A stretch of DNA of 64,000 nucleotides, from NCBI RefSeq assembly GCF_006345805.1, contig NC_043021.1:2790001-2854000 (forward strand). The letters run 5' to 3'. Under the pieces are notes generated by a model. The model was not told the DNA's origin and did no database searches. It worked only from the letters and a program-made list of their open reading frames with translations. Source of the DNA: Octopus sinensis. Taxonomy: Eukaryota. Made by a program: the position numbers and the translations under genes. Positions 1 to 64,000 of this stretch are shown here, one piece after another (within the stretch, counting starts at the first letter, position 1; every line of letters starts with the position of its first letter).

Positions 1-936
1 CAGACTGGAGCCTGGTGCAGCCTTCTGGCTTCCAAGACCCCGGTCGAACCGTCCAACCCATGCTAGCATGGAAAATGGACGTTAAACGATGATGATGATC
101 ATCATCATCATCCTCATTGTTTTTACATCCACTCAGGGATTTGATGAATTAGATTTTCTACAGCTGGATGCCCTTCATGTCACCAACCATTACTCGTTTC
201 CGAGCAAGGTAACGTGTCGCCATGGCTGTACAAATTTACACAGAAGGTTGGAATCGGAGGACACTACCCTTGAGTGATGGTGACACTTGTTTACGACTTA
301 TTATGCAATTTTCACGATATCGTATGATAGTCGTAAACAAATGTCACTGTCACACAAGCAGAGTCGTTTATATCCGATATTCTGCTAACCACAGATCTGG
401 CCATGGAGAAATATCACCATGCTTGGAAACGAGAGGGTTGGCAACAGGAAAGGCATCCAAACATAGAAATCTGTCTCAAGAGATTTCATCTGACCCGAGC
501 TAACATGGAGAAGTGGACATCATGGTGGTTATTTAATGCTTAAACCAGAGAGGAGAAAGTTGATGTGAAAGAGAACAAAAATCATTTGGTTATTGGTCAG
601 GATTCTTTCACAGATAGAGGACAAACGCTTGACCAGACAGACTGACAGACATGCTGACAAACCACTTGGAATAATCTAAAACCAAAAGAAAAAAATAACA
701 AACAAACAATACATTTGGATCCTTCCTCTATCCAAAATATATCTGGAAGGAAATGTAAAAGTTATCAAATTTCAAGAACCTTAAAATGAAAATACACATG
801 ACATGGAATGTGAAAATAAAAACTGTGGCCATCTTTACAGGCGTGTCTGTGGTTATGGGTTCAATCTCACTGTATGGTACCTGGGGCAAGTGTCCTCTCT
901 TTTAATGCTAGGCTGACCAATGCCTTGATGTATATA

Positions 937-1781
937 CAGGGTGAGGTGAATAAACCGTCGTCTAAATTATGCAAAAAATGAAAATAACACTGACATCCCA
1001 TTTTAACAGATATATTTACCAAAATTACATAAAAATATCTTGAAATACTTAAGAGAAAATTTATTCAATAAAATCGGCATTGGCTTCAACAACGGCCTCC
1101 AGATGACTTCAGAATCTCCTGCAACTCTTCTGGGTGGTCACCTTGTTAAGTTGGTGAATGCTGGCATAATCCTTGCCTTCAGTTCATCTTCAGTGTTACA
1201 AGGAGTTTCGTTGGTCTCTCATTCAACTGTGCCCCACAAATAATAATCAAGGGGCTTGCAGCCTGGGGAGTTAGGTGGCCAGATGTTAGGGGTGATGTGG
1301 TCACAGAAATTGTCCGACAGCCATGACTGGGTTCTCCTGCTTGTGTGGCATGGTGCAGAGTCCTGTTGCCAGACACAGGATCTTATAGCAGCCACCCTCT
1401 TGACCCAGGGCAGCACTACCTCCTCCAGGCACTTGATGTAGACCTCCATGTTGAGTCTGAGGCCATGTGGGAAGATGAATGGAGGCATAGCATTGCCAAC
1501 ACTAGTGATCACTCCAAACACCATGATGCTAACTGGATGTTTGATTTTTTATCACTCTTGATACATGTCTGCTGATTGACACCCAAACACTCTGGAAAGT
1601 TCATATTGGAGCTTCCGATGTGAATGCCAAGTAGTACAGCATGTCGTTTCCAAATTTCTGGCAGAGAAAATTGCGTCATGTTGCTGTTTTTCTCATAGAC
1701 GGTGCCCAACAGACCCTACTATACTGTGTAGTTGACAAAATCAAAAAGAAGCAATGGTGACAATTTACCCATCACACCCTG
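937..1781 (-). mobile_element. Tc1/mariner-superfamily transposon, DD37D (maT-type), internally deleted
   Basis: TA-flanked imperfect TIRs (CAGGGTG...CACCCTG); transposase remnant WQQDSAPCH...WPPNSPGCKPLDYYLW with 37 residues between the last two catalytic Asp. Confidence 0.85.
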
Positions 1782-4618
1782 TATATATATGTATGTGTAG
1801 CTTTGTGTTTGTCTCCACCTCTGCTTCATAACTGGTGTTGATCTGTTTATGTCCCTGTAACTTAACAGGTCAGCAAAAGAAACTGATAGAATATGTACAA
1901 GACTCTAAACAAACAAAAAAAAAAAACAAGTACTGGGATTGATTTGTTTGACTAAAACCGCTTCAAGGCAGTGCCCCAGCATGGCCAAGGTCCAATCACT
2001 GAAACAAGTGTAAAATAAAAGATAATTACCAGAGAATTTGACAGAAAAATAACATTGAACAAAAGCCATCCAAGGGCTCACCATTTTACACACGATTCAG
2101 ATAATATTCCGACGAGATACAGCAAACATACAACCATGGTGCAGAAATTGGTGCTGGTGCCAAGCTAGTCTAGACATAACCATCAAGAATTATGAACTTA
2201 ACGAGTGGGTGGTGGTGGTGTTGATTTAGAAATTGCTAACGAAAGGGCACTGAAATTAATTAACTTTGGTGAAGCAGGCAGTGCACCTATCCAAGAAATC
2301 AAACTATTTTGGAAAGGGTTAAATAATTGTGAAAAAGTCCTAATTTCCCAGGTGTATAACAAGGAGGCAACTGGGTTCCACACCTGGTTGTGGATTAAGT
2401 AATGAATGTTTTCCAGCAGGAATTGCCATGTGGTTGGGAAGTTTGCTTCTCAGTGAGGTACGGCTTCAGTTTCAGTCCTACTGCATGGCAGTTTGGGCAA
2501 ATGTTTTCTACTATGTAATATAATGTTCATCGGTCATTGTAGACAATAACCTATTTCGTCATGACCCACAAGGGGCTAAACACAGAGAGGACAAACAAGG
2601 ACAAATGGATTAAGTCGATTACATCGACCCCAGTGTGTAAACTGGTGCTTAATTTATCGACCCCGAAAGGACGAAAGGCAAAGTCGACCTCGGCGGAATT
2701 TGAATCCAGACGTAACCGCAGACGAAATACCACTAAGCATTTTGTCCAGCGTGCTAACATTTCTGCCAGCTCGCCGGGACATTGTATGGGAGAAGAAACG
2801 TCATGGTGCATCAGGCTATGACCAATTAGGCTGATGCCTGCCTGGAAGCTTCTGCTGTAGTTTGGGCACTGGCTGTCTGCTGGAAATTGCAGTGGGTTTG
2901 GTAGATCGAAACTGAGAGAAGCTTATAATACGAATGTATATGTATGTCTCCCCTTGTCTTGACATCACTGTCATACAAGCAGGTCATTCATTTCCAATCA
3001 TCATCATCATCATTTAGTGTCCGCTTTCCATGCTAGCATGGGTTGGACGGGTCAACTGGGGTCTGGGAAGCCAGAAGGCTGCACCAGGCCCAGTCTGATC
3101 TGGCAATGTTTCTACGGCTGGATGCCCTTCCTAACGCCAACCACTCCATGAGTGTAATGGGTGCTTTTTACGTGCCAGACGAGGCTGGCAAACGGCCACG
3201 ATCGGATGGTGCTTTTTACGTGCCACTGGCACGGAGGCCAGGTGAGGCTGGCAATGGCCACGATCGGATGGTGCTTTTTACGTGCCACTGGCAATATTCT
3301 ACAAAACTATGTCTGGCCGTGGGAAAATATTACCTTGCTTCGAAACTGGTGAAGATCGACAACAGGAAGGGCATCTGGCCATAGGATACTTCCTCAGCAA
3401 ATTCCATCCAACCCATGTGAGCATGGAAAAGTGGACATTAAAACAATGATGAAGACAATGCATGAACGTAGACAGTCATACACCATTTTGAAGTTAGCGA
3501 CAGAGGAGAGTTTGGCACAGCCAGGTGTTTCAAAAGTCATCAAGAATCAGCTGTTAGTGCTTTATTACCATTCCAAGAATTTGTGGTTCTATATGTAGAG
3601 CATAAAAACTGGGTTCTTCTCACATTTTATTACTGCAGTGCATAAATAACAGTAAGATGGCCTCGGACTTTCTACTGATTAGGTGAAGAAAACACGACTA
3701 AATTCTGGTCAACACACCTGCTCACTCAGGTGGTCCCCAGCTGGTCAGTAGTTGCAGTAGAATAAGGTTTGTGTTCTTACCACTCAGTGTTATCTCCAAT
3801 GTTAGATCCAATTTAGCGAAGGTTTGATTGTAGCCTGCAAGAGATTCTTATATCAACAAAGATACTGGACAAAGTTCTTGAGATGACAGAAGAGGACAAT
3901 CTTAGGAAAGTCACACAAAGACACGGAACTCTATGTAATAGCAAACACTACAGCCTCAAAATATTCAATACAGGAGATTCATCAAAGGAACTGAAGAATG
4001 CCTTCATAGTAAATGCTTGGTAGAGAAAAAAATAAAAACTAATGTATATAGGGAGAATATGGTTTTGAAGGATTCAAGAATTTTCATCATATGAAACTCA
4101 TTTCACAGAAAATGGTTCCAAGACAAAGCAGGGGTTCTCAACAGGGCCATGGAGCCAGAGTTGGTAAAGTTAAAACAATGATGAAGACGATGCATGAACG
4201 TAGACAGTCATACACCATTTTGAAGTTATCTTTATTCTTTAATATAAACCAGGAGACATGGGTAGAAGTGGTAACAAATGGTCTCAGGATATTGAAGAGA
4301 TGACCCAAGAATTACAGCAGATGGAAAGATATCCTGGAAAAGATTCGAACATGCAAGCTGGGGGTGGAGAGAGGAATGAGTAAATTATGATGTTATATTT
4401 GTTTTATAGTTTTATAGTATTTTCTGTAATTTTATTAGTTTATCGCGGCCAGAGTAATGTGTGTGTGCGTATTATATGAGAAACCATTATATATATAGAT
4501 ATATATATATATATATATAAGTTCAGCAAAATTTAGATTCAGATGAATATGGTACTTAAATTAAAGGCACCAGAATTTTGTATGGTATTATCCATATAAA
4601 TCAAATGGGGTGATTATA

Positions 4619-4810
4619 ATCAAAATAAGCAACAAGGATATCCAAGGTAGTGTAGTACAATTGTTTCATGCTACTCCATTTTATTAAACCTGTGGGTGAA
4701 GATTGCTCTAAATTTTAAAACTGATGTAATACTTACAGTGTTTAATAAAATGAAGTAGCATGAAACAATTGTACTACACTACCTTGGATATCCTTGTTGC
4801 TTATTTTGAT
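4619..4810. repeat. Fold-back inverted repeat (~75-bp arms) next to (TA)n
   Basis: atcaaaataagcaacaaggatatccaaggtag... recurs as a near-perfect reverse complement ending ...ttgttgcttattttgat. Confidence 0.9.
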
Positions 4811-4829
4811 ATATATATATATATATATA

Positions 4830-5028
4830 TACATACATACACACACACACAGAGGTGAGTATATAAATCCAAAACAAGGTGAAAAAATAGTGCTCAATAT
4901 CAAAGGTAGAGTGACATATTTTTTATTAAAGCTGTAAAATTATCGCAGAATTGTTACTCTGAGTTTTTCGAGTCCCATCCGACCAACTGATTAACAGTTC
5001 TGATAATTTTGCAGCTTTAATAAAAATC

Positions 5029-5059
<31 letters not shown>

Positions 5060-5249
5060 CATACACACACACACAGAGGTGAGTATATAAATCCAAAACA
5101 AGGTGAAAAAATAGTGCTCAATATCAAAGGTAGAGTGACATATTTTTTATTAAAGCTGTAAAATTATCGCAGAATTGTTACTCTGAGTTTTTCGAGTCCC
5201 ATCCGACCAACTGATTAACAGTTCTGATAATTTTGCAGCTTTAATAAAA

Positions 5250-5252
<3 letters not shown>
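4830..5252. repeat. Tandem duplication of a ~225-bp unit containing a short hairpin
   Basis: cagaggtgagtatataaatcc...gctttaataaaaatca occurs twice, separated by (TA)n/(CA)n. Confidence 0.85.
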
Positions 5253-5291
<39 letters not shown>

Positions 5292-5618
5292 ACTCTCTTG
5301 TTGAAGATGACGTGTGAGTAGTGTTCGAATTTTTCCGAACGGACTGCACAAATGATTTGTTTATAGCGATTAAAATGTATGTGCTGTACACTTTCTCCGT
5401 CACTTTCTCCATCAAATCGACGTTGCCTGAAAAGGGTACAGCATCCAAACCACTACGCTGTGTGCCCTATACTTAATACATACGTAACAGTTTGACTCAG
5501 CCCTCATGTGACCAAAGTTTCGTGGGCGCCTAAGACGAACCCATCTCTCGATATTTTACGACGGGTTCGTCATGCACACCGAAGCTGAGTCAAACTATTA
5601 TCAATATACACATTGTAT

Positions 5619-6035
5619 AGGCGCAGGAGTGGCTGTGTGGTAAGTAGCTTGTTTACCAACCACATGGTTCCGGGTTCAGTCCCCCTGCATGGCACCTTGG
5701 GCAAGTGTCTTCTACTATAGCCTCGGGCTGCCCAAAGCCTTGTGAGTGGATTTCGTAGACGGAAACTGAAAGAAGCCCGTCGTATATATGTATATGTATA
5801 TATATATGCGTGTGTGTTTGTGTGTCTGTGTTTGTCTCCCTAGCATTGCTTGACAACCGCTGCTGGTGTGTTTATGTCCCCGTTACTTAGCGGTTCGGCA
5901 AAAGAGAACGATAGAACAAGTACTGGGCTTACAAAAGAATAAGTCCCGGGGTCGAGTTGCTCGATTAAAGGCGGTGCTCCAGCATGGCCGCAGTCAAAAT
6001 GACTGAAACAAGTAAAAGAGTAAAGAGTAAAGAGT
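5619..6035 (+). mobile_element. tRNA-headed SINE family A (representative copy)
   Basis: ggcgcaggagtggctgtgtggtaag...ggttcagtccc (A/B-box-like), central (TA)/(TG) tract, tail gactgaaacaagtaaaagag. Further copies near 12712-13113(-), 16880-17277(-), 17746-18350(+), 27167-27598(+), 31028-31422(+), 36135-36543(-), 39869-40275(+), 44530-45645(-), 47652-48040(+), 55006-55430(+). Confidence 0.9.
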
Positions 6036-6348
6036 ATTGTACACATCAACCTTGTTAGCATCGGTTAATTCAAACAATAGGCTAAAATGGAGATTCTTTC
6101 TTTGTATTATGCGTTAGTACGGTTTAACGGGGGGGGGGCGGGGTTCGCTGTGTATAAAGAAAATTTACAAAAGGTAAAAAAAAAAATAGAAAAAAAAAAA
6201 CTGTGTATCGTCTCCGCAGCAACAGTTGAAAAAGCAACGTATGTCCACTGTCTGATCACATGCGGATGACAAACGAAGGTAGAATATATATTTATTATCT
6301 ATTTACATACATGTCAGATAATAAATTTGAAACAGACAGGTGTGTGTG

Positions 6349-6395
<47 letters not shown>

Positions 6396-7153
6396 AACGG
6401 GGGTGGGGGTGAATAAACCCCACCCACCCATTAAATGACTCAATACTAAAGTATTACAATAATGACTATTCGTTCGTATCGATAGCATGTTTTGATTTTT
6501 TTTTCTTTCAGTTTACTATTTGTGTTGCTATCGATCTACCTCTCTCTCTCTCTTCCTTTAACACGACACACATATACAGTTCAAAAACAGTAAGTAGGAT
6601 AAATAAATATGCGAAGCTGTATTTGTCGATTTACAATAAATCAGCACACACACACACACACACACACAGACAATAAATGTATGTGTGAGCATTTTCTGTG
6701 TATATATATCGAACTATAGTATTTTATATTATTATCATTATTATTATTATTATTATGACACCATGCGGTGTCAATATTACTACCTGCGACTCTAATAATA
6801 ATATATAAATGCGTGTATGTGCGTGCTTATTCCGTTAGACAGACAGGTACGCAGACAAGAGACTGAAGTAAATTGTGAATAATATAATATGTAAGTGAAA
6901 TAAATCTTTTAAAAATATTATGATTGTCTTGCTAAAAATAAAGGTTTTGAATAAGATTATGTTAAAAAAAAGAAAATTAAAATAATTTTGCCAATGTGCT
7001 TTTCCAAACAAATTCATAATTTATACACACACACACTCAGAAAAATGTAACCAGGGTTTAGTTTTATCTTCAAAAAAGCCCAACCAAATGATTCCAGCAA
7101 CTTCAGGACTATAATTGATATGTTAGAATTCCAAGAGAGGCATTAGGCCAGAG

Positions 7154-7372
7154 CAGTGCTTTTCAAACTTTTTGCTGGAGCGGAACCCCAAGGAAACATT
7201 CCACTGGCTCGAGGAACCCCAGTGCAATAATTTAATAGTCTTATGCACACATATCTGCACAGGAGAATTAAAAATTACTGCCGATTTTAGCAGTTTTGTA
7301 ACTTCTTGCGGAACCCCTGGACTGTACTGGCGGAACCCTAAGGTTCCGAGGAACCCTGGTTAAAAGCTACTG
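7154..7372. mobile_element. hAT-type MITE
   Basis: CAGTG...TACTG termini; 8-bp TSD GGCCAGAG/GTCCAGAG; second copy at 39324-39524. Confidence 0.85.
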
Positions 7373-8966
7373 GTCCAGAGGTTGTTTGGCATTTTTTTTT
7401 TTGACACACGCCAGTTTCACTTCGATATTAGAAATTGTAAGAAATATATCGAAATATAATTACTATTCGTTACTTTCCCGTCGTAATTATACAGAGAGCT
7501 TGATTCGTTTTGAGACTGTGTGTGGTTAATCAATTATTCCCCGCCAGTTTATTGTACCAGTGAACATTCCAAAGGTAGGCGTGTACCTGATACCCTTGCA
7601 GGTAAACACACAAACGTGGGAAATCTAATGACAAATTGCATCGTAGAGGGAGCGAGAGAAAAAAAATCAATTAAATAAAGCTTTAGAAAATAATTATCGA
7701 AGCAGTACTTGACTGGTACTTTATTTTATCGACCACGGAGGGACGAAAGTAAAAAGTTGACCTCGACGTATTTCAACCCTTTATGTTCCGAGTTCAAATT
7801 CGATCGAAGTAAACTTAGCCTTTCGTCCTTTCGAGATCGATAAAATAAAGTATTAAAGTACCAGTCAAGTATTTTGACCCGTGTAATCGACAAAGACACT
7901 CTCTTCAAAATTGCTGGCCTTGGGTTTGCCTAAATCAGAAAATATTTTCTCTCGGCTTTACACGTTCTAGGTTCAATTCCTGCCGGGGCCAACGTCGCTT
8001 TTCAATCTTTGAGGGTTGATAAAGTATTAAAGCACCAGTCAAGTACAGGGGGTCAGTGATTATTTTAGTTTCTAGACTTTATTTAACTGATGTAATCAAC
8101 TCGTGTCCGCCCTCAAATTGCTACTCTCGTGTGTAGCGAGCCAGTTATTATGACTATTGTCACGAGAAGATGTCACGCTTCTAACAAAGGACATCCATTA
8201 GCGTGCGTGTGTTTGTGTGTATGTATACATACATACATATGTGTTCGTGTGTGTGTGTATATATAATATGCCCAATGACACGAATACATACACACAAATA
8301 TACATATATATTTCTTTACTACCCACAAGGGGCTAAACACAGAGGGGACAAACAAGGACAGACAAACGGATTAAGTCGATTACATCGACCCCAGTGCGTA
8401 ACTGGTACTTAATTTATCGACCCTGAAAGGATGAAAGGCAAAGTCGACCTCAGCGATATCGTAAGGAAACATTGGGGGGTCAAATGTAATCGACCGTCCG
8501 TCCCCACCCACTCGAAATTTCAGGCCTAGGAGCTTATAGTAAAAAAAGGATTATTATTATTATTATTATTATTAATCAAATAATGTTTATACCTAATTTT
8601 TTTTTGTTTTTAGAGACTTCGAAATGTTAAAAAAAAAGAGAAAATAAATATTACGATAAAAAGCAATTAGGGACGGTATATCATTTAATGGTAATTAAGT
8701 CTCTCCGGCGAATTTGCTCCGGATCTGCATTCTGTCCTCATCGTTCGTCATAAACATTGCAAACAATAAATATACAAGGAATAAATTCGGTTTCAATTTC
8801 TCTTTTTTCCGTTGTAAAAATAAAACAAGGTTTGTTTCCTCGGTTGAAAAAACAACCTGGATATAAATGACATTAATTAACGAGGATTGTATAAAGGATA
8901 ATAAGGAAGTTATATAATAAATAGATACAGTAAACAGGGGACAACGATTCCATGTTTTGTAGGTGC

Positions 8967-9006
<40 letters not shown>

Positions 9007-9294
9007 ATACGTACACACACACAAACATATATATATATACGTACGCACACACAAACATATATATATATATTATATATATATATATTATATATATATACGT
9101 ACGCACACACAAACATATATATATATATATATGGTATTTTAATGTGTAAAAGGAACCCTTTTTTGTCAAAGATCAAGGGAAAAAATGGGTGTTTCTTATA
9201 CATGGATAGCATTTAGTCCTTACAAAACTTTTTTTCCAAATTCTAAGTGCAAGAAAATCCAGGTAGTTCCTTACACACGTTAAAATACACCTAT

Positions 9295-9780
9295 ATATAT
9301 ATACATATATATATACATACATATATACATATTTACATATATATATACATATTTACATATATATATATATACATACATACATACATATATATATACATAC
9401 ATACATACATATATATATACATACATACATACATACACACACACATACATGCATACGTACATACATACATGCATACGTACATACATACATACATACATAT
9501 ACATACATACATACATACATATACATACATACATACATACATACATATACATATACATACATACATATACATACATACATACATATACATACATACATAC
9601 ATACATATACATACATACATACATATACATACATGCATACATATACATACATGCATGCATACATACATATACATACATACATACATACATACATACATAA
9701 CATACATACATACATACATATACATACATACATACATATACATACATACATACATACATACATATGCATGTATGTATATT
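9295..9780. repeat. (ACAT)n/(AT)n compound microsatellite
   Basis: Directly visible; source of the spurious HTYI/VCMY ORFs. Confidence 0.95.
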
Positions 9781-10340
9781 GTTTTGGTGGAGTCAGTCGC
9801 CTGAGAAGTAAAGACTTGAGACCAAAACAAAAATACATTATTATTAATATATACTACAGGCATTGTGTATATAAACCACGGCATTTCTTCCTATAGCCAA
9901 CGCTAAACGGGTGCAGAATGCATATATACATACATACATGTATACACACAGAGGTGTGTATATAGAAGTGATAGTGATGATACTCACATGAGGTAGGACC
10001 GTTTCCTGCATGACTTACGGCTGTATATTGGTTACGAAACGAGCATAAACGCATCTGTTGCACAAGTCTGGCAAGGAGATGACAAATGCAGAATGTAAAA
10101 CATCCAATTAAAAGTAAAGGGGGGAGAAACACGAAGAGAAACAAGAAAAATATAATAAACGAGAGAGAAAGAAACACAGCAGGAAGGAAGAAGGACCGAT
10201 GGATTAGATGTCGTCACCAGACATTACGTCTGACGTTAGTTGCCTCCCCTTGCATTAGGAACTCTTTTGTCTGCGAAATCGATATATGTAGAGTGACTTG
10301 AGACTAATTTATGGTCTTATTTTGAGTGCGACACACGCCA

Positions 10341-10640
10341 GAGTGTTGGATAGTGGAGAGTAACTTACTAGAGTGTTGGATAGTGGAGTGTTAAATAGTG
10401 GAGTGTGATATACTGGAGAGTAACTTACTAGAGTGTTGGATACTGGAGTGTGATATACTGGAGAGTAACTTACTAGAGTGTTGGATACTGGAGTTTAACT
10501 TACTGGACTGTTGGATAGTGGAGTACTTTATACAGGAGTGTGGATACTCAAGTATAACATACTGGAGTGTGACACACTGGAGTGTGACACACTGGAGTGT
10601 TGGCTATTGCAGTGTGACATGCTGGAGTGTGATATACTAG
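10341..10640. repeat. 15-bp minisatellite (~20 units)
   Basis: Units such as gagtgttggatagtg, gagagtaacttacta and gagtgtgatatactg in tandem. Confidence 0.85.
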
Positions 10641-10869
10641 ACCTTGCACTGCTGTTATTTAACATGAATCTACCCCTAGTTATTTTTTAACGACCACCAG
10701 CCTCTAGATTGAAGTACCATGGCAAAGAGCTTCTCTAGATCAACAAATGCTAGGTAGAGAGGTGAATTCCCAGTTTTTTTTGCAGTTGTCTCATTATGAA
10801 AAGAACATTGGTATTATACAGAGCTAGGCACACATCTAAACTAGATCTCATGCACACTGATTATCTTAT

Positions 10870-11255
10870 TAATCATCATCATCGTTTAGCATCCGCTTTC
10901 CATGCTAGCATGGGTTGGACGGTTCAACTGGGGTCTGGGAAACCAGAAGGCTGCACCAGGTCCAGTTTGATCTGGCAATGTTTCTATGGCCGGATGCCCT
11001 TCCTAACACCAACCACTCCGTGAGTGTAGTGGGTGCTTTTTACGTTCCACCAGCACAGGTGCCAGACGGAGCTGGCAAACGGCCACGATCGGATGGTGCT
11101 TTTTACGTGCCACCGGCACAGGGGCCAGGCAAGGCTGGCAAACAGCCACGAAAGGATGGTGCTTTTTACGTGCCACCTGCACAGGTGCCAGGCGAGGGTG
11201 GCAAATGGCCACGATCGGATGGTGCTTTTTACGTGCCACTGGCACGGGGTCCACA
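10870..11255 (-). mobile_element. Short retroposon family D with (GAT)n tail and ~63-bp internal tandem units (representative copy)
   Basis: Core ggttggcgttaggaagggcatccagc...ccaacccatgctagcatggaaa...(gat)n recurs in both orientations near 1-100, 3000-3290, 12040-12360, 17925-18100, 24600-24810, 36850-37035, 38670-38845, 45930-46280, 47300-47460, 56060-56465. Confidence 0.85.
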
Positions 11256-11404
11256 ATTAATCTATTGTGTTAATAGTCATTCAATTACTTTTATACCTTT
11301 GTGCATCAGATTGATATTTCTGTACTTGGCTCTGTCTAAAACATCTCTTTGCCTTTTTAGTTGGTTATGTGGCATTCCATCTAACATGACTCCATTCAGA
11401 AGGC

Positions 11405-11965
11405 TGTAATCTCATTTGGTAGTAAACCTGGTATAAAGAAACACATGGAACAAAAGTGATAACTTTAAATACGTTTATTGTGGCCACATGTATATATACA
11501 CAACTGAATGATAAATAGAAGTGGTTCATGTATATTTAGTCATATATCTACATGCATCTGCATGGGTTGTATGTTAGCGGTTAACCCTGGTGAGGAAAGC
11601 TCATGAACAGCAATATATTAGAACCAGTGCAGTGTGTTGGTGCTGTGTAGATGTTGTTGATGATGTTGGTGAGAGACATCATGGTGATGGCGGTTGCCGT
11701 AATGTGGCCAGTGGTGAGATCTTAGAAACTCTGGAACCAACAGGCGTTGAGACTAGAAGGAAGTAAGCTTTTATAGCTGACAGTAGGCTTAACTGCTGTT
11801 TGGAACAGACTGTCTCACGTGACTTATTTGGAGGTTGTGATTAACTGGGTTGCATATTGGTGCACGATAGAGCAAGAGACAAATTGCGCCAATACCAACC
11901 AAATGGAGTGGTAGACACAAACGGGGTCCAAAACAACCGCCAAAGGTTAGCTGTTACCTGCTACG
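11405..11965 (-). mobile_element. Possible solo LTR
   Basis: Minus strand runs CGTAGCAGG...TATAAAA...AATAAA...GATTACA, i.e. a TG...CA-like frame (first base mismatched) with TATA and polyA signals; no TSD or PBS found. Confidence 0.35.
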
Positions 11966-12671
11966 TTTGTATGTACTTATATATAATAGAGAGAGGAAGT
12001 TCACTAGAGTTCGCTACACTTTCATAACAATTAACAATGTTGCCAGCGCCGCCTCGACTGGCTTCTGTGCCGGTGGCACGTAAAAAGCACCATCAGAACG
12101 TGGCCAATGCACCAACCAATCGGGGCCGCTGCCAGACTCCCCTGGCACCTGTGCAGGTGGCACGTAAAAAGCACCCACTACACTCACGGAGTGGTTGGCG
12201 TTAGGAAGGGCATCCAGCTGTAGAAACTCTGCCAGATCAGACTGGAGCCTGGTGCAGCCAGCTGGCTTCCCAGACCCCGGTCGAACCGTCCAACCCATGC
12301 TAGCATGGAGAACGGACGTTAAACGATGATAATGATGATGATGATGATGATGATGATGATTGCTTAGCCAGGCATTGGGTATGACACCTCCTTGTATGAT
12401 CTGGTTGACTATGCAAGGCAATGAGCTGGCAGAGTCTTTAGCATGCCAGACAAGATGCTTTCACCAGATATTTTTAGCATCCGAACACCTATATGTGTAT
12501 GAATGTGTATGCATATATAAAAGCATGTATATATGTATGCTTGTGAATATAGGTGTGAACATAATGTGTGTGTGTAAGTAGATGTATGCTTTTGTATGAG
12601 TATATATATATATGAAACCATCTTACCCATGCTAGCATGGAAAAGAGATGCTAAATGTGATGATGATGATA

Positions 12672-12711
<40 letters not shown>

Positions 12712-13112
12712 TCTTTTACTTGTTTCAGTCATTTGACTGTGGCCATGCTGGATCACCGCCTTTAGTCGAGCAAATCGACACCAGGTCTTATTCTTTGTAA
12801 GCCTAGTACTTATTCCATTGGCCTCTTTTGCCAAACCACAAAAGTTACAGGGACGTAAACACACCAGCATCGGTTGTCAAGCGATGTTGGGGGGACAAAC
12901 ACAGGCACACAAACACACACACACATATATATATATATATACATATATACGATGGGCTTCTTCCAGTTTCCGTCTGCCAAATCCACTCACAAGGCTCTGG
13001 TCAGCCCGAGGCTATAGTAGAAGACACTTGCCCAAGGTGCCACGCCGTGGGACTGAACCCGCATCCATGTGGTTGGTAAGCAAGCTACTTACCACACAGC
13101 CACTCCTACGCC

Positions 13113-13150
<38 letters not shown>

Positions 13151-13209
13151 ATATATATAATATATATATATATGTATGTATGTGTGTGTGGATATATATA
13201 AGCGTGTGT

Positions 13210-13780
13210 GGTGTAATGGGGGTGTCCATAAGATGATATCGACTAAGGCTCCCTCATTCTGGTAATAGAAGCCTTGCACAGCACAGATGTCTGCAACCTG
13301 AGAGGATTGTATATATTAGACATCTTAAGAAAAGCTTAAGAAGGATCTTATATGCACCCTTAGTTCTGATGGATTCAAGATTACAATTGAGACCAGTCTT
13401 ACCATTGTCAACCTTTTTAGAAGTTACGTTGGACCTGGGCACTTCAAACAAGCACTACTGCAACCCACATGAAAGGCTGTCATACATTAACACAACTTAC
13501 AGCCACCCACTTGCCATGATCAACAACCTAGTGAAGGGTTTCCACATGAGGATTTCAAACCTCTCCTTCAGTCAATAAATTTTCGATACTGCAGCCAATA
13601 TTACAAGGCTTTGGCATCCAGTGGATTCAAGGACCGCATCTCCTATGCACTGGACCTTAGTATTCACAAAAAAAAAGTGCCACTGTAAAGTCATTTGGTT
13701 TGTCCCACCCTTCTCGCTCAACGTCAAGACTTGTGAGGGAAGGACATTGCTTGGGTTAGTGGACAAACACTTCACACAGA
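13210..13780 (+). pseudogene. Penelope-like element reverse transcriptase fragment
   Basis: Frameshifted translation FKITIETSLTIVN-FLEVTLDLG...LSYINTTYSHP...RISNLSFS...VIWFVPPFSLNVKT...LVDKHF matches Penelope-type RT thumb/linker motifs. Confidence 0.75.
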
Positions 13781-13812
13781 TGTGGGTATTTGTTTAATAG
13801 ATATGACTTAAG

Positions 13813-14212
13813 GGCGAGCTGGCAGAAACGTTAGCACGCTGGGCGAAATGCTTAGCGGTATTTCGTCTGCGTTACGTTGTGAGTTCAAATTCCACCGAGG
13901 TCAACTTTGCCTTTCATCCTTTCGGGGTCGATAAATTAAGTACCAGTTATGCACTTTGGTCGATGTAATCGACTTGATACCTATGTCTGTCCTTGTTTGT
14001 CCCCTCTATGTTTAGCCCCTTGTGGGTAATAAAGAAATAGGTATTTCATCTGCATTACGTTGTGAGTTCAAATTCCGCTGAGGTCAACTTTGCCTTTCAT
14101 CCTTTCGGGGTCGATAAATTAAGTACCAGTTATGCACTGGGGTCGATGTAATCGACTTGATACCTATGTCTGTCCTTGTTTGTCCCCTCTGTGTTTAGCC
14201 CCTTGTGGGTAA
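13813..14212 (+). mobile_element. SINE family B with tandem internal duplication (representative copy)
   Basis: ggcgagctggcagaaacgttagc head, gcctttcatcctttcggggtcgataaattaagtaccag core (resembles the MetaSINE central domain), flanked by a ~22-bp TSD tttaatagatatgacttaaggg. Other copies near 2552, 8310, 20581, 21157, 23703, 28161, 40581, 49161, 53813. Confidence 0.85.
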
Positions 14213-14409
14213 TTTTTTAATAGATATGACTTAAGGGTCTCTTTTGGCTGTGTATCCAGCAGGGGATGGTCAATGCAACTCTGTATGAAGCTGAGGTGGT
14301 GGGCAACACCGGTGACCACAGCAGCAGCATTGGCAAAAACAGCAGCAACAACAAAGATGAAAGCAATTACAGTGGCAACGGTAGCAGCAGCACGTCAAGC
14401 AGCAGCAAT

Positions 14410-14830
14410 ATATGTTTCTTTATTAGCCACGCAGGGCTGCACACAGACAGGACAAATTATAAGGTAGAACTTTTCTTTTGGGGATAAAAAAGGGGGTTTG
14501 GTTTTCGATCAAAAGGGATCGTAAAAGGAAAGAAAGAGGAAAGTCAAAAAAAAAGGGGGGGGGAGGGGTTAAAAAATAAAAGGAAAAGGAAAAAAAGTCG
14601 ATCAATAGGGATCGTTATCACAGAAATGTCAATATAAAGTGTAAAGGGGAGGACAGGTGAGGTTTACCCGTGGAAAGAAAAGCCTACGGAAAAGACCACG
14701 GTAACCTCGGTCAATGAAGTCACATGTTATATATATTATTTTTTTTTACAAATAAGCAACTCTCTGTATTAATTTTTACGGTTCATAGGATCATGGTCAA
14801 GGTGGCTTCGTCGTTCATACGTGCCATCCT
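14410..14830 (-). mobile_element. LINE 3' end (second copy at ~60940-61100)
   Basis: Two dispersed copies ending, on the minus strand, ttgtcctgtctgtgtgcagccctg(c/t)gtggctaataaagaaacatat with AATAAA; similar to the SINE-B tail. Confidence 0.6.
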
Positions 14831-14972
14831 TGCTACATTCACCCAGCTGCAACAACAGCAGCAATGCCCCCTGCAGTGGCAGCAACTGCGACACCAGCAG
14901 CAATAGCAGCGATGCCAGCAACAACAACATCATCACCATTGGGCCAGCTTTGACAGCAACATAAGCATCATT

Positions 14973-15270
14973 GGAGACGCAATGGCCCAGTGGTTAGGGC
15001 AGCGGACTTGCGGTCGGGGGATTGCGGTTTCGATTCCCAGACCGGGCGTTGTGAGCGTTTATTGATCAAAAACACCTAAAAGCTCCACAAGGCTCCGGCA
15101 GGGGGTGATGGCGATCCCTGCTGTACTCTTTCGCCACAACTTTCTCTCACTCTTTCTTCTGTTGGCCTGCTCGCTTAGCCAGCGAGGTGGCGTCATTTGA
15201 AGGCTAAAACAATGCGAAGCGCATTGTGACCAGCGATGTGTAGCAACATCTGATAGCCTGGTCGGTCACA
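14973..15270 (+). mobile_element. tRNA-headed SINE family C (representative copy)
   Basis: ggagacgcaatggcccagtggttagggcagcggac...ggtttcgattccc head, tail gcctggtcggtcac; copies near 16243-16547(-), 18760-18880(-), 35188-35497(-), 49430-49594(+). Confidence 0.85.
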
Positions 15271-15885
15271 TGATGATGATGATGATAAGCATCATTAATG
15301 CAACAGCCGCTGTAGCACAAGAGCACAGACACAGAAACATGTTGGTTCCACAGGTTCAAGCAACGTCTGAGTAATCACTGGCCTTCTTTTAGGATACCAG
15401 AGAGGCACAACATCACATCCTTGTCCACCTACATATGGTGTTTAAAAGAGGAAAGCATGCCATACATGATTAAACAGAGGCTCCCAGAATAACCAGGGTC
15501 ATATCTTTATGGGAGCACATGATGTAAGCTTTGCTTGAATGAAAGAGCAAGGATCCTAAAAAACTCATTTGATCCAGGCACCTTTTTAAACTCCAGACAC
15601 AAAGGGTTTAGTCAATGCCCTCATAAGAGGAAATTCTTTTTGTAAACAGAATTCTGCTTTTGGTGGACCAGGAAACTGCTATCAATTTTGAAAGTAGTCG
15701 TTGACACAGCGGCAACTAATCTAAGGGGAGTAACTCTGCCTCATCCAAGACTGCATCAGTCGGTTTTGTTCCAGAAAATTTTTGTTTACAAAATTAACTG
15801 ACTATAACGTTTTCCCCATGCATACATACTTGTATACATACATACATATTTACACACACACATATATCTCACATGTGTATGTATG

Positions 15886-15924
<39 letters not shown>

Positions 15925-15953
15925 AGGTTTAGAGATGATGTACAGGTATTTTA

Positions 15954-16161
15954 TATTAGAAGAAATGAGGTACTCAGAAATTCGGATGGTTTTATATTTA
16001 CAGATATTTATTTGTATATTACATTTTTTATATATCATATAACTTAGATCATGTAACTTATACATGATCTAAGTTATATGATATATAGAAAACATGTAAT
16101 ATACAAATAAATATCTGTAAATATAACCATCCGATTTTCTGAGTACCTCATTCTTCTAATA
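15954..16161. repeat. Fold-back inverted repeat (~100-bp arms) between (TA)n tracts
   Basis: tattagaagaaatgaggtactcagaaattcggatgg...agatcatgta mirrored by tacatgatctaag...ctgagtacctcattcttctaata. Confidence 0.9.
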
Positions 16162-16193
16162 TATATATATACTCACATATATATGTGTATGTA

Positions 16194-16244
<51 letters not shown>

Positions 16245-17922
16245 CCGTGATTACCGTGACCGACCAGGCTATCAGATGTTTCTACACATCGCTGGTCACA
16301 ATGCGCTTCGCATTGTTTTAGCCTTCAAATGACGCTACCCCACTGGCTAAGCGAGCAGGCCAACAGAAGAGTGAGAGAAAGTTGTGGCGAAAGAGTACGG
16401 CAGGGATCGCCACCATCCCCTGCCGGAGCCTCGTAGAGCTTTAGGTGTTTTCGCTCAATAAACACTCACAAGGCCTGGTCTGGGAATCGAAACCGCGATC
16501 CTCCGACCACGAGTCTGCTGCCTAACCACTGGGCCATTGCGCCTCCACATATATATATATCAGTTATCATCCTCATCATTTAATGTCCATTTTCCATGCT
16601 GGCATGGGACAGCTTGACAGGAACTGGTAAGGCCAGGCAGGGTCTGCGCCAAGTTCCATAGTCTGTTTTGGCTTGGTTTCTACAACTGGATGCCCTTCCT
16701 AGCACCAACCCCTCCACAGATTCTGCTGGATGCCTTTCTTATGTAGCACCATCTCCTGTTTTAATTCTGTGCAGGCTCTATTCCTTAGTATGATACCTAA
16801 ATAAACTAAATCATTAAAAACTGCACAAGCTATGTCTACTAATTACCAGATTAAGTATTTAAATGCATCAAAAAACTCTTTTTACTCTTTTACTCTTTTA
16901 TTTGTTTCAGTCATTTGACTGTGGCCATGCTGGAGCACCGCCTTTTAGTCGAGCAAATCGATCCCAGGACTTATTTTTTGTAAGCCTAGTACTTATTCTA
17001 TCGGTCTCTTTTCCTGAACCGCTAAGTTACGGGGACGTAAACACACCAGCATCAGTTGTCAAGCAATGCTAGGGGAACAAACACAGACACACAAACACAC
17101 ACACATACATATATATATATACATATATACGACGGGCTTCTTTCAGTTTCCGTCTACCAAATCCACTCACATGGCTTTGGTTGGCCCGAGGCTATAGTAG
17201 AAGACACTTGCCCAAGATGCCATGCAGTGGGACTGAACCCGGAACCATGTGGTTGGTTAGCAAGCTACTTACCACATTTCTATAAATAAATCTTTATTAA
17301 AATAATGCTGTCTATTTACAATATTGAGCAGTGTGGTGACTTCTGATATAGAAAGATAGAAAGGTTGCAATTGAAAAACTGTTGGTTATTGGTCGGATAG
17401 CCAAGTTTCTGCTATACCCGTGCATTAAGATCATGTGATAGCCGCATGGGAAGGCACATGGCTCAATGGCTTGCAATCTTGAGGTAGTGAGTTTGATTCT
17501 TGGACTGGGCTTTGTGTTGAGTCCTTGAGCAAGACACTTTATTACCTCCGCCAAGGAAGGACTTTATGTTTTCATCGGTGTTGGTTTGTCCATCTGTGGG
17601 CAAAATAACTCAAAAAGTTGTGAATGGTATTTGATAAAACTTGCAGGAAAAGTTGGTAATGACACAAGGAACAGATGATGAAATTTTGGTAGTGAGACAT
17701 GAATTATAATACAAGTGGATACATTTAGAAAACACTTCTTTACAGGGGCAGGAGTGGCTGTGTGGTAAGTAGCTTGCTAACCAACCACATGGTTCCGGGT
17801 TCAGTCCCACTACGTGGCATCTTGGGCAAGTGTCTTCTGCTATAGCCCCGAGCCGACCAATGCCTTGTGAGTGGATTTGGTAGACGGAAACTGAAAGAAG
17901 CCTGTTGTATATATGTATGTAT

Positions 17923-17955
<33 letters not shown>

Positions 17956-20039
17956 GCTTAACGTCCGTTTTCCATGCTAGCACGGGTTGGACGGTTCGAC
18001 CGGGGTCTGGGAAGCCAGGGGCTGCACCAGGCTCCAGTCTGATCTGGCAGTGTTTCTACAGCTGGATGCCCTTCCTAACGCCAACCACTCCAAGAGTGTA
18101 GTATATATATATATATATATTTGTGTGTGTATGTGTTTGAGTGTCTGTGTTTGTCCCCCTAGCATTGCTTGACAACCGATGCTGGTGTGTTTACGTCCCC
18201 GTCGCTTAGCGGTTCGGCAAAAGAGACCGATAGAATAAGTACTGGGCTTACAAAGAATAAGTCCCGGGGTCGATTTGCTCGACTAAAGGCGGTGCTCCAG
18301 CATGGCTGCAGTCAAATGACTGAAACAAGTAAAAGAGAAAAGAGAAAGAGAAGAGTTGTTTAAAGCCCCAGGCTTCTTATAGTCCTTAAGAATTTTGGTT
18401 CTCTCCATGATGCAGATCTTGCAATGGCCCCTTCCATTAATATATGGGCCCAGATAATCAAGGCGGAAATCTTGGTTTGTTTACATCCTTGAAACTTAAC
18501 AGTTTGGCAAAGAGAAACCAATAAAATAAGTTCTAAGCTAAAAAGAAAAAAAAAAAAGTCCTGGAGTCAATTCATTCAACTAAAACCCTTCAAGGTGTTG
18601 CTCCAGCATAGCCGCAGTCAAATGACAGAACCAAGTAAAAGATGAAAAGATAAAAAATACCTGCATTTACAATTCTGTCCATTACTATTCATAATTAACG
18701 ACCAAATAAAGTGGAATTAATACAAAAATTAAATGAATGAATACTAATCAACATATATCACATGATCACATGACCGACCAGACCATCAGATGTTGTTACA
18801 CATCGCTGGTCACAATGCGCTTCCCATTGTTTTAGCCTTCGAATGACGCCAACCCGCTGGCTAAGCGAGCAGGCCAATCAACATATATATTTAAGCTATT
18901 TCTATTCAAATATTTTTTATTTGGAAATTCTTTCATCAAAAGAATTCATAAATATTTCAATAAAATCTGAGTCTTTATGTTTCCTTCAGAACCTAATTTT
19001 GTATTTCCACATATTTTCCACCCTTTCTGTGAATACTTTCATTGTTGAATGCATACATCATGATTTAGCATCCGTTGTCCATACCAGCATTGGTTGGACG
19101 GTTTGAGCAGCGCTGTCAAGCTGGAAGACCCCACCAGACTCCAGTCTGGTTTTCGACAGCTGGAAGCTCTTCCTAACGCCAACCACTCTGTGAGTGTAAT
19201 GAGTGCTTTTACATGCCACCGGCACGGATGCCATTTGCATGACACCGGTATCTGCCATGACTGGGATTTTGCTCAGCTTGATGGGTCTTCTTCTTCTCAA
19301 GCACGACATAAATGCCAAAGGTCTCGGTCATTGCTTCTGTGAGGCCCAACACTCAAAAGGAAGCTTTCCAAACACCTGATATGAATGCTCTTTGTCATGT
19401 GACAACTTGCTGGGGCTGCCTGCTGGAGCCTATGCGGCAGGTATTTAAAGGGAAAAAAATTTGACAAGACAGTCAGTCACCGGCTGACATTCACCGTTGA
19501 CGATACATCGAAGAGGCCAGGGAACAGAAGAAAGAAGAAGAAAGAAGACACGCACCCAACACCAGAGCTGAAGACACCTCCGAAAGGAGGGGGCCCCGCT
19601 ACGTCAAAACGGTAGAGGAGTAGGGGCTGAAACCGGACGTGGTTCCTCCTGATGATGTCTTGAGCTAACTGGATCCTATAAAGGAGCTGTTGTGGTAGCA
19701 GACCACGAAACACGGTTGTGATTCCTGATCAAAATTAAAATCTTCCATCAATATTTCATGCTTCTGTTCTCTCTATTCTTGTCTCATCTGGCATAATGTC
19801 ACATTTCTCAATTCTATTCCTTCCTTCAGTCTTGTAAATTATTTGGTAACCTCACTGATGCTGGTGCCATTGAAAAAGCATCTAGTCCGTGCTGTAAAGT
19901 GGTTGGCATTAAGGAGGCCATCCAGCCATAGAAATACACACACACACACCACACACACACACACACACATACATAGACAGATAGATCGATATATAGGCAG
20001 ATATAGGCATAATGGATTTCCACCTGCTTTCTTTCTTAA

Positions 20040-20258
20040 CCCTTTAGCATTTAAACCGGCCATGTCTGGCCAAAAGTATTCTGCCTGTTTTATGTTCCAA
20101 CAGGCCAGATCTGGTCTCTCACACCAGCCCTACAATATCGTTTTAAAAATTAACAGCTACTCATCAAAATCTCATAGCTACAAGATAATGCATGATTAGT
20201 TCAAAACAACGAGGACAAAAAGCATTAATTTTGGCAGAATAATGTGAACACTAAAGGG
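20040..20258. mobile_element. piggyBac-like MITE
   Basis: TTAA|CCCTTTAG...CTAAAGGG|TTAA; a related element lies at 57716-57935. Confidence 0.75.
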
Positions 20259-22009
20259 TTAAGGCATTAGCTGGGCCTGGGGCTAAAGCAGAAAACTTGC
20301 TCAAGATACTACTTCACAGTCAGACTGAACCCAAAACAATGTGGTTGGGAAGCAAACCTTTTAACCACACAGCCACACCTACCCCCATATCACATAATAT
20401 TTCTGTATGACATTTAAGACTGCTTCTAATTAGACACAGTGATGCTGTGCAAGACACATTGCCAGGATGGAGAATTGTCAACTTTCCAAGGTCACACAGA
20501 AACAAGAACATCCTCTGATCACCATGATAAGGAAACACCAAAGAAGAGGTACAATGCTTCCCTAAAGAAATCTCTTAGCACCTATTTCTTTATTACCCAC
20601 AAGGGGCTAAACACAGAGGAGACAAACAAGGACAGACAGACAGATTAAGTCGATTATATCAACCCCAGTGCATAACTGGTACTTAATTTATTGGCCCCGA
20701 AAGGATGAAAGGCAAACTCGACCTTGGAGGAATTTGAACTCAGAATGTAATGGCAGACGAAATACCGCTAAGCATTTCACCCGGCGTGCTAACGATTCTG
20801 CCAGCTCGCCGCCTTATAATACCACAATACCTGGCTCATAATACCACAATACTTTAACCACCAGGTCACACACCTTTGTACCTGATTGTATAAAGGTTGC
20901 TAGAAACTTATAAGCAGTCTTCTGCTTCACTTGGCTTCATGAACAAACATTTTCTGAGGGGGATGCCCACATCTGTTCCTGTCCAGTTCAAGACAAACAG
21001 GTACAACCACAGAGGCTAACCAGGGCAGGGTGTAATGTCCTTGTTTTCCATCTGTTCTTTCTTGTCTGCAAGGATGGTCCTGCAGGTGTCTTCAAAAAAC
21101 GCTGTTGCCTGATGGACAATGAGGTGCCAGGCTTCATGGTCAGTGGGAAAAACAGTGGTGGCAAGCTGGTAGAAACGTTAGCATGCCGGGCGAAATGCTT
21201 AGCGGTATTTCGTCTGCCATTACATTCTGAGTTCAAATTCCTCCGAGGTCGAGTTTGCCTTTCATCCTTTCGGGGTCAATAAATTAAGTACCAGTTATGC
21301 ACTGGGGTCGATATATTTATGAGCCAGGCTGTGGTTTAGGGAAGGACTGGAAGTGAGGAAGTACACATGTCCTGTCGGAAGTGTGGCCTGTGGGTCCCAC
21401 TGGAAGGGCCACGGTGGGCATGTGGGGTTGGTGAGGCATGGGTGGTCAGTTGACAGTGGACAGCGTACGAGAGTAGACCTGTTAGACGGTACGGTGGAAG
21501 ACAGAGCATGTGGACGCCACGAGTGACTCTTCCTTCTTTTCCTCCTTCACATCACGAGTATTCAACTCACGGTCGTAAACTCATGAGTTCAATTCCTAGG
21601 AGTGTGTTGCACCCTTCAGCAAGACCCTTTATTTCACTTTGTTCCAGTTTGCTCAGAAGGCAAAAATAAGCACCACATGCATTCTACAGAAACAGTCTTG
21701 TCACATTCTGTACCGTATTGAATCTCTCAGAACCATGTCAAGGGTACACGTGTCTGAGGAGCGGTCAGCCACTTGCAGGTTAAATTCACGTGTAGGTTGT
21801 TCTGTTGATAGGAGCAACGGGAACCCTTGTCATGGTAACCGATGGTGTGGCGCCAGTTTACAATCTGGGGAAGAGCGTTAGATAGAGACATACTGTGAAG
21901 GAGGGAATTTAACCTTGATGTCATGCTATTAGCCTGTCTTCCTCTCTTTGTCAAAGCACATGACATGTCAGACGGAGAAATAGACAAAGACAGTCTGTAT
22001 ATAATACAG

Positions 22010-23040
22010 GTATGTGTGTGTGAAGTGTTGTGTGTGTGTATGTGTCTGTCTGCGTGTGAATGTGTGTGTGTGTGTGAATGTGTGCGTATATGTGTGGGAG
22101 TGTGTGCACATGGGTGTGTGAATGTGTGTGAATGTGTGTGTATGTGTGTGTGTGAATGTGTGTGTGAATGTCCATGAGTGCTTGTCTGTACATGTGAGTG
22201 TGGGTGGCTATGTATGTGTGTGATTATGTGTGAATGTGCATGTGTGTACGTGTGAGAGAGAGAGAGAGAGATAGTGTGTGCGTGTGTGTGTGTGTGTGTG
22301 CATGTGTGTGTGTGAATGTGTGTGTGTGGGTATATGTGTGAGAGTGTGTGCACATGGGTGTGTGAATGTGTGTGAATGCCTGTCTGTACATGTGAGTGTG
22401 GGTGGGTATGTATGTGTGTGATTATGTGTGAATGTGCATGTGTGTACGTGTGAGAGAGAGAGAGATAGTGTGTGTGTGTGTGTGTATGTGTGTGAATGTG
22501 TGTGTGAATGTGTGCATGTGAGTGTGTGTGGGTATATGTGTGAGAGTGTGTGTGAATGAGCATGAGTGCCTGTCTGTACATGTGAGTGTGGGTGGGTATG
22601 TAAGTGTGTGATTATGTGTGAATGTGCATCTGTGTACGAGAGAGAGAGAGAGAGAGATAGTGTGTGTGAGTGTGTGTGTGTGTGTGTGTGAATGTGAGTG
22701 TGTGTGGGTATATGTGTGAGAGTGTGTGCACATGGGTGAATGTGTGTGAATGCCTGTCTGTGCATGTGAGTGTGGGTGGCTATATATGTATGTGATTATG
22801 TGTGAATGTGCATGTGTGTACATGTGAGAGAGAGAGATAGTGTGTGTGCGTGCGTGTGTGTGAATGTGTGCATGTGAGTGTGTGTGGGTATATGTGTGCA
22901 CATGGGTGTGTGAATGTGTGTGAATGTACATGAGTGCCTGTCTGTACATGTGAGTGTGGGTGGGTATGTATGTGTGTGATTATGTGTGTGAGAGAGAGAG
23001 ATAGTGTGTGTGTGTATGTGTGTGTATGTGTGTGTGAGTG
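22010..23040. repeat. (TG)n-based higher-order tandem repeat, ~190-bp period, ~5 units
   Basis: Anchor (c)ctgtctgtacatgtgagtgtgggtgg recurs near 22181, 22379, 22569, 22753, 22938. Confidence 0.8.
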
Positions 23041-23149
23041 TGATAAGCATCTCACAAATGATAAGTAGTTTTGGACAAAGGTTATACGAGTTTAAACAGC
23101 CTTGTATGTTTAAGAAATAAAAGAAATCGGAGAATGTAGAAAGTGAGAG

Positions 23150-23312
23150 AGAGAAAGGGTGGAACAAACTGCCGGCATCAGTTGCTAGTTGTCGGAGCAC
23201 TGCATCCTTCAAAACTTCCATGCTTCCTGAGATTCGCCAACACTACACCTGATTTTCTCCCCTCCATACACACACAGGCATGTATCTAACTCATACATTG
23301 TTCGCTTTCCAG
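23150..23312 (+). mobile_element. CR1/L2-type LINE 3' remnant
   Basis: Encodes WNKLPASVASCRSTASFKTSML...*, matching the C-terminal WNxLP...FK motif of CR1/L2 ORF2. Confidence 0.6.
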
Positions 23313-23650
23313 TATACCCATCATGACTACCCGTCTGATTTGGGTACACCAGGCACATGCATCACAACCATATGTGCGCGACATGGTGATCTCATATCAA
23401 GATAAACAGCACATGACCTTGCAGGTGGGGCCCAGTTAGAATTTTCTTCAGGTTGAGTAGCCCATCCTGCTCAAAAGGTCCCTGAATAAGGGTTGTTTAA
23501 GGATGTTGAAAGAACCGCCCATGTTTCCAGAGGTGAATTATTCAAACCCCAAAGAATACCTCTCAACACATGGCTATGATGCTCCCCACTACTTCTGCTC
23601 GTGATCAGAGATGCACATATCGTCAGCCACTAAGGGACATGCTCAACTGG

Positions 23651-23703
<53 letters not shown>

Positions 23704-24485
23704 GGTGGTGTGCTGGTAGAATCATTAGCATGCTGGGCAAAATGCTTACCAGTTATTTCATCTGTTTTCATGTTTTGTGTTCAAATTCTGCTGAGGTCAA
23801 CTTTGCCTTTGATCCTTTCAGGGGCGATGAAATAAGTACCAGTTACACACTGGGGTCGATGTAATCGGATTACTCCCACCCCAAAATGACTGAACAAAAT
23901 AAAAGAACCACTGATTCCTTAGTGAAACTTAAAGCTAAGGGAGGTAACTCTTGTAACTCTCATGGTCACTTTACCTGCTAGAAATAGCAGCCCAAACGCT
24001 TTTAAATCAGATCCCAATGCTGGATGTTCAAGAACCAAATGAAGGGCAGATTTTCAACCCTGGGATCATCTTAATTCTAAGAAAAAAAAAGGGTATGTCT
24101 ATGCAGAGCAAATGTAGACTGAGACACAGGTATCCCACACAGACAAAATTTCACTTTTATATATAGAAAGTCTAGAAAAGGCCCAAATTTTCTGTAAAAA
24201 TATCTTTTCTGATGATTCTCCGAAATGATATGAAAGCATTAAATAAAATAAATATTCCAAATTGTGATTGCCTTCTTTTTCTTAAAAAAAATTACATATA
24301 CACACACAACAGGCTTCTTCTTGCTTCCAACAAGCAAGTTCCCGTATAAGGTTTCTGCTATAGCCTGAGGCCATCAATAGTAGAAGACACTTGCCCAAGG
24401 TGCCACACAGTGGGATTGAACCCAAAACCATGTGGATGCGAAGCAAGCTTCTTACCACACTGCCATGCCTGTGTATTAGTTCTTT

Positions 24486-24568
<83 letters not shown>

Positions 24569-25120
24569 GTATATATGTATATATATATATATATATCGGA
24601 CCCCACCTGGCACCTGTGCAGGTGGCACGTAAAAAGCACCCACTACACTTGCGGAGTGGTTGGCGTTAGGAAGAGCATCCAGCCGTAGAAACTCTGCCAG
24701 ATCAGACTGGAGCCTGGAGCAGCCCCTGGCTTCCCAGACCCCGGTCGAACCGTTCAACCCGTGCTAGCGCGGAAAACGGACATTAAACGATGATGATGAT
24801 GATGATGATGATATATATATATATATATATATATATATCATCATCATCATTTAATATCCATTGTCCATGCTGGCATAGGCTGGACAGTTTGACTGGGTTG
24901 GCACACTGAAAGGCTGCACCAGACTCCAGTCTGATTTGGCATGGTTTTCTATGGCTGGATGCCCTTCCTAACACTAACCATTCTGTGAGTGTAATTGGTG
25001 CTTTTACATGCCACCAGCATGGGTACCAATTTGCGAAACACTGGTATCTGCCACAATTGTGATTTTGCTCAGCTTTTTTTCAAGCATAGCATAATGCCAA
25101 AGGTCTTTGGTTATTGCCTC

Positions 25121-25345
25121 CGTGAGGCCCAACACTCGAAAGGAACTCGGCCACCTTGCTTCTGTGAGGCCCAACGCTCGAACAGAACTCAGACACTTTG
25201 CCGCTGTCAGGCCAAACGCTTGAGAGGAACTCAATCACTTTGTGTCCGTGAGGCCCAGTGCTCAAAAGGAACTCAGACACTTTGCCTCCATCAGGCCCAA
25301 TGCCCAAAAGGAACTCAGACACTTTGCCTCCGTGAGGCTCAACAT
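25121..25345. repeat. 42-bp tandem repeat (~5.5 units)
   Basis: gtgaggcccaacactcgaaaggaactcagacactttgcctcc-like units; a single unit also occurs at ~19339. Confidence 0.85.
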
Positions 25346-25972
25346 TCAACATTTGGGTAGTGATTCAGTTATAAGAGCAAGGTCATCAGCATAGAGGAGC
25401 TCCCAGGGGCAGTCGTGGTTGGCATTAGGAAGGGCATCCACCCGTAGAAATCATGCCAAATAAGACTGGAACTTGGTACGGCTTTCTAGCTTCCTAGTTC
25501 CAATCAAACCATCTGACCCATGCCAGCATGGAAAGCAGATACTAAATGATGATGACTATGATGATGATATCTACTATTAGCAAATGAAATGAAACATGTG
25601 CTTTGGTGAGTAAATAATACCAAAAAATTTCCAATTTCCTGTTTTTTATTTAAGAACTAATCTATATTTTATATCTGTACCTAAATCTACATCTATCTAT
25701 TTATCTCTTGAGGTGCAGGTGTGGCTGTGATCATAGGTGCAGGTGCGGCTGTGATCATAGGCACAGGTGTGGCTGTGTGGTAAGAAGTTTGCTTCTGAAA
25801 CTCACGGTTCCAGGTTCAGTCCCACCATTAATATAAGTACTAGGCTTACAAAGAATAACTCCTGGGGTCGACTCGTTCAACTAAAGGTGATGCACCAGCA
25901 TGGCCACAGTCAAAATGGCTGAAACAAGTAAAAGAATAAAAGAATATGAATGTGTGTGTGTGTGTGTGTATA

Positions 25973-27332
25973 CAGGTGTTAGACAAAATAATGGAAACAC
26001 CTTAAAATTTCAAACAAATTTATTTTGATATGGGGTAGGACTGCCTTTGTCAGTAATTACAGCTTGAATTCTACACGGTATGAACTCATACAAGGTTTGA
26101 ATTATTTCCAAAGGAATTTTTGTACATTCTTCAGCTAAAACAGTCTCCAGTTCTTGTAGTGATGATGGTGGAGGATATTGGCTCCTTGTTTTTCTAAAAT
26201 GCACCATAAATGTTCAATGATATTGGGATCTAGGGACTGTGGTGGCCAGATAAGATGTTCAACTTCACTAGAATGTTCCTTGTGCTATTCAGTAACAACA
26301 TTAGCTGTGTGAATTTGCGCATTATCATCCTGAAAGATTGCGTTTCACTCTGTAAACAGTTCCGCAACCATATGATGAATTTGATGAGATAAAATGCTTA
26401 AATAGTCTTGACTATTAATTCTGCCATGAAGGGAAACCATTCAGCCAGTGGATTTCCAAGATATAGGCCCCAACAGATCATCACAGATCCTCCTCCATGT
26501 TTAATAGTTGGAAGAAGGCAGTCTGCGGCAAATGCTTCTTTTGGCTGTCTCCACATTTATAAACAGCTAGTAGTCGGAAATAAAGTAAAGGATAACTCGT
26601 CTGAGAAAATAACATTCTTCCACTGCTCTAGGGACCACTTCAGTAGGTTTTTATTCCACTCTAAATGCTTTGCAACATTTGTTTTTGAAAGTAGTGGTTT
26701 TTTTATTGCAGCCCTCTCATGAAATCTGGCTTTGTGCAGTTCCCGGCAAATAGTTTTGTGGAAACTAGGTTCTCACGGTAGTCATTAAGCTCTGCAGTAA
26801 TTTTGGGAGCTGTATTTTTGTGCTCCTTTCTAACAATTCACGTAAGAGTCCAATGGTCCGTATCTGAAAGTTTTGGTTTTCTTCTAGAGTTTTGTTTCGA
26901 CAAGGAAGTTTTTCCAACTTTCTCAAAGCCTGTCATTACTTTCAAGACAGTACTTCTTGATACACCAAACATTTCAACTGTTTTTGTTATGCTAGCGCCT
27001 GCCATATGAGCACCAACAGTTTGACCTCTTTGAAGGTCCAATAGATCTGTCATTTTAATGAATTTTAATTACGTTTTTCTGATGATATCTTAAAAGAAAC
27101 AGCAATTTTAGCAAAACATATTAAGCAACACTAATGATAAAATAAAAAAAAAAAGCAGGAGTGGCTAGGCACAGGAGTGGCTGTGTGGTAAGTAGATTGT
27201 TTACTAACCACATGGTTCCAGGCTCAGTCCCACTGCATGGCATCTTGGGCAAGTGTCTTCTACTATAGCCTCGGGCCGACCAAAGCCTTGTGAGTGGATT
27301 TGGTAGACGGAAACTGATAGAAGCCCGTCGTA

Positions 27333-27374
<42 letters not shown>

Positions 27375-27690
27375 TGTGTGTGTTTGTGTGTCTGTGTTTG
27401 TTCCCCCTAGCATTGCTCGACAACCGATGCTGGTGTGTTTACACCCCCCATTACTTAGTGGTTCGGCAAAAGAGACCGATAGAATAAGTACTGGGCTTAC
27501 AAAAGAATAAGTCCCGGGGTCGAGTTGCTCGATTAAAGGCAGTGCTCCAGCATGGCCGCATTCAAATGACTGAAACAAGTAAAAGAGAGTAAAAGAGTAT
27601 AAAAATAAACAAGCTTTTGACGGTTTTATAGATATTTCAAAATTATTATGCTATGGTGCTAGGTGTTTCCCTTATTTTGTCCAACCCCTG
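25973..27690 (-). mobile_element. Degenerate Tc1-like transposon (DD36E spacing) with a nested SINE
   Basis: TA|CAGGTGTTAGACAAAATAATGGAAACACCT...AGGTGTTTCCCTTATTTTGTCCAACCCCTG|TA TIRs; transposase MTDLLDLQRGQTVGAH...FQDDNAQIH...WPPQSLDPNIIEHLW with stops; SINE-A at 27167-27598. Confidence 0.9.
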
Positions 27691-27948
27691 TAATAATGTG
27701 GGTGTGTCTTTATGTCTGTGTTTGTTCTCCCCCACCATTGCTTGACAACCGATGTTGATGTGTTTACGTCCCTGTAACTTAGCGGTTCGGCAATAGAGAA
27801 CGATAGAATAAGTACCAGGCTTATAAGAAATAAGTTCTGGGGTCGATTTCTGTGACTGAAAATCTCTTTAAGGTGGTGCTCCAGCATGGCCGCAGTCAAA
27901 TGACTGAAACAAGTAAAAGAGTAAAAGAATGTGTGTGTGTGTATACAT

Positions 27949-27981
<33 letters not shown>

Positions 27982-28057
27982 CATATATATGTGTGTGTGT
28001 GTGTGTTTTATTAAACAAAAGCAAACAAGAAAGAAAGAAATACACACACACGAATAC

Positions 28058-28156
<99 letters not shown>

Positions 28157-28160
28157 TGTA

Positions 28161-28760
28161 GGGCGGTGAGCTGGCAGAAACGTTAGCACGCCGGGCGAAA
28201 TGCTTAGCGGTATTTCGTCTGCCGCTACGTTCTGAGTTCAAATTCCGCCGAGGTCCACTTTGCCTTTCATCCTTTCGGGGCCGATAAATTAAGTACCAGT
28301 TACGCACTGGGTCGATATAATCGACTTAATCCCTTTGTCTGTCCTTGTTTGTCCTCCCTATGTTTAGCCCCTTGTGGGTAGTAATGAAATAGGTATTTCG
28401 TCTGCTGTTACGTTCTGAGTTCAAATTCCGCCAAGGTCGACTTTGCCTTTCATCCCTTCGGGGTCGATTAAATAAGTACCAGTTACGCACTGGGGTCGAT
28501 ATAATCGACTTAATCCGTTTGTCTGTCCTTGTTTGTCCTCCCTATGTTTAGCCCCTTGTGGGTAGTAAAGAAATAGGTATTTCGTCTGCCGTTACATTCT
28601 GAGTTCAAATTCCGCCAAGGTCGACTTTGCCTTTCATCCTTTCGGGGTCGATAAATTAAGTACCAGTTACGCACTGGGGTCGATATAATCGACTTAATCC
28701 CTTGTCTGTCCTTGTCTGCCCCCCCCCCCCTCAATGTCTAGTCCCCTGTGTGCAATATAG
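28161..28760 (+). mobile_element. SINE family B with a triplicated 3' portion
   Basis: One head followed by three ~183-bp copies of ggtatttcgtctg...gccccttgtgggtag. Confidence 0.85.
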
Positions 28761-29439
28761 AAATGTGTGTGTGTGTGTGTGCGTGTGTGTGTGTGCTTGT
28801 GTGCTTATGTATCTATGCGTGTAATGCGTATGTCTTACAATCGTGTTAAAAGTGGTTTTATTTAGTGATATTATTGAATAATGTTTATAAGTGAAATATG
28901 CTTTGCCATTTATTGCCGTGCTGTTGCCATTCGATTGTAATGTTAAACCCGGGGCAAATACCAAATCGAATAAAATGAAATAAAATGAAATTAGAGATAA
29001 AATAAAATATAAACCGATATTTTCGTCCTGTAACAGTTGTGTATTGCTATTGTGGTTTAGTGTGAGAGACGAGCTAAACTAATCGCCCACGGTTTTTTTT
29101 TCCTTTCTTTCTTTCTTGTTTGCTTTTGTTTAATAACACACCTGATAAGTGAAAGAGAAGAAGAGGAGGAAGAAGAGATAATGAAAGGCCATCGGTCTTT
29201 TTGTTTTCTTTTCTTTCTTTTCTTTTTTGTCCTATAATAATAATTATCTCATGTGACCGAATCGCATCACAATAAGCAACCCACCGGGATTAAGACCAGA
29301 TTTTTTTTTATTTTCACTGTGGTACACGCCATCCCCAAAACTGAACGAATTTCCGTTAAAAAAACGACGGAAAAGAAGAAGATTAAAACATAACCAAGTG
29401 CTGCAGTAGAAACAACAGTGAAATAACAAGATTATAGTA

Positions 29440-29570
29440 ATGGGTTATTGCGATTTTATTTTGAGTTTAATTTTCGAGTATGATACTCCGAAGATCGTCC
29501 ACATCCACAGTAAGAAAGTCGGCGTCATCAATCGTTTATTACAACTGATTATAATAGGATATATTGTTGG
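29440..29570 (+). CDS. P2X: P2X purinoceptor (P2X4-like), coding exon 1 (N-terminus, TM1)
   Basis: ATG at 29440; MGYCDFILSLIFEYDTPKIVHIHSKKVGVINRLLQLIIIGYIVG with the P2X YxTPK motif and G-x-x-x-R-x-x-Q TM1 signature; ends GG|gtaagt (phase 2). Confidence 0.96.
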
Positions 29571-31539
29571 GTAAGTCATTGTATCTTCTTCTCTTTCTCT
29601 CGTTTTTGATGGTTTTTAAATTCTTTTATTTATATGAAATAACAAGGAAAGAAAAGATAGAAGATGGAGAAAAGAAGAAAGAGTCTTTGTACTCCCCCAA
29701 TATGATTAAAAATGGGAGTTTTCATATGTATATAAGGTATATATAACTGGTGCTAAGTACCAGTTGTTGATGAAGGACAGGCTCCTGGGAGAATGGAGGT
29801 GTTTTACGAGAGGGGTTTGATGAAAGTTTGCTGGTCGCAGTCTAAAGTAAGGATTATGAAACCTTGTCGGGTTTACAGAAAGAACAGATGACCCACCATC
29901 GACAACAAAAGGGCTGATGGAAGAAAATATTCTAGACCTAGATCTAGATGATTCTGGCTGAAAAAGGGGGCTGTTAGTGGAGATCAATTAAATGTCGTTT
30001 GGATACAGGCCTAAACTTGCTCAATTTGGGTCGAATTGCTTGGCTGAGGGTTGTTTTAGGACCCGAAAACATCTCGGATATACATGACGCTGACGACGTA
30101 TCCAAATATTACATCCATAAATATGTGTTGAGTTAACAACGTTTGCTGTTGTTGAAGAAACAACGATAAATCGAAAGCATTGTACTTACGAAATGTTTTC
30201 GTCAATACTCACACATGTTGTCACAATAGCCGCAACAGGATGTCTGTGCGAGACAGACATTCCTTCGAGTTGTAATAACGAAAGTGAAAATATTGACATT
30301 AGCGACAATATCCCGTTGACTGGATCGAATAGATGCCTCGCCCACTTTTTTTCCCCCTTTCTCATATTTCTTTTCTTTTTCGTTTCCTTTTTCAAAAGTT
30401 TCTTGCTATTTCTGAAGTTTTTCCACAACGGAGATTGCGACTTCACTAAAAGGAAAAAGAAACGGCTTTTCACATTTTTCTTATTCCCCCTTCTTCTCAA
30501 CATTTTTTTTCTTCTTTTTGACTTAAATTTAAAATAAAATTATTACAATTCTGCAAAAACATTTGTTTTTTAAAATTAAATTTTTTTTCAATCGCAAAAT
30601 ATATTTTTCTAAAATTTCTATACCCATTGCTTACAATAATTTTCGGCTTTCAATTTGTAATAATAAATTGAGAAAGTTCTCAATAGATACGTTGTAAACA
30701 CAGCTAGTTCACTTATACTAAACTTGGAATCTTTCGGTTTAAGATCATGTAGTGAAAGTGAAAAACAAAATCGTCAATGAAATGAATATCACCTGATCTA
30801 TTTGCATGATCTCTAGCATACCCTAAATGGTTATTTACTACCGAGTGCTACAAGGTAGAAATAAAAATTAGTGTTGTGAAGATTGAAACATTGGCCCTCA
30901 CTAGAGAACCTTCTCAGTGCATTCTGCATGTTAATGTGGGACATCACTGTGCCAGGGAGCCGTGTTCATCAGCGATGGAAGGCAGAAGTTTGAATTTGGA
31001 TGCTAAACTTGCAGGATCTTGCACAGTGGCGCAGGAGTGGCTGTGTGGTAAGTAGCTTGTTTACCAACCACATGGTTCCAGGTTCAGTCCCACTGCGTGG
31101 CACCTTGGGCAAGTGTCTTCTACTATAGCCTCGGGCCGACCAAAGCCTTGTGAGTGGATTTGGTAGACGGAAACTGAAAGAAGCCCGTCGTATATATGTA
31201 TATATATGCGTGGGTGTGTTTGTGTGTCTGTGTTTGTCCCCCTAGCATTGCTTGACAACCGATGCTGGTGTGTTTATGTCCCCGTCACTTAGCGGTTCGG
31301 CAAAAGAGACCGATAGAATAAGTAATGGGCTTACAAAAGAATAAGTCCCGGGGTCGAGTTGCTCGATTAAAGGCGGTGCTCCAGCATGGCCGCAGTCAAA
31401 TGACTGAAACAAGTAAAAGAGTGATGTGTCAGCCCCAACATTTGATCCACAGAAGAGAAAAGAGCCATTAAAAATGGTCAGACTTACTGTCTTTAATACA
31501 GTTTGAGAATTATTTTAGCTTCAATTTAATTAGCCAACA

Positions 31540-31935
31540 TCCATGAGCAGACTGAAAGAGTTGTATCAGGAATACAAGTGGCCGAAATGCGATTTCTCTG
31601 ATGGGTCTCTGGAGTAACCTTACTGGACTAGGTGCATAGACCAGAGATCAGATTGTCTCTCCAGGTTCAGCTGTTACTTCTCTGGATTGAAAGGTCATGG
31701 CTCTGGTCTTGCAGACATGAGATTAGAATGTCGCAGGAAAGAATTGCAAGACGGATTCTTCAAAGTGAGCCAAACTGGCAGGGACCCTAGGGACAGACTA
31801 AGAACAAAATGGTCGGATAATATCTATGATCTCAGTTGGTTATGTTTAGGAATACACCCAAAAAGTCTAACAACAGTTGCTTCTGTTAGGACCTGTGAGG
31901 ACTCTTCCACCCATGACCCTCCTACAGATAGTTGA
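31540..31935 (+). pseudogene. RTE-clade LINE 3' fragment, degenerate
   Basis: IQVAEMRFL*WVSGVTLLD...GRDPRDRLRTKWSDNI resembles the RTE ORF C-terminus; ends in (GGAT)n. Confidence 0.65.
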
Positions 31936-32539
31936 CAGAGAAAATGGTTGAATGGATGGATGGATGGATGGATTCATTCATTCATTTTGAAAAGTCCAAG
32001 TGGCCCTTCATGAATGATAATTGATTATGAAATAACAGTGAATGTCTGAATCTCTTATGACTAATATATGAAAGTAAAAATATTTAATTTGTAGAGTAAT
32101 AATGTGCATTAGAACTAAAAAGATTGCATAAATGGCTGGTTTAAATGGTTTATTTGCTAGCAAAATAATTTATTTACATAAATGGCTTATTTGCTAGCAA
32201 AATAGACGTAATGCACTTAATAAATTTTGTTTTCATATCACTTTGGTTTTACAAGAATGTTATTGAACAACTTCAGTTGAATTAGATGAAAGTTAGAGAT
32301 AAGGAAACTGGTTTTTCCATTATCAAGTGCTTTCAAATTTCCAAATGTGGCCATCACAATAAGTATGGCTTGTGTCGGTGTGTAACATGCATCGGCTAAT
32401 GGGGTTTTTTTGGCACCTCATGGACATCTAAAAGTTCACGAGCAGACATAGACATCCTTCTTGATGCTGTGATACCTGAAGGGAAAGAAGACTGCATTAC
32501 GACTGACTTTGTTTCCATGAATTTTGTAAAATCTATCTA

Positions 32540-33310
32540 TCTATCCGCTCAGTCGAAGTTGACTCTCGGTTACTCGATGGATCAGTGTCCTCCAGTCAGT
32601 TCTATCCTGGGCCGCTTCTTTCAGATTGGCTATGTCCATTACGGTATCACTCTTGATGGTGTCAAGCCAGCGGGTTCTTGGTCGGCCTCTTCCTCTCTTG
32701 CCACTGACCATTCCGTATATATATATATATTATATATATATCCGCTCAGTCGAAGTTGACTCTCGGTTACTCGATGGATCAGTGTCCTCCAGTCAGTTCT
32801 ATCCTGGGCCGCTTCTTTCAGATTGGCTATGTCCATTACGGTATCACTCTTGATGGTGTCAAGCCAGCGGGTTCTTGGTCGGCCTCTTCCTCTCTTGCCA
32901 CTGACCATTCCGTATATATATATATATATATATATATCCGCTCAGTCGAAGTTGACTCTCGGTTACTCGATGGATCAGTGTCCTCCAGTCAGTTCTATCC
33001 TGGGCCGCTTCTTTCAGATTGGCTATGTCCATTACGGTATCACTCTTGATGGTGTCAAGCCAGCGGGTTCTTGGTCGGCCTCTTCCTCTCTTGCCACTGA
33101 CCATTCTGAGCATGATGTCCTTCTCCAGGGATTTTCTCCGCATAATATGACCAAAATATGCCAATCCATGCTTGGTGATCCTAGCTTCTAGCGACATTTT
33201 CGGCCCTATCTGCTTAAGAACTTCTCCATTGGTGAGCCTCGCTGTCCATGGAATCCGTAAAAGTCTTCTCCAACACCAAAGCTCGAATGCATTAATTCTC
33301 TTCTGGTCAT
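32540..33310 (-). mobile_element. RTE (BovB-like) LINE 3' fragment with its terminal ~170 bp in three tandem copies
   Basis: RRINAFELWCWRRLLRIPWTAR-TN...LAYFGHIMRRKSLEKDIML-MVSGKRGRGRPRTRWLD...AAQDRTDWRTLIHRVTES; copies separated by (TA)n. Confidence 0.9.
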
Positions 33311-33834
33311 TTGTAAAATAACTTTGTTATTATTAAGCTGGTGTTTAGAACATAAATTAAATGGGAATTTTAATGGAAGGTTTTGATTTATGCCACTTTA
33401 AAACAAGAAATTTATACCATAAAACCAACGTTGGTCAGAAACAAGTTAACCTTTTTGATGCCAGCCAGCTTTCAAGACTGCCCTGGTTCTCTAATACAAA
33501 CTTCAAGTTTTTACGGGATCTGAATCAGAACCTTCCATCAAAATTTCATGTTAATTTATGTTGTAAACCCTAGATTAACAATAAATAGTCATTATTTTTT
33601 CTCAAAATAGATAAGTCTTCAGATTAAATAACAAAAGAAAAGGTTCACTACCCTGATAAAGGCTCCCTACACTGATAGATATTCCCTATCCTGATAGAAT
33701 GTGCCACCCAGCTTCTGAAATACCCTGAAGTATATACAAAAATAAATATCTTATTCAAAAAGCAAGGTAGACAAATATTTTGTCTTTTGTACATAAAATA
33801 GATTCTCCCACTAATTACAGCATTATCGTTATAT

Positions 33835-34085
33835 GTTCCCTACCCTAATAGAAGTTCCCTACCATGGTAGAGGTTTCCTATCCTGACAGAGGTTCCCTAT
33901 CCCAATAGAGGTTCCCTACCCTGACAGAAGTTTTCTATCCCAACAGAGGTTCCCTATCCCAATAAAGGTTCCCTATCCCAATAAAGGTTCCCTATCCCAA
34001 TAGAGGTTCCTTATCCTGACAGAGGTTACCTATCCCAACAGAGGTTCCCCACCCTGACAGAGGTTCCCTATCCTGATAGAGGCTC
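33835..34085. repeat. 19-bp minisatellite
   Basis: agaggttccctatcccaat / agaggttccctatcctgac units; further units at ~33640-33698. Confidence 0.85.
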
Positions 34086-35711
34086 CCTCTAAATAGTTTA
34101 TTTTTAATCCTTTCCCATTCAAGGCACATACGTTAAAACAAAAGTGTGAAACCTCTTCTGTTCCCGGTGGAAAGTGGAATGACATAAAAAGTAGGTTTTT
34201 TTAGTTTCCTATTCTACAATAAATATTTAAAACAATTTCTGCACAGATGTAGTTTTTCACATCAATTATGAAAACCATAACCATTTTTTGAGATATTAAG
34301 AGCAAAGAAGTTATGAATCTTTAAATATTGAAATTGTTTGGAATTTCTAGAAAAAAATTGGATCTGGTATGTGACATCGAAAATATCCTAAAATTCTGTA
34401 GAATGTTTCTGTGTTGGAAGAAAAAAGGAATTTTTAATTTTAGAATTTCATGAATTGACGTAAAATAACTCAGGCAACATTAATTAAAGTGTTATAATAC
34501 ATTAATTAGTCACACGATTATACTAATTTGATGCAAACATGAAAGGCACCACAGAGTATAATGTTGAGATTTTTATGAAAAATAATTTAAACAAAATGAA
34601 GTTTGTTTAGAATAATATAATTTTGAAGACAGGTGGTGCTCCAGCATGGCCACAACCAAATGACTGAAACAAGTAAAAGAATAAAAGAACATAAGGAGTC
34701 ATGAATTATTAGAATGTCAGAAAAAAGTGTTTTGCAGAATTTGTTTCAATTCTTTACGCTGTGAGTTCAAATCCAACTGAGATTTAACTTTGCCTCTCAT
34801 CCATCTGGGGGTCAATAAAATAAAGTACCGACCAAGTACTGGGGTCAAAGGCATCATCAAACCCTTTCCTTCAAAAAATTGTTGGTGTTGCACCTAAATG
34901 AAAGTTTTCTTTAAGTCAGCCTACCTTAATTGGCTGAGCACTTGGCGCTGAAAATTTGAATTATATGCTGGAAAATACGGTATTTGGCAATCGGCTAACA
35001 ATTTGACCAAGTAACTAATTAATTGTTTGATTAATTCCTCAGTCAATCAATCAATCAGTCATCATCATTCACAACTTCTTCAATAATATATCCAAGTCTG
35101 CTTCAGGTTTGTTTGGTTTTCACTTGCATAATGGCCCTCCTTATATATAGCACGATGTCCAAGTGGAATAATATATATAAATATATCATCGTGATCACCG
35201 AGACCGACCAGGCTATCAGATGTTGCTACACATCGCTGGTCACAATGCGCTTCACATTGTTTTAGCCTTCAAACGACGCCACCCCGCTGGCTAAGCAAGC
35301 AGGCCAACAGAAGAAAGAGTGAGAGAAAGTTGTGGTGAAAGAGTACAGCAGGGATCACCACCACCCCCTGCTGGAGCCTCGTGAAGCTTTAGGTGTTTAC
35401 GCTCAATAAACACTCACAACGCCTGGTCTGGGAATCAAAACTGCAATTCTACGACCGCGAGTCCGCTGCCCTAACCACTGGGCCATTGCGCCTCCACATA
35501 TAAATATATGAAAGGTATTAAGTTTGGTCGATATAATTCCTTTGTATTGAAAAAAAAAATGTGCCACCCAGTTTCTGAAATACCCTGAAGTATACACAAA
35601 AGTAAATATCTTATTCAAAAAGCAAGGTAGACAAATATTTTGTCTTTTGTACATAAATTAGATTCTTCCACTAATTACAGCATTATCGTTATATGTTTCT
35701 GTCTTTGACAG

Positions 35712-35865
35712 GTATGTTATTATCTACAACAAAGGTTACCAAGAATTTGATTATGTAGTTGGATCTATCAGCACGAAAGTAAAAGGCATTTCTTTGACAA
35801 ACCGAACAATTTTGTCAGACAAACCTGGAATCTGGGATGTGGCAGACTATGTTGTTCCACCTCAG
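35712..35865 (+). CDS. P2X: P2X exon 2
   Basis: ttgacag|G; YVIIYNKGYQEFDYVVGSISTKVKGISLTNRTILSDKPGIWDVADYVVPPQ|gtgaga; KGYQ, ATP-binding TKVKG lysines, WDVADY; 154 nt, phase 2 to 0. Confidence 0.96.
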
Positions 35866-37281
35866 GTGAGATAAACCGAAAATAATTTCTTAAAAAGGGT
35901 TAGTGACATTTTGGTGAACTGGATTCTTTGGTTTCTCTATGGAACCAGATTAACTGCAATGCTGCTAATAATGAAAGTGATTGAGCAATAGCAGAGAAAC
36001 GATTGATTTGTATCCTTTAATTTTTGGTGGGATTTGGTATCTAATGAAAACATTTTACCCTCGACTCTACCAGTCCATTATCATCATCATCATCATCATC
36101 ATTGTTTTAATGTTCGCTTTTCTATGCTTGCATACTCTTTTACTCTTTTACTTGTTTCAGTCATTTGACTGCGGCCATGCTGGAGCACCGCCTTTAATCG
36201 AGCAACTCGACCCCGGGACTTATTCTTTTGTAAGCCTGGTACTTATTCTATCGGTCTCTTTTGCCGAACTGCTAAGTAACGGGGACATAAACACACAAGC
36301 ATCGGTTGTCAAGCAATGCTAGGGGGACAAACACATACACACAAACACACACACACATATATATACATATACATATATACGACGGGCTTCTTTCAGTTTC
36401 CGTCTACCAAATCCACTCACAAGGCTTTGGTTGGCCCGAGGTTATAGTAGTAGACACTTGCCCAAGGTGCCACGCAGTGGGACTGAACCCGGAACCATGT
36501 GGTTGGTAAACAAGCTACTTACCACACAGCCACTCCTGCGCCTTGGTTGGATAGAATTTGTTGAGGCAGGTTTTCTTTGGCTGGATACCTTCACCAACCT
36601 TCACCTGTTTCCAATATTTCCCCGTGACCAGACATGTTTTCATGGAAGACTGGAAATGAAGGACACTGCTTGTATGACAGTAACAGTACCCAGTCCACAC
36701 TGTAAAGGGGTTGGTGTTCGGAAGGGCATCCAGCTGTAAAAATTCTGCCAAAACAGTTACAGAAGTCTGGCACAGGCTGCTGCCTGGCTGATTCTTGTCA
36801 AACCATCCCACTCATGCCAGCATGGAAGGTGGACGTTAAATGATGATGATGATGGTAAAAAGCACCCACTACACTCACGGAGTGGTTGGCGTTAGGAAGG
36901 GCATCCAGCCGTAGAAACACTGCCAGATTTGACTGGGCCTGATGAAGCCTTCTGGCTTCACAGACTCCAGTAGAACCGTCCAACCCATGCTAGCATGGAA
37001 AACGGATGCTAAACGATGATGATGATGATGATGATATATGTATGTATGTGTGTGTATGTGTTGATCCATTAACTCCTATACATTTTTCCCTCTCTCTGAT
37101 TTTTTTCATTCTTTCTCCATTTTCTTCCCCTCAATCCTTTCTGTCAAAGAGCACAGGTTCAAAATGTCAAAGACTTTTCCGTTCTTCCCAAGCATCAAAC
37201 GAATACACCTGCTTCTTGTTCATTCACCTGTCCTTTGTCTTTTGGTTCCTGTAAATTCGAACATATCTTGATATTTTACAG

Positions 37282-37350
37282 GAGAACGGGGCTGTGTTTG
37301 TAATGACCAATGCTGTTATAACTTACAACCAGACTCAAAGGTGTCCCCAG
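37282..37350 (+). CDS. P2X: P2X exon 3
   Basis: ttttacag|ENGAVFVMTNAVITYNQTQRCPQ|gtaagt; FVMTN motif and first ectodomain Cys; 69 nt, phase 0 to 0. Confidence 0.95.
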
Positions 37351-38078
37351 GTAAGTAAACTACTACTACTAATAATACTACTACTACTACTACTAGAAAT
37401 GCTTTTATTGTTGTTCTTGCTACTGTTGTCAATGCTACGGCTATTACTGTGAGTAGAGTGAAAGTGTGAGGTGATAAAAGTGTGACTGGTGTTCACTGAT
37501 ACTATAAAGGAGATATCACCATGGATAAAGTCCAAGAAGATTAATAAGGAAGATATCACCATGATTAAGGTCCAAGAGGATTAATAAGGAAGATATTTCT
37601 CAATACATACTGCTGTTATGCCTTCACTCCCTCATTTTATGCCTACATCATAGATGGGTAGATTTGCAAGTATATATATATATATATTATTTATATTATT
37701 ATATGATTGAACGCCACGCATCCTCTTCCAACTAAGTTTTGAAACACGTTGGAGTTGAACTAGGGACGGCTGATGAAGGGGATTTTTCCTTGTGTAGTTG
37801 TCTTGTACTCTGTTTTTTCGTTGTTAAAGGAATGGTCCGTTCCATGCTGTTTTTACTTTTTCGTTTCTCGTTGAGTTCTACGTCTATTTGTGGTGTCCTG
37901 TACACACGTATATATATTTATATATGCATGTATGTATACATGTAGATGTAGGTACGTACATATATGTTTGTATGTATGCATATATTTTATTTATTACACT
38001 ATTGTATGACTGAGCGCCCTCGCGTCGATTCGATTCGATTCGTTTGGTTTCGTTTTGTTTCTTCTTCTTCTCTAAGCT

Positions 38079-38127
<49 letters not shown>

Positions 38128-38527
38128 ACACACACATATGCCACAAGATTACCACCTACTCAATACCCCCTCCTCTCTCAAAGGGTCTTAGTCTTACAAG
38201 TTATTTGGTGACCCTTCCAGTGCTGGTGCTACATAAAAAGCATCGAGTCCTCAATGTAAAGTGATTGGCATTTGGAAGAGCATCCAGTTGTAAAGACCAT
38301 GCCAAACTGACCTCTCCTGTGCTGGTGCCACATAAGCATTCAGTCCACTCTGTGGGGTGGTTGGTGTTAGCAAGGGTATCCACCCTGCCAAAGCAAACAC
38401 TGAAGCTTGGTGCAGTCTTCTGCCCAACCAGCTCCTCTCAAGCCGTCCAACCCATGACAGCATGGAAGGAAGACGTTAAATGATGATGAAGTCAGACAAA
38501 ATAGGTATCTATCTATCTATCTATCTA

Positions 38528-38673
<146 letters not shown>

Positions 38674-39323
38674 CACCCACTACACTCATGGAGTGGTTGG
38701 CGTTAGGAAGGGCATCCAGCCGTAGAAACACTGCCAGATCAGACTGGGCCTGATGCAGCCTTCTGGCTTCACAGACCCCAGTTGAACCGTCCAACCCATG
38801 CTAGCATGGAAAGCGGACGCTAAACGATGATGATGATGATGATGATATATATATATATTGGTCAGTCGAGTAAGTTTCTTACAGAGTAACAGTTACAGTT
38901 TATCATTTAAGCAAGCTGTTTTGCCTCAAGTATTGGATAACCAAGTATTTGATAACAAAGTTGATTATCTTAAAAAGAAACATCCTGTTATCTAATATCC
39001 AATATCCACTGTGTGTATCCAATGTTAAATTGATTTGTAAGAAAGATGAAAATGGATCTGTAAAACTTTGCATGTGTGTACGTGTGTGTGTTTGTGTGTG
39101 CGTAAATATGTATATCTTATCTAGCTATTTATGTGCATGCATGTATGTATATGTGTGTGTATATACATATATATGTGTGTGTGTGTATATATATATATGC
39201 ATGTGTGTGCATCTCCATATGTGTGTGTGTGTATGTATGTATATATATATATATAAAATGTATAAATATATGCATATATACATACATATATGTACATACC
39301 TACTTATATATGTATATATACAT

Positions 39324-39524
39324 CAGTGCTTTTCAAACTTTTTGCTGAAGCGGAACCCCAAGGAAACATTCCACTGGCTCGAGGAACTCCTGTGCAATAA
39401 TTTAATTGTTTTATGCACACATATCTGCACAGGAGAATTAAAAATTACTGTCGATTTTAGCAGTTTTGTAACTTCTTGCGGAACCCCTGGACTGTACTGG
39501 TGAAACCCTGGTTGAAAACCACTG
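39324..39524. mobile_element. hAT-type MITE (second copy)
   Basis: CAGTG...CACTG termini with a perfect 8-bp TSD ATATACAT. Confidence 0.9.
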
Positions 39525-40915
39525 ATATACATGCATATCTGAGTACAGGACATCAAAAAAACGTTGAACACAATGAGAAACGAAAACATAAAAACAAAAA
39601 CATAGAAACGAACTTTTTTCAAACAACAAAAAATATAGAGAAATGAGACATGCAACATAAAGAATATTCCCCTTCATCAGTTGTCCCCTGTTTCATCTAC
39701 TCCGTGTTTCAAAGGTAAGGACAAGACACGACTTCATTGAAACAGTCCTTCCTGCAAAGCAAATTAAAATAAAATTTGGGATTTTATTGTGGAGGGTGAA
39801 AGTGGTAACAAGGACAGGACAGTGAGCACAAAACAGTAAAAACAAATGTTGAGGGCTGTTAAGCCAAGACGAGGAGTGGCTGTGTGGTAAGTAGCTTGTT
39901 TACCAACCACATGGTTCCAGGTTCAGTCCCACTGCGTGGCACCTTGGGTAAGTGTCTTCTACTATAGCCTCGGGCCGACCAAAGCCTTGTGAGTGGATTT
40001 GGTAGACGGAAACTGAAAGAAGCCTGTCGTATATATGTATATATATATATGTGTGTGTATGTGCTTGTGTGTCTGTGTTTGTCCCCCTAGCATTGCTTGA
40101 CAACCGATGCTGGTGTGTTTATGTCCCCGTTACTTAGCGGTTCGGCAAAAGAGACCGATAAAATAAGTATGGGGCTTACAAAAGAATAAGTCCTGGGGTC
40201 GATTTGCTCGATTAAAGGCGGTGCTTCAGCATGGCCGCAGTCAAATGACTGAAACAAGTAAAAGAGAGAGAGTAAGAGTATATATATATACACATAGTTA
40301 ATTCGAGGATGTTAAGTTTGCTTTAGGGATTATATAATCCAAGGTATTCCACTGGTTCAATCCGTATCATATAATGGTAAAGTCATTTGTATATGTTTAG
40401 GATTATTGAAATTATTAACAGAGGGAAAAACAAGGGGAAGAAAATGGAGAATAAATGGATGTAATTTCTGAATAGTCCTCACTAAAACCATCCAACCCAT
40501 GCCAGCATGGAAAGCAGGTGTGTGTATATATATATACACACATATATATCATAGTTATGTAAATCCTGAAAGTATATATAATTCTTTACTACCCACAAGG
40601 GGTGAACATAGAGGGGGACAAACAAGGACAGACAAAGGGATTAAGTTGATTACATCGACCCCAGTGCGTAACTGGTACTTTATTTATCGGCCCCGAAAGG
40701 ATGAAAGGCAAAGTCGACCTCGGTGGAATTTGAACTCAGAGCATAACGACAGACGAAATACGGCTACACATTTCGCCCGGCGTGCTAACATTTCTGCCAG
40801 CTCGCCGCCTTTATATACACATATATATCATAGTTATGTAAATCCTGAAAGTATATAAGTTAGTCTGTGTAAATTCTTAGAGTCCTGTTTAAATATCAAT
40901 GTCTATGTGTTGCAG

Positions 40916-40988
40916 GATGTTGCTTCCGGTGACTTTTGTACCTCCGACGCTGACTGCCCAGCTGAAACAAAGATACCAAGTGGCGATG
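40916..40988 (+). CDS. P2X: P2X exon 4 (head domain)
   Basis: ttgcag|DVASGDFCTSDADCPAETKIPSGD-G|gtaagt; C-x-x-D-x-D-C motif; 73 nt, phase 0 to 1. Confidence 0.94.
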
Positions 40989-41561
40989 GTAAGTAGTTTT
41001 GTGGATTTACGTTCAGTCCAAGATTATCCTGATCCAGGACACCTTAAACATTGTGTTGAAATAAAATGGATCTTTGTTTAGATTAGGGGTTGGCCAAACG
41101 GTCAAAAGTGAACCCCAGGGTCCATGTAGATATCCAAGGGGGTTGATAAACAGCCAAAACAATTTGGGGTATTAAGCTTTTTGTTACTACATTTCAGTTA
41201 AAATACACCACATTTGTTTGAATAAATTTTCTAAATTTCAGGTTGGTATTTTCCAAACACCAGCTTAATAATGATAAATACCATTTTGATGGAAGGTTAT
41301 AGTTTAGATCCTTTTAAAATGCAAAGTTTGTAACATAGAACCAAGGCCTTTTTCAGGTGGATTGGTATTAAAAGGGTTAAGGGTGTTGAAATGTAAGTGA
41401 ACTCAATCTGAAACTTAGGAATGAATTTTTATTGGTGGTGATGATGATGGTGGTGGTGGTGATGGTGGTGGTGGTGGTGATGATGATGGTGGTGGTGGTG
41501 GTTTTGATGATGATGCATTCAAAAGGTTCTAGATTATGTGAAGTGATTTTATATTTTCCAG

Positions 41562-41655
41562 GCTTCAGAACTGGTCTCTGTGTAAACTCTTCCCAAAATG
41601 GCACTAAAGTCTGTGAGATTTATGCCTGGTGTCCATTTGAAAATGATACTTTAAG
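41562..41655 (+). CDS. P2X: P2X exon 5
   Basis: ttttccag|(G)FRTGLCVNSSQNGTKVCEIYAWCPFENDTL(S)|gtaagt; TGxC and CEIxAWCP motifs; 94 nt, phase 1 to 2. Confidence 0.96.
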
Positions 41656-42530
41656 GTAAGTGTTGGTTGAATAACTTTTTACCTGTTTTGCTTTTTCTTT
41701 TTTTTTTCTGATTTTTAACAAAAACTGTAAAAATAAGTTCATACCCAAATAATACAAAAAATACAAAAAAAAAACAGAAAACAGAAAAACAGGTCCTTCT
41801 GCTTGACATGCAATAAGTAGATTCCACTGGAAATTGTTTGCTTTTGCATTGCATTGCAACTATGAAAATCACAACAATTTTTGGAGAGATTGTTCATAAA
41901 AGTTTCACAGGTGTACTTGCCAGACAGGTGTTTTGATCTGAGACTGTGTTGAAACTAGAATAGTTACAGGGTGGATGACACATGTCGGCCATTCAAAAGC
42001 CAGGCCGTAGTTGGTGCAACGAAAATTTGGACACCAAATAATAAAGGGTTGAATGAAATCATGTCTTTGTGTGTTTTTCAAAGGCCAATATAATGTCTTC
42101 CATGCCACAATTGCATTGACCCTTTAAGTCCCAGAATACTTAAATTTCTGAATATTACTTTTAAATTTTTACAGATGATTGAAAATATGTTAAAAGGAAA
42201 AAAATAATTATTAAAACACTTTTACTTCAAGTAGAAATGGAAACACTCCGTGTCCTATAAATAGGACACTGGGATAATGTGATATAGCTTATTTAATGTT
42301 CTCATTTAGTGTCCTATTTATAGGACAGCGGGACTTAATGTGTTAATAAAACTTTGTTGTATCTCAGGAGAGACATTATGCCAATAAGAAACACATTTAC
42401 TGGTTTTTATGAAGTGATTCTTCGTCCGTGTTCTCCCTTCTGATTACCTTTCTCTATCTTTAGAGTTTGCTCAGACACTTCCCTCCTCTACTACTACTAC
42501 TACTAACTTGATAATTATTGTCTCTTGTAG

Positions 42531-42611
42531 TGAGCCCTTACTGAAATCAGCAGCTAATTTCACCATCTTCATCAAGAACAATGTTCATTTCCCTAAATTC
42601 AATGTCTCCAG
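42531..42611 (+). CDS. P2X: P2X exon 6
   Basis: ttgtag|(S)EPLLKSAANFTIFIKNNVHFPKFNVS(R)|gtaaga; NFT-x-x-IKN ATP-site motif; 81 nt, phase 2 to 2. Confidence 0.96.
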
Positions 42612-42657
42612 GTAAGATTTTTAATTATTTTCTAAGACTCTGCTGTCATATGCAGGT

Positions 42658-42711
<54 letters not shown>

Positions 42712-43194
42712 CTTTGTCTTTGCCAAGTGGTTTTCCTTGACTTCTGCTGTCAGAAATGGCTTCTTGTGTCTCCTGCATGAGTGGTAGCGATGGTCTCCAT
42801 TCAGGACCCAGGTTCCTGTTCTCGGATCTTCAGTCACCTAGTTTTGCAGTTGTTGGATGAACCCCAGTGTGTGGATGTTGTCAGAATGCTTGCTATGCCC
42901 TTTCCTGCCGGCTCTGGCAATAAGCCATGTCATGTCTTAAAACCTTAACAGTATCCACAGATCATTGAACAGTGGTCACGATGTTGGCATTTTGATACCC
43001 AACACAAATCATCTTGATACAAACAAACCTTCTCCAATATTCAGATGGTCTCCTGTCTTCTATGTCAGCTTAACTTATTCTCAACTACATTTTTATGCTC
43101 TCCAATGCCTTTGACTATTCACCAATGCAGCAAACTGCTCTTGACAAAAGGAAACCATTTCTCAAATTTAGTTTGAACATCTTGTTTGGATGTA

Positions 43195-44078
43195 TGAGGT
43201 GTAATCAGAAAGTATCAGACCTTTGACCACAAAACAAGTAATATTAAAAAAAAACTCCCTATTTTGATTTAGTCTTCTTCAAAGTGTTTTTCCTTTTTGA
43301 GTCTACACACTTCTACTAGCATTCCTGCCACTGCTGGAAACATTTCTGGAAATCACCTTTTGGGATTCTGTAGAGCTGTGCCATTGAATTTTACTTAATG
43401 TCCTCTGTTGACTCACATCTTTTCCCTTTGAGCTTTGGGAAAAGCCAAAAGTTGCATGGAACCAAGTCTGGTGAGTAGGAAGCCTGACGAACAAGTGGTG
43501 TGTTTTGCTTGACAAGGAATGCTCGGGCGACGTGGGTGGAATGAGCAGGAACATTGTCTTGGAGTTACCAGTTCTTTGCTGCCCACAGGTCAGGTTGTTT
43601 TTGCCACACAGCTTCAAGAAGGCAACAAAGAACCCCCAGGTGTTATTCTTTGTTAATTGTCTCACCTTGTAGTGCATATTTATGGCTCACTGTCCTCTGA
43701 GGTGTGGCCATCTTTGAACTGGTTGTACCACTCCTTTATTTGTGTTTTTCTCATAGCATCATCTTCAAAGGTCTTCCGAATCTTCTCAATAGTCTTGGCT
43801 TGCATCTCACCAAGTTTTTGGCAGAATTTGTTACGGTATCTTTACTCAAAACACTCAGTCATCTTGACTCAAACAGAAAAATTGCACAGTACACTCTTCA
43901 CGTCTGTACTCAATGCATCACTGTGGGTAAGTGGCGCAACCTACAGACACGAGAATTTTTGCTCATGCTCAGGAAGGACTCAGCCACCTAATACCCATGC
44001 GGACTTTGATCATGCATTATTATTTTGTGCAAAAAAAAAAGAAAAATTCAAGGTCAGATACTTTTTGGTTAAACCTCA
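43195..44078 (-). mobile_element. Degenerate mariner element, internally deleted
   Basis: TA-flanked TIRs TGAGGTGTAATCAGAAAGTATCAGACCTT / AAGGTCAGATACTTTTTGGTTAAACCTCA; remnants KFCQKLGE...IKEWYNQFKDG and QDNVPAH...YSPDLVPCNFWLFPKLK. Confidence 0.85.
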
Positions 44079-44609
44079 TACAGTAGTGTGTGTGTGTGGG
44101 GGGGGGGGGTTGTCCCCCCTCCACTGCTTGACAACCAGTGTTCAAAACAAACCTCATGGACTTAGTACTAAGCTTTAATAAAATAAGTCCTGGGATTAGT
44201 TTGTTCAACTGAAAAACTCTTCAAGGCGGTGCCCCAGTATGGTCGCAGTAACGAGTAAAAGATCCAGTTTATATTTCAGCATGTCCCAAATAAGCTTCAC
44301 CCCCCCCTTGCCCTATTTTAGCTCAAACCCTTGACCAAGGAGTGTTGTGTTGTTATCCTGTTATTTTGAGATTATAGTCCAGACACTTAACTCTCATATG
44401 AGATAACCTACATTTGAACAAACAGATTATGTAGGAGACAGTGAGGGAGACTTTGTGTGATTGCGGCTGCTGCCAGCGATAATAATCTACTTCCCCTCAA
44501 ATAATACTTTTCCATTATAAAATGTATTGTACTCTTTACTCTCTTCACTCTTTCACTTGTTTCAGTCATTTGACTGCGGCCATGCTGGAGCACCGCCTTT
44601 TAGTCGAGC

Positions 44610-45436
44610 AAATCGACCCCCAGGACTCATTCTTTGTAAGCCTAGTACTTATTCTATCGGTCTCCTATGCTGAACCGCTAAGTTACAGGGACGTAAACAC
44701 ACCAGCATCGGTTGTCAAGCGATGTTGGGAGGACAAACACAGTCGAATCAAATCGACCCCAGGACTTATTCTTTGTAAGCCTAGTACTTATTCTATCGGT
44801 CTCCTATGCTGAACCGCTAAGTTACAGGGCCGTAAACACACCAGCATCGGTTGTCAAGCGATGTTGGGAGGACAAACACAGTCGAATCAAATCGACCCCA
44901 GGACTCATTCTTTGTAAGCCTAGTACTTATTCTATCGGTCCCTTTTGCCGAACCACTAAGTTACAGGGACGTAAACACACCAGCATCGGTTGTCAAGTGA
45001 TGTTGGGAGGACAAACACAGTCGAATCAAATCGACCCCAGGACTTATTCTTTGTAAGCCTAGTACTTATTCTATCGGTCTCCTATGCTGAACCGCTAAGT
45101 TACAGGGCCGTAAACACACCAGCATCGGTTGTCAAGCGATGTTGGGAGGACAAACACAGTCGAATCAAATCGACCCCAGGACTTATTCTTTGTAAGCCTA
45201 GTACTTATTCTATCGGTCTCCTATGCCGAACCGCTAAGTTACAGGGCCGTAAACACACCAGCATCGGTTGTCAAGCGATGTTGGGAGGACAAACACAGTC
45301 GAATCAAATCGACCCCAGGACTCATTCTTTGTAAGCCTAGTACTTATTCTATCGGTCCCTTTTGCCGAACCACTAAGTTACAGGGACGTAAACACACCAG
45401 CATCGGTTGTCAAGCGATGTTGGGAGGACAAACACA
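44610..45436. repeat. 139-bp tandem array (6 units) inside a SINE-A copy
   Basis: aatcgaccccagga...ggacaaacacagtcgaatca repeats starting near 44611, 44751, 44890, 45029, 45168, 45307. Confidence 0.95.
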
Positions 45437-48400
45437 GGCACACAAACATATACACACACATACATACATATATACATATATATGACGGGCTTCTTTCAGT
45501 TTCTGTCTACCAAATCCACTCACAAGGCTTTGGTTGGCCCGAGGCTATAGTAGAAGACACTTGCCCAAGGTGCCACGCTGTGGGAATGAACCTAGAACTA
45601 TGTGGTTGGTAAGCAAGCTACTTACCACACAGCCACTCCTGCGCCTTATCATAAGAATTTTATAGACTTTCAAGAAGACACGAAATAATGCAGCACAGAA
45701 TTTTGTCAGGTCTCATAGCACCATAAATATTTTGGCAAATTAAATTTTAATGTTGAAGAGGATCTAATGGTTTTTGTGTGTTTCTTAAATGGCTTATAAA
45801 CACCTTCCACGCTGCAATTGCTTTTGTTCCAGCACACGATCACAGATCAGGTCTATGTTTGCTGAAGAGTAAAAGTACAGTTTTGTGCTTTTATCAGATC
45901 TTATCAGTAAATGGTCATTCCTCCTCCTCCTCATCATCATCATTTAACGTCCGTTTTCCATGCTGGCATGGGTTAGATGATTCGACTGGGCTCTGGGAAG
46001 CCAGTAGACTGAGACAGGCCCTAATCTGATCTGGCAGTGTTTCTACAGCTGGGTGCCCTTCCTAATGCCAACCCTCTCCAAGAGTGTAGTGGGTGCTTTT
46101 TACATGCCACCGGCACAGGAGCCAGTGGAGCTGGCATCGACCACGATCGGATAGTGCCTTTTACATGCCAGCTGCATGGAAGCCAGTCAAAGTGGCACAG
46201 GCATTGGCCACTTTTAGACGGCGCTTTTAACATGGTATTGGCACGGGGTCACAACTACAATTTCCATTTGATTTGATTTCGATGTTAACGAAGTTGAAAA
46301 ATATAAATCTAAGGCGACATGAACTCTTTGAACTATCAATTTCATTGGTTTATACATTTGAAGAAGATCTTTTGTGTAGAATAATGTGAAATATTTATTT
46401 AGATTTATTAGTTCATAATTGATGTAAATAACTTTCAGATCAATAATTTGTTAATTGAATGAAGAGAAGCCAGTTATGTTTTGATCAATAACAGACCCTG
46501 ATTTATATTGACAATCGATACAGTATTTGGGCTACCGGTGAAAGAATGTCACAGATTGCCGTTGGTTTTCTTAGTTTTCTTCTGTCAGATGTCTAAGAAA
46601 TTACTTTCCATTTGATTATGATGGCAGTTAATCACATGTTTTTATTGGTGATTAAATTTGAACTCACTTCAGCAAGCTACCCTATTTTCTGGCAAACAAG
46701 TTGACATAGAATAAAAGCATAAACCATTCAAACCTCATCACTATCTCTTCAAATCCTGCTGCATTCCTTAGGGAATTTTTGGTCCCCCAAAGTTCTCTTG
46801 GTACATAAATTGATGTAGCATTTATGGCTGTCGATTTTAGTCTGAATGATCTGGCTTGTGTATACAGGCTCAAGAACTGTGGATGAAGTGGACGTGAGGA
46901 CACGCCCTAAAGGTTTTTTTGTTGGGTGGGGGCCATTGGAAACACCTTGAACATCCTGGGTTGAACCTAGGCTTGCATTCTCTAAGCAAATTTCATTCCC
47001 GCACTTCTGCTTGTGCACCAGAAACTACAATAATGAAACAGTTTTAATTAAGAAGCTAATGATCCAGTCTTGTATTTAAATGAACAGGCCGTTTCAGTTT
47101 TATATTTATAAAGAATACATTGTCTGGAATTAAAAGATTTTGCCAAAAACATTGCAAAGGAGGGGTGTCCACCATGGGTAATACTTTTAAGTGGGGGCAG
47201 CACATTTGGATCTGCTATAGTTAATGCCACTGGAGTCAGTGGTAATTTATGAAAATTTAATGTTTAAGATTATAAACCAATATCCTAGTGATAAGACACT
47301 TGTGGAGTGGTTGGCGTTAGGAAGGGCATCCAGCTGTAGAAACACTGCCAGATCAGACTGGAGCCTGGTGCAGCCCCTGGCTTCCCAGACCCCGGTCGAA
47401 CCGTCCAACTCGTGCTAGCGCGGAAAACGGACGTTAAACGATGATGATGATGATGATGATGAAGACAAGATGAATTTCTTTGAAAATCTCTTAAAACACA
47501 ATTTGAATTTCATAACCTTTACATGTTAGAGAAACAGATTTTACAGACTTTGTCTCGATGGAATCTGGTGCAGCTGTGGCCTTGCCAGTTCCTGTTCAGC
47601 TGTCCAACCCATGCCAGCATGGGAAACAGATGTTAAATGATGATGATGATAGGCGCAGGAGTGGCTGTGTGGTTAGTAGCTTGTTTACCAACCACATGGT
47701 TCCGGGTTCAGTCCCACTGCGTGGCACCTTGGGCAAGTGTCTTCTACTATAGCCTCGGGCCGACCAAAGCTTTGTGAGTGGATTTGGTAGACGGAAACTG
47801 AAAGAAGCCCATCGTATATATGTATATATATGTGTGTTTGTGTGTCTGTGTTTGTCCCCCTAGCATTGCTTGATAACCGATGCTGGTGTGTTTATGTCCC
47901 CGTTACTTAGTGGTTTGGCAAAAGAGACCGATAGAATAAGTACTGGGCTTACAAAAGAATAAGTCACGGGGTCGAGTTGCTCGATTAAAGGTGGTGCTCC
48001 AGTATGGCTGCAGTCAAATGACTGAAACAAGTAAAAGAGTATGATGATACGTCTATTTGGCTGAACACATCATTTTTCAGTGGAATCAGATAATTGGTTG
48101 CTGCTGTTTAGGATGCTAATGAATTGGAATGGTTGAGCTTGGATGTAGAATTTATTTTAGCAACAATACATTTTTTGCACTGGAGGCAGAGGCAGACAAT
48201 CACATACGGCACATATGCACACACAGAAATATATACACATACAGTGAGAGAGAAAGCGGGAGAGTGTGGGGGACATTGCAATTAATTAATTGATCACAGT
48301 TGGAATAAACATTTTCTTCTCCTCACAGACATACAGAGAAATATGCTACACACATAAAGTGACAGAGAAAGTGGGGTGGGGGGGAAGAGATGGGGGAAGG

Positions 48401-48944
48401 GGAGAAAGAGAGGGGAGGGAGGGAGGGAAAGAAAGAAAGAGGGAGGGGGGATGGATGTCAAAATGTCTCCTGCCCTTTTTCTGTGCATCTGCTGGAAGGA
48501 TTTGAACTTAAGACAGCTGGTTTCCTGTTGTGTACAGCAATGAATTGTGCCTAAGCATGATATCTATTTAACTGTAAAGAAAAATAAACCCTCTGAGAGT
48601 TAAGTATCTTGCTCAAGAACCCAGTGTAACAGTAACAGGATATGTATGGGGAGCCCTTTGGGGTCTCTATTCGATTATGTCATCCCAATGAGTTGGAAAT
48701 ACCAGTTTCTGAAAACAGGATACAAAGCATTCAAAATATTTTAAAAAAAGGCATTTTTTGTCTTATTTTCCTAAATATTTGATATTAACTGAGATACACA
48801 GATGTAAAACCAAAAAAAAAATTTATATAATTCTGTTTATTCTTTTTTTATATTTTGTTTTTACCTCCTATTTCTTGGATTTTTAAAATATTTGTTTCTC
48901 TCTGTTTTTTTCTTTTTAATTTTTATTTTTGTTCATTAATACAG

Positions 48945-49074
48945 GGTAAATGTTGATTCGAATATGTCCAAAAACTGTACCTATGATCCCCATACTTTGA
49001 AATCCTGCCCCATTTTTCGCATGAGTACCATCACAGACATCATTGGAACACCTTTTAAAAACGTTGCCCTTCAG
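48945..49074 (+). CDS. P2X: P2X exon 7a (dorsal-fin module, alternative copy A)
   Basis: Long T-rich tract then acag|(R)VNVDSNMSKNCTYDPHTLKSCPIFRMSTITDIIGTPFKNVALQ|gtagat; C-x9-CPIFR; 130 nt, phase 2 to 0. Confidence 0.9.
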
Positions 49075-49364
49075 GTAGATAGCACGTTTGTGCCGGACAT
49101 TTATTATTTATAATATTATAATAATCATTAACATTACTATTATCATCATCATCATCACAAAGGTGGTGAGCTGGCAGAATCATTAGCACACCAGGTGAAA
49201 TGCTTAGTGGTATTTCACCTGATGCTACGTTCTGAGTTCAAATTCTGCCTAGGCCGACTTTGCCTTTTGTCCTTTCGAGTTCAGTAAATTGAACACTGGG
49301 GGGGTCAATGTAATTGACTCATCCTCTACCCCAGAATTGCTGCCCTTGTGGCAAAATTTGAAAC

Positions 49365-49415
<51 letters not shown>

Positions 49416-49591
49416 CATCATCGTCATTATCCCTGCTGTACTCTTTCGCCGCAACTTTCTCCCACTTTCTTCTGTTGGCCTGCTCGCTTAACCAGTGGGG
49501 TGGCATCATTTGAAGACTAAAACAATGTGAAGCGCATTGTGATCAGTAATGTGTAGCACATCTGATAGCCTGGTCGGTCACGGTGATCACA

Positions 49592-49646
<55 letters not shown>

Positions 49647-49746
49647 TCTTCTATCTACTGTTTTACTCTTTGTTCTTCTATCTGCAAGTTAATTCCTTTA
49701 CAAACTGTGAATTCCCTGTCAAGAACTTTCATACATACTCACTTTG

Positions 49747-49820
49747 TCTCTGATGATGGAATACCCAGTGTATGGAGATGCTAACCTATCACTTGGGATA
49801 TCCTAGAAACAGCTGTAAGA
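49747..49820 (+). ncRNA. Minimal type I hammerhead ribozyme motif (Penelope-type)
   Basis: TCT-CTGATGA-[TGGAATACCCAGTG...CACTTGGGATATCCTA]-GAAA-CAGCTGT-A-AGA: intact core, palindromic stem III (ACAGCTGT), GUA cleavage triplet, 3-bp stem I; stem II imperfect. Confidence 0.6.
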
Positions 49821-49933
49821 ATCCAATAAGTAATTAATTAATTAATTACTTCAAATTCATCTTACTCTTATTAAATATTCTAAATGACTTGAGACACTCA
49901 TCCTGCTTTGGTTTTTGCCGTCCTTTTCCTCTA

Positions 49934-49989
<56 letters not shown>

Positions 49990-50025
49990 CAAACACATAT
50001 ATACATATACATATATATATATATA

Positions 50026-50266
50026 AAAATACAAAATGGGACAAGAACGCAAAACATTCAAATAGACGACACAAAAAACGGACGGGTCATTCGAAGCCTC
50101 TAATCTTCAGTCAAGAACCGGATCATCCTCACAATAAGATTAATCAGCCGAAATTGTGAGGATGATCCGGTTCTTGACTGAAGATTAGCGGCTTCGAATG
50201 ACCCGTCCGTTTTTTTGTGTCATCTATTTGAATGTTTTGCGTTCTTGTCCCATTTTGTATTTTTAT
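50026..50266. repeat. Fold-back inverted repeat (~110-bp arms, 17-nt loop)
   Basis: aaaatacaaaatgggacaagaacgc...catcctcacaat mirrored by attgtgaggatg...gtcccattttgtatttt. Confidence 0.92.
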
Positions 50267-50318
50267 ATATATTTTTTATACATAAATTATTGCGGCGTAA
50301 CGTACACCTTGTTCTCTT

Positions 50319-50360
<42 letters not shown>

Positions 50361-52689
50361 AATATTAGGGAATAAATCCAAACTTACAGGGAAAAATCAA
50401 ATTTAGGATTGAATCCAATTTTATAGTAAAATATTATATTATATTAAATTAGAGACAAAACCACTATTAGGCAAATCAAACAATGAAAGACTTAAGCCAA
50501 TACATAAATTAATTTATATTATTTAAATATGTAACAATTATTAAAAAAATATAATTAATATCCACTTGATTTGCCTAATAGTGGTTTTGTCTCTAATTTA
50601 ATATATATATATATATATATATATGGATGGATGGATATAAGTTTTTTTGTGAAAATTACTTGATACAATCACAATATTTGAAGAAATATTTTCTTAAAAG
50701 TTATCAAGTGTTTCAAAAATCTTAGTAAAACAGAACAACATGAACCCTTTGGAAGTAAGTCTTCATATTGTGTGTGTAAGCGCTTTCATTGTTAAATTTT
50801 CCAAACACATGTTATAGTCATAATCCATATAAAGGAAGTTGTTTTAAGTAGCAGTGTTGACTATTCCTCGTTTGGTTTCAGACTTAAAATTCTTGCAAAG
50901 TATTCTTCTTTTGATCATTTTCTTCTTTTATTTGAAAAAAAAGGAAATATTTTGAATTTTAAATGTGCACAAATGTCTAAATGAGATTTTTTTTTTGAAT
51001 TGTAAAACAAACAAAAAAAAAAGAATCTGCTGTGGAAAAATCTACCACAACAAATTCCATCTGACCCATGCCAGCATGGAAAAGTAGATGTTAAACGATT
51101 CTGATGATGATGATGATGATGATGATGTAGTAGTAGTAGTAGTAACAACAGCAGTAGTAGTAGTAGTTGTAGTGCAGCTGCTACCCTTAATAATTGCAGT
51201 TCTTTTACAGCTGAGTTGGGTCCTTTCTGAAATCTGAAGAGCCATAAAAAGCTTATCTTCACCTTTGATATTTTTTTTTTATTTTGCTTTTTTTGCCAAA
51301 ATGTGGAATGACAGATACAGTATCTGTAGGGACACAACTGCAAAAGAAATTCTTAGCGAAGAAACCCCTTCCCTCCATCACCTCTCCCCAACCTGCCCAC
51401 TCACCCACACAGACAACCACTTCATTCCTTTTATTAATTGACTTCTAATTAAGCCACAGAAAATATGAGTTCTTTTAATTCCTCTTTTTTTATTCTTTAT
51501 ACATTATTCGGCCCCAGTCCATATGTTTACCATTCCTTCCTCATTTTGACTTTGTTCTTAAGGATTCTTGGTAGTTTCTAAACACCTCGGTTGGAAAAAT
51601 CTCTTTCTTCAGATGAAGGTCCGGTCTTGTAATGTCAGATTCCTCTCCTCACAGCATCCAAACTTAAGAACAAACATTTTTAGTTTGCATCTGTTGATCT
51701 GTAAAATGGTTTTCATAAGAATCTTGTTATGATGTCTGGTGGGGGTAATGATGGTTAGTGCAGGGCATGGAGGAGAGCAGAATATAGAGATAAGAGGAAG
51801 AGAGACAAGTGATGTGGAAGAGGCACAAAGGCAACCAGTGATTCTCAGGGGTCGAGGCTACCGTTGAAATTGTATAAAGCAAGATGTAAGAAATCACACA
51901 TCTGGTGTTTGATGCTGAGAGATTTCATACCAATATGTTGAGTTACCTATTCTTAGATACAGTCTATGATGTCTGTAAATATTGTTACAACACTGCTCAT
52001 GGTTTTGAATGCCATTGTAAAGAGTTGGCACCAGAATGATAACCTGTAGTCTTGGAGGACTGAGAAGGCTTTGAACACAACCCTTTCCTCCAAACCAAAC
52101 CATACTGTCCTCTAAAAAATGTCTTGTAACATTTGTATTAGGCCTGTATATGAATGTTCTTTGAAGAATTCAGTGTCCAAGAAAGGCTTCGGTTCATTAT
52201 AATTCTTGAGACTGTAACATAAGTTAGGAAGTTTCATACACTGATGATCTGATGATTCTCATTGCAGAATCTGTCTGAGTTTCAGAAAAAGATCCTAACC
52301 CAGAAGCAAAATCTAAATCCAAAATAGCTAAACATGAACATGAAGGGCCAAAATGTTGCTTAATTTATGCAAAAAGGATATACAAAAAAGGGAATCTGAC
52401 ACATGTACCTATGAAATTGTCTAAAAGGGACGTCTCTCTTGTGAGTTCAAAGTCAGCAGGGCAGCAATTATTGGAGACAAATTATAGATCAATACTCAAA
52501 CCTGAGGAATATAGATCTTCCAAAAAGCTACATGTTGTAATGTGGCAACCATCAGTTCCATGGTCACATGTGTTTATTGGCCAGTGACTGATTAACTAAC
52601 GACTTAATTATTAGTCTTCTTCTGCCTGATATCTCAGTTATCTTTTAGTGATTTTTTTTTCTTCTCTCACTCTCTCCATCCAATTTCAG

Positions 52690-52843
52690 ACGTAACATAA
52701 TTGGTTTTGAAAATAATCGTCAGCTGATGACCTGCCGTTATGATCCCCGAAATGCTACAAATCGTTTTTGCCCCATCTTTATAATTCAGGATATTTTAGA
52801 CTTAGTAAGAGGCGATGACAGTACCGAAAGCATTCTGAAAATG
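52690..52843 (+). CDS. P2X: P2X exon 7b (dorsal-fin module, alternative copy B)
   Basis: Polypyrimidine tract then tttcag|(R)RNIIGFENNRQLMTCRYDPRNATNRFCPIFIIQDILDLVRGDDSTESILKM|gtaagg; RNI and C-x11-CPIF; 154 nt, phase 2 to 0. Confidence 0.9.
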
Positions 52844-54300
52844 GTAAGGAGATTTGTTTACATTTCATTTTCCAACTTGCCCTCTCTCTTTCTCTTTCAT
52901 GCCTCTCTCTTTCTCTTTCTTCCGTTTACTTCTGGGTGTTTGGTTAAATGCCTTGTTAGGGATCTATCTTGGTGCATCATATTTCATAGGGAGACATAGG
53001 GAGAATTCTGTCTCATAACCAAAATATTTCCATATTCCTACACAATCACTCTGAAACAAATGTTCTTAGAGACCTGCTTCCTCTTGTTGGACATGTTTCT
53101 CCTTGTCTTCATATCTTTTCTGCTTTCATAAAAGCCAAATTAATACAGATTTTGGTGAAACAAATGCTTTTTATGGAATTGACTCAAAATTCTGACTTTC
53201 TTTCCCTCCAAGATCAGTTTTGCTTTTCATTTTTCTTCTAATGATAATTCGTTAGACTGGTGGGAAAGTGGTTAGCAGTATTTCTTTCAGCTCTTTGTGT
53301 TTTGAGTTCAAATCCTGTTCAGATTGACTTTGCTTTTCATCTTTTTTAGAGTTAATTGAATAAAGTACCAGCTATATGCTGGGGTTGCCTCGAAACTGTT
53401 GGCCTTGAGTCTAAATTAGAAGCTGTGAGGTTAGGAAGGTGAGGAACGGGCAAAATTGTTTGAGCATAGGAAAAAAAAACTTTGAGTTTATTCTTTTCAG
53501 GTCAACTTTTGTCTTTCATTTTCCAAGGCTAATAAAAGAAGTACTAATTAATTACTGGGCGAGGCGAGGAGGTGGGGGTGATCTGATAAAATCAACTTAC
53601 CCCCTCCACACCACACCCTTAAAATTGCCTGAATTAGAAACAATTATTTAAGGAAGGCAGCAAACTGGCAGAACCGTTAGAACCTCTGATAAAATGCTTT
53701 GCAGAGTATTTCCTCAAGTTTGCCACATTCTGAGTTCAAATCCTGTGAAGGCCAGCATTGCCTTTGTTTTTTTTTTTGATGCCAAGTATTGAGGTCAATG
53801 GTATCTGTTACAGCGGCAAGCTGGCAGAAACGTTAGCACGCCAGGCGAAATGCGTAGCCGTATTTCGTCTGCTGTTACGTTCTGAGTTCAAATTCCGCCG
53901 AGGCCGACTTTGCCTTTCATCCTTTCGGGGTCGATTAAATAAGTACCAGTTACACACTGGGGTCGATATAATCGACTTAATCCGTCTGTCTGTCCTTGTT
54001 TGTCCTCTCTGTGTTTAGCCCCTTGTGGGTAGTAAAGAAATAGGTATCGGTTACAGCCCCTCCCCTCAATATTGATGGCCTTGGGAGGTATATGACTAAG
54101 TGGTTAGAGTGTTGTACATAAGTGCATGCATATTTTGCCCTTACTTATAAATTGTTTATAAATTTAACCCTTAAAGGTATTTTTTAATATGCTGGCCATT
54201 GATAGAATTTTTTTCGAAAAATTTTATCCTACATTAGATATATATGTATATATATAAATGTATGTATGTATATATATATAAATATATTATATACTAATAT

Positions 54301-54362
<62 letters not shown>

Positions 54363-54532
54363 GTTAATCCAAACAAGAAAGCACAAAAAAACACAACGCG
54401 AGGACGTGGAACAAATATAGTATTATTGGACGCTCAGGAAAGAAGGAAAGAAGGAGGGTTTAACGTTTTGAGCAAGCTCTTCGTCGGGAACATAGGAGAA
54501 GGAAAGATCCAGATGTATATATATATATGTAT

Positions 54533-54632
54533 NNNNNNNNNNNNNNNNNNNNNNNNNNNNNNNNNNNNNNNNNNNNNNNNNNNNNNNNNNNNNNNNNNNN
54601 NNNNNNNNNNNNNNNNNNNNNNNNNNNNNNNN
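54533..54632. other. Assembly gap (100 N)
   Basis: Run of exactly 100 N, typical of a placeholder gap of unknown size. Confidence 0.99.
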
Positions 54633-56016
54633 TTGTGGGAAGAAGTTTGCTCCCCAACCATATGGTTCTGAGTTCAGTTCCACTGCGTGGCACTTTGAAC
54701 TATGTGAAAATATCTGCCATACAAGAAATGTCAGGCTTGATATTTCTTAGTTCATCAGGAAGAACAGAACTAGAGTCTTGCAAGAATTCAACAAATGTTC
54801 CAAAAGGAGAACAGAAACATTTCACACAAGTTTCCCTTTGACAGTCCTTGAATTTCTGTGTGCAACAGCAATTATTCAAAATCTTCATTGTTTTCTGTGT
54901 GTAGAGCAGTCGAGGATTGAGAGCATGTGCCTTGATTTTATTCAAAGCTGTGATAACAGCACTTCACAATTTTTTAAGTCTACCACCTGGGTTGTGAATT
55001 ATGCAGGTGCAGGAGTGGCTGTGTGGTAAGTAGCTTGCTAACCAACCACATGGTTCTGGGTTCAGTCCCACTGTGTGGCATCTTGGGCAAGTGTCTTCTG
55101 CTATAGCCCCGGGCCGACCAATGCCTTGTGAGTGGATTTGGTAGACGGAAACTGAAAGAAGCCTGTCGTGTATATGTATATATATATATATATATATAAG
55201 TGTGTGTGTATATGTTTTGTGTGTCTGTGTTTGTCCCCCTATCATTGCTTGACAAACCGATTGCTGGTGTGTTTACGTTCCCGTCACTTAGCAGTTCGGC
55301 AAAAGAAAGACCGATAGAAGTACTGGGCTTACAAAGAATAAGTCCTGGGGTCGATTTGCTCGACTAAAGGCGGTGCTCCAGCATGGCCGCAGTCAAATGA
55401 CTGAAACAAGTAAAAGAGTAAAAGAGAAAAATACCAGGTACAACTTTTTTCATTAAACTAATGAAGCCATGATGACAACCTACCATCAATGATCCCCATC
55501 TGTTGCACATGCTAGAATATCGGAAAGCGGGATGTCTTTCTCTCTGAAAAACACATCAACATGAAATATTGATTCCCCTTTTGTGTCTGTTTTTAGTTCA
55601 TTTGCAAATGGTAACCCCTGAACCAAACGCTAATCTTTGACAAAAGGAACACAGGCAAGAAGTAAACTTCTATTGCCTTGTAGAGGTGATTCATCTAACT
55701 CTAAGCTAAATCCAGTTCTTCTAAGAATGTTGCACAACATGTCTTCAATGTTTGCAGCCATTTCATCCACTTTTCTTTCAACAGAATTATCACTTAAAAG
55801 AATAGCTTTAATGATTTCTTCAGGTGATTCACGTACAATTGTGTGCAAAACCTCTCTTATTGCTGGCAGAATAAACTTCTCTCCTGTTGTAAGAGGCTTG
55901 CCAGTTCTAGCAATCTGTAATGAGGTGCTGTATGATGCACACAAACCACTACCAGCTTGTGAAATGCTAGCAAACATATTTCCAATGCTTTTTCAGTCAG
56001 AAAGTTTTCTTGAAGT

Positions 56017-56059
56017 TGTAAGAGGATGAGAGATTCCTGCACTGGATGGGTGCAGCTCG

Positions 56060-56095
<36 letters not shown>

Positions 56096-56518
56096 TAACG
56101 TCCGTTCTCCATGCTAGCATGGGTTGGACGGTTCGACCGGGGATCTGGGAAGCCAGAAGGCTGCCCCAGGCTCCGGTCTTATCTGGCAATGTTTCTACAG
56201 CTGGATGCCCTTCCTAATGCCAATCACTCCGTGAGTGTAGTGGGTGCTTTTTACGTGCCACCTGCACTGGTGCCAGGCGAGGCTGGCATCGGCCACGGTC
56301 GGATTGGTGCATTTTACGTGCCACCTGCACGGAAGCCAGTCGAGGCGGCACTGGCTTCGGCCACGATTCGGATAGTGCTTTTTACGTATCTCCAGTCCAG
56401 GGGTCCTGGCATCTGCCAGGTGCCAGTCATAGGATTGGTTCAATTTCGATTCCGATTCCGATTTCGATTTACATTAAATCCTTTACATTAAATATTAATT
56501 CAAGATGGCGTCACTACA
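56017..56518 (-). mobile_element. Short (~85 bp) solo LTR with 4-bp TSD, split by a family-D retroposon
   Basis: AAGT|TGTAAGAGG...GCATC [retroposon ~56062-56478] CTTTACATT...CACTACA|AAGT; TG...CA termini; nearly identical to 56851-56935. Confidence 0.75.
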
Positions 56519-56783
56519 AAGTGACTGGGAATATGTCAACTTTTTCTCTGCTTTTTCAGAGGGTATTTTTCTCAAATGTTCAAAAAGCCTGGAAGGTTTC
56601 ATGGCCCAGAGGAAGGAAATGTTTATATTGCGAATCAAGAAATAAATATTTATACTGTTGAATTTAATCGGAAGTCTTGACTCTTTCTTCGATTAATATT
56701 AATGTAAAGGATGCGAGCTGCACCCATCCAGTGCGGGGACCTCTCACCCTGTTACAATTGGTGACCCCTACGTGATTCAAACA

Positions 56784-56848
56784 CGCAACGGTAGCGCATC
56801 TGACTCAAGATCAGAAGGCTGTGTGTTCGAATCACGTTGGGGTCACCA
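56784..56848 (+). pseudogene. Retrocopied tRNA-Trp body (about nt 11 to the 3' CCA), anticodon reads CAA
   Basis: CGCAACGGTAGCGCATCTGACTCAAGATCAGAAGGCTGTGTGTTCGAATCACGTTGGGGTCACCA matches eukaryotic tRNA-Trp; encoded CCA; 5' acceptor strand missing. Confidence 0.8.
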
Positions 56849-56850
56849 AT

Positions 56851-56935
56851 TGTAACAGGATCAGAGATTCCTGCACTGGATGGGTGCAGCTCGCATCCTT
56901 TACATTAAATATTAATCGAAGATGGTGTCACTACA
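56851..56935 (-). mobile_element. Short LTR followed (minus strand) by AT and a tRNA-Trp PBS
   Basis: Minus strand: ACTT|TGTAGTGAC...CCTGTTACA-AT-TGGTGACCCCAACGTGAT. Confidence 0.75.
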
Positions 56936-57715
56936 AAGTTACTGGGAATATGTCAACTTTTTCTCTGCTTTTTCAGAGGGTATTTTTCTCAAATTTCCAA
57001 AAACCTGGAAGGTTTCATGGCTTTGTTTGAAAAAAACTTTCTCACCCAGTTGGAACATTGGTTGCCTCTTGTTATTTGGTATGGCACAAAACCATACTTA
57101 AGATATTCCACACTTCATTGCCTACACTTCATTCTAGCTTGTTTTGCTGTAGCCATATTTTATTCTGAAAAAAAAAAAGAAAAAAAAGAAAGAAAATCTT
57201 TGTAAAAAGCTGTTGTAGTGTTAAGTGAAAGTTGGATACTTTTAATACGTTTATTATTGTATTGAGTGAGCCTGACTTTCGATTCAGAAGTCGAAAGAAT
57301 AATTCAATATGATTGGCCATCATCTGCAAAGTATAATCTTTGTGAGCTTACTTTTGCTTTATTCAATAAACAAAGACTGTACAAGTAGGATAAAAAAAAA
57401 AACAAAAAAAAAAAAAACGGAAAAATGGATTATGAAGAATTTTGAGGTAGTGTAATTTCCATAATTACATTGAAAAAGAGCCGAGGAAAACCAACTACAT
57501 ACATACCAAGTGAACTCCATTGAAATTTTCTTATTTTCTTCCAGACTATTCAGCTCACTGCATTGTGCCTCATGGGAAGCTAATGTCTACAAAACATTCT
57601 CATGCATTTGGTAATAATGTGGTTGATGTCTTGATTTAGTTTTGCACAGTCTACATGTATTGTCTATCAATGTTTTTTCTGCCTCTTACACGGCAGACCA
57701 GTGGCATAGATTTAA

Positions 57716-57935
57716 CCCTTTCGTTACTGTATTTATTTTGAGATGCTCTGTGTTTCTTTCAATTACTTTAAATATAAGAAATAATTTAGTAAAATAACTT
57801 AGTTATCATTAAGCTAATGTTAGGAACATAAATTGTGACTAAGGTTTGGTGGCAGATTTTAATTGAAAACTTATGAAAACAAGACATTTATATTCAGAAC
57901 CAGAGCCGGTTTCAGCCGGGTTGGTAATGAAAGGG
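57716..57935. mobile_element. piggyBac-like MITE
   Basis: TTAA|CCCTTTCGTTAC...GTAATGAAAGGG|TTAA. Confidence 0.75.
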
Positions 57936-58337
57936 TTAAGTAAACCATATAGATCTTTTAGTTCTTTTAGCCATTAGAATGTGGTCCTGCTGGGGCACCA
58001 ACTTTAAGAAATCTTAGTGAATGAATTGACCCCACTACTTTCTTTTTTAGCTAAGTTACGGGGGCGTAAACAAACCAACACCAGTTGTCAAGTGGTGATG
58101 GGGACAAACACAGACACTAAGAAACACACACACACTCACACACATGTATATACGAAGGGCTTCTTCCAGTTTCTACCTACCAAACGAATAATATTGCGCT
58201 TGAAACTTAAGAGTACCAATGATTTTGAATCAAACTATTTTAATCCATACATATAACTCCCAATAAATTGGTTGAGTACCTTTCTTTCATTTGTCCACTC
58301 ATCTATATATATATGTATGTATGTCTATATATATATT

Positions 58338-58609
58338 TGTAATAGAATATGTGACAATTATTCGGTTGCCATAATAAAACTCCAAGTTTCGGATGTCGGG
58401 TTGGAAACATATACCGGCATCTCTTCAGTTATCGAGGCAATCAAAAATGAGCTTCAGACACTGGGATGAAAGGAAGATGACCAAATTATCTAAAAAGGCA
58501 TATTTTGATTGCCTCGATAACTGATGAGATGTTGGAGCAGGTTTCGGCCCGACATCCGAAACTCAGAGTTTTATTATGATAACCGAATAATTGTCACACA
58601 TTATATTAC
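58338..58609. mobile_element. Inverted Penelope-like terminal repeat pair carrying hammerhead motifs on both strands
   Basis: ~115-bp inverted arms; + strand GATAA-CTGATGA-GATGTTGG...CCGACATC-C-GAAA-CTCAGAGT-T-TTATT (58516-58575), mirror copy at 58373-58433. Confidence 0.65.
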
Positions 58610-58693
58610 AGATAAATTCCTCTATTTACATAATATTGAGGTCTCTTTCATTCTTTTGTTGTCTTACCATTACCCTCTCTCTCTCTCTCTCTA

Positions 58694-58747
<54 letters not shown>

Positions 58748-58991
58748 CTATATGTATACATTGTTGGTGATACTCCAGCATGGCCATGGCCCTCGAGCTG
58801 AAATTTGTAAAAGAGTAAATGAGTAATATGTATATAATACACACACACTCTCGTATATAGATACAAACACATACGTCCATATATACACACACATACATTT
58901 CTCTTTATGTGTAGATATATACCTGTCTGTTTATCTGTCTCTCTCTGTCTCTCTCTCTCCATCTATCTCTCTACCTGTCTGTCTCTGTCTA

Positions 58992-59032
<41 letters not shown>

Positions 59033-59409
59033 ATCTGCATTTTCCTACCTTCTCTTCTCACACAACATTATTACATCATCAATATCACAGCAGAGAAAGC
59101 AACAACATTTTTGGTTGTTTACAGTTCACAAAACAGAAGCTGGTTTTGTTTACTCAGTCACTGAAGATGCTGGTCTGGAAGATACCAAAGACTGATAAAT
59201 TTCTGTTGCTATAGCAGCGGAAATTATAGATTTCAGTGAATTATTATTCTTTTAGTCGTGTTTATAGAAGATTGAAAACGCAGGGGAACAACCAGAGCAA
59301 ATTTTAAAGAAAATTTTCGTTTTAGAGTTGAATTCTTTTGAACGAAATAATTCAATATGTTTTACATTTTCTACCATATTTTATGTATTTACAATGTCTG
59401 GGTGTATTT

Positions 59410-59846
59410 GTGTGTGCGTATGTATGTATGTATGTGTGTATGTATGTATGTATGTATGTATTTATGTATGTATGTATGTATGTATGTGTGTGTGTATGTA
59501 TGTATGTATGTGTGTATGTATGTATGTATGTATGTATGTATGTATGTATGTCTGTGTGTGTGTATGTATGTATGTATGTATGTATGTATGTATGTGTGTG
59601 TGTGTATGTATGTATGTATGTATGTATGTATGTGTGTATGTATGTGTGTATGTATGTATGTATGTATGTATATATGTGTGTGTGTATGTATGTATGTATG
59701 TATGTATGTATGTGTATGTGTGTGGTATGTATGTATGTATGTGTGTGTGTGTATGTATGTTTGTATGTGTTGTTGTTGTGTGTATGTATGTATGTATGTA
59801 TGTGTGAATATGTGTGTGTATGTATGTATGTATGTATGTATGTATG

Positions 59847-59893
<47 letters not shown>

Positions 59894-60136
59894 ATACTTA
59901 TTCATATTTATACATATACAGTATATACACACCCCACCACACACACATAAACAATATATTGAAAGGGACAGATATAGATTGGTAAGTAGATAGATGGATG
60001 GATGGATGGATAGATAGACAGACAGACAAATCGATAGATAGATAGATAGATAGATAGAAGATAGATAGATAGATGATGGATAAATAAATGGATAAATAAA
60101 TAGAAAGATAGAAAGAAAGATAGATAGATAGGTATA

Positions 60137-60168
<32 letters not shown>

Positions 60169-60263
60169 ATTATATATATAATATATATATATATATAATA
60201 TATATAGATAAATAGATAGATGTAGATAGATATAGAGAGATAGATATATATAGATAGATAGAT

Positions 60264-60310
<47 letters not shown>

Positions 60311-60940
60311 TAGATAGATAGATAGATAGATGGATAAATACATAGATAGGTAAATGGATAAATGAATAGAAAGATAGACTGCTACATGGATAAATAAATA
60401 GACAGAGAGACAGACAGATAGATATATAGATAGATAGAGAGATAGACAAGCAGAGACAAATATTTCTCCTTGTATTTTTTTTATCTGTCATGCATACACA
60501 CACACACACATTTGCACGCATGCACATACCTACATGCATACATACACACATATATGCATACATACATCCTTACATACATGCTTGTGTGTGTGCGCATGTG
60601 TGTGTGTGTGCGTGTTTAATGTGTGCAAAAAACAAAAGTAATAAAACCAGATAAACAGACAACGATATGAACATATACCTACAGGGAGAGATTGATAAAT
60701 GCATAAACAGAGATATGTAGATAGATAGGTAAACTGAGAGCCAGGTAGAGAAACACAAGGGGAGATAGTCAGAGAGATAGGCAGATAGCCAAATAAGGGT
60801 GACAGACAGATAGACAGAAACAGAGACAGACAGACATACAGACAGACATAGATGCAAACAGACAGACAGACAGAGAGACAGATAGGCAGAGAGAGATAGA
60901 GATAGATAAATGGATAAATAGATAGATAGATAGATAGATA
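59410..60940. repeat. Compound microsatellite block (TATG, TG, GATA, TA, GACA)
   Basis: Directly visible. Confidence 0.9.
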
Positions 60941-61176
60941 TGTTTCTTTATTAGCCACACAGGGCTGCACACAGACAGGACAAATTACAAGGTAGAGCTT
61001 TTCTTTTGGGGGTAAAAAAGGGGGTTTGGTTTTCGATCAAAAGGGATCGTAAAGGGAAAGAAAGAGGACAAAAAAAGGGGGAATAAAATTTAAAAAAAAA
61101 ATGGATAGGTAAATAGGTAGATAGATAGATAAATAGATAGATAAGTTCAGAAGATAAACTGACGAATAGGAGAGAA

Positions 61177-61286
<110 letters not shown>

Positions 61287-61993
61287 GGGAGAGAGATGTG
61301 GGCGAGTGAAACGAATTGTGTGTATATCTGTGAAATTGAGAGAGGAAAGTTGTCAGAAATATATACATACATACGTGCATGCATATATATATATATATAC
61401 ATATATATTGCACATATACATACATACATATATATATACATAACACCTGCGTTTAACTCCATATATATATATATATATATATACCATTCAACTACAGTAG
61501 TAGTTGAATAATATTCTTAAGGCCGCAATTTTCTCACAGCATCTTCCAGAGCTTGTCGCTAATTCAGTTCTTAACCGAATTGAAAACCGTTAACATTTTT
61601 GAAGAGGATTGGTCCCTAGGTACATTTTGGCATAAAAAGATTGAGATTTGATCCAGAAAAAAAAACTTTACATCAAAATTTGTAGGAATGTTATAGGCGA
61701 TTAAGTAATGCCACCAATCAAGTTAAGATCTCAATAACTTTTTTTTATTTCAAAAGCAAAATATATGTATCTTAGCTTCAATGATAGAAGAAAGCATGAA
61801 GAATTTCATAGTTTTGTTCCCATGCAACAAAAATTTGTATAAAAAATGTTGGGGCAAAACATCATGAAAAAATATAGGGCAAAAAAATTAGATTTAAGTA
61901 TAATTAACTTTTTTATTATTTTAAAAAAAACCATATATATTTTAGGGAATGTACTTGCATAGCAAGTGACTTGATCCGAGATCGTGTGTGTAT

Positions 61994-62028
<35 letters not shown>

Positions 62029-63440
62029 ATATATATATATATATATAATATATATTATATATATATATATATTATATTTACACACGCACACATATATATA
62101 TAATGATAATTAATATATAATAATAATATAATAGTAATAATAATAATAATAATAACAATAGGGAGTATAACTCCAAACTTACAGGGAAAATTCAATTTAG
62201 TATGAAATAAAATTTCACAATATAAATATATAATATATAAATTAGAGAAAATATATAAATTATTGTTTATATGTTTATTGACAGAAAAATATGGATTTTT
62301 AATTACTATATTTGTTGATTATAATTCAGATATATATTTTTATATATTTATTATTTCATAATTATTATATGTGAACTAAAATCTAAAAATATTAAGAGTG
62401 ATTGTTTTGTAAAATAGTTTGGTAATTCAATATTAGAGTATAATTAGGTTAAAGATATTCCATAGTTTATTAATGTTTTTTATTAAGCTAAATTATATCC
62501 TCACAGATAAATACATTTTCTATCTATTTACTCTATTTTTTTTACCCTGAATATTTAACATAATAAATGTATTGTAGGCAAATGGTCCTAATATTTTAAG
62601 TTTCAAATTTAGTTAATGGAGTTTCTTCTATAAGAAAAAAATCATTATTTTATTTTTTTAATAAATATTGTTTAATTCTATTTGCTTATTTATTTAACTA
62701 TTATTGTTATTATTGTTAACCCGAAGAGTGACTATATTTTTTAATTGAATTGATTTTCGATTAAATTTAAATGTAATTCGAATTTAATTTTCGCCATGAA
62801 ATGTACATAGTTTTTTTTACTTATTATATATTGATTATTCATTTTTGTACTTTTTGTGATCTAGTTTAAAAAAAATATATTTTATTTTTTATTTATGATT
62901 AGGTTTATATCTATCATTGTTTGAATTGCATAATAGTGGTTTTTCTCTAATTTATACACACACACACAATCAATCTTACTATAATTGGCATTGTGTCCAT
63001 CTGCCTGTACGTCTGTCTGTTCCCTCTTCACGGCTGGTTGGCTTGATCAAAATGGTTATGATATTTTTCGGGATTACAAAGACGGTTGACGGGAAGGATT
63101 TTAGCTTTAAAAAATCAGAAAGTATGATTTTTCGTGGATATCGATTTTTATAAAAAATTCACCAACCACGAGTAACTCTGGATTTTCATCGTATAGCTCG
63201 TGGCCCCATCGTAGATACAAAGGGAGTCACGAGGATGGTTAGTAGCAAAAGTAAAATGGGAAAAGTGTAAGTATATAGTGTGTGTGATTATTTAGTGGTT
63301 AATGAAGTGTGTCAGTCTGGAGCAGGATTCGATGCGGCTGTTGTTTACATCTCAGTTTTGTCAATCGAAATAACCCATGGTACAGAACATCCAGACATTA
63401 TTCGCATAGAACAGGAAACCACGTGATTGAGAAGCAAATG

Positions 63441-63866
63441 GGATCTTTTCAGTTTGCCCGGCAGTTTTTAAAAATAATTTCCACTGTAGCTAAACACTTT
63501 TAAAGTTCGTATACTGGTAGAATGTGTTTATAAAACATCTTTTTCTCTTGGCTTTATTGAGAAAATTCTATAGTTTGTAAGATATTTGTTGTTTTTTTTT
63601 CTTCAATTTCTGCAATTTCAACCAATCAATGACGTCTATTGAGGTGAAGACATTCTGTGCCGTATGAATATGTCCCTCGTTTAAGAAACAGATTGGGTTT
63701 ATTTACATTTCTGAAGAAAAAAAAGATACCCTTCCCCCCACCCCAAAACCTAACCCTAACCCTAAAACAGATTGAAATGCAATAGATCGATACTAGGGTC
63801 ATAATTATGGGTGACAATTTCATATGACACCGCTAGAAAAAACTGCTGGTCAAACCGAAAAGATCC
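63441..63866. mobile_element. Merlin-like MITE with an internal (CCCTAA)n tract
   Basis: ~30-bp TIRs starting GGATCTTTTC; perfect 8-bp TSD AGCAAATG; cctaaccctaaccctaa at ~63748-63765. Confidence 0.75.
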
Positions 63867-64000
63867 AGCAAATGTCTTAACCACACAACCATGCTCGTAC
63901 TTATTGGTGTATGTTATAGAACGAAAAAATGATAAGAGAATTGGGCAAATCAAAGACATACAGAAACTTAGCAAATAATGAACGAGACAGATTAAAAACC

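Follow-up and report, generated by a model that had tools for sequence, protein, structure and literature searches.

The P2X receptor gene of Octopus sinensis contains two tandem homologous versions of exon 7, here called 7a and 7b, that have identical phases and almost certainly constitute a genuine pair of mutually exclusive exons. Support for exclusive use comes from transcripts and protein records of sister species and from the logic of the reading frame. The pair is very probably ancient in Mollusca. We favor, with moderate confidence, a model in which the octopus joins exon 6 to either 7a or 7b, the two exons likely descend from a single ancient duplication, and they encode two variants of the receptor's dorsal fin, of which the 7a form would respond more weakly to ATP. 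Octopus isoform records and an exon 7 splice difference in Aplysia were known already; of remaining interest are the breadth and age of the pair, the degenerate state of octopus 7a and a doubt about one Aplysia record.

The window is the entire 64,000-nucleotide stretch of contig NC_043021.1 that was analyzed, and its exons (Table 1) encode RefSeq proteins labelled Octopus sinensis: spliced at AG/GT-fixed boundaries, exons 1-6 comprise 602 coding nucleotides, end in phase 2 at 42611 and reproduce residues 1-200 of P0004 and P0005. The gene encodes a P2X4-like receptor (PF00864). Sister-species isoforms P0002 and P0003 match the family profile over its full length (positions 1-360; 449 and 443 bits, respectively), and both isoforms possess all ten cysteines of the ectodomain and the motifs of the ATP site (KxK, NFT-KN, NFR and the equivalent of K313), as judged by alignment to human P2X4 chain 9bqh_A, with motifs downstream of exon 7 read from the sister-species proteins only. 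Trimeric ATP-gated channel function is reported, in the portions available to us, for the orthologues from Lymnaea (PMC3510196) and Aplysia (PMC7943599). Our searches of the Octopus sinensis genome, which give a lower bound, found a single P2X locus. Exons 8-10 are missing from the assembly: tblastn was negative to 120 kb past the window, and the C-terminal 151 residues, when searched against the genome, recovered the last exon on contig G000:C9176 and one chance-level match (E 6.5), with no exons for residues 245-369 of the 395-residue isoform. Because the assembly lacks exon 8, the exon 8 common to both forms that a first-pass annotation of this DNA had proposed was taken from protein records in two sister species; these support both it and the frameshift predicted when 7a and 7b are both skipped, although neither can be derived from the window.

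Table 1. Features of the P2X locus in the Octopus sinensis window (NC_043021.1; positions counted from the first letter of the window)
Feature	Position	Strand	Remarks
P2X exon 1, coding part (start codon, YDTPK motif, TM1)	29440..29570	+	AG/GT-constrained splice; tblastn
P2X exon 2 (STKVKG, two ATP-binding lysines)	35712..35865	+	tblastn; AG/GT-constrained splice
P2X exon 3	37282..37350	+	tblastn; AG/GT-constrained splice
P2X exon 4 (head domain)	40916..40988	+	tblastn; AG/GT-constrained splice
P2X exon 5 (head domain, WCP)	41562..41655	+	tblastn; AG/GT-constrained splice
P2X exon 6 (NFTxxxKN)	42531..42611	+	phase 2 end; one donor serves both 7a and 7b
Exon 7a, 130 nt, 43 residues, class-a-like	48945..49074	+	
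Exon 7b, 154 nt, 51 residues, class b	52690..52843	+	
Assembly gap, 100 N	54533..54632	.	1.7 kb past 7b

Splice reconstruction confirmed the positions, the AG/GT borders and the open phase 2 to 0 frames that the first-pass annotation had given for the two exons. With the frame set by exon 6, the 6>7a and 6>7b joins are both stop-free and both end in phase 0, and the 6>7a>7b join runs, as claimed, into an immediate stop, at codon 246. Across the window and the 120 kb beyond it, a profile built from 95 exon 7 peptides detects just two copies (E 2e-17 and 1e-15) and no third (next match E 0.86). The full-length profile gives one copy each of exons 1-6 over the same span, in agreement with the annotation's statement that no duplicate of these exons lies between 7a and 7b. 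Either peptide alone matches solved P2X chains, and at the DNA level the two exons have just scattered short words in common. Since the peptides match at only 11 of 43 aligned residues, 7a and 7b are, judged by this divergence, neither alleles nor an assembly duplicate. Both have ordinary GT-AG sites (7a, tacag/G...CAG/gtagat, polypyrimidine fraction 0.68; 7b, ttcag/A...ATG/gtaagg, 0.84), and the donor and pyrimidine tract of 7b look the stronger.

The products of both joins are on record in sister species. Full-length proteins from O. bimaculoides (XP_014779935.1 and XP_014779936.1, RefSeq X1/X2) and from O. vulgaris (QHX41545.1 with 7b, QHX41546.1 with 7a) differ only at residues 202-244. 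Among the octopus records in our set, P0002, P0005 and P0006 contain 7a and P0001, P0003 and P0004 contain 7b, and within the isoform pairs P0001/P0006 and P0002/P0003 the difference is likewise confined to residues 202-244. Databases list entries titled "P2X purinoceptor 4-like X1/X2" for Octopus as well as for further molluscs; they include these same two octopus proteins and carry no comment on the exon. In O. vulgaris, the assembled transcripts c33163_g11_i2 (7b) and c33163_g11_i3 (7a) are identical outside exon 7 (PMC12919962 Table S2; the main text mentions P2X once). These isoforms and transcripts with identical flanks bear out the proposal of mutually exclusive use, by which one gene yields two subunits, and exclude the case in which each copy belongs to a different set of flanking exons. 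The other case named in advance, an exon decayed or absent from transcripts, is excluded as well: both exons are transcribed, and between O. sinensis and O. bimaculoides each shows four changes (4/43 residues in 7a, 4/51 in 7b). Because these rates resemble that of exons 1-6 (15/201 residues), neither exon appears to be decaying and both are evidently under purifying selection.

The first-pass annotation had also suggested comparing usage between tissues. Both forms are present in all four O. vulgaris tissues sampled, labelled TIP, SEM, SUB and OL, which we read as arm tip, supra-oesophageal mass, sub-oesophageal mass and optic lobe. Their abundances (7b, 2.07, 2.02, 3.16 and 2.01 CPM; 7a, 2.03, 2.30, 3.42 and 2.20 CPM; PMC12919962 Tables S2, S3) are nearly equal and do not indicate a tissue switch, but the isoforms are common over about 90% of their length and shared reads could level the values, so that presence is firmer than the ratio.

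How exclusivity is kept can be narrowed. We envision that exon 6 joins either 7a or 7b to give two subunits, and competition between the splice sites of the two exons would be the simplest account. Steric interference between 7a and 7b is ruled out because the intron that separates them is 3615 nucleotides long, with GT-AG sites on both exons. Specific pairing within the intron RNA did not stand out in a survey of this one genome, in which the 25 longest of 898 inverted repeats were dispersed or simple repeats. The 245-residue RefSeq model P0005 of O. sinensis is the exact 6>7a>7b product, and its ending would result from any of five acceptors before the gap (that of 7b and four others). Double inclusion may thus occur, or P0005 may reflect a gene predictor deprived of exon 8. 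Its product is unproductive by frame, and nonsense-mediated decay would presumably clear double-inclusion and double-skip products alike.

Both versions of exon 7 extend far beyond octopods. In a homologue sample made up of the best 120 of 1176 matches and 20 expanded clusters, the two forms occur as separate proteins under at least 22 mollusc species labels (chiton, gastropods, bivalves and octopods), so that the comparison with relatives proposed earlier recovered both exon classes widely. Outside exon 7, and with the last two residues of exon 6 omitted from the comparison, 21 of 22 species pairs are identical, the exception being Lymnaea. Both copies lie within one gene model, a before b, in Sinanodonta, Batillaria and Mytilus coruscus. 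Counted by label, 25 of 43 molluscs have both forms, after hand correction of two labels misassigned by the seed profile (Pomacea P0021, mended after the first tree, and Haliotis P0163). Oysters have class a only, Physella and squid/cuttlefish-like records have class b only, and the multi-isoform records of Lineus (two genes), Tubulanus, Macrostomum and Ptychodera hold one form only, and annotation gaps could account for any of these single-form records. When octopus 7a was searched against 50%-identity representatives, five proteins matched at 32-45% identity, each over 3-18 stretches.

A tree of 54 exon peptides places classes a and b on opposite sides of one branch (support 85/69; 89% of 200 bootstrap trees); the branch is unstarred and rests on 49 columns. 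The tree leaves out 20 of 74 mollusc rows (congeners, near-duplicates and an Aplysia record with an apparent frameshift) as well as the outgroup (21 rows), and without an outgroup it offers no dating beyond the chiton-conchiferan split; one sturgeon model, in which the segment was not clean, was skipped. For bivalves (p-AU 0.01), gastropods (0.024) and chiton (0.034), the AU test rejects a duplication confined to the lineage. Because the forms sort into two classes that cut across species, the best reading is that a single duplication likely preceded the chiton-conchiferan split. A tandem duplication in the molluscan ancestor would then have given rise to both 7a and 7b.

The closest known system is the sea slug Aplysia californica, from which two isoforms, AcP2X and AcP2Xb (NP_001191558.1 and NP_001191559.1), with exon 7 as their sole difference have been cloned (PMC7943599); by our exon 7 profiles they represent classes a and b. 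In the text available to us, the two are presented as splice forms that differ by a "147 base deletion/insertion"; that text neither treats the segments as tandem paralogous exons nor follows them across molluscs. Exon 7 is of equal length in the Aplysia pair, whereas octopus 7a is shortened and lacks two residues discussed below. AcP2X has an ATP EC50 of 306 uM, and the currents of AcP2Xb are called "very similar" but much smaller and unstable, with data not shown (PMC7943599); as far as the accessible text goes, this is the only same-species comparison of both forms in print. The class a record itself calls for caution. Across a 14-residue stretch at the beginning of exon 7, it agrees with 1 of the 11 columns that are invariant in four related sea slugs, and its +1 frame can match 10 of the 11 (0/20000 shuffles; the best of 419 other windows, 6). 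This record therefore appears to hold a compensated frameshift, which points to the record and not necessarily to the expressed clone.

For Lymnaea stagnalis LymP2X, the cloned sequence and a contig from the transcriptome disagree over a region of 150 nucleotides and 50 residues, which its authors took as "suggesting an alternatively spliced exon"; in the portions available, they place the region in the head domain and do not characterize the second form (PMC3510196). Class b exon 7 of Lymnaea is 50 residues long. The cloned form, presumably AFV69113.1 and class b, has an ATP EC50 of 6.2 uM (PMC3510196). It is a side observation beyond the first-pass annotation that the octopus isoforms were already in databases and that the pair had been cloned in Aplysia and suspected in Lymnaea and runs across Mollusca. 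Our literature search, which left subscription journals largely outside its reach, found no published description of the octopus pair or of a pan-molluscan origin.

Tandem-duplicated mutually exclusive exons are familiar from other ligand-gated channel families, as in AMPA receptor flip/flop, insect nAChR alpha6 and Rdl. The octopus pair resembles the general class of such exons, which are homologous, used one at a time, ancient and tune a channel module (PMC8373072, as far as available). The catalogue of human tandem-duplicated exons in that source, in the part available, contains no P2RX genes, and the contrast drawn earlier with vertebrate P2X genes, said to carry one such exon, holds as far as it was checked. 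Rodent P2X7K, in the accessible account, arises from an alternative first exon, in contrast to the ectodomain exon of octopus (PMC9329894).

Exon 7 aligns with human P2X4 R203-E249, in agreement with the earlier assignment to the dorsal fin; the segment includes C217 and C227, which we take to be joined by a disulfide. Only the dorsal-fin wall of the ATP pocket would distinguish the two subunits. In zebrafish P2X4, L217 (human L214) touches the ribose, I232 (I229) touches the adenine and R206 (R203) forms a bond to the left flipper (PMC4460280, available in part). In rat P2X4, R203A and N204A have almost no function left, the ATP EC50 changes about 10-fold in I205A and in L214A, and the available text names Arg at 203 for rat P2X1, P2X4 and P2X7 only (PMC4232510). 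Octopus 7b retains the equivalents of R203, N204, I205, L214 and I229 and is predicted to form a P2X4-like receptor with low-micromolar ATP potency. In octopus 7a, N204, the two cysteines and the CPIF core, including I229, are retained, but V stands in place of R203 and S in place of L214, and the stretch leading up to the first Cys is four residues shorter. The register at 214 depends on aligning the sequences with the cysteine as anchor. By comparison, the other class a rows (n=34) have R at 203 in 32 and L, F or I at 214 in all 34, and the outgroup rows have R at 203 and L at 214 in 21 of 21. Because 7a has lost its counterparts of R203 and L214 as well as four residues of the loop, we predict that it confers lower ATP potency or weaker gating or coupling. 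We did not find this combination of losses in print. Where 7a and 7b are expressed in one cell, mixed trimers would be expected to have intermediate sites, because each pocket sits between two subunits. The 50-fold gap in EC50 between class a of Aplysia and class b of Lymnaea fits the prediction for 7a, but it is a cross-species comparison, is clouded by the apparent frameshift in the Aplysia class a record and contradicts the statement on the Aplysia currents.

That statement speaks for a less probable scenario: exon 7 is genuinely and anciently switched, yet both forms have similar ATP pharmacology, the copies being kept for surface glycans, trafficking, pH or metal modulation or a partner. 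The Aplysia currents are described as very similar and differ in size, both octopus exons keep N204, the cysteines and the CPIF core with I229, and sequons for N-glycosylation number two in 7a and one in 7b. Natural substitutions at 203 occur elsewhere, Q in scallop class a and S in squid/cuttlefish-like class b, which also has the same four-residue shortening. However, the columns that distinguish the classes sit where rat mutations alter potency, and the Aplysia comparison is one sentence with no data, from a paper whose class a record is apparently frameshifted. Alternatively, the octopus 7a subunit might form no working homomer and serve solely to damp the mixed trimers that it joins. Its missing residues include two whose loss cripples rat P2X4, along with the four from the loop, and yet it is conserved and expressed; moreover, splice variants of P2X7 exert dominant-negative effects within heterotrimers, in the accessible text of PMC9329894. 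We consider this improbable: both cysteines and N204 are intact, and the similarly shortened squid/cuttlefish-like proteins (10), the sole form found there, are presumably functional.

In the tree, octopus 7a is a long branch, and trees that give cephalopods (p-AU 0.30) or octopods (0.44) a duplication of their own are not rejected by the AU test. We found no class a form in Argonauta (1 protein) or in squid/cuttlefish-like sequences (10 proteins), as might be expected if the octopus pair arose later and converged on that of other molluscs. We regard such an origin as quite unlikely, since it would require that the old a copy was lost and a new one arose at the same place. Octopus 7b belongs, on concordant evidence from tree and profiles, to class b: it clusters with the class b of all other molluscs, carries the class marks (D at 234, an 11-residue Cys loop and R after the first Cys) and scores 59.7 bits against a cephalopod-free class b profile versus 35.9 against class a. 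Octopus 7a has T at 234, as in class a, and on the same cephalopod-free profiles scores 42.4 bits against class a versus 25.7 against class b, some 17 bits higher; the a-then-b order matches that of the three non-cephalopod gene models. We tentatively place 7a in class a by profile scores and gene order, not by its position in the tree. The break in the locus past 7b might be cited for an error of assembly, for two genes or for decay of one exon, but these are scarcely credible and are ruled out by the sister-species transcripts, given also the one P2X locus in the genome search, full-length isoform pairs with identical flanks in two sister species and a divergence of 7a from 7b too great for alleles.

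The exon pair provides a natural domain swap in the element that couples ATP binding to gating, in subunits that are identical save for 43-51 residues and in at least 22 species, and it lets the contribution of the dorsal fin to ATP potency be tested directly. The apparent frameshift in Aplysia touches the sole class a pharmacology published, in the literature available to us (EC50 306 uM; PMC7943599). Octopus P2X has been chosen as a nociception candidate (PMC12919962), and the identity of the isoform is relevant to that work. Alternative use of exon 7 also illustrates how purinergic signalling can be diversified in animals that have just one P2X gene. We speculate, as a tentative extension that may well prove wrong, that molluscs have had one P2X gene with a dorsal-fin exon switch since the origin of the phylum, that octopus 7a is of low sensitivity or silent alone, and that the ratio of 7a to 7b sets ATP sensitivity through mixed trimers. 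If this is true, the dorsal-fin exon switch would be a splice-encoded substitute for the seven-gene P2X family of vertebrates.

Class b of exon 7 occurs alone in all ten squid- and cuttlefish-like P2X proteins compared (records P0008, P0009 and P0155-P0162, including Sepia pharaonis), and in each it carries serine at the R203 position (human P2X4 numbering). The same class b shares with octopus exon 7a the four-residue shortening before the first cysteine of exon 7. This combination of a lone class b, S at R203 and the shortening possibly reflects convergence or the loss of class a. Oyster records P0031, P0040, P0061 and P0144-P0146 yielded class a alone, perhaps through loss of class b or a gap in its annotation.

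At the Octopus sinensis locus both RefSeq models are truncated (303 and 245 aa), and a search of the genome assembly did not find the middle exons of the P2X gene. The unit of the intron 6 array belongs to a dispersed repeat.

Repeats and broken 3' part of the octopus P2X locus
Feature	Position	Location or detail
Tandem array	window 44602-45437	intron 6; 139-bp unit x6, 95% match
Inverted copy of intron 6 repeat	near window 47650-48040	
Assembly gap	window 54533-54632	downstream of exon 7b
Last P2X exon	G000:C9176 (L021 about 773-844)	small contig

Models P0014, P0015 and P0104 (Sinanodonta, Batillaria and Mytilus coruscus) join two exon-7 copies through filler residues and are likely annotation errors, but remain informative in revealing the a-then-b order of the copies.

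In the Aplysia class-a record P0125 (NP_001191558.1/AAR28669.1), about 14 residues at the start of exon 7 look out of frame. The +1 frame there matches up to 10 of 11 class-a invariant columns, versus one in the recorded frame, and the sequence thus appears to contain a compensated frameshift. Published AcP2X pharmacology cites the accession of this record.

Follow-up and report, generated by a model that had tools for sequence, protein, structure and literature searches.

Two LTR ends of what is probably a Gypsy-type family are joined head to head, in a single junction, around a copy of mature tRNA-Trp in the window (the whole 64,000-nucleotide stretch of Octopus sinensis DNA analysed here). 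The junction most probably derives from an over-extended plus-strand strong-stop cDNA, which probably formed a fold-back and then, again probably, was taken up at a chromosome break next to a local solo LTR. We saw no function for the resulting hairpin locus, which appears to belong to a set of about 40 by-products left by one kind of slip.

Architecture of the hairpin locus

On the plus strand, a motif search of the window located AATAAA at 56641 and TGTTACA at 56750-56756, followed by AT and, directly after this spacer, by TGGTGACCCC at 56759. Further along, GGGGTCACCA occupies 56839-56848 and is followed by AT and then by TGTAACA from 56851. The first-pass annotation, made from the letters alone, had described the 3' part of an LTR with AATAAA, ending in TGTTACA at 56756, then AT and a tRNA-Trp primer-binding site (PBS), and these motifs lie where it had placed them. 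The two arms of the hairpin (56678-56787 and 56820-56930) align over 111 columns with 11 mismatches and one gap; because the outermost columns are chance extension, the true arm length is about 102-105 bp, in line with the ~105 bp first proposed. The features of the locus are the following:

56013..56016, unstranded: target-site copy AAGT, left of the first mini solo LTR; the 4-mer is repeated at 56519-56522 and 56936-56939
56017..56518, minus strand: first copy of an internally deleted solo LTR (mini-LTR), between two AAGT copies, with another repeat inserted later
56064..56480 (ends approximate), unstranded: abundant interspersed repeat with a (CAT)n end, within the first mini-LTR; many other matches in the window; missing from the second copy
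56519..56605, plus strand: unique flank F, copy 1; two genome matches, both at the locus
56604..56756, plus strand: 3' 153 bp of an undeleted LTR, GACC variant, with the AATAAA and the TGTTACA end; fold-back arm
56759..56789, plus strand: antisense tRNA-Trp from position 76 to ~47, 31 nt, after AT; a putative fold-back copy
56784..56789, unstranded: CGCAAC switch point, where tRNA positions 11-16 pair with the complement of 46-51; unique in the genome and bridged in runs X1 and X4
56784..56848, plus strand: tRNA-Trp positions 11-76 including CCA; a 65-nt copy, antisense on the minus strand
56851..56935, minus strand: second copy of the deleted solo LTR, AATC variant, 85 bp, joined by AT to the tRNA CCA
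56936..57021, plus strand: unique flank F, copy 2, 86 bp, with AAGT at its start

The undeleted LTR piece overlaps flank F by 2 bp (GC). The mini-LTR is composed of ~17 bp of the LTR 5' end fused to ~68 bp of the 3' end, and this deletion junction has two exact matches in the genome, both at the locus, and two one-mismatch matches, neither of which is an LTR. The two copies of the mini-LTR plus F unit (56017-56605 and 56851-57021) differ at 9 of 172 columns. At four diagnostic sites the right arm and the first mini-LTR have the same letters and the left arm differs from both, being of the GACC variant also found in other LTR copies. Since the right arm is of the local mini-LTR type and the left arm of another variant, the arms appear to come from different templates, one chromosomal and local, the other foreign. 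The inverted second LTR end of the first reading is thus present, but as an 85-bp internally deleted LTR duplicated together with 86 bp of flank from 56017-56605.

Followed along the minus strand, the order is flank, mini-LTR, AT, antisense tRNA from 76 to 11, sense tRNA from 48 to 76, AT, 153 bp of antisense LTR, flank again and mini-LTR. The locus is better read in this direction, with the 65-nt tRNA copy as the over-extended product and the 31-nt 'long PBS' as its fold-back copy; the ~31 nt of complementarity originally taken for a PBS is correct in length, but the genuine PBS of the family has 10-12 nt. An open reading frame in the flank (55633-55977) gave no Pfam match. By their motifs, the flanks at 55630-56016 and 56936-57021 resemble pieces of what we take to be one decayed hAT/Buster transposase. 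A 100-N assembly gap lies at 54533-54632, ~2 kb left of the hairpin locus.

The hairpin locus is real. The first-pass annotation had made its reading depend on read support for the junction, and the loop junction is bridged in two of four runs, X1 and X4, which come from two studies: by a 133-nt contig with no differences in X1 and by a 109-nt contig with two differences in X4. The assembly might derive from either of these runs, but not with both letter patterns. In addition, contig 8 of run X2 spans 56878-57160, covering part of the second mini-LTR and the flank, while in run X5 a contig matches flank F (56501-56605) but no contig crosses the loop, which may represent an allele without the event. 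An assembly artefact, in the form of a palindrome or merged haplotypes, could draw on the left junction at 56605, where flank copy 1 is joined to the LTR and no contig gives cover in seven runs, although such gaps are non-probative. It is very improbable given the bridging of the loop in two studies, once with two differences, the 5-10% divergence of the arms and duplicated units with CpG-type decay, and the later insertion in only one of the copies.

The tRNA-Trp copy and its template

Rfam matches a tRNA at 56774-56845 with 42.8 bits (cut-off 29); ARAGORN called no tRNA in the window. A further Rfam match, to MIR9746 (36 bits, cut-off 79), was rejected as a hairpin look-alike. The sense copy corresponds to tRNA-Trp 11-76 with four changes (G26A, C35A, C50T and C66T); its anticodon is now CAA, and positions 58 and 37 are unchanged. 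The change at 26 could reflect CpG decay or an A26 gene variant (L052). The sense tRNA-Trp running into CCA-AT-TGTAACA of the first-pass annotation holds as a sequence and as an Rfam tRNA, but it covers positions 11-76 only and has lost its Trp anticodon.

As to the template isodecoder, C47 is found in 25 of the 29 gene-like copies seen and T47 in 4 of 29. The antisense of a C47 tRNA reads CGCAGC, so that the CGCAAC microhomology, correctly placed at 56784-56789 from the outset, amounts to only five of six letters plus a G-T wobble, unless a T47 isodecoder was the template. ARAGORN finds 28 tRNA-Trp genes in 32 loci of the 2.72-Gb genome, and those seen are without CCA, as had been assumed for eukaryotic tRNA genes. 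About 18 tRNA-Trp genes are clustered at G000:C6:69.58-70.14 Mb, including C47, T47 and other isodecoders. The tRNA complement in the window is 65 nt long, CCA included, compared with a PBS of 10-12 nt in the donor family; this short PBS, together with genes that do not encode CCA, indicates that the 65 nt were copied from mature tRNA.

The donor LTR family

The donor LTR is ~430 bp long (TGTAGTG..TGTTACA) and has 4-bp target-site duplications (TSDs), present in three of the four solo LTRs with both ends seen (the copies with such TSDs are L013, L029, L030, L010 and L136). Solo LTRs of the family end at TGTTACA, and the tRNA match falls outside the LTR end. A full copy of 6.4 kb (L136) has paired TG..CA LTRs that are 95% identical, the TSD GTCA, a Trp PBS of 10 nt and a pol in pieces with the Pfam order RVT_1, RT_RNaseH, Integrase_H2C2 and rve, which is the same in L141. 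The Trp PBS also measures 10-12 nt in L112, L114, L120, L122 and L123, and among 15 LTR+PBS matches those with shared internal sequence downstream have 10-12 nt of tRNA complement. The 85-bp unit, for which the first-pass annotation had considered that links to gag/pol, PBS or TSDs might be lacking everywhere, thus belongs to an LTR tied to pol, a PBS and 4-bp TSDs. On the basis of domain order, TSD length and family traits that we take to be characteristic, the donor is probably a Gypsy-type LTR family. A small non-coding element, L010 (G000:C2:86018074), consists of two LTRs of the window family around 378 bp with a PBS and a purine-rich tract, with the TSD TAGG.

Sibling chimeras in the genome

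A genome search with tRNA-Trp 48-76 plus CCA, a pattern that leaves shorter products outside the count, yielded 42 matches (two with a mismatch within CCA) and none in the control. Setting aside the two matches of the window and four loci with common downstream sequence, 36 were counted; L004, L157 and L159, found by other routes, stand outside the 36. Many different LTR families adjoin the 42 matches, and the sequence beyond the tRNA is unrelated between loci, except for the pair in the window and the four loci with a common internal region. None of the 42 copies reaches position 10, so the A box is kept in none.

The 5' ends of the tRNA in the 36 loci fall at position 38 (nine), 39-41 (nine), 43-49 (seven), 35-36 (five), 26-29 (five) and 19 (one), with none at 30-34. 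Nine ends at 38 arose in 0 and 1 of 5000 simulations under two null models (P<=0.0002), and nine ends at any one position had simulated probabilities of 0.002 and 0.0008 (P<=0.0022). A copy ending at 38 or at 27 falls a single base short of G37 or G26, respectively. A58 is altered in 10 of the 36 (seven T, three G) compared with 2 of 132 control letters (Fisher 3e-6), and the five exact non-A58 matches in the genome are all chimeras, with no gene among them. In the 19 loci with TGT directly after CCA, 11 ends lie at 38-41 (P 0.006). Changes at A58 occur in 8 of the 17 loci without this TGT, compared with 2 of the 19 that have it; the former include L085, an LTR with a long spacer, and L132, with unique DNA downstream of CCA. 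Because the A58 changes are mostly in non-TGT loci and L132 stands before unique DNA, more than one reverse transcriptase may be involved, and the non-TGT tRNA-Trp 3' parts may have been made by another enzyme. A short T-rich run follows CCA in the non-TGT loci L132, L080, L104, L108, L126, L133 and others.

Methylation at G37, G26 and G9 is expected from general eukaryote patterns. By analogy, octopus tRNA-Trp presumably carries modifications at 9, 26, 37 and 58, and the sibling ends and A58 changes fit stops before a predicted m1G37 and misreading of a predicted m1A58; the stops near 38-41 could alternatively stem from the anticodon stem or from tRNA cleavage. Positions 9, 26, 37 and 58 are described among the conserved modified tRNA sites profiled by reverse transcription signatures (PMC8062790), m1G37 is described as widespread, and yeast tRNA-Trp as 2'-O-methylated at 32/34 (PMC10275265). 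In the window, the copy extends to 11; a stop at G9 would have left it one base longer. Among individual read-through copies, L004 (G000:C27:3915846) has lost one base at 26 and has G at 58, and L092 has C at 37 and ends at 27; L128 has C at 26.

The siblings also differ in how they entered the chromosome. Most consist of LTR, tRNA complement and unique flank, with no TSD seen. Over-extended siblings that start at the U3 edge of a whole LTR are L083, L086, L090, L091, L093, L100 and L109; the arm in the window is a local deleted LTR. In L086, L093 and L124 the sequence passes from the tRNA complement straight to the terminal few bases of the LTR tip, so that a second end is rebuilt, with the TSDs CACT, ACCT and CAGT, respectively. 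Two others fold back into their own LTR and have two U3 tips: L083 (G000:C4:46650218), with tRNA complement to position 40 and the TSD GTTG, and L006 (G000:C10:14248447), with 18 nt of tRNA complement and the TSD AATG. The TSDs suggest that such siblings were inserted by integrase. Head-to-head junctions of another LTR family are bridged by tRNA copies of 39, 33 and 18 nt in L159, L082 and L157, respectively, and L081 and L084 are inverted. The family of these head-to-head junctions has LTRs of ~849 bp and a Trp PBS (L154-L165 and L082; at least 40 matches to the query L085:1530-1830); the 3' end of its LTR lacks TG..CA symmetry and is separated from the PBS by ~7 nt. Finally, L099, L106, L107, L131, L134 and L135 show an LTR, 29-37 nt of tRNA complement, a short LTR end and a PBS; four of them have a common internal region and three have different LTR ends before the tRNA. 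They are possibly chimeric elements from a mis-jump, or inherited.

Proposed mechanism and rival readings

For the window locus, we propose that the reverse transcriptase would have read past A58, G37 and G26 and stopped at C11, adjoining G9/G10. The 3' end GTTGCG could then have paired with CGCA(G/A)C within the same tRNA copy and primed synthesis back across the PBS and into the LTR for 153 bp or more, giving a hairpin. Repair synthesis starting at the end of F may next have used the 2-bp overlap to enter this hairpin and, after copying it, switched back to chromosomal sequence inside the terminal ~16 bases of the local deleted solo LTR, leaving LTR and F duplicated, a scheme that would explain insert and duplication with two junctions. 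Forcing the fold-back raises the energy above that of the best fold by 0.4 kcal/mol for the T47 copy and by 3.1 for the C47 copy; in unconstrained folding the fold-back was not the lowest-energy structure (z about -0.4 to -1.0, pairing probability 0.07-0.20).

Two molecules would leave the identical sequence in the window locus, and a route of that kind is the main rival. Minus-strand strong-stop DNA with its tRNA would have jumped to a transcript that reads through the local mini-LTR and its flank, been copied back into the tRNA, switched to a second over-extended cDNA of another LTR variant and then been inserted. Such a route accords with the plus strand of 56784-57021, which is exactly tRNA-CCA-AT-LTR complement-flank, with a right arm of the local variant until ~16 bp from the LTR end, and with barcoded yeast inversions, described as not single-barcode in 84% (10.1101/2024.03.07.583931). 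It requires, however, two over-extended products plus a transcript of the locus, whereas one hairpin gives the same sequence with two junctions and fold-back siblings are known; we regard it as unlikely.

Two further readings were weighed. The first-pass annotation had seen in the junction either the fossil of a reverse transcription gone wrong, with a switch of template, or an LTR family in which the entire primer tRNA is carried along, and had proposed a genome-wide comparison to separate a family trait from a one-off. Taken as a copy, long or whole, that is inherited after the 5' LTR, the second option can draw on four loci with other LTRs (L099, L107, L131 and L135): in these, ~31 nt of tRNA complement lead into one common LTR end, PBS and internal region, so that short extensions of this kind may be inherited. 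For the donor family an inherited copy is refuted by its PBS, only 10 nt in L136 and 10-12 nt in the five other PBS-internal copies, and by a CGCAAC junction and a mini-LTR found only at the window locus; other loci are unrelated beyond the tRNA, and as an account of the locus this reading is extremely improbable. Since the junction occurs once in the genome, the hairpin is a one-off and not a family trait, and the fossil interpretation is supported. The first-pass annotation had overlooked both the tandem duplication at the locus and the ~40 siblings. A tRNA-Trp SINE or a LINE-made tRNA retropseudogene with an LTR-like body and 5' truncations would match the variable 5' ends, which resemble LINE-type truncation, and the 17 of 36 loci without TGT after CCA, at least one of which has unique DNA there. 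The body, however, belongs to an LTR whose own TG..CA ends are flanked by TSDs and whose family has a pol gene, the A box is in 0 of 42 copies, and many LTR families adjoin the tRNA; this origin is refuted for the copy in the window and very unlikely overall, though it may apply to part of the non-TGT class.

Significance and comparison with known systems

The locus itself is inert, and its value lies in the fossil set to which it belongs. In inherited DNA, this set shows at which points of its primer an LTR reverse transcriptase halts once the m1A58 stop has failed, a matter previously known mainly from HIV biochemistry, and it is relevant to the way in which elements whose PBS measures 10-12 nt deal with plus strands that extend to 18 nt or further. 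It also shows that cDNAs of this dead-end kind can recover both LTR tips as well as a 4-bp TSD, and it offers a route to infer tRNA modifications from genome sequence alone. With the balance even, animal genomes may constitute a readable fossil record of germline tRNA methylation, in which Gypsy reverse transcriptases over-run their primers and stop or misread at m1A58, m1G37, G26 and G9, the products being rescued by fold-back or by a jump to the LTR tip that rebuilds two integrase-ready ends. This would amount to a distinct and overlooked insertion pathway, minable for every primer tRNA, and a source of the tRNA-U5 fusions proposed as SINE precursors. In a literature search largely restricted to papers outside subscription and to main texts, no report of genomic LTR-primer-tRNA read-through fossils was found.

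In HIV, plus-strand strong-stop DNA is described as stopping at m1A58, with minor products at 55, 54 and 37, and unmodified tRNA as being copied fully (PMC13191261). Over-extended retroviral products of this type resemble the octopus loci in joining an LTR to a mature primer-tRNA complement with CCA, and the siblings end just 3' of 58 and 37; the retroviral molecules are presented as dead-end products in vitro and in cells, whereas those of the octopus are fixed in the germline, derive from several Gypsy-type families, and include fold-backs, regenerated LTR ends and TSDs (PMC13191261). In yeast, Ty1 cDNA intermediates are described as entering double-strand breaks (PMC11372161) and single-stranded DNA as folding back before insertion (10.1101/2024.03.07.583931). 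These break inserts are alike in that LTR-end cDNA is inserted without integrase and inverted inserts arise via microhomology; extra cDNA-only nucleotides are mentioned, but no long tRNA copy is given in the available text of either source (PMC11372161, 10.1101/2024.03.07.583931). The octopus locus, in contrast to the yeast Ty1 inserts, is natural, old and paired with a local solo-LTR duplication.

The Helenus, Ajax and Cassandra TRIMs likewise place tRNA-derived sequence beside an LTR, with a 4-bp TSD and a Gypsy partner, but their tRNA part is described as lying inside both LTRs and not as a primer, whereas the octopus locus has a primer complement outside the LTR, once (PMC10886601). Consistent with this difference, the tRNA match in the window lies outside the LTR end rather than in both LTRs. 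Tailless retropseudogenes are also partial tRNA copies in DNA; they are described as 3'-truncated and LINE-made, whereas the octopus copies retain CCA, are missing the 5' end and adjoin LTR ends (PMC5322556). In place of a 3' truncation between TSDs, the copy in the window has an intact CCA 3' end and a missing 5' end.

Ohshima et al. reportedly proposed in 1993 a strong-stop model for the birth of tRNA SINEs. The octopus chimeras share with that model a tRNA-CCA fused to the LTR U5 complement. They differ in that the copies have no A box and none has multiplied; of the features of a tRNA-derived SINE (a head with A and B boxes, a multiplied unit with a tail, and a TSD), the head is incomplete, as no copy reaches position 10, and the junction is single. 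The octopus copies would thus be stillborn versions of the proposed intermediate, and the A box missing from every one of them suggests why such fusions rarely become SINEs.
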